IMG/VR virus record: IMGVR_UViG_3300042346_000126
From: an uncultured virus (IMG/VR IMGVR_UViG_3300042346_000126)
Lineage: Duplodnaviria; Heunggongvirae; Uroviricota; Caudoviricetes
Direction: 5' to 3' (one strand)
Length of the DNA stretch: 64,000 bases
Shown one piece after another: positions 1 through 64,000 of the stretch; the stretch's first letter is position 1; every line of letters starts with the position of its first letter. The position numbers and the translations under genes were made by a program. Under the pieces are notes generated by a model. It was not told the DNA's origin and did no database searches. It worked only from the letters and a program-made list of their open reading frames with translations.

Positions 1-42
1 TTGTGTAATAATTTCACATCGCCTCACGGCTGCGGACAACTT

Positions 43-555
43 ATGCAATTTCCAGTCATTGACACGGACATCCCCTATGCGGAATACCCGCCGACCTTCG
101 AGGACCTGCAGGCTCGGATAGCCGCTGCTTTCAATAGCCTTGCGGAAATTGCCGATGATGTGCAGGTAACGGACTCTGATATCTCTGCGGCTCACGCTGT
201 ATTCACGGGTACCAAGGCTGCGACGGAAACGATGCTCTCCTCCCCGGGGACCATTGTGCATATCAAGGCTCTGCTGGACGAGTACGACAAGGTCGTCATT
301 CAATCTGCTGCCCAACTGCGAACCTACGTAACAAACAAGTTGATTGTGGATTCGGCTAACCCCGACCCACGCATACGGCTCAAGTGCTACGAGTTGCTAG
401 GCAAGATATCAGATGTCGGGCTGTTCACGGACAAGACTGAGATCACCATGCGGCACCGGCCTACGGAAGAACTGGAGCAGCTACTGCGGGAGCGTCTGAT
501 GAAGACTATCGACGCGGATATGTTTGCGATCACCCCCCCCTGCGGACCCGTTTGA
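43..555 (+). CDS. probable terminase small subunit
   Basis: Helical ~170 aa ORF abutting terL. ATG at 43 preferred over TTG at 1. Positional inference. Confidence 0.55.
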   Translation: MQFPVIDTDIPYAEYPPTFEDLQARIAAAFNSLAEIADDVQVTDSDISAAHAVFTGTKAATETMLSSPGTIVHIKALLDEYDKVVIQSAAQLRTYVTNKLIVDSANPDPRIRLKCYELLGKISDVGLFTDKTEITMRHRPTEELEQLLRERLMKTIDADMFAITPPCGPV

Positions 556-2709
556 ATGACCGACCGTACGGATATCCAGCGCCTGCTGGACAATCTCCCA
601 AAGATGTCGCATTTGGACATGGCGAATACACTGGCCTTGCTGGATGAGTTGGAAGAGCGTAAGCGTACGATGCTGGCGCAGAGCGAGTTTCTTGCGTTCA
701 TTGCGGCAGTTGACCCTGCCTATAAGTTTGGTACGCACTTGAAGCGATTGGGTGCGCTTCTGACGCAAGTTGAGTTGGGCGAGAAGGATCGAGTAGCCGT
801 GTCGATGGCCCCCCGGTTTGGTAAGAGCCAGATGATCTCCATTTACTATCCTGCGTGGTACTTGGGTAAACACCCCGATCACAAGATGATCGTAGCCTCC
901 CATACGGTTGACCTAGCTGTGGATATGGCGCGTAAGGTTCGTAACCTGATGCAAACCCCAGACTACAAACGGATATTTCCGGGCGTAGCTATTGCTGCCG
1001 ATGCCAAGGCTGCAGGCAAGTGGAACACGACTAAAGGTGGAGAGGTTTACGCCACAGGCGTAGGTGGAGCATTGGCGGGCCGGGGGGCCGACCTGTGTCT
1101 GACGCCAGCAACCCTCGTAGAGACGCTAGAGCGCGGGTTTGTACCCTGCGGTACGGTGCAGGTTGGGGAGAGCTTACGTAGCTGGCATGGTTGGGCTAAA
1201 GTATTAAAGCGTATAACCCCCGAGCACTCCGCCACAGTTACAGTAGCAGGCAGACTAAACGTATCCGCAGAGCATCCGATCTGGACTTGCAACCGTGGGT
1301 GGGTACCTGCAATAGAAGTGGTACCGACGGATATATTGTGGACGACTTCATTTTGGGATCGGGATGTGCCCCGAGCAAGCCCTACAGGCTCCACGAATGA
1401 GCCACAATACACAACGTATTTCTCGGTCCAACTTGGATGGCTCCGACGTGCAGGAGTACACCTCCTTAGCCGATGCGGCTCGCTCAGTGTCGCTAGAAAA
1501 CTACGAAACCGTGAAGAAGGCTATTTGGTACGCCTTAAAGCGGGGCTCCAAGTCATCGCAGGGTTTTTGCTGGGCGTACGCCTCGCCGGTGCAACCCGAA
1601 TAGATCGTCACGAAGCCCGTCCCTTTGTCAACTTTATGGTAGACGGGGACAATACCTTTGTAGCTGATACGATTTTGACACATAATTGTATCATCGATGA
1701 CCCGATTTCGGAGCAAGATATTAAGAGTGGGAATACCACGAGCCTCGACGGTGTTTACGATTGGTTCCGCAATGGCTTGCGTACACGGCTTATGCCGGGC
1801 GGGGCCATAGTGATCTTACATACCAGATGGCACCAGCGGGACCTGATTGGTCGCTTGCTGAAGGATACTGCGCTGAACGAAGACGGCGACAAGTACGATA
1901 TGTTCGAGTTTCCGGCCATTTTGGAGACGCCAAACCCGCTGGCAGACCCAAACAACGCGGAATTTGACCCTGATGCCCCCTCTACCCTGCAGAAATCACT
2001 GTGGCCGGAGCAGTGGAGCTTGGAATCCCTCCTGCGGACCAAGGCGTCGATGCCTTCATGGCAGTGGAACGCCCAATACCAGCAGAATCCGACCGCGCAA
2101 GAAGCTGCGATCATCAAACGAGACCATATTAAGTGGTGGCCCCATGAGAAACCTCCTGCTGTGGACTACATTGTGCAGTCATTTGATACTGCGCTCACCA
2201 CAAAAACCCGTTCTGACTACTCTGTGTGCCAAACATGGGGTGTATGGAAGAATGAAGAGGATATAGACAACGTAATCTTGCTAAATTGTGTAGTAGGTAA
2301 GTGGGAATTCCCTGAATTGAAGCAAATGGCCCTGCAGCAGGCCAAAGATTGGGAGCCCGATAGCATAATTGTCGAGGCTAAGGCCAGCGGTCAGCCCCTG
2401 ATTGACGAAATGCGGCGCTCCGGCTTGTTTGTGCAGGACTACAGCCCCGGTAAGGGCCAAGATAAGATAGCAAGACTGAATTCTGTCAGCGATATGTTTA
2501 TGAGCGGGCAGGTATGGTTCCCGGAAACGGGATGGGCTACCAGCGTGGTAGAGGAGTTGTTGGCGTTCCCTAGCGGGGAGCATGATGACCAAGTGGATAC
2601 CTTGACGCTGGCCCTCATTCGGATTCGCAAGGGCGGGCTCTTGCGGCTAACGTCCGACCACGGGGATAATTCAGACTTCCAAGCGGCGCGTAAAGCCGCT
2701 TACTACTAA
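556..2709 (+). CDS. terL: terminase large subunit, intein-containing
   Basis: Walker A-like APRFGKS, Walker B (GADL)/CIIDDP split by an intein, TRWH motif, C-terminal RNase H-like nuclease (SFDTA...HDDQVD). Confidence 0.95.
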   Translation: MTDRTDIQRLLDNLPKMSHLDMANTLALLDELEERKRTMLAQSEFLAFIAAVDPAYKFGTHLKRLGALLTQVELGEKDRVAVSMAPRFGKSQMISIYYPAWYLGKHPDHKMIVASHTVDLAVDMARKVRNLMQTPDYKRIFPGVAIAADAKAAGKWNTTKGGEVYATGVGGALAGRGADLCLTPATLVETLERGFVPCGTVQVGESLRSWHGWAKVLKRITPEHSATVTVAGRLNVSAEHPIWTCNRGWVPAIEVVPTDILWTTSFWDRDVPRASPTGSTNEPQYTTYFSVQLGWLRRAGVHLLSRCGSLSVARKLRNREEGYLVRLKAGLQVIAGFLLGVRLAGATRIDRHEARPFVNFMVDGDNTFVADTILTHNCIIDDPISEQDIKSGNTTSLDGVYDWFRNGLRTRLMPGGAIVILHTRWHQRDLIGRLLKDTALNEDGDKYDMFEFPAILETPNPLADPNNAEFDPDAPSTLQKSLWPEQWSLESLLRTKASMPSWQWNAQYQQNPTAQEAAIIKRDHIKWWPHEKPPAVDYIVQSFDTALTTKTRSDYSVCQTWGVWKNEEDIDNVILLNCVVGKWEFPELKQMALQQAKDWEPDSIIVEAKASGQPLIDEMRRSGLFVQDYSPGKGQDKIARLNSVSDMFMSGQVWFPETGWATSVVEELLAFPSGEHDDQVDTLTLALIRIRKGGLLRLTSDHGDNSDFQAARKAAYY
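1096..1686 (+). mobile_element. intein (197 aa) in terminase large subunit
   Basis: Block A CLTPATLV, block B SAEHPIWT, blocks F/G FVNFMVDGDNTFVADTILTHN followed by Cys+1. Removal restores GRGADL-CIIDDP. Confidence 0.92.
1364..1603 (+). CDS. NUMOD1-like HTH DNA-binding ORF or remnant nested in the +1 frame of the terminase intein
   Basis: QEYTSLADAARSV...IWYALKRGSKSSQGFCWAY resembles the C-terminal NUMOD1 domain of homing endonucleases. Confidence 0.6.
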   Translation: MCPEQALQAPRMSHNTQRISRSNLDGSDVQEYTSLADAARSVSLENYETVKKAIWYALKRGSKSSQGFCWAYASPVQPE

Positions 2710-2721
2710 CGAAAGATATTT

Positions 2722-5211
2722 ATGGCAACCTCAAGTATGTCCCCTTCCCTAACACCTGCACCTATGGGGCTTGGGGCCATTATGGATACTCTCGAAAACA
2801 CTGAACCGGATCTGGAGATTGAGATTGAGAACCCTGACCGCGTGACGCTGGCAGATGGTAGCGTAGAGATTACGCTGATTCCAGAGCCCACCAAGGGTGA
2901 GGACTTTGGGGATAACCTCGCTGAGTTCATGGACGAGGGCGAGTTGACTACCCTCGCAGGTGACCTGCTGGCGCTGGTGGATGCCGATATCAACTCCCGT
3001 AAGGACTGGGTTGACGCTTATGTGAAAGGCCTTGAGGTCTTGGGTATGAAGTACGACGAGCGTACAGAGCCTTGGAGTGGGGCGTGTGGCGTTTATTCCA
3101 CAGTGCTGACAGAAGCGGCTATCCGGTTCCAAGCGGAGATGGTTACAGAGACGTTCCCTGCCGCAGGTCCGGTTAAAACTTCCATCGTGGGGGCATCGAC
3201 CAAGGATACGGAAGCGGCAGCCGCCCGGGTTCAGGAGGACATGAACTACCAGATTCTGGAGAAGATGCCTGAGTATCGGCCAGAGCATGAGCGCATGTTG
3301 TTTAACCTCGGCCTGTCGGGTTCTGCCTTCAAGAAGGTGTACAACGACCCCTCGCTACGTAGGCAAGTGGCTCTGTTCGTACCCGCAGAAGATGTGATTA
3401 TTCCTTATGGCGCGTCGAGTTCGCAGACTGCAGAGCGGGTTACGCATGTCATGCGCAAGACCGAGAACGAGGTTCGCAAGCTGCAGGTAGCAGGGTTCTA
3501 CCGGGACATCGAGCTTGGCGATCCGGTCCATATCACTACGGACGTTGAGAAGAAGAAAGCCGAAGAGCAGGGTTACAGCGTCACGGACGACGACCGGTTC
3601 CAGTTGCTTGAGATTCACGTAGACTGGGACATGCCCGGGTACGAGGATGAGGACGGCATTGCATTGCCGTATGTGGTGACTATTGAGCGCGGCACCAGCG
3701 AAGTGCTGGCTATTCGCAGGAATTGGGAAGAAGACGATGTAACCAAGCTGAAACGTCAGCACTTCGTACAGTACACCTACATCCCCGGCTTCGGTGCTTA
3801 TGGCTTTGGCTTGGTCAACCTGATTGGGGGCTACGCCCGCGCAGGCACTTCCCTGATCCGTCAGTTGATCGACGCAGGCTCGCTGTCTAACTTGCCGGGT
3901 GGCATGAAAACTCGTGGCTTGCGCATCAAGGGCGATGACACTCCCATCGCTCCGGGCGAGTTCCGGGATGTGGATGTCGCCTCAGGGACACTGCGTGACA
4001 GTATCATGCCGCTGCCGTACAAGGAGCCTAGCCAGACACTGCTGGCCTTGTTGAACCAGATTACCGACGAAGCCCGCCGCTTGGGCGCTATCAGTGACAT
4101 GAAAATCGCTGACATGTCGGGCAACGCCCCGGTAGGTACAACGCTGGCGCTGTTGGAGCGCACGCTGAAGACCATGAGTGCTGTGCAGGCCCGGGTTCAT
4201 GCGTCCATGAAGCAAGAGTTCAAGCTGCTGGCCGCGATCATTGGAGACAACGCTCCTGATGAGTATGAATACGACCCTGCTAAAGGCGACCGTAAAGCCA
4301 AGCGCGGCGACTACTCTATGGTGGAGGTTATCCCCGTCAGCGATCCCAACAGCACCACAATGGCGCAGCGGATCATGCAGTACCAAGCGGCTATTCAGTT
4401 GGCCCAAGGCGCTCCGCAGATTTATGACCTGCCTCAGTTGCACCGTCAGATGCTTGAAGTATTGGGTATCAAGAACGTTGAGAAGCTTGTGCCGGTTGAC
4501 GATGACTTGAAGCCACGCGACCCGATCAGCGAGAACATGGCGTTCCTTAACGGTAAGCCAGTCAAGGCGTTCATCTACCAAGATCACGACGCTCATATCG
4601 CTGTTCACACAACGTTTATGAAAGACCCCATGATTGGGCAGACGATGGGGCAGAACCCAATGGCGCAGCAGATGATGGCGGCGACGATGGCGCATATCTC
4701 TGAGCACTTGGCCTTCGCATACCGCCGCAAGATCGAGGAGCAGATGGGCGTTACGATGCCCGCACCTGATTCAGAGTTGCCGGAGGACGTGGAAGTTCAA
4801 CTGGCCCGCCTGACGGCCCAAGCCGCGACGCAACTACTGCAACTAAATATGGCACAAGCGCAACAGGCACAAGCGCAACAGGCGGCGCAAGACCCGATGA
4901 TGCAACTCCAACAAGCCGAATTGCAACTCAAAGGCAAGGAAGTTGAGCTTAAGGGCCAGAAGATTCAGGGTGACCTGCAGATCAAGCAAGCGGAACTGCA
5001 ACTCAAAGCGCAGGAAATGGCTAGCAAGCAGGGCGAGGACCCAGCGCTGGCTCAACAACGCCATGCTCAGACCATGCAGCAGACCCAGCAAGCCCACGAG
5101 CAACAGCTTACACATGCGCAGCAGGCGCAGCAACAGAAGATGGCCGCAGCAGTTCAGGCCAACCAACTCAAGCAGCAGCTAGCGGCACAGAAAGCTAGGA
5201 CACCAACATGA
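2722..5211 (+). CDS. portal protein (P22 gp1-like)
   Basis: 829 aa after terL, GSAFKKVY motif, Gln-rich coiled-coil C-terminus. Confidence 0.88.
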   Translation: MATSSMSPSLTPAPMGLGAIMDTLENTEPDLEIEIENPDRVTLADGSVEITLIPEPTKGEDFGDNLAEFMDEGELTTLAGDLLALVDADINSRKDWVDAYVKGLEVLGMKYDERTEPWSGACGVYSTVLTEAAIRFQAEMVTETFPAAGPVKTSIVGASTKDTEAAAARVQEDMNYQILEKMPEYRPEHERMLFNLGLSGSAFKKVYNDPSLRRQVALFVPAEDVIIPYGASSSQTAERVTHVMRKTENEVRKLQVAGFYRDIELGDPVHITTDVEKKKAEEQGYSVTDDDRFQLLEIHVDWDMPGYEDEDGIALPYVVTIERGTSEVLAIRRNWEEDDVTKLKRQHFVQYTYIPGFGAYGFGLVNLIGGYARAGTSLIRQLIDAGSLSNLPGGMKTRGLRIKGDDTPIAPGEFRDVDVASGTLRDSIMPLPYKEPSQTLLALLNQITDEARRLGAISDMKIADMSGNAPVGTTLALLERTLKTMSAVQARVHASMKQEFKLLAAIIGDNAPDEYEYDPAKGDRKAKRGDYSMVEVIPVSDPNSTTMAQRIMQYQAAIQLAQGAPQIYDLPQLHRQMLEVLGIKNVEKLVPVDDDLKPRDPISENMAFLNGKPVKAFIYQDHDAHIAVHTTFMKDPMIGQTMGQNPMAQQMMAATMAHISEHLAFAYRRKIEEQMGVTMPAPDSELPEDVEVQLARLTAQAATQLLQLNMAQAQQAQAQQAAQDPMMQLQQAELQLKGKEVELKGQKIQGDLQIKQAELQLKAQEMASKQGEDPALAQQRHAQTMQQTQQAHEQQLTHAQQAQQQKMAAAVQANQLKQQLAAQKARTPT

Positions 5212-5399
5212 CTGAACTAGAAGTTTTGGAGAAGAAATTTAAGGCCCATGTGGAGTACATGGCAGACTCCCTTGCAAAGGGGAGTTGTAAAGACTTTGGG
5301 GAGTACCAAAGAATGTGCGGGGTTATCTACGGTCTTGGCCTCGCACTGACCGATCTACAAGACCTGCGTAAAAACTTGGAGCGATATGAAGCCGAATGA
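5208..5399 (+). CDS. hypothetical protein
   Basis: ATGA overlap with portal stop; plausible composition. Confidence 0.7.
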   Translation: MTELEVLEKKFKAHVEYMADSLAKGSCKDFGEYQRMCGVIYGLGLALTDLQDLRKNLERYEAE

Positions 5400-5802
5400 A
5401 TTTTTAATAAGCCACACGGCAGACCCTAAAGGGCCGGTGTCTATATTGGCGGAAAACAACGAAGCCAAAGCCAAACAGATTCCCGACCCGGTTACATACC
5501 ATATTCTGTGTATGCTTCCGGAGGCAAAGGAAGAGTATGAAGGCGGGATTCTGAAATCAGATCAAGCTAGACACCACGAAGAGTTGTTGTCCCCAGTGTT
5601 GTTTGTAGCAAAACTCGGCCCTGACGCATTTAAAGATGAAAAACGTTTTCCCTCCGGACCCTCTTGCGCAGTGGGTGACTTTATTCTTGTACGCCCTAAC
5701 ACGGGCACTCGCATGAAGATTCACGGCACCGAGTGGCGAATTTTGAATGACGACTCTGTGGAAGCAGTTGTTCAGGACCCCCGTGGAATTGAAAGGCCTT
5801 AA
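5386..5802 (+). CDS. GroES/Cpn10-like co-chaperonin
   Basis: GGIL mobile loop, VAKLGPDA, VGDFILV, WRILNDDSVEAVV. Confidence 0.8.
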   Translation: MKPNEFLISHTADPKGPVSILAENNEAKAKQIPDPVTYHILCMLPEAKEEYEGGILKSDQARHHEELLSPVLFVAKLGPDAFKDEKRFPSGPSCAVGDFILVRPNTGTRMKIHGTEWRILNDDSVEAVVQDPRGIERP

Positions 5803-5811
5803 GGAACCCTT

Positions 5812-6171
5812 ATGAATAAAGAACAAATCGCCCGCGTTTGCCACGAAGTCAACAAAGCCTATTGCGAGTCTCAAGGCGACACGTCTCAACCTTCTTGGGA
5901 GGATGCCCCTGAGTGGCAGCGGTCTAGTGCCCGTATGGGCGTTGATCTCCATTCCAGTGGTGACTTTGGCCCAGAAGCCAGCCACGCAAGCTGGATGGCT
6001 CAGAAGGTTGCAGAAGGCTGGGTCTATGGCCCAGAGAAGAACCCGGACCTGAAGCAGCACCACTGCATCGTCCCCTTTGCTGAACTTCCTGTGGCCCAGC
6101 AAGCCAAGGACTTCATCTTCCGTAGTGTTGTGCATGCCCTGAAACAAGAACTAAAGGAGAATAACGCATGA
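5812..6171 (+). CDS. RyR-domain-like phage protein
   Basis: HASWMAQKVAEGWVYGPEKNPDLKQHHCIVPFAELP...KD matches the RyR repeat pattern. Confidence 0.75.
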   Translation: MNKEQIARVCHEVNKAYCESQGDTSQPSWEDAPEWQRSSARMGVDLHSSGDFGPEASHASWMAQKVAEGWVYGPEKNPDLKQHHCIVPFAELPVAQQAKDFIFRSVVHALKQELKENNA

Positions 6172-7115
6172 TTGAAAAAACTGAATTTGAATTCCCCGAC
6201 GAAGTTGAATCCGTCAAACCCCGAGTTGGCGGTCGTGTAGTAACTCCTGAGCCTGAGCCAGAAGTTGAGATTGTTGACGATACTCCCGAGAAGGACCGCA
6301 ATCGCAAGCCTATGGCCGAAGCGCCGGTAGACCCTACCGACGAGGAGCTAGACAGTTATTCTGATAGCGCCAAGAAGCGCATCAAGCACTTTACCAAGGG
6401 CTACCACGAAGAGCGTCGGGCTAAAGAATCCGCCCTGCGTGAGCGGGAAGAGGCGGTGCGTATTGCACAGACTATCGCGGAAGAGAACCGGCAGCTTAAG
6501 GGCTCCCTTAACCAAGGGCAGACCGCCTTATTGGAGCAGGCCAAGAAAGTAGTAGCCAACGAGTTGGACGCCGCCAAGCGAGCCTACAAGACTGCATATG
6601 AGGCCGGGGATTCTGATGCACTTGTAGACGCGCAAGAAAGCATGACTGCAGCGAAGTTAAAAGCGGAGCGAGTTAATAATTTTCGGCCTACCCCTGTACA
6701 AGCCGAAACTCCTGTGGTACAACCACAACAATTCGCTGCTAATCCTCCTGAAGATCGAAAAGCCGTAGAATGGCAGCGAGAGAATAGTTGGTTTGGTTCT
6801 GATGATGAAATGACTAGCTTTGCGCTTGGTTTGCACAACAAACTAATCAAAGACGGCATTGATCCACAGTCTGATACCTATTATGATCGAGTTAATTCTC
6901 GTGTACGACAAGTGTTCCCAGACAAGTTCGAGTCAGAAGGAACCGCTGATGCTCCATCTCAGCGTACACAAAAAAAGAACGTAGTGGCACCCGCAACCCG
7001 AAGTACTGCTCCCCGAAAGGTCGTACTAACGCAAACGCAAGTGTCTATCGCCAAAAGGCTTGGAGTTCCCTTGGAACTGTACGCCCGTAAGGTTGCTGAC
7101 GAAATGAGGAAATGA
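6168..7115 (+). CDS. probable capsid scaffolding protein
   Basis: Acidic N-terminus, coiled coil, position upstream of capsid genes. Confidence 0.7.
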   Translation: MIEKTEFEFPDEVESVKPRVGGRVVTPEPEPEVEIVDDTPEKDRNRKPMAEAPVDPTDEELDSYSDSAKKRIKHFTKGYHEERRAKESALREREEAVRIAQTIAEENRQLKGSLNQGQTALLEQAKKVVANELDAAKRAYKTAYEAGDSDALVDAQESMTAAKLKAERVNNFRPTPVQAETPVVQPQQFAANPPEDRKAVEWQRENSWFGSDDEMTSFALGLHNKLIKDGIDPQSDTYYDRVNSRVRQVFPDKFESEGTADAPSQRTQKKNVVAPATRSTAPRKVVLTQTQVSIAKRLGVPLELYARKVADEMRK

Positions 7116-7117
7116 TT

Positions 7118-7570
7118 ATGGCTGAAACTATTAGACAACCACGCGATTTGGAAACCCGAGCGAAAATGGAGCGCCCCACAAAATGGATGCCGCCCCAGCT
7201 ACTGCCTGACCCTAACCCGGAACCCGGCTTTGCATTTCGTTGGATTCGGATCAGTACGTTGAATAATTCCGATCCGCTTAACGTCTCTTCAAAACTTCGT
7301 GAAGGTTGGGAACCTGTAAAGGCTTCAGATCATCCTGAAATTAGACTTATGTCTGGGCAATCTTCTCGATTCCCTGATTCGGTTGAAATTGGCGGTTTGT
7401 TGCTGTGCAAAACACCCGTGGAGTTTGTGGAACAACGCGATGCGTACTACCGCCAACAAGCGGACGCTCAAATGAATTCCGTAGATAACACTTATATGCG
7501 TGAAAATGACCCACGGATGCCTATGTTCAAAGAACGTAAGTCCCAAGTCACTTTCGGTAAAGGTACTTAA
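7118..7570 (+). CDS. hypothetical head-module protein
   Basis: Intact ORF in the head operon. Confidence 0.7.
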   Translation: MAETIRQPRDLETRAKMERPTKWMPPQLLPDPNPEPGFAFRWIRISTLNNSDPLNVSSKLREGWEPVKASDHPEIRLMSGQSSRFPDSVEIGGLLLCKTPVEFVEQRDAYYRQQADAQMNSVDNTYMRENDPRMPMFKERKSQVTFGKGT

Positions 7571-7584
7571 TTTAGGAGTCTAAG

Positions 7585-8436
7585 ATGGCTTACCCCACCG
7601 TTGATGCCCCCTACGGGCTAAAGCCGGTCAATCTGATCGGCGGTCAAGTTTTTGCGGGTTCTACCCGTGAGTACCCAATTCAGTATGGCTACGCCACTGA
7701 TATTGGTTATGGCGATTTTGTTGCGTTGAACCGCGGCAATACCGTACGTTTATCGGTCACCGCTGCAGGCGCAAGTGGTCTGGTCGGTGTGTTCCTCGGT
7801 TGTTCGTACACGAACCCCCAGACCAAGCAGAAGTTCTTCTCGCAGTACTGGCCGGCAGGTACGTTGGCGGGTGACGCAGTAGCTATTGTTACTGATGATC
7901 CTGACACCGTGTTCAAAGGAGTTGTTTGTTCGGCTACTACCGTTATTGGCGCTGCTAATAGCGCACTGATCGGCCAAAACATTCAGATGATTAACAACGC
8001 TGTTAATCTGAACAACGGCAACTCCACGAACGCTATTGCCGCTGTTGTTGGTGCAGGCGCTCCCGCTATCACAGGTACTTTCCCCCTGCGGGTTTTGGAC
8101 GTGGTTCGTGAGACTTCTACGGCTGTTTCGGCAGTTGGCTCTTCTTCCGGCACCGCAATTACGCTGACAGGCACAGGCCTTCCAAGCGCGATTCTGGCAG
8201 GCTCTGATGTAGCCTACATTGCGGCTAACGGTCAGTTGGTAGAGACCGGTTCGTACGTGCAAGCCAATACGGCTGCAGGTGCTACCACTGTCAACATCAA
8301 CTTGGCAATCGCCGTCCCCGGCAGCATCGTTGCAATCCCAGCAGGCTCAACCATTGTATTTACTCAGTACTCAGAGATTTTGGTGAAAATCAATCACTCT
8401 CAGCACCAGTATTACATTGGCGCAGCAGTCGCTTAA
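7585..8436 (+). CDS. probable capsid decoration/minor head protein
   Basis: AGGAG RBS, Ala/Gly/Thr-rich, directly upstream of the major capsid gene. Confidence 0.6.
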   Translation: MAYPTVDAPYGLKPVNLIGGQVFAGSTREYPIQYGYATDIGYGDFVALNRGNTVRLSVTAAGASGLVGVFLGCSYTNPQTKQKFFSQYWPAGTLAGDAVAIVTDDPDTVFKGVVCSATTVIGAANSALIGQNIQMINNAVNLNNGNSTNAIAAVVGAGAPAITGTFPLRVLDVVRETSTAVSAVGSSSGTAITLTGTGLPSAILAGSDVAYIAANGQLVETGSYVQANTAAGATTVNINLAIAVPGSIVAIPAGSTIVFTQYSEILVKINHSQHQYYIGAAVA

Positions 8437-8450
8437 TAAGGAGCTAAATC

Positions 8451-9362
8451 ATGGCTATTTCACGCGCACAACTACTTAAAGAACTGCTCCCCGGTCTGAA
8501 CGCCTTGTTTGGTCTGGAATATGCGAAGTACGGCGAAGAGCACAAGGAAATCTACGAGGTTGAGTCCTCAGAGCGTTCCTTTGAAGAAGAGACCAAGCTC
8601 TCTGGCTTCTCCGCCGCTCCAGTGAAGAACGAGGGTTCTGCCATTGCTTATGACAATGCGCAGGAAGCTTGGACCGCACGATACAACCACGAAACCATCG
8701 CAATGGGCTTCAGTATCACTGAAGAGGCAGTTGAGGACAATCTGTACGATAGTCTCTCAGCCCGCTATACCAAGGCTCTGGCCCGTGGCATGGCATACAC
8801 AAAGCAAGTAAAGGCTGCAACGGTCTTGAACAATGCGTTTAGCTCCGCAGTCACCTACGGTGATGGCGTGTCTTTGTGTTCTACAGCGCACCCACTGGTC
8901 TCCGGTGGCACCAACAGCAATCGTCCTTCAGTCGCCGCCGACTTGAACGAAACCTCTTTGGAAAATGCCGTGATCCAGATCGCTGCATGGACTGATGAGC
9001 GTGGCTTGCTGATCGCTGCTAAGCCAAAGAAGCTGGTCGTCCCTCCTGCTTTGATGTTCGTGGCGACTCGTTTGCTCGAAACTGAGCAGCGCGTTGGTAC
9101 TGCCGACAACGATATCAACGCCTTGAAGAACAATGGTTCTATCCCCGGTGGTTACACCGTGAACCACTTCTTGACTGATACAAACGGCTGGTTCCTGTTG
9201 ACGGACGTGCCGAATGGTCTGAAGCACTTTGTGCGCTCGCCATTGTTAAATTCCATGGATGGGGATTTCGATACCGGTAACGTGAGATACAAGGCGCGCG
9301 AGCGATACTCATTTGGAGTGAGCGATCCTTTAGGCCTGTATGGCAGTCCCGGTTCGTCTTAA
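8451..9362 (+). CDS. major capsid protein (Mu gpT-like HK97 fold)
   Basis: MAISRAQLLKELLPGLNALFG start, PKKLVVPP, RYKARERYSFG end; strong RBS; followed by a terminator. Confidence 0.9.
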   Translation: MAISRAQLLKELLPGLNALFGLEYAKYGEEHKEIYEVESSERSFEEETKLSGFSAAPVKNEGSAIAYDNAQEAWTARYNHETIAMGFSITEEAVEDNLYDSLSARYTKALARGMAYTKQVKAATVLNNAFSSAVTYGDGVSLCSTAHPLVSGGTNSNRPSVAADLNETSLENAVIQIAAWTDERGLLIAAKPKKLVVPPALMFVATRLLETEQRVGTADNDINALKNNGSIPGGYTVNHFLTDTNGWFLLTDVPNGLKHFVRSPLLNSMDGDFDTGNVRYKARERYSFGVSDPLGLYGSPGSS

Positions 9363-9380
9363 TTTTTAAGCGTTCCTCAT

Positions 9381-9411
9381 AGGGAAAGGGGCTTCGGCCC
9401 CTTTCCTTTTA
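9381..9411 (+). terminator. rho-independent terminator
   Basis: GGAAAGGGGC-TTCG-GCCCCTTTCC followed by TTTT. Confidence 0.85.
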
Positions 9412-9453
9412 GCTTTGTGGTACACTATCGGTTGATAACACCCGGAGTACCTT

Positions 9454-10317
9454 ATGAGCATCATTTACGAAATTACCTGTATCGAAACCGGCAAGTTTTA
9501 CATAGGTAGCACCATGAACAAAGCCCAACGGTGGGCCAGACATAGGCGAGAGCTAAGAGCCGGAATACATGTAAACAAGCATATGCAAGCGGCATGGGCT
9601 AAATATGGCGAGGGGGCTTTTGAGTTTAAAGTCCTCGAAGAAGTGCAAACTCCGGCCTTGTTATTTGCAGTAGAGCAGCGATACTTAGATAAGCATGTAG
9701 GGACCCCGCTTTGCTTCAACTGGTCTAAATATGCGGGCGCTCCTATGAGGGGCAAGTATGGGGCCGATACTCCTAACTTTGGGAAAGTACTGTCTGAGGG
9801 GGCAAAGCAAAAGCTGCGTATTGCCAATAGCGGTGCGAATAACCCTAACTGGGGTAAAACCCCCTCTGATGCAACTAAAGCAAAAATCTCGGAGGCCAAT
9901 GAAACTAACCCATGGAAGGGGCAAAAGCACACCCCGGAATCCATTGCAAAGATAGCCGCTGCCAGTACCGGACGTCCCGTATCGGACGAAACGCGCTTGA
10001 AACGCTCGATAGCGCTCAAAGGGCGAGAGATATCTACTGCCCAACGTTTACAGATATCACGTACCCTGTCAGGCGAGGGTAACTTCTGGTACGGCAAAGA
10101 ACGCTCCGAAGAGTTTAAAGCTCAGATACGAAAGGCGGTTGTAGTGACGGATTCCAAAGGCACTGAGACCGTTTACCCCAGTGTGCAAGCAGTACGAGAG
10201 GCGTTGCAACTTAAACCCCCTACAGTCAACCGGGCACTAAAATCCGGAGCCGCATTAGTTCGTGGCCCACAAGCCGGATTAACGTTCAAATACCTTGCAC
10301 CCACCCCCGCTTCCTGA
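9454..10317 (+). CDS. free-standing GIY-YIG homing endonuclease with NUMOD3 repeats and C-terminal NUMOD1
   Basis: IIYEITCIETGKFYIGS...RWARH; repeated (H/P)(S/T)xE(T/S)KAKIS; YPSVQAVREAL. Confidence 0.9.
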   Translation: MSIIYEITCIETGKFYIGSTMNKAQRWARHRRELRAGIHVNKHMQAAWAKYGEGAFEFKVLEEVQTPALLFAVEQRYLDKHVGTPLCFNWSKYAGAPMRGKYGADTPNFGKVLSEGAKQKLRIANSGANNPNWGKTPSDATKAKISEANETNPWKGQKHTPESIAKIAAASTGRPVSDETRLKRSIALKGREISTAQRLQISRTLSGEGNFWYGKERSEEFKAQIRKAVVVTDSKGTETVYPSVQAVREALQLKPPTVNRALKSGAALVRGPQAGLTFKYLAPTPAS

Positions 10318-10323
10318 TATATT
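10295..10323 (+). promoter_or_regulatory. sigma70-type promoter with extended -10
   Basis: TTGCAC-17 bp-TATATT with TGn immediately before the -10. Confidence 0.6.
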
Positions 10324-10332
10324 GCAAGTATT

Positions 10333-10408
10333 CCGGGGAACCCGGTACATCAAACAGTCCCGGCTGACTGACATGCAAGATTGATGTACTCCAAACGTAT
10401 GTAAGGAA
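10333..10408 (+). ncRNA. structured 5' leader, candidate Mu-gpT-DE-like RNA element
   Basis: GTACATCAA(10345-53)/TTGATGTAC(10381-89) stem enclosing a CAGTC/GACTG hairpin; ACATGC can pair with GTATGT next to the SD. Confidence 0.5.
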
Positions 10409-10413
10409 AGATC

Positions 10414-10887
10414 ATGTCTTTTTCCACTTTTTCTGGCCCCCTGCGCTCTGGCACTGTCAAAGAGAACGCGGGCCGCAATACCGGCCTAGTTATGCTTGCG
10501 CAGTCGTACGACTCGGGCAATATCACTGGCGCAGTAATCGGCAACTACGATGTGGCCGCGTTTACCCTCCCTCAAGGTTCCCAGATCGTCAACATTTTGG
10601 TGGACCAAGTTGCTGCTGCTACAGGCGGCACTACAACCATTTCTGCGGGAACCACGTCTGGAGGCGCTCAGTTGATGGCGGCTGTAGCCACAACGGCTGG
10701 CGGGCGCTTTCAGGGTGTTGCTACTGCGGCTACCCAACTGGCTTGGCAAACCTCCACCACGGCAGATACTACGGTGTACATCCGTAATGTCGTTGGCACA
10801 GGCACACTTACTGCGGGCCGGTTTATCGTAACGTTGGTGTACGTACAACGGGCACCTGACGGTTCGCAATTCCCGGCCTCTGCTTAA
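10414..10887 (+). CDS. virion structural protein
   Basis: MSFSTFSGPLRSG start, beta-rich composition, AAGGA RBS. Confidence 0.7.
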   Translation: MSFSTFSGPLRSGTVKENAGRNTGLVMLAQSYDSGNITGAVIGNYDVAAFTLPQGSQIVNILVDQVAAATGGTTTISAGTTSGGAQLMAAVATTAGGRFQGVATAATQLAWQTSTTADTTVYIRNVVGTGTLTAGRFIVTLVYVQRAPDGSQFPASA

Positions 10888-10895
10888 TCAGGTTT

Positions 10896-10915
10896 GGGGC
10901 TTTGGCCCCTTTTTT
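10896..10915 (+). terminator. rho-independent terminator
   Basis: GGGGC-TTTG-GCCCC followed by a T run. Confidence 0.7.
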
Positions 10916-10931
10916 AGCTTAGGAGAAAAGC

Positions 10932-13058
10932 ATGGGTGGATTTGCACCGTTATATAGTACTGAGACCGGTCGGGCCTCGGCGTGGAAGTCAACAGGGGAC
11001 GCGGCTCACGTAGTCTCTTCCAATATTACCGGAAAATTTCGTGAGGCCTTTGAGGGCTACACCCCGGGTGTTATATGGGGCGAAACAAAAGCTACAGGTG
11101 ATATGGTGTATGTGGACGGCAACGCTGCCGCAGCATCGTACTTGGTCATTAGCAAGTCACCGCTCTACGCAGGGACTGAGACCATACTCACAAACCTAGC
11201 TACATCCCAAATGCCTGTGGAGCTTGCGGTGGGTATGTCCATGTCGCAGCGCACCCTCGGGCAAGAGGTCTCTTCGGAATTTGTCTCTGCTGGGGCGTCG
11301 CTGGCAGATATACCGGACCTTGACATTTCCAGCATTAGTCAAACTACTACCGTATTGACGGTGGATACGGTGCTCCTACACAATTTGAGCGTTGGAAGGG
11401 CCATTGGCATTGCGGGCTGCTCAAACCCGCTGGCAAACTATCCGGCTCTTGTAGTGGCGACTATCCCTAGCCCTACCCAATTCACCTGCACGGCGGGTCC
11501 AGCCGGCACTATTGCTTCCCAGACTATTACGAATCCTGTGGGGGCAAAGGGTGTGGTTTTTTCCCGCGCCCGCCTTGGGCAGGCTGAAGATGGCACGTCC
11601 CTGATTTTTGAACAGCCCACGGCTACTCAAGCGAGTCTGTACAGCCGCTCAGAAGCCGGGGACGCATACCCTTCAGGCACAATTGCAGGGAATCACTCTC
11701 TGACCGTTGGAACCTCCGCTGCAATTCAGCTAGTGGCCTCCGCGTACACCTACGCATTCGGACCGAGCACCGAATACAAGCTGACCCTACAGGCGGATCG
11801 CCTACAGTGGTCTGATGTCGGGGTTGATGCAATTGCGGGCACGACCAACCGACTGACACGTACGAGCGTGATACCCGCGCCAAGCAAGACGTACCAACTG
11901 CGTTTTCGGGCGGCCAACAATGCCTCCCTGACGGTACCCGCTGCGCAGATCATTTCCGCAGTCAAAACCGGCACGACAACGGCGACGATAACCACGGATC
12001 GGGATCACGGATTGGCCTTGGCGGACCCCGTTGTTGTTTATGGAATACGTGACCAAGCCGCTACAGCATTCCCCAATTTGGTTATTGCTACTGCGGTTGC
12101 ATCTATTGTCAGCCCGACATCTTTTACAATTGTGATTGGTACGGCGGCGACCGTGACCAGTTATGGCGGGTACGTGGCTCGCGTTAACGGTGGCAATCTG
12201 ATGTCCGCTTTGGGGGCGGTCGCGCAAGTGGCCCAATCTGCGGTACTTTCTACGCTAGCTGACGGCACCCGGCAACTGGTATTGACAGGATCGGCAAACT
12301 GGGCGGCTCCCGCGATCATCCCCGGCGATACGTTGGAACTGGTCGGATGCCGCGATAATGTGGGTGGCGCAACACTGGGTATCGACGGGGCTTGGAAGGT
12401 TGCAAGTGCCGCCACCACAGCATTAACTCTGGTTTTGCCCTACGCGGCCAGCATGACGCTTCCAGTTGATTTTGGGGCCACCGATTGCGGCGGCGCATTG
12501 ATTAAGCGCACTGAATTGCGTCTGAGCTATGTGCGTATTTTTGACTATGAGCGCGAACGTGTTGAGTTGATGACCCGACCCACCACTGATGTTCAGGGGT
12601 CTGTGCCAGTGCAGGTTACAGGGGGCAGTGTTGTTGTAGCGTCAGGTACCATTACTACGGTATCCACGGTTACTGCGGTTACCGGCGCAGGAACACCTGC
12701 GGTACCGGCGACGCCATACTTTGTGAACTCCTTGGCAACAACCAACGGAGCCTTGATTCTCACGGGTACTAGCGGCGTCCAAGCGTTGTATGCAACAAAT
12801 ATTGGCGCAACAGCAGCGTTTGTGAAGCTGTACAACAAAGCCACAGCGCCGACCGTTGGTACGGATGTGCCTGAGATGGTTATCCCTGTTCCTGCAGCGG
12901 TAGCAGGGGTACCGGGAGTTGCGGAGTTGTCTCCGGGGTTTAACGCATATCGGTTTGCCCTAGGGCTTGGTATCGCCATCACTGGCGCTGTTGCCGATGC
13001 AGATACCACCGCAGTGGCTGCGGGTCAGGTCAAAGTCAAGCTTTCACGCACCGTTTAA
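10932..13058 (+). CDS. large beta-rich virion/fibre-like protein
   Basis: 708 aa Thr/Ala/Gly-rich, with repeated T(I/V)xTxxxHxLxxG-type modules. Confidence 0.6.
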   Translation: MGGFAPLYSTETGRASAWKSTGDAAHVVSSNITGKFREAFEGYTPGVIWGETKATGDMVYVDGNAAAASYLVISKSPLYAGTETILTNLATSQMPVELAVGMSMSQRTLGQEVSSEFVSAGASLADIPDLDISSISQTTTVLTVDTVLLHNLSVGRAIGIAGCSNPLANYPALVVATIPSPTQFTCTAGPAGTIASQTITNPVGAKGVVFSRARLGQAEDGTSLIFEQPTATQASLYSRSEAGDAYPSGTIAGNHSLTVGTSAAIQLVASAYTYAFGPSTEYKLTLQADRLQWSDVGVDAIAGTTNRLTRTSVIPAPSKTYQLRFRAANNASLTVPAAQIISAVKTGTTTATITTDRDHGLALADPVVVYGIRDQAATAFPNLVIATAVASIVSPTSFTIVIGTAATVTSYGGYVARVNGGNLMSALGAVAQVAQSAVLSTLADGTRQLVLTGSANWAAPAIIPGDTLELVGCRDNVGGATLGIDGAWKVASAATTALTLVLPYAASMTLPVDFGATDCGGALIKRTELRLSYVRIFDYERERVELMTRPTTDVQGSVPVQVTGGSVVVASGTITTVSTVTAVTGAGTPAVPATPYFVNSLATTNGALILTGTSGVQALYATNIGATAAFVKLYNKATAPTVGTDVPEMVIPVPAAVAGVPGVAELSPGFNAYRFALGLGIAITGAVADADTTAVAAGQVKVKLSRTV

Positions 13059-13068
13059 GAGGTATATC

Positions 13069-13233
13069 ATGGGACTCACTGAACTTATCGCCATTCTGAC
13101 TAATCGGTTGGCGTATCTAACTTCGCAACGCACGGAAGCGTTTTCTCGAGGAGATATCACTATGCTGGCTTTGCTGGATGCCGATATCGACAAAACCACA
13201 GTTACGCTGCGCGTACTCCAGCAGGCAGCGTAG
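13069..13233 (+). CDS. small hypothetical protein
   Basis: GAGG RBS then ATG at 13069. Confidence 0.6.
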   Translation: MGLTELIAILTNRLAYLTSQRTEAFSRGDITMLALLDADIDKTTVTLRVLQQAA

Positions 13234-13234
13234 C

Positions 13235-13474
13235 ATGCCTAAAAATCCATCTCTTGCCGTAGGTCGCGGCGAAAAACTTCCAGTGTCCAAGGGCGCGGGG
13301 TTAACCGCCAAGGGCCGCGCTAAGTACAATAAAGCTACCGGCTCTAACCTTAAGGCCCCCCAGCCGCAAGGCGGGGCTCGGAAAGATTCATTTTGCGCGA
13401 GAATGGCACCTATCGCAGAAAAATCGAAAGAAGGTAGTCGTGCTAGAGCGTCAATGCAAAGATGGAAATGTTGA
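13235..13474 (+). CDS. small basic protein
   Basis: GLTAKGRAKYN...RKDSFCARM...RWKC. Confidence 0.7.
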   Translation: MPKNPSLAVGRGEKLPVSKGAGLTAKGRAKYNKATGSNLKAPQPQGGARKDSFCARMAPIAEKSKEGSRARASMQRWKC

Positions 13475-13475
13475 A

Positions 13476-13808
13476 ATGTTTGAGGCACGTACTGGGCCTG
13501 ACCGTAGCGACGAACTCAATATGGTTCGCGAAATGCTGAACATGGCTGAGGCACGTACTGGGGCCGACCGTAGAACTGAACTCGATATGGTTCGGGAGAT
13601 TGCCACACACGCCTCTGATATCCGGCATATCCAAGAAGATATGGATAAGATGTTGGAAGGCATGAAGAGTATGCAGAAGAGCCTTGCGGACATTAACGTC
13701 ACACTGTCGGAAGCTAAAGGCGGGTGGCGGGTACTGTTGATTATTGGGGGTGCTGCTGGTACAGTAGGTGCCGGGGCTATGCACCTCATCAACTGGTGGA
13801 ATAAGTAG
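13476..13808 (+). CDS. coiled-coil protein with C-terminal TM helix (XhlA/holin-like)
   Basis: Coiled coil then GGWRVLLIIGGAAG; N-terminal 66-bp tandem duplication. Confidence 0.6.
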   Translation: MFEARTGPDRSDELNMVREMLNMAEARTGADRRTELDMVREIATHASDIRHIQEDMDKMLEGMKSMQKSLADINVTLSEAKGGWRVLLIIGGAAGTVGAGAMHLINWWNK

Positions 13809-14185
13809 TGCCTTCTTCGACTATAAAGCAACATAATTTCATGGCGGCAATCGCCAAGAATCCTGCCTTTGCCAAGAAGGCCGGTGTCCCTCAGTCCGTA
13901 GGGGCTGATTTTATCAAGGCCGATACAGGTCGTAAATTTGCAAAAGGTGGTGAGACTATGGCTACAAAGAAATCGATGCCCAAGGGCATGTTCGGCGGCA
14001 AGGAATCCATGAAGGAAGAGTTGGCGGAAGCCAAAGCTATCAAGGCCGGTAAGATTACCCCCATGCAGTACGCTAAGGGTGAGAAGTCCGAAAAGACTCG
14101 TAAGATGGCTAAAGGCGGCGGAGTGGAGTCTAAGGGTAAAACCAAGGGCACAATGATTAAAATGGCTGGCGGAGGTAAATGCTAA
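13808..14185 (+). CDS. small basic Lys/Gly-rich protein
   Basis: Repeated (F/Y/M)AKG(G/E) motifs. Confidence 0.7.
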   Translation: MPSSTIKQHNFMAAIAKNPAFAKKAGVPQSVGADFIKADTGRKFAKGGETMATKKSMPKGMFGGKESMKEELAEAKAIKAGKITPMQYAKGEKSEKTRKMAKGGGVESKGKTKGTMIKMAGGGKC

Positions 14186-14475
14186 TGGACCGCCCATCTA
14201 AACAAGAAATTGATGACCTGCGTAAGCAGGCCCTTATTGACGCTGCGTATGAGGCTTCTATGCGCAATACTCCTCCCGCGCCAATGCGGCCCGCCTCCGC
14301 GCCTAGGGCTAAAGCACAGTCTGCTGCTGTTACAGAGATGCTTCAGGAAGCCCAAGACGCTAAGGCCCGTAAGAAAATTTCGGCTATGGGGTACGCTAAA
14401 GGCGGTTCTGTTAGTGCTTCCAAACGTGCTGACGGCTGCGCCACCAAGGGCAAGACCCGGGGTAAAATGCTGTGA
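14179..14475 (+). CDS. small basic protein
   Basis: YAKGGSVSASKRADGCATKGKTRGK. Confidence 0.7.
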   Translation: MLMDRPSKQEIDDLRKQALIDAAYEASMRNTPPAPMRPASAPRAKAQSAAVTEMLQEAQDAKARKKISAMGYAKGGSVSASKRADGCATKGKTRGKML

Positions 14476-14476
14476 T

Positions 14477-15157
14477 ATGGTTGTTACTTACGCGCATCAC
14501 CGGCAGGATACGGGCCAAGTGTTTTACATTGGTAAGGGTAGCCTGCGGCGGGCGCATGAGCAGCGTGGACACAACCGTTATTGGAACGCAGTAGCCGCAA
14601 AGCATGGGTATAAAGTGTCTGTGCTAGCAAAATGGGACACTGATGCGGAAGCGTTTGCGCACGAAAAGTTTCTTATTGCGTGTTTCAAAGAATTAGGGCA
14701 TCCTTTGACGAATGCTACAAGCGGTGGGGAGGGGGTATCCGGGTGGACTTGGAGTACAAGCCAACGTGAAAAGTTAATAGCGGCGCTGACGGGGCGCACG
14801 GGCACGTTTACTGGGAAGAAACACTCTTCAGAAACCCGAGCGTTAATTAGTAAAAAGCTAAAAGGCAAGCCGGGTTCAAGATTAGGTGCAAAGTTATCGC
14901 CGGAACAAAAAGTTGCCGCTTCTGTTCGAGGTAAACAACAATTTGCGTCTAAGCAATCCAGAGACCAGCACCGGCTGCTGGCACGGGCACAGATGCGCTC
15001 AGTTGCGGCTGGCGGGAAAACTTTTGAGAGTGTACATGCTTTAGCTATACATCTAGGAAAACCGTTAAGTACGGTCCACAGATGGGTAGCCCGAGGGTGG
15101 CAGGATCGCTTAGATGCGGCGGTTGCGCAACTGGAGAATATTTATGCGGGCGAGTAG
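14477..15157 (+). CDS. free-standing GIY-YIG homing endonuclease (NUMOD3)
   Basis: TYAHHRQDTGQVFYIGKG...LTNATSGGEG...GKKHSSETRALIS. Confidence 0.85.
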   Translation: MVVTYAHHRQDTGQVFYIGKGSLRRAHEQRGHNRYWNAVAAKHGYKVSVLAKWDTDAEAFAHEKFLIACFKELGHPLTNATSGGEGVSGWTWSTSQREKLIAALTGRTGTFTGKKHSSETRALISKKLKGKPGSRLGAKLSPEQKVAASVRGKQQFASKQSRDQHRLLARAQMRSVAAGGKTFESVHALAIHLGKPLSTVHRWVARGWQDRLDAAVAQLENIYAGE

Positions 15158-15365
15158 GGGTATGGGGGTGATAATGGGGTCAAAGATGCCTAAGGCAAAG
15201 CGAACGAAGCGCCGGGACGATACCGACTTCGAAACCTTTGCTGAAGGCGGCACTGTGGGGCTGTGGGATAACATCAATGCCAAGCGAAAGCGCGGGGCCA
15301 AGATGCGCAAGCCCGGGTCTCCCGGCGCTCCGACTGACAAAGCATTTAAAGATTCGGCCAAATAA
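15144..15365 (+). CDS. small basic protein
   Basis: MRASRGMG...FAEGG...GLWDNINAKRKR...PGSPGAPT. Confidence 0.7.
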   Translation: MRASRGMGVIMGSKMPKAKRTKRRDDTDFETFAEGGTVGLWDNINAKRKRGAKMRKPGSPGAPTDKAFKDSAK

Positions 15366-15427
15366 TGACTACCTTGGGGGGGCGGGTTCTTTGTGATATA
15401 GTACCCCGTACACACTTGAAAGCACGT

Positions 15428-16294
15428 ATGTACGGGGTTATTTACAAAATTACAAACACTACAAACGGCCATTTCTACATAGGCCAGACTAAGATGCAGT
15501 TGTCGTCACGGTGGTCGAAACACAAACAAGACGCTAGAGCGGGCAAGGGGTGGGTATTAGCCGCCGCAATCCGCAAGTACGGGGCCGATGCGTTTACCCA
15601 TGAAGTGATTGATAGTTGTGCGGATATGGATGCGCTTAATCTCGCGGAGATACGCTACATTGAGACCTTAAAACCACAATACAATTCCTGTGCTGGGGGC
15701 GGCGGGTTAGGTAGTCCAACGCAAGCAGTTCGACAGAAAATATCTGCCGCTATGAAAGGGCGGCTAACATCTGCGGGTACACGCGCAAGAATGTCGGCAG
15801 CGCAAAAAGGGCATTTCGTATCCCCAGAAACAACCGCTAAGATTCAAGCCGCGTTAAAGCCACGCTACCTTGCTATGCGTAATCTACGCATCCTAAAAAA
15901 CGGTACCGCCGCTCGTGTTCGGATGCCTCGCGCCTACGTTAGCCCCCTTGCGGGTGTCTATGCGGCAGCAGGGGTCACTGAGAAGAACGCAAAGATTGCT
16001 CTGGCGGCTAGGTTGGGGTATGAAACAGGAACGCGGATACGGCCTATAGGCGAGAAGAACGCAATGTATGGAGTCCCCCGGTCAGAAACAACTAAAGCCT
16101 TGCTATCCATAGAAAATACGGGCGACGGTAACCCGTTTTATGGTAGGTTGCATACAGAAGATACGCGTGATAAGATGCGAAAAGCCCACGCTTCGCGTGC
16201 CCCGGTAACCTGCCCACACTGCGGCAAGGTAGGCCACGTAAACGCTATGAAACGATGGCATTTTAAGAATTGCAGGGACCAAAATGGCAACTAG
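15428..16294 (+). CDS. free-standing GIY-YIG homing endonuclease (NUMOD3, C-terminal CPHC motif)
   Basis: GVIYKITNTTNGHFYIGQT...RWSKH; GRLHTEDTRDKMR; ATG at 15428 preferred. Confidence 0.88.
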   Translation: MYGVIYKITNTTNGHFYIGQTKMQLSSRWSKHKQDARAGKGWVLAAAIRKYGADAFTHEVIDSCADMDALNLAEIRYIETLKPQYNSCAGGGGLGSPTQAVRQKISAAMKGRLTSAGTRARMSAAQKGHFVSPETTAKIQAALKPRYLAMRNLRILKNGTAARVRMPRAYVSPLAGVYAAAGVTEKNAKIALAARLGYETGTRIRPIGEKNAMYGVPRSETTKALLSIENTGDGNPFYGRLHTEDTRDKMRKAHASRAPVTCPHCGKVGHVNAMKRWHFKNCRDQNGN

Positions 16295-16976
16295 TGGCAC
16301 GACAGCTTTTAACTTAGACCTGACGGAACTGGTAGAAGAAGCGTACTCCCGTTGCGGGGCAGAGCTTAGGACCGGCTGGGATTTACGCACTGCCCGTATT
16401 TCGTTAAACCTGATGTTCGCAGACTGGTCGAATCGCGGTATCAACCTCTGGACTGTAGAGCAGGGCTCGATCCCTCTTGTAGCAGGCACGGCTACGTACG
16501 ATCTGCCGGATAACACTGTGGACTTGATGGAACATGTTATCCGTACAGGTGCAGGGAGCGCCTCTACGCAGGCTGATCTGACGATTACGCGCATTAGTGT
16601 CTCCACCTATGCCACACTACCCAATAAACTGACTCAGGCGCGTCCTATTCAGGTCTACATTAACAGGCAAGCCCCTACCCCCACGGTAACCGTGTGGCCG
16701 GTCCCAGATGCCGCGCAGGCCTATACCTTCGTGTACTGGCGGCTCAAGCGTATTCAGGATGCTGGAAGTGGTAGCAATACGATGGCGGTGCCGTTCCGGT
16801 TCCTTCCCTGCATGGTGGCGGGGCTGGCGTATTATCTGTCCATGAAAGTCCCCGGGGCGATAGACCGTATGCAGGCCTTGAAGGCTCAGTACGATGAGGC
16901 ATGGGATTTAGCTTCGTCCGAAGATAGGGACAAGGCGGCAGTGCGTTTCGTCCCACGCCAGATGTTTCTTGGCTAG
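16284..16976 (+). CDS. head-tail adaptor-like protein
   Basis: MATSGTTAFNLDL...LNLMFADWSNRGINLW; position. Confidence 0.65.
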   Translation: MATSGTTAFNLDLTELVEEAYSRCGAELRTGWDLRTARISLNLMFADWSNRGINLWTVEQGSIPLVAGTATYDLPDNTVDLMEHVIRTGAGSASTQADLTITRISVSTYATLPNKLTQARPIQVYINRQAPTPTVTVWPVPDAAQAYTFVYWRLKRIQDAGSGSNTMAVPFRFLPCMVAGLAYYLSMKVPGAIDRMQALKAQYDEAWDLASSEDRDKAAVRFVPRQMFLG

Positions 16977-16978
16977 CC

Positions 16979-17368
16979 ATGTCAAATAAATTCGCCAACG
17001 GCAAGCGAGCTATAAGTACCTGTGATCGCTGCGGATTTCAGTACAAACTCAAGCTGCTCAAAAAAGAAGTTGTAAAGACCAAACAGATTAGCTTGCTGGT
17101 CTGCCCTACCTGCTGGACCCCCGATCAGCCTCAGTTGCAACTGGGTATGTACCCAGTGTCGGACCCACAGGGGCTTCGAGAGCCCCGACCAGACCGCAGC
17201 TACAACACCTCCGGGATACTTGCAAATGGCTCCTACGGCGGCGGTAGCCGGGTATTTCAGTGGGGCTGGAATCCTGTAGGGGGTTCAAGTAGTTTTGATG
17301 CCGTGCTGACGCCAAATAGCTTGGTGGCTACGGGGTTTGTCGGTACCGTTGCGGTAGTGATTTCATAA
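16979..17368 (+). CDS. hypothetical protein with CxxC...CxxC
   Basis: CDRCG and CPTCW motifs. Confidence 0.7.
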   Translation: MSNKFANGKRAISTCDRCGFQYKLKLLKKEVVKTKQISLLVCPTCWTPDQPQLQLGMYPVSDPQGLREPRPDRSYNTSGILANGSYGGGSRVFQWGWNPVGGSSSFDAVLTPNSLVATGFVGTVAVVIS

Positions 17369-17377
17369 GGAGCCACA

Positions 17378-17656
17378 ATGAAAACATGGATTGCCGATCT
17401 GGAGTTGCGTCAGCGCCTGCTGATTGCGTTGATTGCCGTGGATCACTTGGTGCTGGTGCTACTCACACTGGGCAATTGCGCACGGGGCGAAACGATCTCA
17501 GCAAGTGCTTGGAGACAAGAGCAGGCTGGCAAGCTGCAAGGGCGCATTGCGCGGCCCGTGATCGACTGGCTATTTCACTTCATTGAGCGTGACCATTGTT
17601 CACAATCGTGGTTAGCTGAAAAGCACATGTACACCACACCCCCACGCGAGCGCTGA
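17378..17656 (+). CDS. hypothetical protein
   Basis: AAGGAG RBS; ETISA...IDWLF...DHC. Confidence 0.7.
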   Translation: MKTWIADLELRQRLLIALIAVDHLVLVLLTLGNCARGETISASAWRQEQAGKLQGRIARPVIDWLFHFIERDHCSQSWLAEKHMYTTPPRER

Positions 17657-17758
17657 ATGCGTGGGACTTGCGCCTAGTGGCGCTAGAAACTACCAAAGTT
17701 TAGATTGACAAATTCGTATAACTTGGCACACTGCCATAGTCACTAAAAGGAGCCTACG

Positions 17759-17956
17759 ATGGCATTCACCAAGAAGATGATGGGCAAGGAAGTTGGCGCA
17801 GCCTCTGTATATGCAAAGCCTCATACAGGCTCTGTTGCGGGCGTAGACTTGACCAATAACGGCTACCCGCAGACTGGCATTAAAACCACGGGTACCAAGA
17901 CTCGCGGTAACGGCGCAGCCACAAAGGGCGTGACCGCCCGAGGACCGATGGCGTAA
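17759..17956 (+). CDS. small basic protein
   Basis: AGGAG RBS; RGNGAATKG. Confidence 0.7.
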   Translation: MAFTKKMMGKEVGAASVYAKPHTGSVAGVDLTNNGYPQTGIKTTGTKTRGNGAATKGVTARGPMA

Positions 17957-17957
17957 C

Positions 17958-18617
17958 ATGGCTATGACCTATACGGAGTTGTGCGCGAATATCGCGGACA
18001 TTACTCAAAACGAGTACACGGCTGCGGAATACAAGATGTTCACGCAGCAGACTGAACAGCGTATATTCAATTCTGTTCAGCTTCCGTCGCTCCGTAAAAC
18101 TGCAGCTATTGCCTCTGTTATTGGGAATCAGTTCATCAACGTCCCTACAGATTTCCTGTCCGCGTTCTCCGTTGCGGTAGTAGACCCAACAACTTTGGAG
18201 TACACGTACCTGCTCAATAAGGATGTCAACTTTATCCGGGAAGCGTATCCTACGGTAGCTGCTACGGGAACTCCGAAGCATTACGCTATCTATGGAAACC
18301 AGACGGGCACTGAACTCGCACTGCGATTCATCCTAGGCCCAACTCCCGATAAGGTCTACTCTACAGAGCTAGCTTACTTCTACTACCCAGAGTCCATTGT
18401 TACTGCTGGAACCACATGGCTAGGCGAGAACTTCGATTCCGCCCTGCTAAACGGAGCCCTCGTAGAAGCCATTCGCTTTATGAAGGGTGAGCAGGATATG
18501 GTCAAGCTGTACCAAGACATGTACGTACAGTCGCTTACGCTGCTCAAAAACTTGGGTGATGGCAAGCTCCGTCAGGATGCTTACCGTAGCGGACAACCCC
18601 GAAACGCGGTAATTTGA
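17958..18617 (+). CDS. adaptor / tail tubular protein A-like
   Basis: GTPKHYA...LGPTPD...LLNGALVEA. Confidence 0.65.
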   Translation: MAMTYTELCANIADITQNEYTAAEYKMFTQQTEQRIFNSVQLPSLRKTAAIASVIGNQFINVPTDFLSAFSVAVVDPTTLEYTYLLNKDVNFIREAYPTVAATGTPKHYAIYGNQTGTELALRFILGPTPDKVYSTELAYFYYPESIVTAGTTWLGENFDSALLNGALVEAIRFMKGEQDMVKLYQDMYVQSLTLLKNLGDGKLRQDAYRSGQPRNAVI

Positions 18618-18618
18618 T

Positions 18619-19038
18619 ATGGCTATAGCCCAAACCCTGTGCTCCAGCTTCAAACAGCAACTGTTTTTGGCGCAACACGACCTCAGTACGGATGTAATCA
18701 AGATCGCTCTGTACACGAGTGCCGCTTCTATCGGGCCGGATACTACGGTCTATTCGGTATCGGATGAGGTAGTGGGTACGGGATACACTGCGGGGGGGAT
18801 TCCCCTTACTGGCGCTACCGTGTTGCTATCAGGCACAACGGCCTACGTAGACTTTGACAACGCGGTATGGCCTGCGGCTACCTTTACAGCCCGGGGAGCC
18901 CTTTTGTACAATAGCTCCAAGGCAAACAAAGCCGTAGCAGTCTTGGATTTTGGGGCGGACAAAACGGGGTCTGCGCAAACATTCACGATTCAAATGCCCG
19001 CAAATGTAGCGTCTAGTGCGCTGCTTCGGATAGCTTAA
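18619..19038 (+). CDS. virion structural protein
   Basis: KIALYTS...GYTAGG...ARGALLYN. Confidence 0.65.
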   Translation: MAIAQTLCSSFKQQLFLAQHDLSTDVIKIALYTSAASIGPDTTVYSVSDEVVGTGYTAGGIPLTGATVLLSGTTAYVDFDNAVWPAATFTARGALLYNSSKANKAVAVLDFGADKTGSAQTFTIQMPANVASSALLRIA

Positions 19039-19046
19039 AGGTTAAT

Positions 19047-19919
19047 ATGGCAAGTTTATACTCTACCAACCTTAAACTCGAATTGATCGGGACCGGGGAC
19101 CAAAGTGGTCTTTGGGGTGGCACAACCAATACTAACCTTGGCACTGCCTTGGAACAGGCTATCGTAGGTAAAGCCTCGCTTGTAACAGGGGACTTCACAG
19201 CCAACGTAGCTACGCTCACCCTGCTAGATACCAACGCAAGCCAAACGGCACGAGCCTTTGTACTGGATGTAACCGCTACGCTATCTGCTGCGGGGACCCT
19301 TAATGTGCCGGTTATCCAGAAGCCCTATCTGGTGTTTAACAACACTGTAGGCGGGTTCGCTCTTACGGTTAAAGTTTCGGGTCTGACGGGCGTAGTAGTT
19401 CCCAATGGCAAACGGATGCTGGTGTACAACAATGGCACAGATGTCATTGACGGTATTAACTACCTTAATGGGGTAGCTACCAGTGCCATAACAGCGACAA
19501 CAGCGACAACGGCTACAACCGCTGGAAGCGCTACGACCGCTGGAAGCGCTACGACCGCTGGAAGCGCTACGACCGCGGGTACTGCTACTAACATAGCGGG
19601 CGGGGTAGCAAATAACATACCGTACCAACTTGGCGCGGGCAGCACAAGCTACATTACGGCCCCCGTAACCCCCGGACATGTTCTGAGTTGGAACGGGACC
19701 GCGTTTACGTGGGCCGCAGCGCCCGCCGCTACAACAGCCACAGCATTGGTGGGAGGCTCGGCGGGGGTAATACCGTACCAATCTGCGACTAGCACCACAG
19801 GGTTTACCGCTGCGGGAACTACAGGCCAGCTTCTGCAATCCACTGGAACTACGGCTCCGGTCTGGGTAGACCCAGCGCTTACTCCCGGACTTATCCTCTT
19901 TAACTTAGGAATCATCTAA
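19047..19919 (+). CDS. tail fibre-like protein
   Basis: WGGTTNTNL N-terminus, (TTAGSA)n repeats, GQLLQSTG. Confidence 0.6.
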   Translation: MASLYSTNLKLELIGTGDQSGLWGGTTNTNLGTALEQAIVGKASLVTGDFTANVATLTLLDTNASQTARAFVLDVTATLSAAGTLNVPVIQKPYLVFNNTVGGFALTVKVSGLTGVVVPNGKRMLVYNNGTDVIDGINYLNGVATSAITATTATTATTAGSATTAGSATTAGSATTAGTATNIAGGVANNIPYQLGAGSTSYITAPVTPGHVLSWNGTAFTWAAAPAATTATALVGGSAGVIPYQSATSTTGFTAAGTTGQLLQSTGTTAPVWVDPALTPGLILFNLGII

Positions 19920-20296
19920 TGTCTATCAATGCCCAATATGCGGCGACTGCAAAATCGCCTAGTGTAAATATCGCCACCGCTAACACTAATCGTGATGGCG
20001 TTACAGGCGTATATGGGACGCTAATGACCGCAGGTGCCTCAGGGTCCCGAGTGGATCGTATCAATATTAAGGCTACTGCTACTACAACAGCAGGGATGAT
20101 TCGTATATTTCTTGGAACCGCTCTAATTCAAGAAGTGCCTGTGTGGAGTATTACTCCCGCAGCCTCAGTTCCCACGTGGTCTGTAGATATTACCTTTGAT
20201 ACAGGTTTAATCTTGCAAGCGTCAGCGGTGTTGAAAGTATCCACTAACAACGCAGAATCTTTTAATGTGACCGTAACAAACGGCGGGGACTTCTAA
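19919..20296 (+). CDS. hypothetical tail-associated protein
   Basis: Translationally coupled ORF. Confidence 0.65.
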   Translation: MSINAQYAATAKSPSVNIATANTNRDGVTGVYGTLMTAGASGSRVDRINIKATATTTAGMIRIFLGTALIQEVPVWSITPAASVPTWSVDITFDTGLILQASAVLKVSTNNAESFNVTVTNGGDF

Positions 20297-20298
20297 TC

Positions 20299-21345
20299 AT
20301 GGCTAATAAAGGACTTTATGGGTATTCGGCCCCTCGGGCTACTACCGTTCCGAACTCGATAGCCCCTCCGCGGTGGTTACGGGCCAAGTTAATTGCAGCG
20401 ACTACGAGTACCGAACTAGCCCCACTAAATTGCTGGCAGATCGGGGTGGCTGTTTTTGGCGGCGGTGGAACCGCCGCTAGTGGGGGTGGTGGTGGTGGTG
20501 GTGGGTTTGCCTTTGGGATTGTAGATGTGGTTCCGGGGCAACTGCTACCGACGATAACAATCGGCGGTACAGCGGGTACCTCCTCCTTTGGGTCTTTGCT
20601 TACGGCGACAGGGGGATCTACTGTCGTAGGTTCCGCGGGGGGCACGGGGGGCACGGGGTCCGCATCTTTGGCGTTGCGCGGGGCCTTTACAGCCTCTGGA
20701 GGTGCTGGAGGTGCCGCTAGTGGAGGTTTTGGGGGCGGCGGCGGGGCGGGGTCGTTCTATGGTGCAGGGGGCAGTGGCGCGGCTGGCCCTTTTGGTGGCG
20801 GTGGAGGTTTTGGGGGCGCCGGCGGGGTGGGCGTCGCTGGTGGTGGTGGTGGTGGTGGTGGTGGTGCGGGTCTCGGTAACGCTGGCGCAGCAACTGGTTT
20901 TACTACGCTTGGCGGAGGGGGTGGTGGCACTGCGTCACGCAGTGTGGGCAGTGCGGGGGGTATGGGCCTGAGCGCAGTGGGCGGCGCGGCAGGGGCCAAT
21001 TCTGCTGGGGCTTCCGGAACTGGGGTCTTGGATGTAAACATCCTACTGCAACTTGTCCACCTAGAGCTTAACGGTTCTGGCGGTGGGGGAGGGCAGGGGG
21101 CTACGGCTTTTGAGGGCGGCAACGGCGGCTCCGGGGGTGGTGGTGGTGGTGGTGCAACTAGCGGACTGGGGGGTATAGGCGGCATAGGCGGCGGCGGCGG
21201 CGGCGGCCCGGGCGGTTGGGGTGGCAGCGGTGGTGGCAGCGGCGGCAGCAATGTTGGTGGTGGGGGTGGGGGTTTCCAAATGGCTTCTAACCCTAACTTG
21301 GGGCAAGCAGGTGCAGTGATTCTTTATTGGACTGAGGGTTACTAA
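20299..21345 (+). CDS. glycine-rich tail fibre/adhesin-like protein
   Basis: Poly-Gly GGGGG/GGxGG runs, C-terminal GAVILYW. Confidence 0.7.
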   Translation: MANKGLYGYSAPRATTVPNSIAPPRWLRAKLIAATTSTELAPLNCWQIGVAVFGGGGTAASGGGGGGGGFAFGIVDVVPGQLLPTITIGGTAGTSSFGSLLTATGGSTVVGSAGGTGGTGSASLALRGAFTASGGAGGAASGGFGGGGGAGSFYGAGGSGAAGPFGGGGGFGGAGGVGVAGGGGGGGGGAGLGNAGAATGFTTLGGGGGGTASRSVGSAGGMGLSAVGGAAGANSAGASGTGVLDVNILLQLVHLELNGSGGGGGQGATAFEGGNGGSGGGGGGGATSGLGGIGGIGGGGGGGPGGWGGSGGGSGGSNVGGGGGGFQMASNPNLGQAGAVILYWTEGY

Positions 21346-21346
21346 A

Positions 21347-21784
21347 ATGAAATACGCATGGATTGAAAACACGGTTATTCGTGACCTGACTACCGGTGAT
21401 CCGCTAGATGTGTTTCACCCCGACACCGCCACGCTATTTGATACGCAAGTACCAGATGAAGCGGAATCGGGCGACACGTTTACAGATGGCGTATTGACCA
21501 AAAAGCCGATTCCAGAGCCGGTTATTCCAGAACTTCCTGCAGTCGTGCCTCCTACGGTCAGTGCTATCCAGTACAAGATGTTGTTCACTTCGGCGGAGCG
21601 TATTGCCGCTAAGAAGTCTACTGATCCGGTGATTATTGACTTGCAAGACCTCTTGAATGATCCCCGCACACTGACGGTTAATATGGCGCTGAAGTCAATC
21701 AGTGACAGTCTGGACTATATGACAGCAATCAAAATCCTTGCCCCGGGGCGTAAGGCTGAGATTCTGACGGGCGACCCAATATAA
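21347..21784 (+). CDS. tail fibre assembly/chaperone-like protein
   Basis: MKYAWIEN...FTSAER...GRKAEIL; follows the Gly-rich gene. Confidence 0.55.
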   Translation: MKYAWIENTVIRDLTTGDPLDVFHPDTATLFDTQVPDEAESGDTFTDGVLTKKPIPEPVIPELPAVVPPTVSAIQYKMLFTSAERIAAKKSTDPVIIDLQDLLNDPRTLTVNMALKSISDSLDYMTAIKILAPGRKAEILTGDPI

Positions 21785-22251
21785 TGTTCGCTGCTCTCCT
21801 GTCCTTTCTTGGCGGCTCTGTATTTCGCATGTTGTTTGGCGAGATAAGCTCTTGGATGAACAAGAAACAAGATCACCTGCATGAGATGGATCGGATGCGG
21901 CTGCAAGGCGAACTAGATACCTCCCAGTTTCTTCGTAACCAAGACGCGCTACGCCTTCAGGCAGAGTTGGGGGTCAAGCTTGTGCATGTGCAGGCCGAAG
22001 CGGTAGTGGACCAAATCGAAGCTAACGGGTGGCTGGCTGCGGTTAAGGGGACTACGCAGACTATCGGTATCTGGTTCATCGACGCTTGGAACGGGGTTAT
22101 CCGCCCCTTCGTAGCTACGTGGGCCGTTATTATGGTCACACTGCACTTCGCGCAAACTGGATGGGTACTGGACGATAACGGCTGGAGCATATGCGGCGCG
22201 GCACTGGGTATCTACCTCGCAGATCGGTCGCTCTTCAAGCGTGGTAAATGA
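21784..22251 (+). CDS. probable holin
   Basis: Hydrophobic N-terminus plus two C-terminal TM segments (IRPFVATW); directly upstream of lysozyme. Confidence 0.65.
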   Translation: MFAALLSFLGGSVFRMLFGEISSWMNKKQDHLHEMDRMRLQGELDTSQFLRNQDALRLQAELGVKLVHVQAEAVVDQIEANGWLAAVKGTTQTIGIWFIDAWNGVIRPFVATWAVIMVTLHFAQTGWVLDDNGWSICGAALGIYLADRSLFKRGK

Positions 22252-22709
22252 GTACGGAAGCCGTTGCGATAGCGGCCTCGCTCTGTCGGCAGTTTGAAGG
22301 GCTGTATCTCAAGCCCTATATGTGCCCGGCCCTCGTGGCGACTGTGGGCTACGGATCGACCCGGTACGAGGATGGACGCCGCGTAACTCTAGCGGACGCC
22401 CCGATAACCAAGGCCCGGGCCGAAGAACTTTTGCGGTGGGAGTTAAATAGGGTCTGCGTACCTGCGGTAAGACGCTCCTGCCCTAAGCTTACAGAGCCCC
22501 GCAAACTAGCGGCGATACTGGATTTCACCTTTAACTTAGGCTCCGGAAACTTGCACAGCAGTACGCTTCGTAAGAAAATCAACCTCGAAGACTGGGATGC
22601 TGCGCAGTTAGAATTGGCTAAATGGGTACGCGGCGGGGGGCGCATACTCCCCGGCTTGGTAAAACGCCGCGCTGCAGAAGCCGCACTATTAAGGTCTATA
22701 TGCCCATAA
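22248..22709 (+). CDS. endolysin, GH24 phage lysozyme
   Basis: FEGLYLKPYMCPA..TVGYGST, FTFNLG, LPGLVKRRAAE. Confidence 0.92.
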   Translation: MSTEAVAIAASLCRQFEGLYLKPYMCPALVATVGYGSTRYEDGRRVTLADAPITKARAEELLRWELNRVCVPAVRRSCPKLTEPRKLAAILDFTFNLGSGNLHSSTLRKKINLEDWDAAQLELAKWVRGGGRILPGLVKRRAAEAALLRSICP

Positions 22710-24838
22710 AAAAAATTGGAATCCAGAGTGGAGTCTCGAAAGAAAATACCCGCTACACCTCCGAAGGCAAATGGTACGACAGCGACAAGATTCGGTTTCG
22801 TAAAGGCACTCCTGAGAAGTTAGGTGGGTGGGCTCGGTATTCCGTCTATACCTTTCTAGGCATATGCCGCTCACTGTGGACATGGGTTACGCTTACTGGA
22901 CTGACGCTTATAGGCGTGGGTACAAACCTGAAGTTCTATATCAACAAGGGCGGGCTGTACTATGACGTAACGCCTATTCGGAAAGTTGTACGCCCCATGC
23001 TTGGGGCTACAGGCACGGGTAACCCTTTCACTGCCACTCTAGGCTCTAATATTATTACGGTCTACGATACGGCACATGGAGGTGGGTCGAATGACTTTGT
23101 ATTCTTCAGTGGAGCGGTAGGGCTTGGCGGTAACATAACTGCGGCTCTACTTAACCAAGAGTACCAAGTAACCGTTATCACTGCCGATACCTATACGATT
23201 ACCGTTGCAACTACTGCTACAGGTACTGATGTAGCGGGCTCTCCGGGTGGAGGTGCGGCGGTTGTTGCCGCGTACCAAGTCGCTACAGGGTTAGAGGTAC
23301 AAAGCCCCGCTGCTGGATGGGGTAGTGGTGGCTGGGGGTCCGGAGGCTGGGGGACTGGGGTTACGGTGGGTACGCCGCTTCAGCTTTGGAGCCAGAATAA
23401 CTTTGGTGAGAGTTTGGTGTTTGCCCCTGCGGGTGGGGCTATATATTACTGGAATGCGAGCGCTGGGCTGGGTACTTCGACCTTTACCGTGACTATCGGG
23501 GCAACCGCGGTACTGACCTTTACGACTGGCCCCCTGCTACTTAACGGTACTGCAGTCATGCTAGAGACCACTGGGGCACTGCCTACAGGGCTCCTTACCT
23601 ATGTGGTGTACTACGTTATAAACTCCACAACAGTTAGCGGGGTTACTACGTGCAATCTATCCACCACGTACGGCGGCACTGCTATAACTACGTCTGGAAC
23701 TCAGTCGGGCACCCATATCCTTTCTAATAGGGGAATTGCAGTTACGTCTTTGGGTGGGGCCTCCAACGTTCCGATTGTTCAGAACGCGATCTTTATATCG
23801 GACACAAGCCGCTTTGTGTTTGCCCTAGGGGCTAACGAATTCGGGACTGCCACACAAGACCCTATGGTAGTACGCTGGTCTGATCAAGAGTCTGTAACCC
23901 AGTGGACCCCATCTGCCACTAATCAGGCAGGCAGCATTCGGCTCTCTCACGGGTCCAAAATCGTAGCTTGCTTGCAGGCGCGGCAAGAGATTCTGATATG
24001 GACTGACTCCACCCTCTACGCATTCCAATATGTAGGGGCTCCGGTAGTTTGGCAGACGCAGCTTGTGGGCGATAACATTTCGCTTATGGGGCCTAACGCA
24101 GTAGCGCTAGCTTCAGGCGTTGTCTACTGGATGGGTATTGACAAGTTCTACATGTATGACGGTACAGTGCGTACCCTTGACTGCGACCTGCGAAAGTTTG
24201 TCTACCAAGACATCAACCTGACGCAAAACTACCAAGTATTTGCGGGCACCAATGAAGGCTTTAATGAAGTCTGGTGGTTTTACTGCGCGGCAGATAGTAC
24301 CGCGATCAGTAATTATGTTATCTACAACTACGTCGAGAAGGTTTGGTACTACGGCACGATGGGACGCACCGCATGGCTCGACTCGGGGCTAATAAACTAC
24401 CCTATTGCGGCTACATACAGCCATAATATCGTCAACCATGAGTTTGGGGTGGACGATGAAGAAACGGATGTAACGCTCCCGATCCATGCCTATATCTCCT
24501 CCTCTGAGTTCGATATGGATGACGGGGATCACTTCATGTTTGTATACCGTATGCTACCTGACCTCTCGTTTGCGGGGTCTACTGCAGGCACTACTGCGGA
24601 GGTAACCTTGGGGCTGTACGCCATGAAGAACTCGGGGTCGGGCACGGGATCGCTTGTATCCCAGCCTGTTAACCAATTGACTGGGGCGGAATACACCGTA
24701 ACTGAAGGGTTTACAGGGCAGATTTACACGCGCCTTCGCGGGCGGCAGATGATCTTGAAAGCCTCGTCCAACAAAATAGGTACCGCATGGCAACTAGGTT
24801 CTATCCGTTTCGATGTAAGGCCTGATGGGAAACGTTGA
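22700..24838 (+). CDS. tail tubular protein B / P22 gp10-like stabilisation protein
   Basis: ~710 aa beta-rich, VRWSDQE, C-terminal RGRQ...DVRPDGKR. Confidence 0.7.
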   Translation: MPIKKIGIQSGVSKENTRYTSEGKWYDSDKIRFRKGTPEKLGGWARYSVYTFLGICRSLWTWVTLTGLTLIGVGTNLKFYINKGGLYYDVTPIRKVVRPMLGATGTGNPFTATLGSNIITVYDTAHGGGSNDFVFFSGAVGLGGNITAALLNQEYQVTVITADTYTITVATTATGTDVAGSPGGGAAVVAAYQVATGLEVQSPAAGWGSGGWGSGGWGTGVTVGTPLQLWSQNNFGESLVFAPAGGAIYYWNASAGLGTSTFTVTIGATAVLTFTTGPLLLNGTAVMLETTGALPTGLLTYVVYYVINSTTVSGVTTCNLSTTYGGTAITTSGTQSGTHILSNRGIAVTSLGGASNVPIVQNAIFISDTSRFVFALGANEFGTATQDPMVVRWSDQESVTQWTPSATNQAGSIRLSHGSKIVACLQARQEILIWTDSTLYAFQYVGAPVVWQTQLVGDNISLMGPNAVALASGVVYWMGIDKFYMYDGTVRTLDCDLRKFVYQDINLTQNYQVFAGTNEGFNEVWWFYCAADSTAISNYVIYNYVEKVWYYGTMGRTAWLDSGLINYPIAATYSHNIVNHEFGVDDEETDVTLPIHAYISSSEFDMDDGDHFMFVYRMLPDLSFAGSTAGTTAEVTLGLYAMKNSGSGTGSLVSQPVNQLTGAEYTVTEGFTGQIYTRLRGRQMILKASSNKIGTAWQLGSIRFDVRPDGKR

Positions 24839-24841
24839 CTT

Positions 24842-25699
24842 ATGACTCTACTATTTAAGCCTAAGTCCCCTGCGCTGCAGATACTGCCGGCAGAGTATTC
24901 GCAGGACTCTTTCAGAGCGCAGAATAACATGCTGCGTATCTACTTCAACCAGCTAGATGCGGCAATGTCGGAACTGCTAGGCGGCACTGGAGGTAGGTTC
25001 TTGCAGCATCCGTATGGGGCGTTTCAATCTACAGTTACCCAGACTGCCCCTGCTAACACCGCCAAAGCGCTTACTTTTGACACGTTGGATTACGCCAATG
25101 GCGTGGCGCTCGGGGACCATGTAGCTGTAATGACGGCTTCGCAAGCTCTAACAACGCTTACAGTCACTGCATTATCGGGGGATGCTATCTATCTTGGGAT
25201 GACCCTAACGGGTACCGGAGTCGTACCGGGCACCACAATTACTGCGTTTCTTACAGGTACTGGCGGTACCGGGACGTACACGGTCAGCACATCGGCTACG
25301 GTAGCTAGCACCACAATTACAGGGTCCATAACCTCCCGGCTGGTAGTAACTTACGGCGGCATTTACAACCTGCAGTTCAGTGTGCAGACCAAAAACGTAT
25401 CCTCGCAAGCCCACGATCTTGATATATGGCTTCGCCAAGACGGCCCCGGCCCCGGAGTGGATATCCCGGGTTCTCGGGGGTCTGTAACGATAGCGCCTCG
25501 GCACGGCTCCGTTGATGGGGGAAGTATCGTGGGGTGGAACTATTTTGTGCAGTTGGAAGCGGGGGAGTTTGTAGAAATTTGGTGGTCAGCCGATAGCACA
25601 AATGTTACGATACCTGCCTACCCGGCAGCCACGGCTCCTGTGCGTCCCTCAACAGCCTCTGCGGTAGTCACCCTATCGTATGTATCCGCAATAGTTTAA
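24842..25699 (+). CDS. tail-associated protein with C1q/TNF-like C-terminal domain
   Basis: [36 protein letters not shown]. Confidence 0.55.
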
Positions 25700-25711
25700 A
25701 GGTTCCGCATT

Positions 25712-27799
<2,088 letters not shown>

Positions 27800-27800
27800 T

Positions 27801-29561
27801 ATGGGCGAAGACGATTTTGATTATGACTTAGGTATAGACCCCGATGCCAATTCTAGGGATTGGCCTACCCATGAGGATGTAACGGTAGACGATTTTGATT
27901 ATGACTTAGGTATAGACCCCGATGCCAATGATAGGGATTGGCCTACCCATGAGGATGTATTGAAGGAGATTACGGAATCTGAAACAAAGTTCAGCACACC
28001 TGAATGGTCCAAGATTCTCAAGGCCTTAGGGCTAACCCCAACTACCGCCGCAATACTTGGCGGCGCAGGGCTAGGTTCGTTTTTTGGCGGCTCTGGCGGT
28101 TTTGGCGGTTCTGGCGGTTCTGCGGGGGATACCGGCTACAAAGGGGGGATTCCTTCTCTTGCTGCTAGTCGAACCATGCTGCCTATTCCGCATACAGTGA
28201 CTACAGACGCAGGGGGTGAAGCGTATTTACGGGCGAACCCGGATGTGGCTGCAGCATACAAAGCTGACTCACAGGGGTTAAGCCCCAAAGATTACGCAGC
28301 GACGCATTACGCTAAGTTTGGGCAGGGCGAAGGACGTACGTTGGCTACGGCCCCTCGCAGGGCTGGGTCCGGTGGAGTTACATACTTCAGCCCCATGCAG
28401 TACAAGCCTGTGGCCTCTAATCCCGGGCTAACCCCCACTCCGTTTACTCCGCCTCCCATTATCCCCGCTGGCGGCACAACTCCCACCACGGTAAAACCTG
28501 CGGTAACGCCAACGCCCACACCGACGCCCACACCGACGCCCACACCGACGCCCACACCGACGCCAACGCCAAAAACGTATGCCCCCTTAGGTGCTACCGA
28601 GCGGGCTACCGTCGAGCGAATGGCTAGGGAACAAGCCACGGCCCAAGGGATCAGTCCTGAAATGGCGTTGTACCGATACGCACAGCAGCAGGGTATCCCC
28701 AATGCGGGGGTTGACACCCTGATGGGGTTTGAACCGGGCGCTACCGATAAATGGGTAGGGGGGCAGCCTTCCTTACAAGCAGGGGCTGCACAAAACGAAG
28801 AGGTTGCCTCCGTGTTCAAGCCCGGCGATACAGTGGACCCCAACGCGGTACCATTCAACGGGCCGGGGTCCAAGGCTGCATGGGAAGCTGCACGGGACGC
28901 TGCAATGGCTAAAGCAGGTTTAACGCCACCGCCAAAAACGAACGCTGCAATGGGTATAGCAAGTTTAACGCCAACGCCAACGCCAACGCCAACGCCAACG
29001 CCAACGCCAAAGCCAACGCCAACGCCAACGGCTACGCAACAATACGCCCCTCTGGGGTCTACCGAGCGGGCTACCGTCGAGCGAATGGCTAGGGAACAAG
29101 CCACGGCCCAAGGGATCAGTCCTGAAATGGCGTTGTACCGATACGCACAACAGCAAGGTATCCCCAATGCAGGAGTTGACTCGATGATGGGGTTTGACCC
29201 GGGCGCGACTACTAAATGGCTAGCTACGCAGCCTGCACCTCAAGGCCACTCGTACACGGGCGCTACCCCCGTAAAACTTGCACGGGGCGGCATTGCATCT
29301 CTGGCTAAAGGCAGACTGCTTAATGGTCCGGGGGATGGCGTTTCGGACTCTATCCCTGCGTCTATTGATGGGCACCAACCGGCTGCACTCGCGGACGGCG
29401 AGTACGTTATTCCCGCCCGAATTGTGTCTGAGCTTGGCAATGGCTCTACTAAAGCAGGTGCGCAACAGCTAGACGCTATGATGAAACGCATTCAAACTAC
29501 TAGGCGTAAAGCAACCAATATTGCCGCAAATACGCGAGCCACTAAACACCTCCCCGCATAA
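27801..29561 (+). CDS. probable internal virion protein
   Basis: Internal repeats; C-terminal GPGDGVSDSIPA...LADGEYVIPA. Confidence 0.65.
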   Translation: MGEDDFDYDLGIDPDANSRDWPTHEDVTVDDFDYDLGIDPDANDRDWPTHEDVLKEITESETKFSTPEWSKILKALGLTPTTAAILGGAGLGSFFGGSGGFGGSGGSAGDTGYKGGIPSLAASRTMLPIPHTVTTDAGGEAYLRANPDVAAAYKADSQGLSPKDYAATHYAKFGQGEGRTLATAPRRAGSGGVTYFSPMQYKPVASNPGLTPTPFTPPPIIPAGGTTPTTVKPAVTPTPTPTPTPTPTPTPTPTPTPKTYAPLGATERATVERMAREQATAQGISPEMALYRYAQQQGIPNAGVDTLMGFEPGATDKWVGGQPSLQAGAAQNEEVASVFKPGDTVDPNAVPFNGPGSKAAWEAARDAAMAKAGLTPPPKTNAAMGIASLTPTPTPTPTPTPTPKPTPTPTATQQYAPLGSTERATVERMAREQATAQGISPEMALYRYAQQQGIPNAGVDSMMGFDPGATTKWLATQPAPQGHSYTGATPVKLARGGIASLAKGRLLNGPGDGVSDSIPASIDGHQPAALADGEYVIPARIVSELGNGSTKAGAQQLDAMMKRIQTTRRKATNIAANTRATKHLPA

Positions 29562-29570
29562 GGACTTACC

Positions 29571-30626
29571 ATGGCAACCGCACCTACCACTACACCCGGA
29601 AGCAGCGCTTCCACCCTGTCTACTTGGGCAGGGCCTTACGTAACGGATATGCTGGGTCAGGCTCAAGCCATTGCGGCTACGCCTTACCAGACCTACCAAG
29701 GCCCCATGACGGCAGGAGAGTCGGGGCTGCAGTCCAAAGTCTTTCAAGGGTTAGGAAACCTAACCATGCCTCAAAACTTAGGGGGCACTTTCGCGCAGCA
29801 GGGCGGGTCTTTCTTCCCTAAAGACGGGGCTGGCGGGGCGCAGCAGCACACCTTCTTAGGAGCCGATCAATCCGCAAAGGTTATGGCTGAAGCTAAAAGG
29901 CAGGGTGCTGCGCAGGGTATTTCCCCCGAAATGGCGTTATATCAATACGCAAAAATAAACAACATCCCCAATGCGGGGGTGGATACGTTAATGGGGTTCG
30001 AACCGGGCGCTACCGATAAATGGGTAGGGGGGCAGCCTTCCCTACAGTCAGGTCTTCCTCAAGGGGCCGGTACGGGTCAGCCCTCAAGCGTAGCGCAGTC
30101 TTATATGAACCCGTATCTGCAGTCTGTGCTGCAGCCGCAGATGGAAGAGCTTCGTCGCCAATCTCAAATTACTCAAATGGGTAACGCTGCCAAGATGACA
30201 GGCGCTGGGGCTTTTGGAGGCGCTCGCCAAGGTATTATGGACGCCGAAACCCAGCGGAACCTCATGCAAGAGATGAATAAGACCGTAGGCCAAGGCTATG
30301 CAACGGCTTTTGATAAAGGTACAAACCAGTTCAACATCGAGCAGGGTCAAGGTATGGGGGTTGCAAACCTGCTAGCCCAACAGGGTGCGGTACAGCGTGG
30401 AATCGAGCAAGAAGGTGTAACTGCCGACTACAATGAATTCCTTACGCAGCGGGACTATCCTATGAAACAAACTCAGTATCTGCAGTCAATGCTTCAGGGG
30501 CTGCCAATCTCTACCGTAACTAGCTCCGCTGCTCCCATGACTAAATTAGGAGAACTTGAGTCCACAGTGGGCGGCCTAGGCTCCTTGTTCGAGAAGATTA
30601 AAAAACTCATCCCCGAGACCAAATGA
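29571..30626 (+). CDS. probable DNA transfer/ejection protein
   Basis: YMNPY...GAFGGARQG motif, Gln/Gly-rich. Confidence 0.7.
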   Translation: MATAPTTTPGSSASTLSTWAGPYVTDMLGQAQAIAATPYQTYQGPMTAGESGLQSKVFQGLGNLTMPQNLGGTFAQQGGSFFPKDGAGGAQQHTFLGADQSAKVMAEAKRQGAAQGISPEMALYQYAKINNIPNAGVDTLMGFEPGATDKWVGGQPSLQSGLPQGAGTGQPSSVAQSYMNPYLQSVLQPQMEELRRQSQITQMGNAAKMTGAGAFGGARQGIMDAETQRNLMQEMNKTVGQGYATAFDKGTNQFNIEQGQGMGVANLLAQQGAVQRGIEQEGVTADYNEFLTQRDYPMKQTQYLQSMLQGLPISTVTSSAAPMTKLGELESTVGGLGSLFEKIKKLIPETK

Positions 30627-32269
30627 TGAACCAAATGCAATCTCAACCTATGCCTATGGGCCAGCCGCAAGGGGGTCCTCAGGGTTTTAGCGCCCCCGCT
30701 GCCGGGATCAACCTGTTCAAAGTGCAAGAGCAGTTGAAGGACATGCCGCAGCAGCAAATTATGGCGTACGCCAACGGGTCCAATCCTGACATGGTGCCTC
30801 CATATATTGCCTTAGGCGAGATGGAACGTCGTACCCGCATGGCTAAGAATGCGCAGACCGGCCAGCCCCCACAAGGTACTGTCAAAGACAATCTGGAGAA
30901 CCAGATTAAGCAAACTGCGGGTATCGCATCCCTCGGTAATATGCGTCCGCCGCAGATGGGGCAGGCCCAAGCACCGCAAGCTATGAGCCCTCCCGGGGCC
31001 GTACCGGGCGGAGTGCCCCAACCCCAACCTCAAGGAGGAGCCCCTGTACGGATGGCCCAAGGCGGACTTGCTTCGGTGCCTATCAACTCCCGCATGACTG
31101 CGTATAAAGATGGCGGTATCGTTGGGTACGCAGAGGGTGGGGATGTAGAGGGTGGGGATGTAGAGGACGAAGAGGACGAAGAGGACGAAGAAGATGACAT
31201 GGGAGCCCCTAGTCCGGTAATGCTTGCTAGCGCTCAACTTCCGGGGGCGGGTATGGGAAACCCAATGGGGGACTATGCGGCTGCTAGAGACGCAATTACC
31301 GCGCAGATAGGCAAAAGAGGCCCCGCACCTAAATCCCGCGAAGAAATAATAGCTGCATTGACCCAATCAAATCCTGAACAAGCCGCCATGCTGAAGCGGG
31401 ATGTTGAGGGTGAATACCTTAAACGTTTGGAAGAATTGCAAGGCAGACAAGGGGAGAACGATGCACGGGCTCGAGAAGACCTGCAATCTCGTAGGCGTAT
31501 GGACTTGTGGCAGTCCCTTACTGCCGGTGGCGAAGGCTCTCGGGGCCGGGGTATTGGTGGACTCATGGCAGGTATGGGGCAGTCGCTTGGACGTTCGTAC
31601 GCAGAACGGGCCGCAGAGGAAGCTGCGCTGCGCGATCTACCCCTTAAACGCCAAGAGATTATGGTTAAGGCGCAGTATGAGATGCAAGGACTGCAACGCG
31701 CTCGCGCGGAGGGGGATATTAAAGCCGCCACCATGCACCAACAAAATTTGGCTAAGCTAGAAAATGAAGCGAAGAAGGCTGAGTTGGGCGCATTGGGTCG
31801 ATCTGTCGGCGCCGCAGGTAATGTAGCCGGTCGATATATGTCCGGGGAAGCAACTAAAGAAGCGGCTCGAACTTATGCCGCACAACGCCTTGAGTCTTCA
31901 AAAATTGCTGCGAAATCCAAAGAGGTGCGTGCAGGTTTACGGGGTAGTGGAAAAACTCCTCCAACGCCCATAGACATAGAAATGCTGCTAGCCGAATACA
32001 AGGAACTTGTAAAAGCAAATGCCGAATCTCCTAAGCTAAGCGAACCTGAGGGCTTACGTGCAGAGCGAGCCGCCCGCATTACAGAGATTAGGCAGCAGCT
32101 AGAAGCATTTGGTACGACGGGCAAACGCCTCCCCGATTCTGCCCCCGCAGGCCCCACCGCAGGTCCAACCGCAGGTCCAGTAAAGATATCCAGTGACGCT
32201 GAGTACAATGCGTTAGCAAGCGGGACTGTTTTTATCGGGCCCGATAATAAACCTCGGAGAAAGCCATAA
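30623..32269 (+). CDS. probable internal virion protein
   Basis: MAQGGL/YAEGG motifs, coiled coils, C-terminal GTVFIGPDNKPRRKP. Confidence 0.6.
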   Translation: MMNQMQSQPMPMGQPQGGPQGFSAPAAGINLFKVQEQLKDMPQQQIMAYANGSNPDMVPPYIALGEMERRTRMAKNAQTGQPPQGTVKDNLENQIKQTAGIASLGNMRPPQMGQAQAPQAMSPPGAVPGGVPQPQPQGGAPVRMAQGGLASVPINSRMTAYKDGGIVGYAEGGDVEGGDVEDEEDEEDEEDDMGAPSPVMLASAQLPGAGMGNPMGDYAAARDAITAQIGKRGPAPKSREEIIAALTQSNPEQAAMLKRDVEGEYLKRLEELQGRQGENDARAREDLQSRRRMDLWQSLTAGGEGSRGRGIGGLMAGMGQSLGRSYAERAAEEAALRDLPLKRQEIMVKAQYEMQGLQRARAEGDIKAATMHQQNLAKLENEAKKAELGALGRSVGAAGNVAGRYMSGEATKEAARTYAAQRLESSKIAAKSKEVRAGLRGSGKTPPTPIDIEMLLAEYKELVKANAESPKLSEPEGLRAERAARITEIRQQLEAFGTTGKRLPDSAPAGPTAGPTAGPVKISSDAEYNALASGTVFIGPDNKPRRKP

Positions 32270-35200
32270 TGAGTTGGAGCGATGCCCCGGAAGTTTCTAG
32301 TGAAACCCCTGCATGGGCATCTGCCCCTGAGGTAAATGCAGCCCCCGTCGAAGCAGCGCCAACCTCGCTATCTGATGTAGCCCTTACGGGGTTACAAAGC
32401 TTAGTGGGGTCGGGTAAATCAATGCTGCAAGGCTTTGGTGCAGAGGTTGCTCCCGCCGAATCGTTAGATGAACTGCAGAAGTGGCTGGGGTCGAAGATGA
32501 CCCCGGAGCGCCAAGCGGAGCTTAAACGTCAAGCGGAAGCGACCAAAGCCGCGGCCAAGTCGGGCAGCATAGGGCAGGAGATAGCTACTGCGGGTAAGAA
32601 TATTGCAGCGGCTCCGATACTCACGGCTACGCAAGGTATTGGTTCGTCCGTGCTTCCTGTTGTAGCGGGTCTGGGGGTTATGGCTCTTGGGGCGTCCTTA
32701 GGTGCTCCGGTAGCGCTGGCTACTGCAGTGGGTATTGGCGCTAAGTATGCGCTCGGTGCGCTGCAAGGCGCGGGGGAAGTTAAGGGTAGTATCTACGAGG
32801 AAGTTCAAAAAGAACTCGTAGCTAAAGGCGTACCCAAAGAAGCTGCTAAACAGCAAGCTCTAGCGTCCCAAGAATACTTGGGTAAGAATTGGGGCGGTAT
32901 TTTGGCTGCGGGGGGTATAGGTGCCGTTGCCGGAGGTACGGGCCTTGAGAAAAACCTAACAGGCTTGTTCGGCAAGAAAACCGCTGAAGAAATTGCCAAA
33001 GATACCGCGCGTAAGGCTGCTGCAGGTTATGGGACTCGCGTTGGGGCCGCTGCCCTTAAAGAAGCAGTGCCGGAGGCCATCCAAAGCGGGCATACCCGGC
33101 GCGCTACCAACATCGCATTGACGGAAGCGGGAGTACCTACGCCCACAATGCAAGGTGTCGCTGGCGAAGCAACTACCGGAGCCCTCTCGGGGGCTTTGGC
33201 TGCGGGGCCTGTTAGTGCTTATACAGAACGTGGAGGCCCTACCGCATCTGCAGCGTCAACTAAACCCACTGCGGGGCGTGCACCCACTGCCCCTAGATAT
33301 TCCGCAGCGTCACCCCCTGCCCCTGAAGCGGCGGTTGCTCCTGAAGCGGCGGTTGCTCCTGAAGCGGCGGTAACCCCTGAGGCGGCGGTACTACCTGAGG
33401 CGGCGGTACTACCTGAAGCGGCGGTACTACCTGAAGCGGCGGTAACCCCTGAGGCGGCGGTAACCCCTGAGGCGGCGGTACTACCTGAAGCGGCGGTAAC
33501 CCCTGAGGCGGCGGTACTACCTGAAGCGGCGGTAACCCCTGAGGCGGCGGTTGCCCCTGAAGTGGTAACTCCTGAGGTGACAAAACCTGTGGCCCCTACG
33601 ATCCCCGAGCCTACCCTGCGTCCTGCGCCTACGGTATATACGCCTGAGACGGCCCCAACGGTACTAGGCCCCGATACATTCAAGGCGTTAGGTATTGGCC
33701 CCACTGCAGTTATTCGTAAGGCCCCCATTGTGGGGTTGGATATCACTGATCCGGCTAATGCTGCGCAGATTAAACGCGATCTGGAGATGTACCGGGAAGG
33801 TCGAAGCGAAGGAATTCATGCTAAGATTGACCGCTATCTAGCCCGTCCTGAATTTAAAGCTGTACCTTCGGAGCCCGTCAATGTACAACCCCCAAGTATC
33901 CCAGTTTCTCCGGCTATCCAAGCCACTAAGCCCGGAGGAAGTCAGCCTAGCGTGGAAGTACCTGTTCAACCTGCCAAGCCAGCACCCGTTCAGCCCGCCG
34001 CAGCCGCGACCCCCGCGAAGCCTGCGGAAACTGTCGGACTCGGATTGGCACCTGCTGGACCTCCTACTAGCACAGGAACTGCGGCTAAAGGAACACCTCC
34101 CGCTGCACTGACTAAGGACGCGGCTATCTCGGAGCTACAGCAACGAGTTGACGACGCCGGTACAAAACTTACGGCCCGCAAAGAAGCCGCGGACACTATT
34201 GCGCTGCTGAACGATCCTACGGAGAACGAGACCCAAGAAGATAAAGCCGGTAACTTACGGTTAGCAGCCAAAGTATTAGGGCGCACGGCAGTCGAAACTC
34301 CGACTAAACCTGCAGAACCCGCAGAACCTGCGACAAAGCCAAAAGTTCCTGTAGGCGGGATGTTTGGCGCTTTGGTTAAACCCGGAACGCCCGATATTGC
34401 TCAAGAGGAAGCTCCTACAAAAGCTCCCAAGAAAGCCCCTAAGCAGGGGCGGGCGGTTGACTTTACTACTGAGGAAGCCAAGGCAGAGGCTAAGGCCGAA
34501 GCTGCTGCGGTAAAAGCCGCGCGGATTAGAGCCGATCAGGCTAAACGACAAGCGGCGGCACTAGCTAAGAAGTCGAAGAAACAGCAAGGGAAGGTACTGT
34601 TCGGAGCGCCAAAAGCCCCTCCTGCTAAACCCCAAGCTGCGCAAGACGCGGCAGATACGCTGGCTGCAATGGGCCGCACATTGCCTACCGAAGATACCCG
34701 TAGCTTACCGGAGCGCGTCAAAGATGCCGTGGCGGACTTTATGCCAAAGCGTAAGGGAACGGAAAGCTGGACTACTGCGTTTGTCAATATGGCGTCGGAC
34801 GCCCTTGATGCTAGTGAGCCGCTGATGCGGGCGGTTCGTGAGGAAGCCCGAGCTACCATGCCGGAAGGCGAAGCTACAGACCTGCTGATGCAGTTAAGCC
34901 AGTCTCAAGCATCCCATGCAAGCTCCTTGGCGGACTCCGCACTGCAGACAGGGGGACTTAAATACAACCCTGAGACGTACAAATTTCAAACTACAAAGTC
35001 TGAGGCCAATACAAACGCTATAAATGCTGAGTATGGCGCGATGATGCGGGAGTACGGGCTCACGTTGCCAGAAGCCCGGTACTACGCAAGCACTGCACTA
35101 GAGTCTAAGCGTATGGATGCCCTGTATAAGGTACGCGACAAGATGCGGGCAGATGCCGCTACGCTAGAAGCTACGGGTAAGAAAGATGGAGCCAAGAAAC

Positions 35201-37368
35201 TCCGGGATAAAGCAGAGGCGCTTGTGTTCCACATGGAGCCTGACCAAGTTAAAGAGGGCTTGAAGTTATTCCAGACAATGCCAGAGATTCAAAAGATTGA
35301 TGACATTAAGCAGGAGATGCGTAGCTGGATTCGGGACCTCTTGCAGAAGACGGGGGTCTGGTCCGAGGAGCACGGGCAGTGGATGCTGGACAACGCGGAA
35401 TGGGTTCCATTCAATCGTGAGTTTACGGATAAAGAAACCATTGCGTCGGGCTTTAACAAGTACGTAAAAGGCTTACAGGTAAAAGCTAAAGAGCAGGCCT
35501 TCAAAGGTTCCATGCGGGAAGTGCATGACGTGGTGGACAACTTCAGTAATTGGGCTGCGTACAGTGTGCGTAGCGCAATCGCTAACCAGAAAGCGCAAGA
35601 GCTTGCGCAAGCCTCCCTAGAATTCCTGCCTGATACGGAAGTCCGCCGTGTAGATACACCTGCAAAGGGTGCCTCAGATCGGACCATCTCGTATCTGGAG
35701 AACGGTACTACCAAGTATTTAGAGTTTGAGAGCGCGGCCAAAGCAGGTGTCTTCCGGGGCATGGAGTCTTTTGGGCGATCCACCCTGCCGTTTATTGGCG
35801 GTATGTTGGACTGGACGAACAATGTGTTCCGGGCTTCCATTACAAACTTTCCCCTGTTCCCGCTATACCAGCTTCCGATGGACGCCATTAGCGCGGTGTT
35901 TATATCCGGGCTAAAGCCAAAGTACGCCTTCAAAATTCCGTTAACTGCAGTCGCAGAAGCAGTACGTACTATGACGGGTGCGAGCCAAGCACGGGAGACG
36001 CTAAAAGAATACGGGGCGGTAGGCGTGAGCGACTATAACGCTATGCTTAATCGTACTAATGCGGAGGCTAATGCAGGGTTACAGAAGTTGTCTACATGGG
36101 CCAAGTATCAGAACCTCATGCAGAACATCAATATGGGGGCTGATAATGCCGTGCGTCAGGCGGTATACCTTGCTGCTAGGGATGCGGGGCTTACCGAAGC
36201 TGAAGCAGTTGAAAAAGCCTTTGAGATTATTAACTTCCGCACGCGGTTAGGCAGCGCAGGGCTAACGCAAGTAGCACGGAACATTGTGTTCTTCAACTCC
36301 TTTTTAGCGGCATCTCGGGCGGCATTGAAAGTAGTTAGCGGAGAGGGTATCTCCCCTGCCGATAGAGCCCAAGCTAAAAAATCACTGCTTAGTAATATGG
36401 CATGGCTGGCGGGGATATCGTTCCTAATGGCTGCGGCTAACGTAGGCGATGAAGATTACGAAAAAATGTCCCGTGTTGAGCAAGCTTCCAAGCTGACACT
36501 CCCCGGTATGCACGGGTGGGGCATCCCCATGCGGCCCGATATATTTACGTTGCCTAAGTTCTTTGCTGAAACATTGTTTCGCCAGTTTGCTAGCAAATAC
36601 TCAGACGACCCTGCAAAACTTAAGGCGACCGTTAAGGACGTAGTTCTTAACTCACTAATCTCTGGCCCCCTGCCGGCTCCGCAAGCACTTAAAGTTGGGG
36701 CTGAGCTTGCTACAAACTACAGTTTCTTTACCCAACGTCCTATTGTCGGACAGGGTTTGGCGAAACAAGAAAGCTACCTGCAGTCTTCTGCATCTACTAG
36801 TGAGGCTTCCAAGTTTATCGGGGAGACCTCTAAGCGGTTACTAGAGTCCGCAGGTATCGAGTCGCAAGGTATCTCCCCAATTAAGCTTGACTACTTCTTA
36901 CGCGGAATGCTGGGTATGTACGGCGGAGCCGTAATGTTAATGTCCAATAGCCTTGTAGGTAACAAGCCTTCGGAGTCCCTGCCAGATACGCTAGCCTCAG
37001 TACCCGGTATGAGCCGGATCGCGGTTAAAGAGTTTGACTCGCAGATCAAAAACGATTTTTACGATCTGGCTAAACGCGTAGATACTGCGGTTACTACACT
37101 GCGTAGACTGGAGGCCACCGGTAAAATTCCGGAAGCCCGTGCGTACCAAGAGAAGAACCTCAAACTCTTAAAATATCAAGAGTCCGTAAGCGACATACAA
37201 GATGCACTTGGCGAGGTTAGAGCCGCGATATCTCAAATTAGCGCATTGCCGGATGATAAAAAAGGCGGGCGTGAGAAAGAAATCCGTAGGCTGCGGATAG
37301 TGGAGCGTCAGTTTCTTCAGCGATATGAATCGCTTATCAAAGAGATGCGGACCAAAGCCTTAGGCTAG
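32269..37368 (+). CDS. large internal virion protein (LPD38-like C-terminus)
   Basis: 1699 aa, last structural gene; NYSFFTQRPIV, SPIKLDYFLRG. Confidence 0.7.
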   Translation: MSWSDAPEVSSETPAWASAPEVNAAPVEAAPTSLSDVALTGLQSLVGSGKSMLQGFGAEVAPAESLDELQKWLGSKMTPERQAELKRQAEATKAAAKSGSIGQEIATAGKNIAAAPILTATQGIGSSVLPVVAGLGVMALGASLGAPVALATAVGIGAKYALGALQGAGEVKGSIYEEVQKELVAKGVPKEAAKQQALASQEYLGKNWGGILAAGGIGAVAGGTGLEKNLTGLFGKKTAEEIAKDTARKAAAGYGTRVGAAALKEAVPEAIQSGHTRRATNIALTEAGVPTPTMQGVAGEATTGALSGALAAGPVSAYTERGGPTASAASTKPTAGRAPTAPRYSAASPPAPEAAVAPEAAVAPEAAVTPEAAVLPEAAVLPEAAVLPEAAVTPEAAVTPEAAVLPEAAVTPEAAVLPEAAVTPEAAVAPEVVTPEVTKPVAPTIPEPTLRPAPTVYTPETAPTVLGPDTFKALGIGPTAVIRKAPIVGLDITDPANAAQIKRDLEMYREGRSEGIHAKIDRYLARPEFKAVPSEPVNVQPPSIPVSPAIQATKPGGSQPSVEVPVQPAKPAPVQPAAAATPAKPAETVGLGLAPAGPPTSTGTAAKGTPPAALTKDAAISELQQRVDDAGTKLTARKEAADTIALLNDPTENETQEDKAGNLRLAAKVLGRTAVETPTKPAEPAEPATKPKVPVGGMFGALVKPGTPDIAQEEAPTKAPKKAPKQGRAVDFTTEEAKAEAKAEAAAVKAARIRADQAKRQAAALAKKSKKQQGKVLFGAPKAPPAKPQAAQDAADTLAAMGRTLPTEDTRSLPERVKDAVADFMPKRKGTESWTTAFVNMASDALDASEPLMRAVREEARATMPEGEATDLLMQLSQSQASHASSLADSALQTGGLKYNPETYKFQTTKSEANTNAINAEYGAMMREYGLTLPEARYYASTALESKRMDALYKVRDKMRADAATLEATGKKDGAKKLRDKAEALVFHMEPDQVKEGLKLFQTMPEIQKIDDIKQEMRSWIRDLLQKTGVWSEEHGQWMLDNAEWVPFNREFTDKETIASGFNKYVKGLQVKAKEQAFKGSMREVHDVVDNFSNWAAYSVRSAIANQKAQELAQASLEFLPDTEVRRVDTPAKGASDRTISYLENGTTKYLEFESAAKAGVFRGMESFGRSTLPFIGGMLDWTNNVFRASITNFPLFPLYQLPMDAISAVFISGLKPKYAFKIPLTAVAEAVRTMTGASQARETLKEYGAVGVSDYNAMLNRTNAEANAGLQKLSTWAKYQNLMQNINMGADNAVRQAVYLAARDAGLTEAEAVEKAFEIINFRTRLGSAGLTQVARNIVFFNSFLAASRAALKVVSGEGISPADRAQAKKSLLSNMAWLAGISFLMAAANVGDEDYEKMSRVEQASKLTLPGMHGWGIPMRPDIFTLPKFFAETLFRQFASKYSDDPAKLKATVKDVVLNSLISGPLPAPQALKVGAELATNYSFFTQRPIVGQGLAKQESYLQSSASTSEASKFIGETSKRLLESAGIESQGISPIKLDYFLRGMLGMYGGAVMLMSNSLVGNKPSESLPDTLASVPGMSRIAVKEFDSQIKNDFYDLAKRVDTAVTTLRRLEATGKIPEARAYQEKNLKLLKYQESVSDIQDALGEVRAAISQISALPDDKKGGREKEIRRLRIVERQFLQRYESLIKEMRTKALG
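33322..33555 (+). repeat. 18-bp coding VNTR, 13 x PEAAV(A/T/L)
   Basis: CCTGARGCGGCGGTWNNN tandem units. Confidence 0.95.
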
Positions 37369-37599
37369 TCGCCAGATACGCACACCGTAGTAGCCAAACT
37401 CTACGCGGTTGTGCGCTTTTAAAAGAATTCGGAAGTGGCGTTCCGCAGGCTTCAACAACTTGCGGACTTCACTCGCGGTTGCGGTAGTCTTAAGGAACAC
37501 CGAATACCCGGGAAGTAGACCCTCCCACGGTATGTAGTACGGCACTCCGTAGACATGGATGAACCGAACCGAATCAGGGATTAGATAGGGCCGCGCCAT
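37360..37599 (-). CDS. small hypothetical protein
   Basis: IPWEGLLPGYSVF...GVRIWRL; convergent overlap with the last structural gene. Confidence 0.65.
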   Translation of the reverse strand: MARPYLIPDSVRFIHVYGVPYYIPWEGLLPGYSVFLKTTATASEVRKLLKPAERHFRILLKAHNRVEFGYYGVRIWRLA

Positions 37600-40459
37600 T
37601 GTCTACTGCAAAAGTTGTATCGGTTAAGCCCACTGCTATACCGTCAATGCAATAACACCGGATTCCCATAGCGTCGAAACTTCCGATAGCCCCAGCGCCG
37701 ATCCGCTTTGTCATTGCAGCCCCGCCATTCTTGAGCACCTTGCGATCCGCAAGCTCTTTGATAGCCTGCTGGAAGTCCACCTGCCGGGACACAAAATAGT
37801 CCTTAAGCGCCGCCGCAGGTATCCACAACTCACGAGTATCCGGCTCATACCGAATGCGCAGTGGGCCGCGTGGAGATTGCGTAGGGGCGCTTAGGTTGCC
37901 CAAGGTACGAGCGCCGTTGATGACCAGTGCATTGTTCAGGTTCTCGTTAACGTAAGTAGTCAGCGTTTCCTGTGCAGCCAAGGTGTTGTCTGCTGCGGGT
38001 GCAATGATGTCGGCCCGGATGTCAGTAATGACGTGCAACGCATAGGTGTATACCCGAGAAATACTGATAGCACACAAGCCTAGCTTCACCGCAATGCTAA
38101 GCCCAGTAAAGGCGCAGGCCAACACGATAGAGTAGAACCGATCCGCTTGCGTAAGGCTCAAGTCATTGTCTATGCGGGACTGAATCTTCTTAAGCTGCGC
38201 AATAACCTTCTCCCGGTTCTGCATAACGTACTGAATGAATACAGGTCCCGCAACCCCGTAGTTATCTGCCAACGCTCCGAAGATAAGGTCTGACTCCTGT
38301 TTGCTGATATCTGCAGGGCGGCTAACCCGAAGCTCAATAAGCCTACGCAGTTCGCCGTCAGAGGTATTCTTGAGGCGGGTCAACTTGTCGTACAGCGACG
38401 AGTTACTGGACATAATCACGAAGGTCATCCATGATGTGTTGTTTACGCGCAACTTGTTTGTCTGTGACTCCATACGATTCTTACCCCGCCCCTGCGGGAT
38501 ATCGTAGATCAACTCAGACAGTTCCTCATCCCCGTAGTTGGTGACCTCATCCATAGTCGCAGCCATGCTGTTCAGCGTACCAAGCCATTGCATCTTGGAT
38601 ACCCCCGTGTCAGTCTTCTTCATCAACAATTCGCTGGGGTGCCCGAATATGGAATTGATGACCATCTGCGCGGTAGTCTTGCCGGTACCGGACTTATTAG
38701 ACATCAAGTTAATGGCCGCACCTCGCACCTCCATACCGCCAATGAGCCGCAGGAGCGGAGCCCCAAACCCAAAGGCAAGGGAGAGTGCATGGGCTTCCAT
38801 GCCCGGGCGGTCGTAGAAGTTGGCAATCGTAGACCACTTAGCCAGCGTACCCTTTGCCATCAACTTGGGGGCCATTGCTTTAGTCGCACTAGCTGCGGGG
38901 GCAAGACGTATCCCGTGCGCTGTGTACTCCAACTCACCAACAACGAAGCCACTGTCGTCCGGGGTCCAACCCATTTGGTTGCGGGTACGGTCAGATGCAA
39001 ACGACTTCTGCAAATTGCGAATCGACGCTGCGAGATAGGCCATGATGTTATCCAGTTCTTTGTTGATCGCTACTACCCCGTGCTTGAGTAGCAGGTCACG
39101 CATTTTTTCTTTGGTTAGTAAGTGGGCTACGGGGGCAATGAAACGGCGAATACCATCGTGCGGGGTATGCAGGTTCACACCTACAAGTTCCCCCTCGCCG
39201 TCCCCTTGCTCTGAGGAGTCGTAAAACCGTGAGGATAGATATAGGTCGTACTTGTAAATTTCTACTTCTATCGGATCGCCCGATTCCTTGTCTTTGCTCT
39301 TGAGGTAGACCCCACCATGTAACCCCCGAAAGTACGGAAATGGGTACGCTGGGATTTCTACTTGGACCTTTGTATCGGCCCCGATCTCTGCGTTGTCTGG
39401 GTTCAACTGCTGCTCAACGATGTACACATCATTGATGGCTTCCGCAGCTTCTACCTTGCGGCCCAACGCAATAGGGCTAGTAACTCGTTGGGTACAGCCC
39501 GCACAGCCCGCGCTGTAATTAGAACGGTACCACTCACAGGTCATAGGCCCCTGCGTGCCCTCGGCTTTTTGCAACGTGCCTTCCGCGGTATATCCGGGGT
39601 GCCCGCGAGACAAGGTATGAATAGAAGTCTCAGCGTCTGTACAGCGCCATGCGATAGACAGTGCGGCCCTCCACAAGGGCTCCTCCAAGGTAGCGCTGTT
39701 CTGCACCGCGTTGGATATCTGAGCGCAACCTGTGCCCCGCAAGCTGCGGCGTACGATCCGGGAGAATTCTGACGCAGGGTAGTCGCCCCCTGCAAGAGCG
39801 CGGGTCATGGCATCGACGCCCTCACCCTTAGCAGCAGACCAGTCAATCTCTTCCACTATCGGGGGCATAAGGGCTTTAAGCGTAGCCAGATCGCTGACTA
39901 CCCCCTCTACCATGAGCAAGACTGGCACTGCCGGGGTAACCTTGTGGTTAGCCGTATCCACCATGCGCAGAACCCGGGCAGGGTCCGCGGTCACGCTCAG
40001 GTCAATCGCCAGCTTGTGCTCTACACAAAGTTGTTTGAAAGCGCGGGCTAAGGGTTTCCACGTAGCCGTAGTAAGGACTTCATGGAACGGCCAGTAAACA
40101 TGCAACCCCCGGCCTGAGTTAACTATATAGGGGGTAGGTAGCCCTGTGGTAGCGATGAACGCCCGAAGTGCAGAAGCGCCTTCAGCCTGATCTTCGTAGG
40201 GCTTACCCTCGCCACAATCTATATCTACAAAAAGGCAGCGTAGTGCCTTCGCGTTTGCTGCCTTGCGGCCCTCTGCGGCATCGGTGTATGCAGCCAGAGC
40301 AAAGAATACGTTGGTGTCCTGTGCGTGTAACACATTGCCCCGGTCAACGAGGTCTTGGATGGTTGGGTGGAAACTAGGGACTACGGTCCCGTTTTTGATG
40401 CTTAAAGCACAGTACAAGCCTTCAGGAGGCAATACAGCATGATAGAAGGAAATATTCAC
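37574..40459 (-). CDS. primase-helicase (RepB/AEP-like primase + DUF927 helicase)
   Basis: FVDIDCG, SGRGLHVYW, RVLR; Walker A SGTGKTT; MDEVT. Confidence 0.85.
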   Translation of the reverse strand: MNISFYHAVLPPEGLYCALSIKNGTVVPSFHPTIQDLVDRGNVLHAQDTNVFFALAAYTDAAEGRKAANAKALRCLFVDIDCGEGKPYEDQAEGASALRAFIATTGLPTPYIVNSGRGLHVYWPFHEVLTTATWKPLARAFKQLCVEHKLAIDLSVTADPARVLRMVDTANHKVTPAVPVLLMVEGVVSDLATLKALMPPIVEEIDWSAAKGEGVDAMTRALAGGDYPASEFSRIVRRSLRGTGCAQISNAVQNSATLEEPLWRAALSIAWRCTDAETSIHTLSRGHPGYTAEGTLQKAEGTQGPMTCEWYRSNYSAGCAGCTQRVTSPIALGRKVEAAEAINDVYIVEQQLNPDNAEIGADTKVQVEIPAYPFPYFRGLHGGVYLKSKDKESGDPIEVEIYKYDLYLSSRFYDSSEQGDGEGELVGVNLHTPHDGIRRFIAPVAHLLTKEKMRDLLLKHGVVAINKELDNIMAYLAASIRNLQKSFASDRTRNQMGWTPDDSGFVVGELEYTAHGIRLAPAASATKAMAPKLMAKGTLAKWSTIANFYDRPGMEAHALSLAFGFGAPLLRLIGGMEVRGAAINLMSNKSGTGKTTAQMVINSIFGHPSELLMKKTDTGVSKMQWLGTLNSMAATMDEVTNYGDEELSELIYDIPQGRGKNRMESQTNKLRVNNTSWMTFVIMSSNSSLYDKLTRLKNTSDGELRRLIELRVSRPADISKQESDLIFGALADNYGVAGPVFIQYVMQNREKVIAQLKKIQSRIDNDLSLTQADRFYSIVLACAFTGLSIAVKLGLCAISISRVYTYALHVITDIRADIIAPAADNTLAAQETLTTYVNENLNNALVINGARTLGNLSAPTQSPRGPLRIRYEPDTRELWIPAAALKDYFVSRQVDFQQAIKELADRKVLKNGGAAMTKRIGAGAIGSFDAMGIRCYCIDGIAVGLTDTTFAVDNGAALSNP

Positions 40460-40558
40460 ACATCCTCACGGTCGGGATAAATTGGGTAAAAGGTGGGGCA
40501 GCGGCCCGTGTTCCGCTTTGTCGAGAAGGGATCAGCTTCTCCTAGCCCCGGGACGGGA

Positions 40559-40807
40559 TTATGCCTGTGCTTTAGGCGGACCCGTCATAAAACTATTTAT
40601 TTTCTCAATGAACTCTCCCCGGGGCCGAAAGGTTCCTGTGAACCACGAGTACACAGTCTGCCTAGTTACCCCTAGGGTACGTGCCACTGCGGCAACAGGA
40701 ATCTCATGATGCAGGCAGTAGTCGGCAAGCTGAACCCCCAAGAGGGCGGGGTCAGCCGCTTGGATCGCTTTCACAAGCGAATACGAATAACCCCGGGCAT
40801 CACTCAT
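40559..40807 (-). CDS. Cro/XRE-like HTH regulator
   Basis: VAAVARTLGVTRQTVYSWFTG. Confidence 0.8.
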   Translation of the reverse strand: MSDARGYSYSLVKAIQAADPALLGVQLADYCLHHEIPVAAVARTLGVTRQTVYSWFTGTFRPRGEFIEKINSFMTGPPKAQA

Positions 40808-41675
40808 CGTCAGAGCCCCACTCGTCCAACATAGCGCTCACATCCTTGGCAGGAGTCGCAACTACTTCCGGCTTCTTGGAAACCTTCTTAGGGGCTGCAG
40901 GCTCTGCTGCGGGTGCTTCAGCGGGCTTGTTGAAAGCTGCGGGGAGTGCGGCCAGTGCCGGGGTCTCCTTGATAACCATCTTGCTCTCGATAGCCTGTGC
41001 CGCATCCTCGGAGCCGCCTTGAGCGCGTGCAACTGTGAGTTCTTCCCGCGTCAACGGACGGATAGCGCGAAACTTCAGGACCGGAACTGCTTCAGATGTA
41101 TCGAACCGGGCTTCCGTAACCACGCCCGACATAGGAACACCGTGGCCTGACAGAAACTTAGCGTACGCTTGCAGGGGCATCTTGTCGCCTTCAGCGCGGC
41201 CAAACAAAGACTTGGCGGGGAGTTGCAAGCGATAGACGTTACCGCTCAAGTCCCCTTCAAGGGCCACTGCAAAACGCTGGCTAAAGCGGCACGCACGAGA
41301 TTCGCCCTGCCCAGAACCTGCGATGTTCTGTTTGCAGGTAGCGCAGGAAGAACCTTGCGGGGCCTTAACCGTGGCGTCCGGCATTTTGCCGTCAGCAGAG
41401 AAACAGGCAGGGCTGGTAGCTGCACCTTCTTCATAAACACCTTCGTAGTACGTACGGGCCACAGCGGGGGCTGCGTTGACCACTACCAGATTCATGGCGC
41501 GGTCCTCATTCTTGGCAATCTCTTCGCCGCCGACAATCATGCGCCACACACCGCCTTTGATGGAGATGGTCTTGCCTGTCGAGCCACCAGCAAGACGCTT
41601 GGTGAATTCATCGGGGTCAGCGCGAAGGTAGTCAGGAAGGGAAGCGCCGGATTTGAATAATGTGAGTTCAGACAT
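40800..41675 (-). CDS. probable ssDNA-binding protein
   Basis: CxSxDG, CxxCxxN..GS, RACR motifs; acidic tail DEWGSDDE. Confidence 0.55.
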   Translation of the reverse strand: MSELTLFKSGASLPDYLRADPDEFTKRLAGGSTGKTISIKGGVWRMIVGGEEIAKNEDRAMNLVVVNAAPAVARTYYEGVYEEGAATSPACFSADGKMPDATVKAPQGSSCATCKQNIAGSGQGESRACRFSQRFAVALEGDLSGNVYRLQLPAKSLFGRAEGDKMPLQAYAKFLSGHGVPMSGVVTEARFDTSEAVPVLKFRAIRPLTREELTVARAQGGSEDAAQAIESKMVIKETPALAALPAAFNKPAEAPAAEPAAPKKVSKKPEVVATPAKDVSAMLDEWGSDDE

Positions 41676-41738
41676 GGTATGTAACTAATATTAGTTGAGT
41701 TGGATTGACACGGGTAACACAGGGATGCACGGGTAGAT

Positions 41739-42146
41739 TTATTTGGTTGCTCTCCTTACGGTAACAGAATATTTGGCATCAACGTTGAGCCCTTCAGGCA
41801 TCAAGCCGGGGTTATCTTGCAGGAACTGCTTCATGTTAGTTTGCGCTACGCGGCGCTCCAAGAGGTCTACGGCATCGTGGGCACGAATGAAGGCGTGCAT
41901 AGCACTCCAGTCGCTAGTCCAGTAGCGGGTCTTCACCGTGCGGGTAAAAGAGCCGTGGGCAGTCTTGCCGCCATCTTGGCCGGTAGTCTTGCAGATGGTA
42001 AGCAGCTCCGCTTCTATAGCGTCCATCTGGGTCTCTAGGCCCGCTAAACGCGCCTCATGCTCCGCAACCATAGCAGTCTTGGCATCACGCATTTTGATAT
42101 ACACACGCACTAACTTATCGGCATCGTACTTAGTTTCGTCGGTCAT
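41739..42146 (-). CDS. hypothetical replication-module protein
   Basis: YIKMRD...DWSAMHAFI...LLERRV; AAGGA RBS. Confidence 0.75.
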   Translation of the reverse strand: MTDETKYDADKLVRVYIKMRDAKTAMVAEHEARLAGLETQMDAIEAELLTICKTTGQDGGKTAHGSFTRTVKTRYWTSDWSAMHAFIRAHDAVDLLERRVAQTNMKQFLQDNPGLMPEGLNVDAKYSVTVRRATK

Positions 42147-42171
42147 TTTGTTTCCTTGGTTGGGAGTCTTT

Positions 42172-42199
42172 ATTATACATAGTCTAGTCTGAGTGTCAA
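42172..42199 (-). promoter_or_regulatory. sigma70 promoter
   Basis: TTGACA-16 bp-TATAAT on the minus strand. Confidence 0.75.
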
Positions 42200-44676
42200 G
42201 CTATCTCTTGTCGATATAAATCAACTAGGCCTTGGTGGAGATCAACCTTACCGTCTAACATAGCGTACACCCGACGCTCCACGGGGCTACCCTGCAGCCG
42301 AACTACCGTTACTTTATTGACCTGCCCTGCCCTGTGCGCCCGAGCATTGCCTTGCAGATACAACTCAGCGGAGGGCACTGGCCCCCACCACACTACCGTA
42401 TCGGCTTTGGTAAGCGTGATCCCGTGCGCGGCTGCTTGTGGGACTAGTAAGAGCGCCTTGGGGCGCTCCTCTGTCTGAAACCGTTTGATGGACTCTGCCC
42501 GCTGCCCTGCCGACACGCCACCGTGGATAGACTCCGTAGCAATACCTGCCTTGGCAAGGGCTTGCTCCAGCATTTCTAGGGCATGGCGAAACGGCACAAA
42601 CACAATGACCTTGTGGTCGGTTTGTTCAATCACATCCAGTAGCTCATTCACCCGGTTGCTTACGTCAAACTCAATGACTTCCCTATCCGTCGTATAGGCG
42701 GCCCCACAGTTATGGACAATGAGGTGCTCTCCGTTATGCCCGCGAACCACGAACCTACTACGGGGGCCACAATTTAAGAGGTCGTAAACCCGTTCCGTCC
42801 CGGCGTAGTGAGGGCTTTCTCCAGCGGCCAACCGTAACGTTTCAGTCGTGCACTTAGGGTCACCGTCTTTAGCCCGTAGGCCCGTGCGGCCTGCGCCACA
42901 GTCATACGCCCTTTTGGCGTATCTATCCAACGGTTGAACCGTGTATTGTTGGCTTGCTCCGTAGCCGTAGCCCATCGACAATTCTTTGGGCTGTACGGCC
43001 CCTCTACGTTGATCCGATCCAGCGTCAAGCTCTCGGCGTATCCCTCCTGCATGTCGGCCCAAAAGTTCTCGAAAGAATCCGCCCAATGTTTGCACACAGT
43101 TATCCCACGCGCTCCATAGTTTCGGTAATCTTTGTCTTTTGGGTCTAAACATCTCCGCCGCATACCGGACCATATGCGATACGGGCGTGCCTGTGTCATT
43201 TTGTGCGTTTCGTTCCCGTGGTGGCACCCACAACTTCTTGGATGCACGCGCTTCGTATTGCGAAGATACTGGCTCTGCCGCTCCACAATCGCTCCGCAAT
43301 CGCACTGGCACGCCCATTTTGCACACTGAGTGCCGCGCAGGGCTGATACTGCTCGCGCCAGTACCGTCAGGAAACCGAACCTTTGCCCAGTCAAGTCTAA
43401 TGCCCGACGAGCGGGATTTGAGTATGTCATCTGCCGTTGCCCACCCATCATTTGTAAGTACCTTATGCTCTGCGGTCATACGAACCCCGGCAATGGCAAC
43501 CAGAGGCTTTACCCCTCTGAATATTGCCCCTTGCTGGGATACCCATTCCACTCCATCCCAAACGTGATGCTGCGGAGTAACAAGTTGGATTGGTATCCAG
43601 CCTGCGTCAGTTAAGACTTCGGTATTGTACGCTATACATGATATCTGCAATAATTTATTCAACAGCCCCGCTGCATTGACCGCGGTAATCTCCGCACCTG
43701 CAGCAACAGCCACCATAGACTTGCGGACCTCCTCGTAGTATTTCATTTGCTGTACGGTTAACGGTACATCCCGAGTGGTGTACAACAAGTCAGGGAGGTC
43801 TAAGCACTCAGCCTTGGTGAAGCGTATCGCGGGCTGCAGTACCTTGAACACGGTATCCTGTGCGGTAACTTTAGGAGCCCATTTGAAGTTGGTGATTTTG
43901 TACATAACCAAGTCGCGGAACGCCCCAAAGAACTTTGGCACTACGCTGGGGTTGACCAGCTTAGCCAGCCCATATGCATCCGTAGGCGACTGCGAGGCAG
44001 GGGTGCCGGTCATAAGCCAGAGCCGGGTCGTGGGCTTAATCAGGCTGTGCAAAGCCTTCCAACGGTCTGTTGTAGTGCTCTTTACTGCAGTTGCTTCATC
44101 TACGATAACAAGATCGAACCCACCAGCCGCAAGCTCTTCGCGTACTACCTTCACCCCGTCAAAGTTGATGATGACGAACTCGTAGTCTCCGCTAATCAGT
44201 TGCTGCCGTTTGGCTTTACTACCTGTAGCAATTGCCACGGTTCTGTGCATAAGCGTACGGAACAAGTCAGCCCGCCATGCGGTGTCCATGATGGACACGG
44301 GACAGACGATAAGCACCCGCTTGATCTCGCCTTGCAGCATGAGGTAATCCGCAGCCCATGCCGCTGCACTGGTCTTGCCCGTCCCCGCCTCAGAGAGCAC
44401 AAGGCACCGTGGGTGGGTAGCGAGGAACGCTGCGGTAGTACGTTGATGGTCGAATGGGGTATACACCCCGGGCCACTTGTACCTGCCCGTTATGGGGTGC
44501 GGTACGTTTTTGATCTGCAGGTTGCGCAGAAGCTTCGCCTCTACATGGCCCCAGTTAACGAGGATTTTGGCTTGGTCGCCGTTGCGGGCGAGCACCTTGC
44601 TTTTCGGAATCAATGCAGTGATCTGGTCTGCCTTGCGGGTCACAAACTGTAGCGCCCGATTGTCTATTATCTGCAC
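42196..44676 (-). CDS. SNF2-family helicase, intein-containing
   Basis: EAGTGKT, VDEAT, MTGTP, HGITLT, QGNARAHRAGQ; GTG start at 44676 with AAGGA RBS. Confidence 0.92.
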   Translation of the reverse strand: MQIIDNRALQFVTRKADQITALIPKSKVLARNGDQAKILVNWGHVEAKLLRNLQIKNVPHPITGRYKWPGVYTPFDHQRTTAAFLATHPRCLVLSEAGTGKTSAAAWAADYLMLQGEIKRVLIVCPVSIMDTAWRADLFRTLMHRTVAIATGSKAKRQQLISGDYEFVIINFDGVKVVREELAAGGFDLVIVDEATAVKSTTTDRWKALHSLIKPTTRLWLMTGTPASQSPTDAYGLAKLVNPSVVPKFFGAFRDLVMYKITNFKWAPKVTAQDTVFKVLQPAIRFTKAECLDLPDLLYTTRDVPLTVQQMKYYEEVRKSMVAVAAGAEITAVNAAGLLNKLLQISCIAYNTEVLTDAGWIPIQLVTPQHHVWDGVEWVSQQGAIFRGVKPLVAIAGVRMTAEHKVLTNDGWATADDILKSRSSGIRLDWAKVRFPDGTGASSISPARHSVCKMGVPVRLRSDCGAAEPVSSQYEARASKKLWVPPRERNAQNDTGTPVSHMVRYAAEMFRPKRQRLPKLWSAWDNCVQTLGGFFRELLGRHAGGIRRELDAGSDQRRGAVQPKELSMGYGYGASQQYTVQPLDRYAKRAYDCGAGRTGLRAKDGDPKCTTETLRLAAGESPHYAGTERVYDLLNCGPRSRFVVRGHNGEHLIVHNCGAAYTTDREVIEFDVSNRVNELLDVIEQTDHKVIVFVPFRHALEMLEQALAKAGIATESIHGGVSAGQRAESIKRFQTEERPKALLLVPQAAAHGITLTKADTVVWWGPVPSAELYLQGNARAHRAGQVNKVTVVRLQGSPVERRVYAMLDGKVDLHQGLVDLYRQEIA
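42709..43638 (-). mobile_element. intein (310 aa) in SNF2 helicase
   Basis: Block A CIAYNTEVLTDAGW, block B MTAEHKVLT, blocks F/G VYDLLNCG...LIVHN followed by Cys+1. Removal restores LLQIS-CGAAY. Confidence 0.93.
42774..43430 (-). CDS. HNH-like homing endonuclease nested in the +1 frame inside the helicase intein
   Basis: DLTGQRFGFLTV, CQCDCG, SCGC, WSGMRRRC, YGARGITVC, LDRINVEGPYSPKNCRWAT, C-terminal HTH. Alternative start at 43451. Confidence 0.88.
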   Translation of the reverse strand: MTYSNPARRALDLTGQRFGFLTVLARAVSALRGTQCAKWACQCDCGAIVERQSQYLRNTKRVHPRSCGCHHGNETHKMTQARPYRIWSGMRRRCLDPKDKDYRNYGARGITVCKHWADSFENFWADMQEGYAESLTLDRINVEGPYSPKNCRWATATEQANNTRFNRWIDTPKGRMTVAQAARAYGLKTVTLSARLKRYGWPLEKALTTPGRNGFTTS

Positions 44677-44696
44677 GGGAAATCCTTTCACGGACG

Positions 44697-44726
44697 AAAA
44701 AAGCACGGTAGGGTGAACTACCGTGC
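44697..44726 (-). terminator. rho-independent terminator just upstream of the helicase gene
   Basis: GCACGGTAG-6 nt-CTACCGTGC-TTTTTT on the minus strand. Confidence 0.7.
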
Positions 44727-44780
44727 AAAAACCAACACTCAGGAGAGACGCCAAATGACAAGCGTCTCCGGGATACTACT

Positions 44781-45053
44781 CTACTTAGCGGCTTCCCGCT
44801 TGCTTGTTTGCGACTTCAGCGTCCCGGTCTTGGTGCGGGAGAAGCTTCGGTTGTTCTTTGCGGGTACGGCTCTAAGGTTACTTAGGCTCGTAGCGCCCCC
44901 TTTGGACATAGCCTTCTTATGGTCTACGTCTACGTTATCTGGCAGGGTGCCATGAGCCTTTTCGTAGATGCGACGCGCCCTATGCCGCTCTGCTTGAGCC
45001 TTAAGCTGCTTTGGCGTGCCTTGATAATTTTTATACTCGCTATTTATAATCAC
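44781..45053 (-). CDS. small HNH endonuclease
   Basis: DVDHKKAMSKGG...SNLRAV...NNRS. Confidence 0.8.
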   Translation of the reverse strand: MIINSEYKNYQGTPKQLKAQAERHRARRIYEKAHGTLPDNVDVDHKKAMSKGGATSLSNLRAVPAKNNRSFSRTKTGTLKSQTSKREAAK

Positions 45054-45730
45054 GCGGTTTCGCCATGATCGTTCTCCTTTTCTCCTTGCACATCGAACAA
45101 GGTACGTGGTTTGGTAGTCATAGGTTCCGGTCTAATTCTACGTTCCTGCGGGGGCGTACCCCATTTATCTTTAGGCCACCCCGCAGCTATGCGGTGGGTA
45201 AGGGTCGAATACTTTATGCCTAAAGCGATTGCCAATTCTGGATACGTTTTACCGTCCACAAGGGGTACGTTACGTCGATTCTTTGACTGAGCAGATCGCA
45301 GTATCCAGCGACAGTTAGCGGGTTCGTAAGAGCCCTCCGAAGAAATCCTATCTATAGACCCTAGCGCCCCATATGGGGAGGGCCCCATCGAACTATAAAA
45401 CCCTTCAAAGGTATCCCATGCAGCGCATACGTATATGCCACGCCCCCCATACAGCGCATAGTGTGGGTGCTTGGTATACAGGCAACGTTTTCGCATAGCA
45501 GTCCAAACCCTAAATTCAAAGCTATGGGTAAGGCCATGGGTAATCGAGGCTAGATAGGGCCTGCAGGCCATACACCCAGACTTTGCCGCTACCAAAACAG
45601 ATTTACGAACCGTTGCGGCACTGCCACAAGAACAATTGCATACGTAATACTGTTCGTTCCCTCGCTTATCCGCTACGGACAATACTTTCCACTTGCCGTA
45701 TACACGTCCGATTACTATTTGTGTTCGCAT
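45050..45730 (-). CDS. free-standing HNH-like homing endonuclease (same family as 42774-43430)
   Basis: CNCSCG, WTAMRKRC, YGGRGIYVC, IDRISSEGSYEPANCRW. Confidence 0.85.
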   Translation of the reverse strand: MRTQIVIGRVYGKWKVLSVADKRGNEQYYVCNCSCGSAATVRKSVLVAAKSGCMACRPYLASITHGLTHSFEFRVWTAMRKRCLYTKHPHYALYGGRGIYVCAAWDTFEGFYSSMGPSPYGALGSIDRISSEGSYEPANCRWILRSAQSKNRRNVPLVDGKTYPELAIALGIKYSTLTHRIAAGWPKDKWGTPPQERRIRPEPMTTKPRTLFDVQGEKENDHGETA

Positions 45731-46377
45731 GCGTCCTCCGATAAAGGGCAAAACTTACAAAGTCCTGAGGGGCGAGCGTTCCATACCCCTGCTTCTAAGG
45801 CAGCCTCAATCATACTTGCATGGCCTGCCCACTTGGAGAAAATTTCAGGTAGCTGAGCGCGTGTGTACTCTGCTTTGACTGCATCCTTGGCAACCACGAA
45901 TAGAAGGACACCCTTAACGGTGTTGATCTTTGGGTAGTGTGCCATGACCATAGCGGCCATAAGCTCTAGCTGATCTGTATCTGCATAGCGACTGGACTTG
46001 CCAGTCTTGTAATCTACGACTCGCGCAATGCCTTTGTCGTGGTTAAGTGCGAGATAGTCGGGCAACCCGCGGAACCATACATCCGGGGCAAAAAATTCGC
46101 ATGGTGTGAAGTCTTTACGAATCCCGAGTTTGAGTTCGCATTTGATCTCTCCGGGGATTTTGGTGAGAGGTTCCACGAAAGGCAGGTAGTGTTGAAAAGC
46201 TTCTGGTAGTGGGGTGCCGTCTTTGACATAATTCTCGAATGCAGTATGCACCGCCGTTCCGTAAAGGGTAGCTGTGGTGTCGCCTTGTTTGTATTGCTTC
46301 AGAATACGAACCACATGGTACTTGCGAGCGCAATTTTGGAAATCCTTGATCGCGCTATAGGAAAATGCGAGTGCCAT
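45715..46377 (-). CDS. PD-(D/E)XK RecB/Cas4-like exonuclease
   Basis: SYSAIKDFQNC, GTAVH, PD...DYKTGK, QL, CKFCP..C. Confidence 0.88.
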   Translation of the reverse strand: MALAFSYSAIKDFQNCARKYHVVRILKQYKQGDTTATLYGTAVHTAFENYVKDGTPLPEAFQHYLPFVEPLTKIPGEIKCELKLGIRKDFTPCEFFAPDVWFRGLPDYLALNHDKGIARVVDYKTGKSSRYADTDQLELMAAMVMAHYPKINTVKGVLLFVVAKDAVKAEYTRAQLPEIFSKWAGHASMIEAALEAGVWNARPSGLCKFCPLSEDACEHK

Positions 46378-46418
46378 GTGTGTTCTTTATTCAGTTGATT
46401 GGGACTGTATTTTAACAG

Positions 46419-48254
46419 TCAGCAGTCGCCCAGTGTGTAGCCAAACCCACCTTCAGCACCCAGCGGTAGCTCTTGTGCCCAGCTTGGCGGCGTACATAAT
46501 GCGTCAATTGAAAACTGCAGCGCCGCTGCGCCGTCCGCTTCTAGTGCAACGAAATACTCCGCGTCATGAATCGTCAAGGCAACCGGATACTTCTTGGCTG
46601 TGCGCAACATCCCGTCCCCCATCACGCACCTAGCCAACGCTTGTGTGAGGCCTTGAAATACCTTGGCACCATACAGCTTCTCCGCACCTTTGCGTGTGTA
46701 GTATTGCCAATGCGCTCGAACAACTTCCCCACCCTCAGGGGGTGTCTCGGTAACCATGACCTTCTCTAGCCCCGGGTACTTCATGAACATACCTGACGGC
46801 AGTCTGCACCCAGCCTTACCGTGCACCTTGATCACATCACGAGTACCATAATCCATCAGTTGATCTGCGGCTACGCTTTGTAGGACTTTCTCCCCCAGCT
46901 TCCACGCTTTTGCTACGAGGTGGTACTCTTGACGATACAGGGCCACAATACGCTGAGCCTCCTCTTCCCCAATGTCTACGCCCGAACCCTGTTTGATGGC
47001 AGCACGCAGCTTCTTGTGGCCGACACCATAAATAAGCGACAACTGTGATGTCTTGCCAATGAACCGCTGATCCTTTGTAATCTCATCGTATGGCGTGTCG
47101 AACACCTTGGATGCGAAGTCTTTGTATAAGTCCTTGCCGTCTGCTAGTAGCTCCAACTTATCCAACTGACCAGCGAACCACAAACCAACACGTAACTCAA
47201 TATTAGACAAGTCGACACCAACAAGCACATGACCAGCAGGTGCGCGGATAGCGTACTTCAGTTTGGACACCCGTGGAATGTTCTGCATATTGTAGACCTC
47301 ACCCGACCAGCGACCCGTACGAGCACCGTAGTACTTCAGCGGTACCGGGAGCTTACCGCGCTTTGCGGTTGCGATAAACAACTCTGTGCGTGTTTCCTCC
47401 AGCGTAGATTTGGCACCCAGCCTAGCTGCAGCCAGCGCCTGAATCACCGGGTTGGGGTGTTCGGCTAGCGCTTTCATGCCTTCGTCTGTCTTAGCCAGCG
47501 CCCATGTTTCTTTGCCGGTAGTCGGGCTGATCTTGCGCGGCGCTACCACACCCATGCGCTCCAGCAATGCAGCAAACTTAGGGTTTGACGATAGCTCCTC
47601 TTGTGCCACACCAGCGTTGATCAGTAAATTGGTCTTCATGTGCTTTACCTCATGCAGATGGGCTTCCAGTGCGTCCATGTCCAACTCCAACACCGGCTGA
47701 ATGAACATACGCAGTGTCATGTCAATGAGTTTTAGCTCCTTCTTGGGGAACCCCTCGCGCATGAAGTTCTGAAAGATAGCCTCGCACAACACCACATCAT
47801 GAGCACAGTACGCAGCTAGCTCCTCCTCAATACGCGGGGATAACTCTGTCAGTCCGTTCGTGTCATATACAGCCTTACCTTTGGGCGGCAGTCCATAGTG
47901 ATCGGCCAACCTAGCCAGTGAACCGCCAGCGTCCACACCACGTAGCGCCCGCGCCATCGACAACGTATCGAACAGCACAGCAGGCACAGCGCCATATACC
48001 CATGCAAGGATCGCATTGTCAAACATGCTGTTGTGCGCAACTGTAGCCGTATTGCCCCAGTCAACCGATGCGGCCCACGCAGGGATATCGTCGTGGGAAA
48101 TCCACTTGGGCGGCTCTGCGCTATTCAGTTCCTTCACGCACAGGCCAAATGCCTTGAACCGTGGGTCGCGTATGTAGGCTTCTCCTGACAGCTTACTCAA
48201 TGTGTAGTTAGTTGAATCCCACACAGTTTCAAAGTCGATAACTAATGTTTTCAT
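46419..48254 (-). CDS. DNA polymerase family A with 3'-5' exonuclease
   Basis: IDFET, HNSMFD, YCAHD; TGRWSG, DLSNIELR, RFIGKTSQLSLIYG, TIHD. Confidence 0.93.
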   Translation of the reverse strand: MKTLVIDFETVWDSTNYTLSKLSGEAYIRDPRFKAFGLCVKELNSAEPPKWISHDDIPAWAASVDWGNTATVAHNSMFDNAILAWVYGAVPAVLFDTLSMARALRGVDAGGSLARLADHYGLPPKGKAVYDTNGLTELSPRIEEELAAYCAHDVVLCEAIFQNFMREGFPKKELKLIDMTLRMFIQPVLELDMDALEAHLHEVKHMKTNLLINAGVAQEELSSNPKFAALLERMGVVAPRKISPTTGKETWALAKTDEGMKALAEHPNPVIQALAAARLGAKSTLEETRTELFIATAKRGKLPVPLKYYGARTGRWSGEVYNMQNIPRVSKLKYAIRAPAGHVLVGVDLSNIELRVGLWFAGQLDKLELLADGKDLYKDFASKVFDTPYDEITKDQRFIGKTSQLSLIYGVGHKKLRAAIKQGSGVDIGEEEAQRIVALYRQEYHLVAKAWKLGEKVLQSVAADQLMDYGTRDVIKVHGKAGCRLPSGMFMKYPGLEKVMVTETPPEGGEVVRAHWQYYTRKGAEKLYGAKVFQGLTQALARCVMGDGMLRTAKKYPVALTIHDAEYFVALEADGAAALQFSIDALCTPPSWAQELPLGAEGGFGYTLGDC

Positions 48255-48544
48255 GCAAGCACCTTGAGAACTGCGCTTAATGCATCATAGTTGTCCTCGT
48301 TAATCACCATAGCAATACCGCCTGCCTCTTTGATAGCTTGTAGCTCCCGGTCTTGCAGTACCGTAGTCTTGCCCTTGCCTGCCTTGCACTCAATAGCGAG
48401 GAACTTTCCGTTAACGCAGCAGATGATATCGGGGACTCCCGAGCGCCCGTACCCGCCCGTAGCCGGGGGGAAGTGGTATACCTCATGCGCATCAAGTATG
48501 CGCTTAACCGCTGCTTTTACTGCGGCTTCAGGAGTTTGTGCCAT
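48251..48544 (-). CDS. VRR-NUC domain nuclease
   Basis: PEAAVK, GVPDII, AIECKA, LQ. Confidence 0.85.
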   Translation of the reverse strand: MAQTPEAAVKAAVKRILDAHEVYHFPPATGGYGRSGVPDIICCVNGKFLAIECKAGKGKTTVLQDRELQAIKEAGGIAMVINEDNYDALSAVLKVLA

Positions 48545-48758
48545 TTGGTATCTCCTTGTACTGTAGTTCTAATATTAGTTGGCAGTAGTGCAACGCCTTG
48601 CGGACATCGGCAGCACCGTTCTTGTTCTTGTGGCGTGTGATGTACTTGACCACGTTGCCTTGCAGGAAGTCCAGTTCATTAGCGTGAATGAATTCGATGG
48701 GTTGAATCTTCATCTTCCGGTAATGGTCGCCGCCTTCTTGAATGTCTAATGCGCTCAT
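48528..48758 (-). CDS. DUF3310-like protein
   Basis: GGDHY...IQPIEFI...GNVVKYITR..KNG..DVRKALHY. Confidence 0.85.
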   Translation of the reverse strand: MSALDIQEGGDHYRKMKIQPIEFIHANELDFLQGNVVKYITRHKNKNGAADVRKALHYCQLILELQYKEIPNGTNS

Positions 48759-48928
48759 TTCCAATCATCTTTCTGTAGTTCGTTAACCAGCTTGGCTTCC
48801 CTAAGCGCAAGCCGTAATTTGGCGTTCCGCTCCACAACATCTATTAGTTGCTTGTGCAGTGTGTATGCCAGTTTGTTAATTTCTTCCCGAGTCCACGTTT
48901 CAAATGCGGGGGTGTTCTGATCGTGCAT
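48755..48928 (-). CDS. small coiled-coil hypothetical protein (57 aa, not in ORF track)
   Basis: MHDQNTPAFETW...DDWK; ATGA overlap with next gene; GGAG RBS. Confidence 0.55.
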   Translation of the reverse strand: MHDQNTPAFETWTREEINKLAYTLHKQLIDVVERNAKLRLALREAKLVNELQKDDWK

Positions 48929-48954
48929 TTACCGTCTCCGTTACAAAGAAAGCG

Positions 48955-49368
48955 CTAATTGTGCCCGCCCGCATACATGCTATACAGCGCTTTTTGCATT
49001 GCCTCCGGGTTAACCCTAGGGTTAACTTCTTCCGCCGCGTCGAGCGCATCACAAATTACACGGGCTTGCAGTGGGTCATAGGTACCCGCAGTAAGTAGTT
49101 GTACGCATGCATCTCGACCCGTCTGCATGGTCCGAATAAGCTCTTCCAGCTTAGTCCCTCGGTCTGTGGTTTCGATGCATGCCGCTACGATCATGGGTCC
49201 CAGCGTAGCTACGATAGCACCCAGACGTTCCTGATACTCATCCTCAGGAGTCATCATGTACAGTGAAATCTTGGATGTAAGTAAAAGACTTCTCAACTTC
49301 TGCCGTGCAACAGCCCGCGCTATGGGGTTGGTTGCTGTGTCCTTGGTAACCACACGGATGTAAGTCAT
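48955..49368 (-). CDS. hypothetical protein
   Basis: Coupled ORF. Confidence 0.7.
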   Translation of the reverse strand: MTYIRVVTKDTATNPIARAVARQKLRSLLLTSKISLYMMTPEDEYQERLGAIVATLGPMIVAACIETTDRGTKLEELIRTMQTGRDACVQLLTAGTYDPLQARVICDALDAAEEVNPRVNPEAMQKALYSMYAGGHN

Positions 49369-49568
49369 TTTTTTGGGTGCTCAAAAGTTGGTAGTGGAAA
49401 CCAGTGCGTGAACCCGTCACCCTTGTGGTGAACTCTGGTGTATGCCACGCCTTGCGCACGCTCTATAAGCTGCATCCGGCAACCGATAGGCGTGTTCTTA
49501 TCAATCGGTATCCACTTCACATCCGGCGCAACCACTGCCGCGCCATCGCTGCTTATCTTGTGAGTCAT
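49365..49568 (-). CDS. hypothetical protein (DUF551-like WIP...THW.PLP)
   Basis: KWIPIDKNTP...FTHWFPLP. Confidence 0.65.
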   Translation of the reverse strand: MTHKISSDGAAVVAPDVKWIPIDKNTPIGCRMQLIERAQGVAYTRVHHKGDGFTHWFPLPTFEHPKK

Positions 49569-49753
49569 GTGTACTCCTTTGGTCGCCGCACTGACTGCGG
49601 TATCGTTTCGTTAGCCGTGACAATCTCTACTGTGTTGTACCGGTGACCACAGGCCGTGCAGAGGTGAACCCGGTAAGTTGTCGCAGCAGACTTGCGGGAC
49701 TCGACAATGCGGGTGTCGTCTGTGCTGGTGCAATCGTCGTTTATGCACTGCAT
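49565..49753 (-). CDS. NrdR-N-like zinc-ribbon protein
   Basis: MQC...C...TRIVESR...CTACGHRYNTVE. Confidence 0.7.
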   Translation of the reverse strand: MQCINDDCTSTDDTRIVESRKSAATTYRVHLCTACGHRYNTVEIVTANETIPQSVRRPKEYT

Positions 49754-50109
49754 ACCAACCCTCCCCACATACCCGCTTGTTGCCGTAACTCTGCGTAGGC
49801 CCGAGCCTTTGCCTGCACTGCCGCTGCCTTGGCTTCTTTCGCTGCTTTGGCGGCTTCGGCTAACGCACGCTTGCCTCTGGGCTTGCTTGCTGCGTCGGGC
49901 GCATTGCCAAGGGCATAAATGGGTGTGTTGCGACCCGGCCCGTTGCCCGTGAACAGTATCCAATCCATGATGTGGACTTCTCGCTGTTCGCGCAGGCTTT
50001 TAAGCTGTGAGCTAATTGACGGCGGGCTAAGTTCAACGCGTGCGCCAAGTTGCGCTGCTGTCATCGGGCCGTGCCGCGTCAGTGCTTCCCTGATTGATTG
50101 CATGCTCAT
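49741..50109 (-). CDS. winged-helix DNA-binding protein
   Basis: GPMTAAQLGARVELSPPSISSQLKSL. Confidence 0.65.
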   Translation of the reverse strand: MSMQSIREALTRHGPMTAAQLGARVELSPPSISSQLKSLREQREVHIMDWILFTGNGPGRNTPIYALGNAPDAASKPRGKRALAEAAKAAKEAKAAAVQAKARAYAELRQQAGMWGGLVCSA

Positions 50110-51050
50110 GGCTTTGCTCCTATGCCGTGGTGGGCTTCGATTGCGCGAACAAAGTCAACTACAGTTACTGTATCCAACGCAATTCCGTAAGACTTATCTG
50201 CAAACATTGTTCTAGGCCAGCAGCGCAGAGCATGAATATTTAAAATATCCACCCTATTCAGAGGCTCACGCTTTTCAAGCGCTGCTACTTGCTGCGCCTT
50301 GTTACCCTCATTGATGAAGGAGACATCAGATTCCAGCATGTCGGCTGCTTCCAAGATTACTTCTTTCGGGCAATATTCGTGATTGAGTCGAAGGTCTGCA
50401 ATCAACTCCGCACGCTCACCGGCTGGTGGAGGGGCTGGGTGGGTGAACAGTGGTGTCACTTCGGCGTTGTGGTTTGTGCAGTCATCTACAAGCTGTCGAT
50501 CGTCAAGATCGCATACGGCGTATTGATTGTTTGCTTCGGCGACATAGACCATCCACGCCACAGGCTCTACCGCCTGCGCTGGTGGGGCTGGTGGGGCTGG
50601 GTGGGTGTAGAGCTTGGTGCCGACCGGCTGCATTACGTCAAGATAACCAATAGTCACCCCGTTTATGCATTGCACTGTAGCCACATGCTCCACCGCCTGC
50701 GCTTGCTCGGCTGGTGGGGCTGGGTGGGTGAATAAAGGAATCTCGCTTTCATCGTCTGTTTCGCGCCAATAATCTCCATTGTCCGAGTCAAAAACAAAAT
50801 GGAAGTAGCCAAATGGGCGCTGGCATCCGGCCAACGCCTCATGCTCATCGAAGCATTCGGCAGAATGTAGCTTTGGGCTGATACTTCCACAGTTATGACC
50901 CTTGCAAGGCTCCACCTCCTGCGCTTGCTCGGCTTCCAGTGCTTTGCGTAGCTCTGCGATATACACGCTTGTGTGGGGCTGATCTTTCCAAAGCGGCGAA
51001 TCCCAGCGGTCTACTACTGCTTGCGCTGCTTGCTGAAGTGGTGTGTTCAT
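50106..51050 (-). CDS. mosaic hypothetical protein with internal repeats
   Basis: Three (AQ)(A/E)VE(P/H)...L(F/Y)THPAPP modules. Confidence 0.7.
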   Translation of the reverse strand: MNTPLQQAAQAVVDRWDSPLWKDQPHTSVYIAELRKALEAEQAQEVEPCKGHNCGSISPKLHSAECFDEHEALAGCQRPFGYFHFVFDSDNGDYWRETDDESEIPLFTHPAPPAEQAQAVEHVATVQCINGVTIGYLDVMQPVGTKLYTHPAPPAPPAQAVEPVAWMVYVAEANNQYAVCDLDDRQLVDDCTNHNAEVTPLFTHPAPPPAGERAELIADLRLNHEYCPKEVILEAADMLESDVSFINEGNKAQQVAALEKREPLNRVDILNIHALRCWPRTMFADKSYGIALDTVTVVDFVRAIEAHHGIGAKP

Positions 51051-51250
51051 GATTTCAAGCTCCTGATTTTGTCGGCAATCTGATAGCCATCGAGTGCATA
51101 TTTAAACCCGCTTTCAGCGGCCATTGCGGCTTCTTCAAGTGCAGCATCTCGGCAGGCTTGGCCGTAGGCTATCGCCTCATGGTAGTGAAGGGCGTCAAAC
51201 CCGCAGGCTTGCTCTAGTGCTTTGTTTCTTGGTAGGGTCGGCAGGCTCAT
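51047..51250 (-). CDS. hypothetical protein
   Basis: MSLPTLP...AALEEAA...IADKIRSLK. Confidence 0.6.
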   Translation of the reverse strand: MSLPTLPRNKALEQACGFDALHYHEAIAYGQACRDAALEEAAMAAESGFKYALDGYQIADKIRSLKS

Positions 51251-51399
51251 TGCATCCTCGCTCTCTCGTTGATGCGCCACTTCCAGTCCCAGTAGGCTAA
51301 CGCCGGATCGCGTGCTACGCCAAGGCAACCCGCCCCACGGCAAAACCACATTTGGCAACGGTAGAGTGCCGACATTTCTTTGGTTATGCGGGGTTTCAT
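51247..51399 (-). CDS. hypothetical protein
   Basis: MKPRI...WFCRG...PALAYWDW; ATGA coupling. Confidence 0.55.
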   Translation of the reverse strand: MKPRITKEMSALYRCQMWFCRGAGCLGVARDPALAYWDWKWRINERARMQ

Positions 51400-51836
51400 T
51401 GCACACCCGCCTGACGTAGTGCTGTGATAGCTTTTGATAGAGACTCCATTGCCTTTTGATCGCCATTTCCATACCGATCGCATGTAGCGTATACGTCTAC
51501 AGCAGAATCAAGTGCCAGCTTTGCAGCCGCTGCAAGTGCGTCACGCTCTACCGACACACCCGCCTGACTCATTGCCGTATCGACTGAGGTGTCAACATCT
51601 TCACCGTCAGCCCACGCAACCCAATCATCAAGTCCGTCAACATACGTCATCACTGTTGCATCGTTGTGTCTACTGGATCGCAGCCAGCGATACCGAGATG
51701 CGTCGGCTGCGAGGGCGTCACGCTCTTTTTTGAGCGCTTCGATGTGCAGCAGTTGCAGCAACACGCCGCAGCGCAATTGCGCAATGTCAAGCTTGTCAAC
51801 ATCGGCGCGGGCTTGTTCTATTTCTTGTTCTGTCAT
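51396..51836 (-). CDS. Ead/Ea22-like hypothetical protein
   Basis: DASRYRWLR motif. Confidence 0.65.
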   Translation of the reverse strand: MTEQEIEQARADVDKLDIAQLRCGVLLQLLHIEALKKERDALAADASRYRWLRSSRHNDATVMTYVDGLDDWVAWADGEDVDTSVDTAMSQAGVSVERDALAAAAKLALDSAVDVYATCDRYGNGDQKAMESLSKAITALRQAGVQ

Positions 51837-51861
51837 TTAGTTATCTCCATTACTTGTTTAT

Positions 51862-52026
51862 CTACAACTCACCTCGAAGCAGGGCTTCGGCGTCTTCCCG
51901 TGCCCGCTTGGCCTTATACTCTCGGCGCTCTTCTGGGGTGCCGTCTGCAACTTCCGCAAGAACTGCCGTAAGCCAGCAGCCCGCAACAACGCCTAGGATA
52001 AGCATCACCCAGTAGCCGGGGCTCAT
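51862..52026 (-). CDS. small membrane protein (54 aa, not in ORF track)
   Basis: MSPGYWVMLILGVVAGCWLTAVLAE; ATGA coupling. Confidence 0.5.
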   Translation of the reverse strand: MSPGYWVMLILGVVAGCWLTAVLAEVADGTPEERREYKAKRAREDAEALLRGEL

Positions 52027-52205
52027 GTCGGGTATCCTTTGGACTTGTACTTGAGGAAGTCCAGTGACCCGGGGCGGGCTGGGATAATTTGGTCCCCATC
52101 ACCCGTTCTATATGTTGTGGCCTTGTAGTTACTCTTTGGCGGAGTCGCCTCGTTAGGGCGTTTGACCCGTGGGGCGTATGCTTCTGTCGTGGCAGTCTTG
52201 GTCAT
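52023..52205 (-). CDS. hypothetical protein
   Basis: RPGSLDFLKYKSKG; coupled. Confidence 0.6.
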   Translation of the reverse strand: MTKTATTEAYAPRVKRPNEATPPKSNYKATTYRTGDGDQIIPARPGSLDFLKYKSKGYPT

Positions 52206-52720
52206 TTCAATACTCCGGGGTATGAGGAATTGAGGAATGCTTCATGTTCATCTAATATTAGTTCGAGGTTAGGTGGCGTCCAGCCCTCGGGTTTCAGAAT
52301 TTTGCCATCCTCACGGCGAGTTACCTTGCCAGTAACCGGGTCTACCTTAGCGAAGTTAGAACGAACAACCTCTGCCCACCCCTCCTCCATAGGCCAGCCA
52401 AACGATAACCCTAGCCCGATCAGCACGACGATGGAGTCCAACACGGCATCAAAAGCTTCTACCTCATCACCCGCCTCAAGTGCCGCGCCAAGTTCGTTTA
52501 ACTCTTCGCGTACCAGATCAAGGTACAGGTTAGCCTGAGCCGCATTTTCTGTGGCGGTTGTTTGTCCGCAAGCCTGCATAAATGCCGCTTGGTCTTGGAA
52601 CACAGACCCTTTATATTGCTGCATATCCAGTCGTTCCGCCAGAGCACTAGCAAGCCCCTGCACATTTTGATTATCTGCCTCGCGGATAAGTTCTTCATTT
52701 GATAAGTTGTCGTAGATCAT
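52202..52720 (-). CDS. MazG/PRA-PH-like NTP pyrophosphohydrolase
   Basis: LVREELNEL...DAVLD...EVVRSNFAK...DGKILKPEGW. Confidence 0.85.
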   Translation of the reverse strand: MIYDNLSNEELIREADNQNVQGLASALAERLDMQQYKGSVFQDQAAFMQACGQTTATENAAQANLYLDLVREELNELGAALEAGDEVEAFDAVLDSIVVLIGLGLSFGWPMEEGWAEVVRSNFAKVDPVTGKVTRREDGKILKPEGWTPPNLELILDEHEAFLNSSYPGVLK

Positions 52721-52722
52721 AG

Positions 52723-53064
52723 TTACTCTTTTGTGAAGTCGATAAAGTCAATTAACGTCTGGTTTGCGTCGGTACGAAACCAGACGATGCAAGTCGGCGG
52801 CGCTACCGGGGGGCGCTGTAACTGCCCCCCAATAGTAGCCAGATTTATGATGGCTGAAAGCCAGTCGGGGCGGTTTTGCAACTCTCCTTCTAAGTTCTTC
52901 TCTTTGCCTGCGTCGCTCCATGTGCGCAGGGTATATAAGCCTCCTCGCTCCTCATAACGGTTCGAGCAGTATCCATCTTCAGGGGGCATATAAAAAGCCT
53001 TTACTTGGTATAGGGCGTCTAGGCGTTTAACTCTGGGCCAGTCAGCAAGCGTCTGCGTCTGCAT
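52723..53064 (-). CDS. hypothetical protein
   Basis: ATG at 53064 with GGAG upstream. Confidence 0.55.
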   Translation of the reverse strand: MQTQTLADWPRVKRLDALYQVKAFYMPPEDGYCSNRYEERGGLYTLRTWSDAGKEKNLEGELQNRPDWLSAIINLATIGGQLQRPPVAPPTCIVWFRTDANQTLIDFIDFTKE

Positions 53065-53944
53065 CTTCCACTCCCCAGTCGAAGGCGTCCAAGATAGCGT
53101 CCACCTTGCGTTTAGTCTCAATGCGAGTGCTGTCCTCTGTACGTAGTTCTTTGGGAGTAACACCTGTCATGGCATCCAACAGCTTGCTACGCGCCCGCTC
53201 CAGATCAGGGTCAGCCGTGACGTTCAGGGCGTCCAGCAACTCGCACAATTCCTCTGCATTGGACACGAGGGTATCGTGGAACTTACGCTTGGTACCGTCC
53301 TCCTCAATGACGAGTCGCTCACTGAGATTGGACAATACCTTATGCAGCCGGGTCCATGAGTCTTGAGTAGACTGCGCAAGCAATGCCTTGGACTTAGCCT
53401 CATACTGCGTAATGAGTTGCTGTTGTACCTCGCTTTCGATGTCCACCCGGAAGTCACCTGCAATAGGCAGGGGGCTGAACGAAGTCTCAATCGCAAACTT
53501 ACGGGCAATCTGACTGCCGGGCAGGTACTCATCACGGTCGAACAACGTACCCAGTTGAAACGCAGCCGCCGCCACGAGGGTGTCATACTTGACTACGAAC
53601 TTGTCCACGAGGAACTCGAACTCAGTCTTGCACTTGCCCATAGCCCCTTGGTACTCCAGCAGCAGCTTGGTAGGCAGCAGGCGCTGGCCGTTATCTGCCC
53701 ACGGCTTAGTCAGGCGGTAGTGCTCGGCACGTATGCGGGCTTGGTACTTGGTGATGTCGTCTAGCTCCTTGCAGTCAGCGAACAGCGATTTATACACAGA
53801 CGCGGCACGCTTAGAGCCTGAACCCTTGGCCGTGGTAACTTCCGCTTGTGTCTTGCGGTCTTGCTTACGGCCTGAGTAAACTTTGATGTTCAGGTCTACT
53901 AACATAGCAGCCCGTGCGATTCCGGCGATTGTTGTGATGCTCAT
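53042..53944 (-). CDS. DUF3150-like hypothetical protein
   Basis: HYRLTKPW..G.RLLP; LNVTADPDL; adjacent to the AAA/vWA module. Confidence 0.6.
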   Translation of the reverse strand: MSITTIAGIARAAMLVDLNIKVYSGRKQDRKTQAEVTTAKGSGSKRAASVYKSLFADCKELDDITKYQARIRAEHYRLTKPWADNGQRLLPTKLLLEYQGAMGKCKTEFEFLVDKFVVKYDTLVAAAAFQLGTLFDRDEYLPGSQIARKFAIETSFSPLPIAGDFRVDIESEVQQQLITQYEAKSKALLAQSTQDSWTRLHKVLSNLSERLVIEEDGTKRKFHDTLVSNAEELCELLDALNVTADPDLERARSKLLDAMTGVTPKELRTEDSTRIETKRKVDAILDAFDWGVEDADADAC

Positions 53945-53970
53945 TTGATTTCCTTGGTTGGTAACTAATA

Positions 53971-54444
53971 TTAGATTGCGTTGCTTACAGATGGCTTACT
54001 AAAAACAATAGCTGCGGGTAGCAGCAGAACGGCGGGGTGATGACCGCTAGCGGCCACTAGCCGAACGGCATCGGGGGGCATATCCAGAAATACTGCGCAG
54101 TCATCCCACGCTACGAGCGCCGCTATAGCGTACCGTGCAGCGCCCCGTGCAGCGCCCCGTGCAGCGCCCCGTGCAGCGCCCCGTGCAGCGCCCCGTGCAT
54201 CGTCCCGTGCATCGTCCCATGCAGCGTCCCGTGCAGCGTCCCGTGCAGCGCCCCGTGCAGCGCCCCGTGCAGCGGTCCATGCAGCGTACCATGCAGCGTC
54301 CCATGCAGCGTCCCGTGCAGCGTTCCATGCAGCGCCCCGTGCAGCGCCCCGTGCAGTGTGCCATAGCTCCGGGGTAGCCGCTAGTGAGGCCAGCACCCGG
54401 TCGATGTGCGCGGCGTTGGGTAAGTGTGCCCATGCGGTAGTCAT
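53971..54444 (-). CDS. AAxx tetrapeptide-repeat protein, copy A (~19 units)
   Basis: TAWAHLPNAAHIDRVL + 12-bp repeats + AALVAWDDCAVFLDMPP. Confidence 0.8.
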   Translation of the reverse strand: MTTAWAHLPNAAHIDRVLASLAATPELWHTARGAARGAAWNAARDAAWDAAWYAAWTAARGAARGAARDAARDAAWDDARDDARGAARGAARGAARGAARGAARYAIAALVAWDDCAVFLDMPPDAVRLVAASGHHPAVLLLPAAIVFSKPSVSNAI

Positions 54445-54483
54445 TTTTTGGCAGCGTCCGCTAGTTGTTTGATGCTGCCAAGG

Positions 54484-55074
54484 TTAGCCATTAGTTTCAT
54501 AATCTTCCTCTGTTTCAAAGGTTACGTCGTTGGCTGCGCAATGCTCGATGTATGCTTCTTCGCTAGTCAGGTAGTCTTCTTCGTTGCGCAGCATCGTGTG
54601 CAACTCGTTACCTAAGTCGTTGCAGTACTTTTGTATGGCGGCTTCCAAGTCGGCCTCTGCTTCTTGGCTCTCGATAAGCTCCTCCCACGTAGCTTGGTCC
54701 AGCCCCGAGAACATACCGGAAGGTGCAGTTTGGTTAACGTAGGAGTCATACGACACGCTCATATTGGAGTTGCGGGTAACCGACACCTTAGCCCTACCCC
54801 CATCATCTACAACCCCGAGATACAGCGCCGGGTACTTCTCTGCTAGTCCCGAACGCTCCATGAATACCGCGACGTTTACCCAGCCTTCAAACCCTGCCGA
54901 TCCGGGGATACTGAACGCAGTGTCCACTACCTCTACCCCTTTCGGGGCGCAGTCTTCTGTAAACATCTCCACCGTATAGTCCCACCATCCGTAGTCCAGC
55001 ACGTGCGCTGCCCATTTGAGGTATGCTTTGGTGAACCGCTTGGGGTCCGCGATCTTTAGTTCTGCTGCGTTCAT
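54484..55074 (-). CDS. hypothetical acidic protein
   Basis: WWDY...AGFEG...LRNEEDYLTSEE; AGGAG RBS. Confidence 0.7.
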   Translation of the reverse strand: MNAAELKIADPKRFTKAYLKWAAHVLDYGWWDYTVEMFTEDCAPKGVEVVDTAFSIPGSAGFEGWVNVAVFMERSGLAEKYPALYLGVVDDGGRAKVSVTRNSNMSVSYDSYVNQTAPSGMFSGLDQATWEELIESQEAEADLEAAIQKYCNDLGNELHTMLRNEEDYLTSEEAYIEHCAANDVTFETEEDYETNG

Positions 55075-55075
55075 A

Positions 55076-56236
55076 TCAATCTCCTAAGTGAATAGTCGTG
55101 CCGTATGGCGAACTAAGATTAGATGTGAGTGCCCACAGCGTAGGCCATGAGCTATTGCCGAAGCTACCTACGTAGCCATCACTGAACTGAATGATGGCGT
55201 CAGGGGATATCTGCTTGTCACGCAGGTAATCAAACAGAACGGAACCGTCTGTACCGCCACCCCCACGGGGCTTGAGGCTCTGTACCGCGAACAGCCCGTC
55301 CTCGAACACCTGCTCGCCACGTACCTCGGTATCCCAGTAGATAATGCGACACTTGCTAGGCTTGACGTCCTCGATGATGACCTTGATCTCGGACACGAAC
55401 CTTGCCATATCTGCGCCACCGAAGCACGAGCCAGAGGTGTCGAACCCCACCACGAGTTCTCGCATGGTATTACTCATCATGCTAGGCATATACACATCAT
55501 CGCCTATGTACCTGCGGTTGGGCTTGCGCCATGTGGACTCGTCGCGCCCCGCACAGGTCTCGGTTATGAAGTCGCGCAGCACCTTGCGCCAGTCAACCAC
55601 AGGCGTCAGCAAGTCACCGAATACCCCGGACTGTCCCTTGCTACCCTTGCCTTGCATCTTGCTGCGCATGATCTCGCCCTGACGCATAGCCCGGTCGATC
55701 TCCTTGCCTTGGGCCTCTTGCTCGGCTTCGCTGGGGGCACTGCCGGACTCCCAATCATGCTCGTCCATACCGCTACCCTCGCCGCTGCCCTCGTCCTTGG
55801 GTGGAGGGTCTTGCTTGAGCTTGTCGAAGATCATCGCCACGGACATACCACGGTACTGCGGGTCAGGCTGTACGCCTACCTTGGGCATCGTAATGAACCC
55901 CTCGCCAGCATCCAAGTCAACCAGTGACAGGTTATTGAAGTGGTCAGCCGCAATATTCGCAAGCCGGGCGTCGATAGCCCACAGGCTTTTCCATACGTGC
56001 AAGTGCCTATAGGCAACGTGTGTGGCTTCATGAAGAACTAAGAACCGAAGCTCTGAGTCCTTGAGCCCGTCAACAAACGTAGGGTTGTACATCCGATTCC
56101 AGCCGTCCGTACAGGCAGTGGGTATGTCCTCGGTCACGGTCACTTTGCCGCAGGCCAGCAGGCCGGAGAATACGCAGAACTTCTTGTGTTGCATTATTGC
56201 AACGTGGGCTTTCTTGATACGATCTGAACTGTTCAT
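55076..56236 (-). CDS. metallopeptidase (HExxH) + vWA-like protein (DUF2201-like)
   Basis: TACTDG, LHEATH, MIDAS DTSGS, GGGTD, SDG. Confidence 0.88.
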   Translation of the reverse strand: MNSSDRIKKAHVAIMQHKKFCVFSGLLACGKVTVTEDIPTACTDGWNRMYNPTFVDGLKDSELRFLVLHEATHVAYRHLHVWKSLWAIDARLANIAADHFNNLSLVDLDAGEGFITMPKVGVQPDPQYRGMSVAMIFDKLKQDPPPKDEGSGEGSGMDEHDWESGSAPSEAEQEAQGKEIDRAMRQGEIMRSKMQGKGSKGQSGVFGDLLTPVVDWRKVLRDFITETCAGRDESTWRKPNRRYIGDDVYMPSMMSNTMRELVVGFDTSGSCFGGADMARFVSEIKVIIEDVKPSKCRIIYWDTEVRGEQVFEDGLFAVQSLKPRGGGGTDGSVLFDYLRDKQISPDAIIQFSDGYVGSFGNSSWPTLWALTSNLSSPYGTTIHLGD

Positions 56237-56266
56237 GGTGTTTCCTTAGGTTGTGTGTAACTAATA

Positions 56267-56692
56267 TTAGATGGAGGGATTGAAAACAATAGCTGCGGGT
56301 AGCAGCAGAACGGCGGGTTGATGACCGCTAGCGGCCACTAGCCGAACGGCATCGGGGGGCATATCCAGAAATACTGCGCAGTCGTCCCACGCTATGAGCG
56401 CAGCTAAAGCGCCCCATGCAGCGCCCCGTGCAGCGTCCCGTGCAGCGCCCCGTGCAGCGTCCCGAACAGCGTCCCGAACAGCGTCCCATGCAGCGTCCCG
56501 TGCAGCGCCCCGTGCAGCGTTGTATGCAGCGTTTTGTGCAGCGTTTTGTGCAGCGTACTGTGCAGTGTCCCGTGCAGCGGTCCATAGCTCCGGGGTAGTC
56601 GTTAGTGAGGTTAGCACCCGGTCGATGTGCGCGGCGTTAGGTAAGTGTGCCCATGCGGTAGGCATGATTGCGTTTTTAATCATAGTAGTCAT
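56267..56692 (-). CDS. AAxx tetrapeptide-repeat protein, copy B (14 units)
   Basis: Same N- and C-terminal caps as copy A. Confidence 0.8.
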   Translation of the reverse strand: MTTMIKNAIMPTAWAHLPNAAHIDRVLTSLTTTPELWTAARDTAQYAAQNAAQNAAYNAARGAARDAAWDAVRDAVRDAARGAARDAARGAAWGALAALIAWDDCAVFLDMPPDAVRLVAASGHQPAVLLLPAAIVFNPSI

Positions 56693-56853
56693 TTCTTGCT
56701 CCTTAGTAATACTGACTGCAATTTGTAGGCATCCCTTGACGGGATGTTGGTTTGGCCTCGGGGGACGTAGGCTTTGCTGATTCGGTCAGGTGACCAATCC
56801 CTGTGCAGGGTGACTACGACTTGGCCGTTTGATGTGCGTTCTGTAACTAGCAT
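56689..56853 (-). CDS. small hypothetical protein (54 aa, not in ORF track)
   Basis: MLVTERTSNGQ...LLRSKK; AGGA RBS after palindrome; ATGA overlap with copy B. Confidence 0.55.
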   Translation of the reverse strand: MLVTERTSNGQVVVTLHRDWSPDRISKAYVPRGQTNIPSRDAYKLQSVLLRSKK

Positions 56854-56875
56854 GATGATTCCTATCTAATATTAG

Positions 56876-57931
56876 TTAGAAGAACTTACCGAGAGCAGCA
56901 GCCATCACCGTGAATGGGCGGCAACTGCATGCCATGCCTACCTTGGCCTTGTTGCTTGCCAGTGTGGTAGCGAACAGCGCCTTGGCCTCGAACGAATCGA
57001 AGCGATTGACGTACGTAATGATCGCGCCCAGCGTGTCTTCCTTGGCACGAGCGGCCAGACTGAAGGCCATCAAAAAATAACTTCCAGCGCCCTCAGGCAG
57101 CCGCGCCTTGTCGGGATCAGCGACGATACTTGCGAAGCTAGTCATGCCATCGGCCAGATGCACAAGGGCCTCGAGGTCACGGGCAGCAGACTCGCCCAGA
57201 GTACCGATCAGAGCGGGCAGCAGGGCACTACCTAACGAACTACGCTGCTTGATAAGGTTACTGGCTTTCTCCATAGACCTAGGGGAACAGAATGCCTTGG
57301 TGTTGCCCGTCAACGGGCTGAAGATGTATGGGTTTTTCTCGGCCTTGTCGATCAGGTCGTACCGCTCGAACACCTGAGGGAAGTCACGGGCAAAGGCCAT
57401 AACCTCCGGCGCTACGTCATTGTTAGCCGCCCAGCCAAGCCACTCGTCAACCGTAGGGTTAGCCACATCCAGCACAGTCATGCGGTTATGGGCATGCGCC
57501 GGGATGTTGTCGCCCACACCGTCAGTCGCAAGGTTAGTCGTGCCGAATACGATGCTGCCCACTGGCAGGTGAACGTCGCCCAGCCTATGCTCAAGGATAA
57601 CGGGCAGCAGCATATTGATGATAGGCCGCGCACCCTTGCCCAACTCGTCAAGCATCAGCAGCACCGGGCGATCTTGACCCTTGCCGATACCGAACCTAGC
57701 ATTTGGGGCGTAGTTGGTAACCATATGGTCACGGTCGATGACCGGCATACCGAGGTCACCGAGGTCAAGGTTAGCCACGTCGATGTAGCACGCCTGATAG
57801 TCAGGCATCTCACGGGCCAGCATACCGAGGAGGGCTGACTTGCCTACGCCGGGCTGCCCTTGCAGCAGAAAGGTATTGGTAGTGCCGCAGGTACGGATGA
57901 GAGTCGAAGCTTGATTGAGAGTAACTTGCAT
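56876..57931 (-). CDS. MoxR-like AAA+ ATPase
   Basis: GQPGVGKS, LMLDE, TTN, NR, SPRS. Confidence 0.88.
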   Translation of the reverse strand: MQVTLNQASTLIRTCGTTNTFLLQGQPGVGKSALLGMLAREMPDYQACYIDVANLDLGDLGMPVIDRDHMVTNYAPNARFGIGKGQDRPVLLMLDELGKGARPIINMLLPVILEHRLGDVHLPVGSIVFGTTNLATDGVGDNIPAHAHNRMTVLDVANPTVDEWLGWAANNDVAPEVMAFARDFPQVFERYDLIDKAEKNPYIFSPLTGNTKAFCSPRSMEKASNLIKQRSSLGSALLPALIGTLGESAARDLEALVHLADGMTSFASIVADPDKARLPEGAGSYFLMAFSLAARAKEDTLGAIITYVNRFDSFEAKALFATTLASNKAKVGMACSCRPFTVMAAALGKFF

Positions 57932-57955
57932 GATATTTCCTTGAGGTAACTAATA

Positions 57956-58342
57956 TTAGATGGAGGGATTGAAAATAATAGCTGCGGGTAGCAGCAGAAC
58001 GGCGGGTTGATGACCGCTAGCGGCCACTAGCCGAACGGCATCGGGGGGCATATCCAGAAATACTGCGCAGTCGTCCCACGCTATGAGCGCAGCTATAGCG
58101 TCCCATGCAGCGTACCGTGAAGCGCCCCGTGCAGCGTCCCATGCAGCGCCCCGTGCATCGTCCCGTGCAGCGCCCCGTGCAGCGTCCCGTGTAGCGTCCC
58201 GTGTAGCGTCGTATGCAGCGTCCCATGCAGCGTCCCGTGCAGCGTCCCGTGTAGCGGTCCATAGCTCCGGGGTAGCCGCTAGTGAGGCCAGCACCCGGTC
58301 GATGTGCGTAGCGTTAGGTAAGTGTGCCCATGCGGTAGCCAT
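57956..58342 (-). CDS. AAxx tetrapeptide-repeat protein, copy C (13 units)
   Basis: ATG at 58342 with AAGGA RBS; same caps. Confidence 0.8.
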   Translation of the reverse strand: MATAWAHLPNATHIDRVLASLAATPELWTATRDAARDAAWDAAYDATRDATRDAARGAARDDARGAAWDAARGASRYAAWDAIAALIAWDDCAVFLDMPPDAVRLVAASGHQPAVLLLPAAIIFNPSI

Positions 58343-58367
58343 GATGATTTCCTTGAGGTAACTAATA

Positions 58368-58778
58368 TTAGATGGAGGGATTGAAAACAATAGCTGCGGG
58401 TATCAGCAGAACGGCGGGTTGATGACCGCTAGCGGCCACTAGCCGAACGGCATCGGGGGGCATATCCAGAAATACTGCGCAGTCGTCCCACGCTACGAGC
58501 GCCGCTATAGCGCCCCGTGCAGCGCCCCGTGCAGCGTCCCGTGCAGCGTACCGTGAAGCGCCCCGTGCAGCGTCCCATGCAGCGCCCCATGCAGCGAGCC
58601 ATGCAGTGCGCCATGCAGCGTCCCGTGCAGCGTCCCGTGCAGCGTCCCGTGCAGCGTCCCGTGTAGCGTCCCGTGTAGCGTCCCATGCAGCGTCCCATAG
58701 CTCCGGGGTAGCCGCTAGTGAGGCCAGCACCCGGTCGATGTGCGCGGCGTTAGGTAAGTGTGCCCATGCGGTAGTCAT
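58368..58778 (-). CDS. AAxx tetrapeptide-repeat protein, copy D (15 units)
   Basis: Same caps. Confidence 0.8.
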   Translation of the reverse strand: MTTAWAHLPNAAHIDRVLASLAATPELWDAAWDATRDATRDAARDAARDAARDAAWRTAWLAAWGAAWDAARGASRYAARDAARGAARGAIAALVAWDDCAVFLDMPPDAVRLVAASGHQPAVLLIPAAIVFNPSI

Positions 58779-58803
58779 GATGATTTCCTAGAGGTAACTA
58801 ATA

Positions 58804-59166
58804 TTAGATGGATGGATTAAAAACAATAGCTGCGGGTAGCAGCAGAAAGGCGGGGTGATGACCGCTAGCGGCCACTAGCCGAACGGCCTCGGGGGGCATA
58901 TCCAGAAATACTGCGCAGTCGTCCCACGCTACGAGCGCAGCTATAGCGCCCCGTGCAGCGCCCCGTGCAGCGTCCCGTGCAGCGTCCCGTGCAGCGAGCC
59001 AGGCAGCGTACCGTGAAGCGCCCCATGCAGCGAGCCATGCAGCGCGCCATGCAGCGTCCCGTGCAGCGTCCCGTGCAGCGGTCCATAGCTCCGGAGTAGC
59101 CGTTAGTGAGGCCAGTACCCTGTCGATGTGCGTAGCGTTAGGTAAGTGTGCCCATGCGGTAGCCAT
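58804..59166 (-). CDS. AAxx tetrapeptide-repeat protein, copy E (11 units)
   Basis: ATG at 59166 with AAGGA RBS; same caps. Confidence 0.8.
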   Translation of the reverse strand: MATAWAHLPNATHIDRVLASLTATPELWTAARDAARDAAWRAAWLAAWGASRYAAWLAARDAARDAARGAARGAIAALVAWDDCAVFLDMPPEAVRLVAASGHHPAFLLLPAAIVFNPSI

Positions 59167-59191
59167 GATGATTTCCTTGAGGTAACTAATA

Positions 59192-59953
59192 TTAGATGGA
59201 GGTGACCGTGGTTGCAGTGGTCTCATACATACGAGACTTGCAGGCTTTCATAATCGCAGCCCAGCAGGACTTGGCATCGCCGCGTTCCATGCAGAACCGT
59301 GTCTGCGTCTTGTAGTCATACTGCATCTCAAACTTGAAATACTCGATGATCTCCGGCCAGCTAGGGGCAAGGTGCGCTGTGGTGAACGTCTCTAACAAAT
59401 GGTAGTGGTTGGGCACGTGGGTTATCCCACTGTCCGGGGCCTTGCATGAGGCATACAGCAAGGGGAACATAGCCTTGAACCCTGACGCCTTGATATCGTC
59501 AGCGAACTCTTTGGACTCTTGCTTGTTGATACCGTACCGCTCGAACGTCACCAGCGGGGTAGTCAGCGTACCGTCAGCGTCGAACTTCATACCGTCGTAA
59601 TACCTGACGACCCGCCCATCCTTGAGCGATATGCACAACTGAGACGTACCAAATACGCGTCTGCTATAGACGTAACGCCCCGCCAGTGGCGTAAACCGCA
59701 GTGCTACCCACACTGCTTTCTTGGTTGTTGGGGAGCCGTGCCAACCCGCCGTGTCCAGCATGAACGTCCCATCCTCATAAGCCTGCAGGATAGCCGTGTT
59801 GTGCATGATGACCGCCATGTGGTCGCTCTGCTGTACTACGCGGTGAGTACAGCGACCCCTGCGGCTACCCTCTACCGGCGCATCGCCCTTGTGGGCACCC
59901 TTGGTATATACATGCTTGTTCATGTGCATCGACAATGCCGTAAACGTATTCAT
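59192..59953 (-). CDS. hypothetical protein
   Basis: 253 aa ORF whose stop lies in the palindrome. Confidence 0.75.
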   Translation of the reverse strand: MNTFTALSMHMNKHVYTKGAHKGDAPVEGSRRGRCTHRVVQQSDHMAVIMHNTAILQAYEDGTFMLDTAGWHGSPTTKKAVWVALRFTPLAGRYVYSRRVFGTSQLCISLKDGRVVRYYDGMKFDADGTLTTPLVTFERYGINKQESKEFADDIKASGFKAMFPLLYASCKAPDSGITHVPNHYHLLETFTTAHLAPSWPEIIEYFKFEMQYDYKTQTRFCMERGDAKSCWAAIMKACKSRMYETTATTVTSI

Positions 59954-60440
59954 AATAATTCCATTAAGTTAGATAGAGTAACTAATCTTAGTTACCCAGT
60001 GGAGCATCCACTACATAGGACACGATGTGTGCCCTACATGCTAGGCGCTCTAGCACGGGCGGTTAGGCCCGTCAGAATCTTTGGTTTGTATGCTTCATTG
60101 GTACGATAGAGAGTGTCGGCGTGGCTTATCCCAGCGGTGCTGGTTCCACGTCCCTAGGGCTCATGCAGGTTTTCCCTGAGCGGAGCCCACCCATTTAAGT
60201 ACCTATCGTTTACATTGCACTGTGCTGTTACCACACATATGCAGGGGCTATACCCTACGCTTACTCGCCAAGGGAGACTCGCACTAGGCGAATCTTTAGG
60301 CTTCTGGATTGAACCAGCAGCAGCTTGCTTGCCCTCCCAACTAATATTAGTTGGGTAGACTTACGTCAGATTGTTAATGATGTGGCCCTAGGGGAATATG
60401 GTGCCTAACAACTCGAAGCGATCCTCAAGTCGATAAGTCG

Positions 60441-60469
60441 ATTGTATCATACTCTTGACCGCGTGTCAA
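60441..60469 (-). promoter_or_regulatory. strong sigma70 promoter
   Basis: TTGACA-17 bp-TACAAT with TGn extended -10. Confidence 0.8.
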
Positions 60470-60494
60470 GCTATTTCGGGGTAGTTGGGGGTTG

Positions 60495-60515
60495 AAAAAG
60501 CCCCGTTTCCGGGGC
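60495..60515 (-). terminator. rho-independent terminator (copy 1)
   Basis: GCCCCG-GAAA-CGGGGC-TTTTT. Confidence 0.85.
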
Positions 60516-60523
60516 CGTGGGTG

Positions 60524-61342
60524 TCATAGTTGCGGACGTAAATCCCGGTAAAACTCATATATCCGGCGTAGTTCGTCCACCGTGGCGTCATTCTTTATCC
60601 GATTTGCCCGTTGCGATATCATGACTACATTTCCCTTTACGTAGCCCAGGTTAGAGTCAATCCGATCAAGCGACATAGCGTTATCGGCGGCGCCTCGGCT
60701 ACCAGTTCCATAATTTAGCGGTATGCCTAGCACGGGGCAAGTTTCTGGCAGGGGGTATAGGTCGGAGATAGTCAGGTCAAAGTCTACCCCTACCCGCTTC
60801 GCATTGTTACGTTTGTGCGTAATACGCTGCGTCAGCAGTAGCCGAAGCTCTGGGTTCTCCGCAATGGCTGCATGGTCTGCACCATATTTAGATAGCTTCG
60901 CTGTGGCAAATGCCTCGGCCCGCGCCTCCATGCGCTCCGCCTTAGCGGACACTACCATACCGTGTCTAGCTAGCTTATCCACGATCTGTTTTATGCGCTG
61001 CCGACTAAGCCCATACCCAGCCCCAATGTCTGCATACACCCCGCCAGATTTCAGCTTTTCGTATATCTCTAGGTCTCTGGGTTTTAGCTTGTGTACCTTA
61101 GCGTTTGCGTTGTAGGCGTTATCCAGCCATTGGGCATCTTGCGTTTGGATAGCCTTGATAAGAATCTTGGGGTTGTACATCGTACCCGCAATGCGGTAAT
61201 AGCTCTTACCGTTCATCTGAGCTACCGCCACAGGATCGCCGATTGTGTAACGCATATGAGCAACCCGTTTGGTATAGACGAGCACCCCGTCTTGAATAGC
61301 CAATATTGAAAGGAGCGTAGCGCCCGGAAGTCGTACTGCCAT
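60524..61342 (-). CDS. HTH + HNH-like endonuclease
   Basis: Sigma-r4-like YADIGAGYGLSRQRIKQI; CPVLG...SLDRIDSNLGYVKGNV...AN..K. Confidence 0.75.
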   Translation of the reverse strand: MAVRLPGATLLSILAIQDGVLVYTKRVAHMRYTIGDPVAVAQMNGKSYYRIAGTMYNPKILIKAIQTQDAQWLDNAYNANAKVHKLKPRDLEIYEKLKSGGVYADIGAGYGLSRQRIKQIVDKLARHGMVVSAKAERMEARAEAFATAKLSKYGADHAAIAENPELRLLLTQRITHKRNNAKRVGVDFDLTISDLYPLPETCPVLGIPLNYGTGSRGAADNAMSLDRIDSNLGYVKGNVVMISQRANRIKNDATVDELRRIYEFYRDLRPQL

Positions 61343-61368
61343 GATAACCCTTTATAAAATGTAAAGGT

Positions 61369-61396
61369 ATTATACGAAGTGATTACGTTTTGTCAA
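61369..61396 (-). promoter_or_regulatory. sigma70 promoter
   Basis: TTGACA-16 bp-TATAAT; palindrome lies just upstream of the -35. Confidence 0.75.
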
Positions 61397-61418
61397 CGAT
61401 AACTAATATTAGTTGTGT

Positions 61419-61439
61419 AAAAAGCCCCGTTTCCGGGGC
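61419..61439 (-). terminator. rho-independent terminator (copy 2, identical to 60495-60515)
   Basis: GCCCCG-GAAA-CGGGGC-TTTTT. Confidence 0.85.
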
Positions 61440-61512
61440 TCGGGCTCCCCACCGTAGGTGGGGCTCTGGCTCGTCCAGCTTAGCGGCGGGCTATCCGATC
61501 ATAGTTGTGGCA

Positions 61513-62322
61513 TTACAGTCCACGGCCTGCCTTATCGCTGAGCCGCACTATTGTCAGTACCCCAGTGCCGCGCTCAGAACTGCTAGTAAACCTCTTCCCT
61601 ACCCGTGCGGCATACACATGCACCGCAGTCTGCGCCCGCTTAGCAAGTAACGCAGGGATACGCACAACGTCGCCGGGCTGCATATCTTTGAACGGCCACT
61701 TAGTACGCTCTGCCTGTGCCCTGTGGCTAGGGTGCATACGCTCCAACCGCTCCAGCATAGCCGCGCCACCCGGTATGATCTGCATGAACGGGGACTCTTG
61801 CACGGATACCGTAGGGGCCTCAACGATATCGGCAATCCGGGTCTCATGGTCTTGGTTGCGCTTAGAGGCCATCGCAGTGGCTACCCGGCTAGCCCGCAGG
61901 TCCATAAGCAAGGGAGTTACGTTGGTCGCCTTGGCAATGATGAGGTTCAGCGACTTGGCCTTATCCATCAAGACTTGCAGCGCCGTAGAGGACCCCGCCT
62001 GTGCAGCTAGGGTGTGCATATCCACGCCAAGCCCTGCGCTAACTAATATTAGTTGCTCCACGGGTGTGAACGCGATAAAGGCAGCAGGGGAGGGTAGCGC
62101 CGCAGGGAGGGGGGAATCGAACGTATCCGCAGCAGACAGCAGGCCCGCCAAGATGGGGGCCACCTCGTAGAACTCAGGGTCCTCAGGCGTGCCGACCATA
62201 AAGAAGTGCGTCCCGGCCTCAGTGCAGAGCCGCAGGCTAGTGAACGGCAGGTCCTCCGCAGGGGAGAACATGACCGTATCGTGTTGGGCGTTGATAGCGA
62301 AATTGGCAAAAGAGTAGAGCAT
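61513..62322 (-). CDS. hypothetical protein with small C-terminal putative DNA-binding domain
   Basis: KWPFKDMQPGDVVRI...LTIVRL. Confidence 0.65.
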   Translation of the reverse strand: MLYSFANFAINAQHDTVMFSPAEDLPFTSLRLCTEAGTHFFMVGTPEDPEFYEVAPILAGLLSAADTFDSPLPAALPSPAAFIAFTPVEQLILVSAGLGVDMHTLAAQAGSSTALQVLMDKAKSLNLIIAKATNVTPLLMDLRASRVATAMASKRNQDHETRIADIVEAPTVSVQESPFMQIIPGGAAMLERLERMHPSHRAQAERTKWPFKDMQPGDVVRIPALLAKRAQTAVHVYAARVGKRFTSSSERGTGVLTIVRLSDKAGRGL

Positions 62323-63066
62323 GGCTAGGTAAAGTAGGTAATGTGGTTGAGGGAACTGAAGTGTATCACGATATGTGACCGATTGAATTGTACCACGACT
62401 TCAGAGAGGATTGTCACTAGGATACCAATAAGCTTAGTCCTACTCGTTATGTAACTTTCAATGTAGAAACGTAACACGTAACTATTCGGGCTTACTTAGA
62501 AATGCCTTATAAATCAACGACTTGCAAGGGGGTAAAACGGTGTATGTATGTGAAGCTGCAAAGCGGTACGGCGTAACTTTTTCTGCCGGAGAGAGCTCCT
62601 GAGCGAGGTCTGAACATGGAATGTGTATTCAAATAACTAGTTTTGGAGAACTCGTGGTGCCCCGGAACTCGTGCAATTCCTATGGTTTTTTTTGTAGGGT
62701 ACAGGCAGCACACAACAACAATACAATCTTATTTATTATTATTATTAGGGGTTTCTTGGTTTTTGTAACGCCTTTTCCTGCCGTTTTCCCCCCTTTTGTG
62801 CTGCTAGTAGCCGTGAATACCGTAGGTTGTAAGCGATATACCGTTCATGTAAGGAACTTCACGGTCAATTATCTCTAGCATTACAAAAGTAGATAATTGT
62901 AAGTTACAGAGGCTTACCGGTATAAATGGTCTATTTGGATACTCTCTCTTACCTATCACCCGTCCGCGCTAGCCTTTTCGTAGCGGTTACTACATTGTTC
63001 TGTCAACTAATATTAGTTGGACTCTTACCGCCACACGTCGTACACTCAACTAATATTAGTTCCCCG

Positions 63067-63098
63067 CTCACTCACTCACTCACTCACTCACTCACTCA
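63067..63098. repeat. (CTCA)8 microsatellite
   Basis: Eight perfect tandem units in non-coding DNA. Confidence 0.95.
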
Positions 63099-63136
63099 CC
63101 TTGGCTACTATGACCAAGCCTGAAAAGTACAGGCGT

Positions 63137-63158
63137 AAAAAAACCGCCTTGCGGCGGC
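63137..63158 (-). terminator. rho-independent terminator
   Basis: CCGCC-GCAA-GGCGG-TTTTTTT. Confidence 0.8.
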
Positions 63159-63177
63159 TGGTTGGGTAGAACTAATA

Positions 63178-63384
63178 TTAGTTGAACCCTACTCTTGTGT
63201 CGTACATATCAGGCAACTCACTACCGTCTAACCATACCTTGCGGGTTACGGCGTCGTCCAGCCACGTCTCAAGCGCTTCACGCGTGGGCATTGAACCCAC
63301 TGTCAGAACCGCGTCGCCATCCATCACCACGCCATCCCACTGCCCGGATGTTTTCTCAATCATAAGAGTTCTAATATTGGCCAT
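63178..63384 (-). CDS. small hypothetical protein
   Basis: MANIRTLMIEK; stop codon lies in the palindrome. Confidence 0.6.
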   Translation of the reverse strand: MANIRTLMIEKTSGQWDGVVMDGDAVLTVGSMPTREALETWLDDAVTRKVWLDGSELPDMYDTRVGFN

Positions 63385-63451
63385 TTGATTTTCTCTGTTA
63401 CGTGCAAAGGCGCACTGCAAACCCCTGCAATCAGGGGTTCAGGGTAAACCC

Positions 63452-63979
63452 CTAGACCTTGAATGCTGGATCAATCACGCATGCCGCATCGATCAGGATG
63501 GATTTAATCTCCAACTGGTTAAGCAGCACCGCCTGCTCGATCGCTTTGCGAATGGTGTCCAGCAATGCCTTGTTATCCGTTGTACTTACTTTGCCCACAC
63601 GAGCCTTCCCGCCTTTGGCTGCACCCTTAGACCAGGGGAGTGCTGGGAGTCCGCCTTTCTCTTCGCTCAAGAATGCGCTTGCATACCATGCGACATCATG
63701 ATAGTAGGCACGCATGGCGGACTGCGCGTAATTCGTTACGGTATTCTTTTCAATTAGACCTACCGCAACAGCATCAATGAATACTTGGCACGTGCGCACT
63801 TCCTCGCCAATAGACTTCACGCCTTCCTCATCACGTGTAACTCCGGCCACTGTGCATGCGTCCATATATTGGGCGAATGCTTGAGCTACGATGTCGCGGG
63901 CCTTACCGGCAGCCTTATCGGCTGCGGTTGTAGCGGTAATGATAGTGGAACCGAATGCGTTGAATGAAACTGTAGACAT
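63452..63979 (-). CDS. hypothetical protein
   Basis: AGGAG RBS, 175 aa. Confidence 0.75.
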   Translation of the reverse strand: MSTVSFNAFGSTIITATTAADKAAGKARDIVAQAFAQYMDACTVAGVTRDEEGVKSIGEEVRTCQVFIDAVAVGLIEKNTVTNYAQSAMRAYYHDVAWYASAFLSEEKGGLPALPWSKGAAKGGKARVGKVSTTDNKALLDTIRKAIEQAVLLNQLEIKSILIDAACVIDPAFKV

Positions 63980-64000
63980 GTGATAACTCCTATGTAGGTA

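Follow-up and report, generated by a model that had tools for sequence, protein, structure and literature searches.

The locus described here lies in a window of 64,000 nucleotides (the whole stretch of DNA analyzed) from an uncultured virus of the class Caudoviricetes (IMG/VR record IMGVR_UViG_3300042346_000126). It comprises a helicase gene, an intein inserted in the helicase reading frame (frame 0, or the host frame), a second gene nested in the intein in the +1 frame, and a free-standing paralog of that nested gene (Table 1). The precursor ORF matched the Pfam families SNF2-rel_dom (E 1.3e-19, aa 115-370) and Helicase_C (E 5.9e-17, aa 702-810), as well as the PHROG profile phrog_62, DNA helicase (E 1.6e-99).

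Table 1. Features of the intein-bearing helicase locus, with positions in the window.
Feature	Position	Strand	Details
SNF2-family helicase precursor ORF	42196..44754	(-)	852 aa from first TTG; true start perhaps further downstream
N-extein	43639..44754	(-)	host aa 1-372; last residues ...KLLQIS
Intein (predicted), frame 0	42709..43638	(-)	310 aa; host aa 373-682; CIAYN...LIVHN, then CGAAY
N-terminal splicing (Hint) half	43369..43638	(-)	intein aa 1-90; conserved blocks; block mean pLDDT 84-97
Frame-0 linker	42799..43368	(-)	intein aa 91-280; low pLDDT, no Pfam family
C-terminal splicing half, blocks F and G	42709..42798	(-)	intein aa 281-310; pLDDT 93-95
C-extein	42196..42708	(-)	host aa 683-852; first residues CGAAYTTDRE
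Nested homing-endonuclease gene (predicted), +1 frame	42774..43451	(-)	225 aa; second ATG 43430; TAA 42776-42774
Shine-Dalgarno-like AAGG	43461..43464	(-)	9 nt upstream of ATG 43451; within block-B codons H-K-V
Free-standing paralog of nested endonuclease	45050..45751	(-)	233 aa; 1.6 kb upstream; outside intein

The nearest related record (G001) served as the intein-less reference. Its helicase was 96% identical to our N-extein protein and 82% identical to the C-extein protein, and the two stretches of it that aligned with aa 18-373 and 683-851 of the query adjoined each other at the junction KLLQIS-AGCVY. The intein was also skipped by one contig in run X4 and one in run X16, and in run X4 intein-less and intein-bearing alleles occurred side by side. 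The insertion is therefore one that sits in frame at a conserved site of a gene with intein-less homologs (G001, X4, and X16). Among 50,697 phage records, megablast with the helicase gene returned no match, and tblastn matched 1706 of the same records in the exteins only, with 0 covering at least 80% of the query. Since these tblastn matches were confined to the exteins, no annotated phage among the 50,697 records shares the intein.

The intein boundaries and the intact splicing blocks given in a preliminary description of this DNA proved to be exact. The inserted segment shows the motif order C1, T55xxH58, VYDLLN, and HN with Cys at +1, including the residues of a class-1 intein (a first Cys, TxxH in block B, and a terminal HN followed by Cys). 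Residues C1, T55, H58, D286, and N310 showed no variation across the 24 inteins of alignment A1, in which the C-terminal half, VYDLLNCGPRxRFVV...IVHN, was also conserved. All 32 nested inteins of a first sample of relatives likewise began with Cys, ended with Asn followed by Cys, and carried 0 host-frame stops. Both halves were modeled by AlphaFold2 as a Hint fold with the high block values listed in Table 1, and Foldseek matched the intein model to the solved inteins Ssp DnaB, Npu DnaE, and Mtu RecA (Foldseek probability, 1.00), the best match being the Ssp DnaB mini-intein (6frg; E 6.3e-4). No Pfam family was found over host aa 371-701, and no NCBIfam family for the intein. These residues and the modeled fold identify the segment as a class-1 intein in an SNF2 helicase, the splicing itself being predicted.

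The nested ORF was present as claimed, with its own ATG at 43430 and a length of 218 aa, and an earlier ATG at 43451 extends it to 225 aa. Its TAA falls within the L-L-N codons of VYDLLN, placing the stop inside block F, as had also been stated. The encoded protein matched the PHROG profiles phrog_374 (E 1.1e-59) and phrog_3377 (E 3e-52), for which the label "HNH endonuclease" is a library annotation and not a tested function. The paralog outside the intein also matched phrog_374 (E 8.9e-40) and shared 34% identity with the nested protein (E 4e-32), in an alignment starting at M8 of the nested protein and M1 of the paralog; no NCBIfam family was found for either. The model of the nested protein had a mean pLDDT of 90.5, contrasting with the frame-0 linker, which had values below 50 at intein residues 94-170, 172-179, 194-235, and 237-277 and in which, in line with the preliminary description, no recognizable domain was found. 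Judged from sequence and models, the nested ORF is intact and codes for a protein that folds well and belongs to a phage endonuclease family whose other members stand alone, and the frame-0 linker (~185 aa) is translated but unstructured filler.

The overlap of the two genes was stop-free in both frames, as reported earlier: the host frame of the window contained 0 stops across the overlap and the third frame 16, and the free-standing paralog contained 15 stops in its equivalent (-1) frame. Synonymous resampling of the nuclease codons predicted 10.98 host-frame stops, with a probability of ~2e-6 of finding none, and 0 of 20,000 Monte Carlo synonymous draws were free of host-frame stops. Host-frame stops were absent from 26 of 26 unique nested genes, in which the third frame had 7-25. 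The rule that permits this dual coding is simple: in the nested genes an NNT codon never preceded a codon starting with AA, AG, or GA (0/1452), compared with 1015/4533 elsewhere, whereas in 9 free-standing controls NNT codons occurred at 182 of 574 such positions and 444 of 1351 others. The family thus offers a clean natural example of a second open frame maintained through synonymous choice alone.

Selection was assessed by codon-position diversity and per-frame identity in the same 26 genes (325 pairs). Diversity at nuclease codon positions 1, 2, and 3 was 0.42, 0.38, and 0.61, respectively, the least variable being nuclease position 2, which corresponds to host position 3. For the nuclease frame, mean pairwise amino acid identity was 0.471; the host frame had a mean of 0.264, and the third frame one of 0.263. 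The nuclease-frame value exceeded the host-frame value in 324 of the 325 pairs. The preliminary description had predicted purifying selection on the +1 frame with only stop avoidance in frame 0, and this signature was recovered in both measures: the alternate frame is under purifying selection, and the relaxed host frame is just kept free of stops. It had also named a conserved frame-0 domain as a finding that would overturn its model. Such a linker, for instance a splicing regulator, would make the dual coding serve two functional proteins, and it could draw on four invariant frame-0 columns (L174, R190, L193, and L220) and on one predicted helix at residues 171-195. However, these conserved residues underlie the most conserved nuclease motif, SFENFWADMG, and the host-frame identity equals that of the noncoding third frame. 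Together with the low variability of host third positions, the low pLDDT, and the lack of Pfam and NCBIfam matches, this makes a functional linker domain very improbable.

Our data also suggested that the nuclease has its own start. A Shine-Dalgarno core was found ahead of a candidate start in 25 of 26 relatives with a nested gene, with 1-3 candidate starts on offer per gene, and such cores preceded 13.1% (652/4987) of the other ATG or GTG triplets in the same loci. Since the Shine-Dalgarno-like motifs sit in codons that are conserved by frame 0 too, they do not constitute independent evidence. A contig of 429 nt from the RNA-library run X16 fell within the nuclease gene (42909-43303); it was not counted as evidence of expression, because DNA may be carried over into such libraries and the contigs are strandless. 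With two open frames on one strand, the nuclease could in principle be made within the intein by programmed frameshifting, the ribosome slipping into +1 once past block B and returning to frame 0 ahead of block F. In the nuclease frame, however, a stop lies 0-24 codons upstream of the start, and in three relatives (L025, L040, and L041) it lies immediately 5′ of the ATG, which leaves no room for entry by frameshift. The nuclease genes also terminate at a stop of their own, in or past block F and at variable positions, and the nuclease N-terminus aligns with the Met of the free-standing paralogs. Considering these points and the recurrent start codon with its Shine-Dalgarno core, we regard frameshifting as exceedingly unlikely and internal initiation as the preferred reading.

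The nested layout was not peculiar to the window. A search with the frame-0 protein gave 533 hits at the protein level. A first sample of 80 loci, gathered through the nuclease, contained 32 nested ones, every one in +1 and with an intact +1 ORF. A second sample, gathered through the splicing blocks, took the 80 best matches from a set of relatives that numbered at least 393 viral contigs; in it the nuclease lay in +1 in 79 and in frame 0 or +2 in 0; no in-frame nuclease form was found among these 80, and the single remaining relative (L161) was a mini-intein of 135 aa. The +1 ORF was broken by a stop in 3 of the 79, so the objection that it might be broken in relatives, raised in the preliminary description, found little to sustain it. 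Another relative (L036) had the split form, with the host gene in separate ORFs around a free-standing endonuclease gene. The same description had considered that two compensating indels might have displaced an in-frame nuclease domain; this assembly or sequencing artifact was refuted by contigs from other studies, in runs X2 (19,435 nt) and X10 (6,829 nt), which span 42605-43750 with 0 gaps, and by the same frame relation in the 79 relatives, leaving it with practically no likelihood.

To describe inheritance, nested and free states were mapped on a tree of 95 nucleases, inferred with FastTree only and with nested rows drawn partly from the intein-directed sample. Only 2 changes were needed, against a shuffled mean of 17.5, and 0 of 500 shuffles were as low. 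For the insertion-site class 11 changes sufficed, whereas 200 shuffles averaged 33.75 and never fell below 28. The intein family occupies at least 5 insertion-site classes in at least 2 genes (SNF2 helicase and PolA). Distances between splicing domains and between nucleases were weakly correlated (Spearman 0.27), the pairs being non-independent.

The active site of the nested protein is unusual. The protein reads D-R where canonical HNH enzymes read DH or HH, a replacement that had been pointed out for the window and that holds for the whole family, with R139 invariant in 63 of 63 aligned members; an Arg thus occupies the place of the catalytic His of the HNH or His-Me finger. The HNH-like core described earlier was in part borne out, by the PHROG families and by a structural likeness to PacI, but no Pfam HNH model matched the nested protein at E up to 0.1. 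Similarly, of the proposed C-terminal helix-turn-helix, the helices were present in the model, but the Pfam match to HTH_psq stayed below threshold (18.1 bits; cut-off, 20.4). The nested sequence had 0 matches in the PDB at E up to 1, and Foldseek found nothing in the PDB for its model at E up to 0.001. In a comparison of the core, a candidate beta-beta-alpha-metal fold (residues 76-165; VIA), the closest structure was PacI (3m7k_A; Z 6.2, rmsd 2.4, 75 residues, 17% identity), a middling Z score in the range where likeness can reflect a common arrangement.

These features could mean that the +1 protein has ceased to act as a nuclease and persists as a DNA-binding, regulatory, or nuclease-helper protein, and that homing by its own enzyme has been lost, as the Arg in all 63 members and the lack of a Pfam HNH match or of a solved structure found by sequence might suggest. 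On the other hand, the 63 members all share R139, Y146, N150, and W153, and C94, C113, C151, and N162 are nearly invariant among them, a pattern that fits an active site better than a decaying gene. PacI is an active HNH enzyme without the catalytic His, using Tyr instead (PMC5714182). PacI (PDB 3m7k/3ldy) and the nested core are thus alike in lacking the His of the His-Me finger and in having a Tyr, the equivalence of the PacI residue with the invariant Y146 being putative; PacI is a rare-cutting restriction enzyme and not a homing enzyme, whereas the nested protein is a predicted homing enzyme. Moreover, presence of the intein is polymorphic among near-identical phages, and nuclease lineages follow insertion sites, which is what an enzyme that determines the target would produce. 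We therefore consider loss of nuclease activity unlikely.

Collectively, the locus very probably represents a class-1 intein with its homing endonuclease encoded separately, by a gene overprinted on the linker in +1; the endonuclease ORF lies between the splicing blocks, and the host frame is open. Ribosomes in frame 0 would read the entire 852-aa precursor, from which the Hint domain would excise the 310-aa intein, filler included, to yield an active helicase. Other ribosomes would initiate internally at ATG 43451 or 43430, behind the Shine-Dalgarno-like site, and produce the 218-225-aa nuclease. During mixed infection, the nuclease might cut intein-less helicase alleles, and repair might then carry both the intein and the nuclease gene across to the cut alleles. 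The composite could have arisen by invasion of a mini-intein or from a fused domain that became frameshifted; the settling of a free-standing endonuclease gene in a mini-intein is its most likely origin, and the composite may later have spread to further sites in helicase and PolA genes.

The overprinted state has several implications. At this locus, annotation pipelines report a single 852-aa "helicase," and the intein, which has no Pfam match, goes unnoticed along with the nuclease gene. The endonuclease is kept separate and overlapping in 79 of 80 relatives, which shows that a stable two-gene partnership is possible without fusion, a point of relevance to the "splicing first, endonuclease later" view of how inteins originated. 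For intein engineering, the linker tolerates ~185 aa of arbitrary sequence, and site-specific enzymes whose active site is unusual might be obtained from the nuclease family. A broader reading, offered tentatively and in our judgment slightly less probable than its opposite, is that overprinting is the normal state of this family and no exceptional mishap, that the family would then be, by a wide margin, the largest and most diversified dual-coding intein lineage (at least 393 viral contigs and at least 5 site classes, the host genes including SNF2 helicase and PolA), that the family displays three outcomes of one capture, and that its nuclease may be the first His-less, PacI-like (Tyr-dependent) homing endonuclease. 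If true, the contiguous overprinted, split (L036), and mini (L161) forms would be the three outcomes of one capture event, and their occurrence in one family would make the "endonuclease invades mini-intein" model of Dassa et al. directly testable.

The preliminary description had suspected an unnamed intein class, which was mistaken. Intein endonucleases encoded out of frame on the same strand have already been described in preprints of 2025-26, and these cite Gorbalenya 1998, "Non-canonical inteins." Because the layout is already in print for other nuclease families, the helicase intein is not a new class but a new, abundant member of a known dual-coding type, and the general points made here, already made by those preprints, are not new in kind. 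In the actinophage inteins described in a 2025-26 preprint, as in ours, an endonuclease ORF on the same strand but out of frame sits between the splicing blocks, the in-frame stretch is without recognizable structure, the nuclease is related to free-standing phage endonucleases, and the proposed origin is invasion of the intein by a free-standing gene. They differ in that their nuclease is endonuclease VII-like and in frame 3, whereas ours belongs to phrog_374 with a PacI-like core and is in +1. Their hosts are DNA polymerase, minor capsid, terminase, and thymidylate synthase genes, and the hosts here are SNF2 helicase and PolA genes of freshwater and sediment phages. Such architectures are described there as rare (63 of 784 inteins non-canonical), whereas here 79 of 80 relatives had the layout, the 80 being the top-ranking ones from a set of at least 393.

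A cyanobacterial dnaX intein (bioRxiv 10.64898/2026.09.14.751524) likewise combines a disordered in-frame linker with a confident alternate-frame model, purifying selection on the alternate frame with a relaxed host frame, a Shine-Dalgarno motif before the nested start, mini-intein relatives, and intein-free and intein-bearing alleles within one population, as in our run X4. Its nuclease, however, is a LAGLIDADG enzyme in a +2 ORF on a cellular chromosome at a single insertion site, in contrast to the phage-borne +1 gene described here, with its at least 5 site classes in at least 2 genes. ShiLan and other hidden HNH insertions in phage methylases (PMC11855218) also place an out-of-frame endonuclease gene in a stop-free host ORF, with internal initiation proposed; ShiLan has no splicing domain and is thought to be retained in the host protein, whereas a complete Hint domain flanks the insert in our intein. 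Finally, the fractured genes of Dassa et al. (2009; PMC2677866) share a free-standing endonuclease gene at the position of the endonuclease domain, the end of which overlaps the downstream intein part, and L036 has exactly this split form. Unlike the fractured genes, the window intein is contiguous, since its host frame is open throughout and stop-free across the nuclease gene.

The intein proposed in the preliminary description matched residues 373-682 of the SNF2 helicase ORF exactly, and the TAA of the +1 ORF lay, as claimed, within the L-L-N codons of the block F motif VYDLLN. Across the overlap between the intein and the nested nuclease gene, the host frame contained no stops and the third frame contained 16. 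When the nuclease protein was held fixed and codons were redrawn from local codon usage, 10.98 host-frame stops were expected (P of none, ~2e-6; stop-free draws, 0/20,000), and the equivalent frame of the free-standing paralog, a gene of the same nuclease family outside the intein, carried 15 stops. Compensating indel errors were contradicted by the contigs of two independent sequencing runs (X2 and X10), which crossed 42605-43750 with zero gaps. The observation as first made (coordinates, +1 ORF, and stop-free host frame) was confirmed.

Coordinates of the helicase, intein, and nuclease features in the window and in the related viral-contig locus L036
Feature	Coordinates	Strand	Remarks
SNF2 helicase precursor ORF, 852 aa	42196..44754	-	ORF list and Pfam
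Intein (host aa 373-682)	42709..43638	-	Starts CIAYN, ends LIVHN, then Cys
Nested nuclease ORF, +1 frame, 225 aa	42774..43451	-	Second ATG at 43430
Free-standing paralog, 233 aa	45050..45751	-	34% identical to the +1 ORF, E 4e-32
L036 PolA-N and intein-N	950..3004		Ends at stop
L036 nuclease	2986..3624		Free ORF
L036 intein-C and PolA-C	3486..3926		Third ORF

Across 24 aligned relatives of the intein, residues C1, T55, H58, D286, and N310 were invariant. In the frame-0 AlphaFold2 model, block mean pLDDT values were 84-97 over residues 1-90 and 93-95 over residues 281-310, and the folded part matched experimentally determined intein structures (Ssp DnaB mini-intein, Npu DnaE, and Mtu RecA; probability, 1.00). 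The linker had been described as having no recognizable domain, in agreement with a Pfam scan of the 852-aa ORF that detected zero families between SNF2 (aa 115-370) and Helicase_C (aa 702-810), and with pLDDT values that stayed under 50 across almost the whole of residues 94-277. Alignment and model indicate that the intein is genuine and that its frame-0 linker is filler. The +1 ORF matched phrog_374 (E 1.1e-59) and phrog_3377 (E 3e-52), each annotated as HNH endonuclease, and was modeled by AlphaFold2 with an alignment of 63 relatives at a mean pLDDT of 90.5; these results mark it as a real gene. Its match to the paralog begins at M8, which pairs with M1 of the paralog. The suggested HNH-like core was only partly confirmed: it was supported by the PHROG annotations and by PacI as the best structural neighbor of residues 76-165 (Z 6.2; rmsd, 2.4; 75 residues; 17% identity), but not by the Pfam scan of the nuclease, which matched no HNH model; similarly, the C-terminus was helical, as expected for the suggested HTH, but the HTH_psq match there was sub-threshold. 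The caveat that DR replaces DH was well placed, as the family reads LDR at the position of DH in HNH_3 enzymes, and R139, together with Y146, N150, and W153, was invariant in 63/63 aligned nucleases. PacI, a His-Me finger enzyme described as active, uses Tyr in place of the missing His (PMC5714182); our family likewise lacks the catalytic His, and Y146 is a candidate counterpart of the PacI Tyr. The N-terminal 60 residues formed a small Tudor/SH3/KOW-like beta barrel (Z about 4).

A nuclease-directed sample of 80 viral-contig loci, one identical to the window, comprised 32 nested genes, 47 free-standing genes, and one irregular locus (L036). In all 32 nested loci, the gene lay between the intein N and C blocks in +1 to the intein frame, the nuclease ORF was intact with a start codon, and the intein began with Cys, ended with N followed by Cys, and contained no host-frame stops; no intein blocks were found in the 47 free-standing loci at E up to 1e-3. 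A splicing-block search yielded at least 590 pattern matches, at least 393 of them confirmed; among the best 80 of these (70 unique), the nuclease was in +1 in 79 and in frame 0 or +2 in none. The only mini-intein among these best 80 (L161, 2210-2614) was a 135-aa member of the same family without a nuclease gene, inserted in PolA at GGKL|C...HN|CENITQ. Both frames were open in 75 of the 80, the exceptions including L149 (five host-frame stops) and L108, L141, and L143 (one nuclease-frame stop apiece); these last three were the broken +1 ORFs seen on checking relatives. A protein-level search with the frame-0 intein gave 533 matches at E up to 0.001, and these lay in helicases and PolA polymerases. 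Pfam assigned 23 scanned host ORFs to PolA (15) and to SNF2 helicases with the site KLLQIS|CG (8), and the insertion-site classes among 75 nested inteins were CxQ (38), helicase CG (16), CEN (13), CxE (4), and others (4). A related helicase of 1117 aa (L010, 252-3602) contained two inteins, the overprinted one and, upstream of it, one seen by Pfam as Intein_splicing, Hint_2, and PT-HINT at aa 196-485.

Purifying selection on the +1 frame with mere stop avoidance in frame 0 had been predicted, and 26 unique nested genes followed this pattern. Diversity at the three nuclease codon positions was 0.42, 0.38, and 0.61, the least variable (0.38) being the third codon position in the host frame. Averaged over 325 pairs, pairwise amino acid identity was 0.471 (nuclease frame), 0.264 (host frame), and 0.263 (third frame), and in 324 pairs the nuclease frame scored higher. 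Host-frame stops were absent from 26/26 genes, the third frame had 7-25, and nine free-standing controls had 1-67 in the same relative frame. A host-frame stop requires a nuclease codon ending in T ahead of one starting with AA, AG, or GA; T-ending codons occupied 0/1452 such positions in nested genes, compared with 22.4% elsewhere (1015/4533), and free-standing genes showed no such bias (182/574 versus 444/1351). On these measures, the nuclease gene holds frame 0 open through its choice of synonymous codons, and frame 0 is otherwise unconstrained.

An SD core (GGAG, GAGG, AGGA, or AAGG at -16..-5) preceded a candidate ATG/GTG in 25 of the 26 nested genes, compared with 13.1% (652/4987) of other ATG/GTG codons in the same loci. 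In the window, AAGG lies 9 nt upstream of ATG 43451; block B contributes the H-K-V codons that contain this AAGG, and the start codon itself falls in the N-D-G-W codons. These SD-like motifs are suggestive only, since their codons are also conserved in frame 0. Entry into the nuclease frame by ribosomal frameshifting was excluded by a stop immediately before the nuclease start in L025, L040, and L041. Given the SD cores and this exclusion, internal initiation is the likeliest route: ribosomes would initiate inside the helicase message, behind the SD-like site, and make a separate nuclease.

The helicase of the nearest relative compared, G001, has no intein (protein identity, 96% for the N-extein and 82% for the C-extein) and reads KLLQIS-AGCVY-ATDRE at the junction, compared with KLLQIS|CGAAY-TTDRE in the window. 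In the 60-nt junction bin, nucleotide identity was 0.68, versus mostly 0.85-1.0 over the N-extein. In one metagenome (run X4), a contig with the intein (depth, 35.6) occurred together with one lacking it (depth, 50.5); the latter skips 42687-43643 and has 25 other letters there, unlike the flanking extein codons of the window. On a FastTree phylogeny of 95 unique nucleases (76 nested and 19 free), the nested and free states required 2 changes (shuffled mean, 17.5; 0/500 shuffles as low), and insertion-site class required 11 (shuffled mean, 33.75). This pattern is compatible with a single capture, or very few, after which the element spread as a unit and occasionally jumped to new sites; this is a lead, not proof, because the tree method was quick and sampling uneven. 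Endonuclease genes around the helicase differ in presence between the window and G001, because only the last 20 codons of the paralog remain in G001 (C1:41699-41758; 95% identical) and a different family member with one internal TAG (C1:39383-39781) lies directly downstream of its helicase; such turnover may explain the lower C-extein identity. Between the paralog and the helicase, a 90-aa ORF (44781-45053), whose end overlaps the start region of the paralog by 4 nt, matched phrog_4590 (E 2.4e-18) and, sub-threshold, HNH_3 (22.3 bits; cut-off, 24.8), and may represent a third small nuclease-like gene of the cluster. The alignment of the G001 helicase (C1:40281-41400) is split into query aa 1-26 and 18-373, which overlap, and contains a TGA, suggesting that the frame changes or the start differs near the 5' end of the gene.

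A literature search for this layout, covering preprints in their main text only, turned up no description of this nuclease family in an intein of an SNF2 helicase or PolA. The possibility of an unnamed intein class was not upheld, as same-strand out-of-frame intein endonucleases already appear in preprints. One preprint describes a non-canonical intein in which frame 3 holds an endonuclease VII-like gene, suggests that free-standing genes invaded to give such inteins, and terms the architectures rare. For the cyanobacterial dnaX intein, a 2026 preprint reports a +2 ORF encoding a LAGLIDADG endonuclease, crediting the first proposal to Gorbalenya 1998 (bioRxiv 10.64898/2026.09.14.751524); the dnaX intein resembles ours in its disorder-versus-fold contrast, frame-specific selection, SD site, related mini-inteins, and coexistence of alleles. 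ShiLan-type hidden HNH insertions differ in lacking a splicing domain (PMC11855218). A split outcome of endonuclease and intein is described in Dassa 2009 (PMC2677866), and L036 (950-3926) is such a 'fractured gene' within our own intein/nuclease family. Collectively, the first interpretation of the intein and its overprinted nuclease gene is supported, not as a new class but as a new, very abundant representative of a recently described intein layout.
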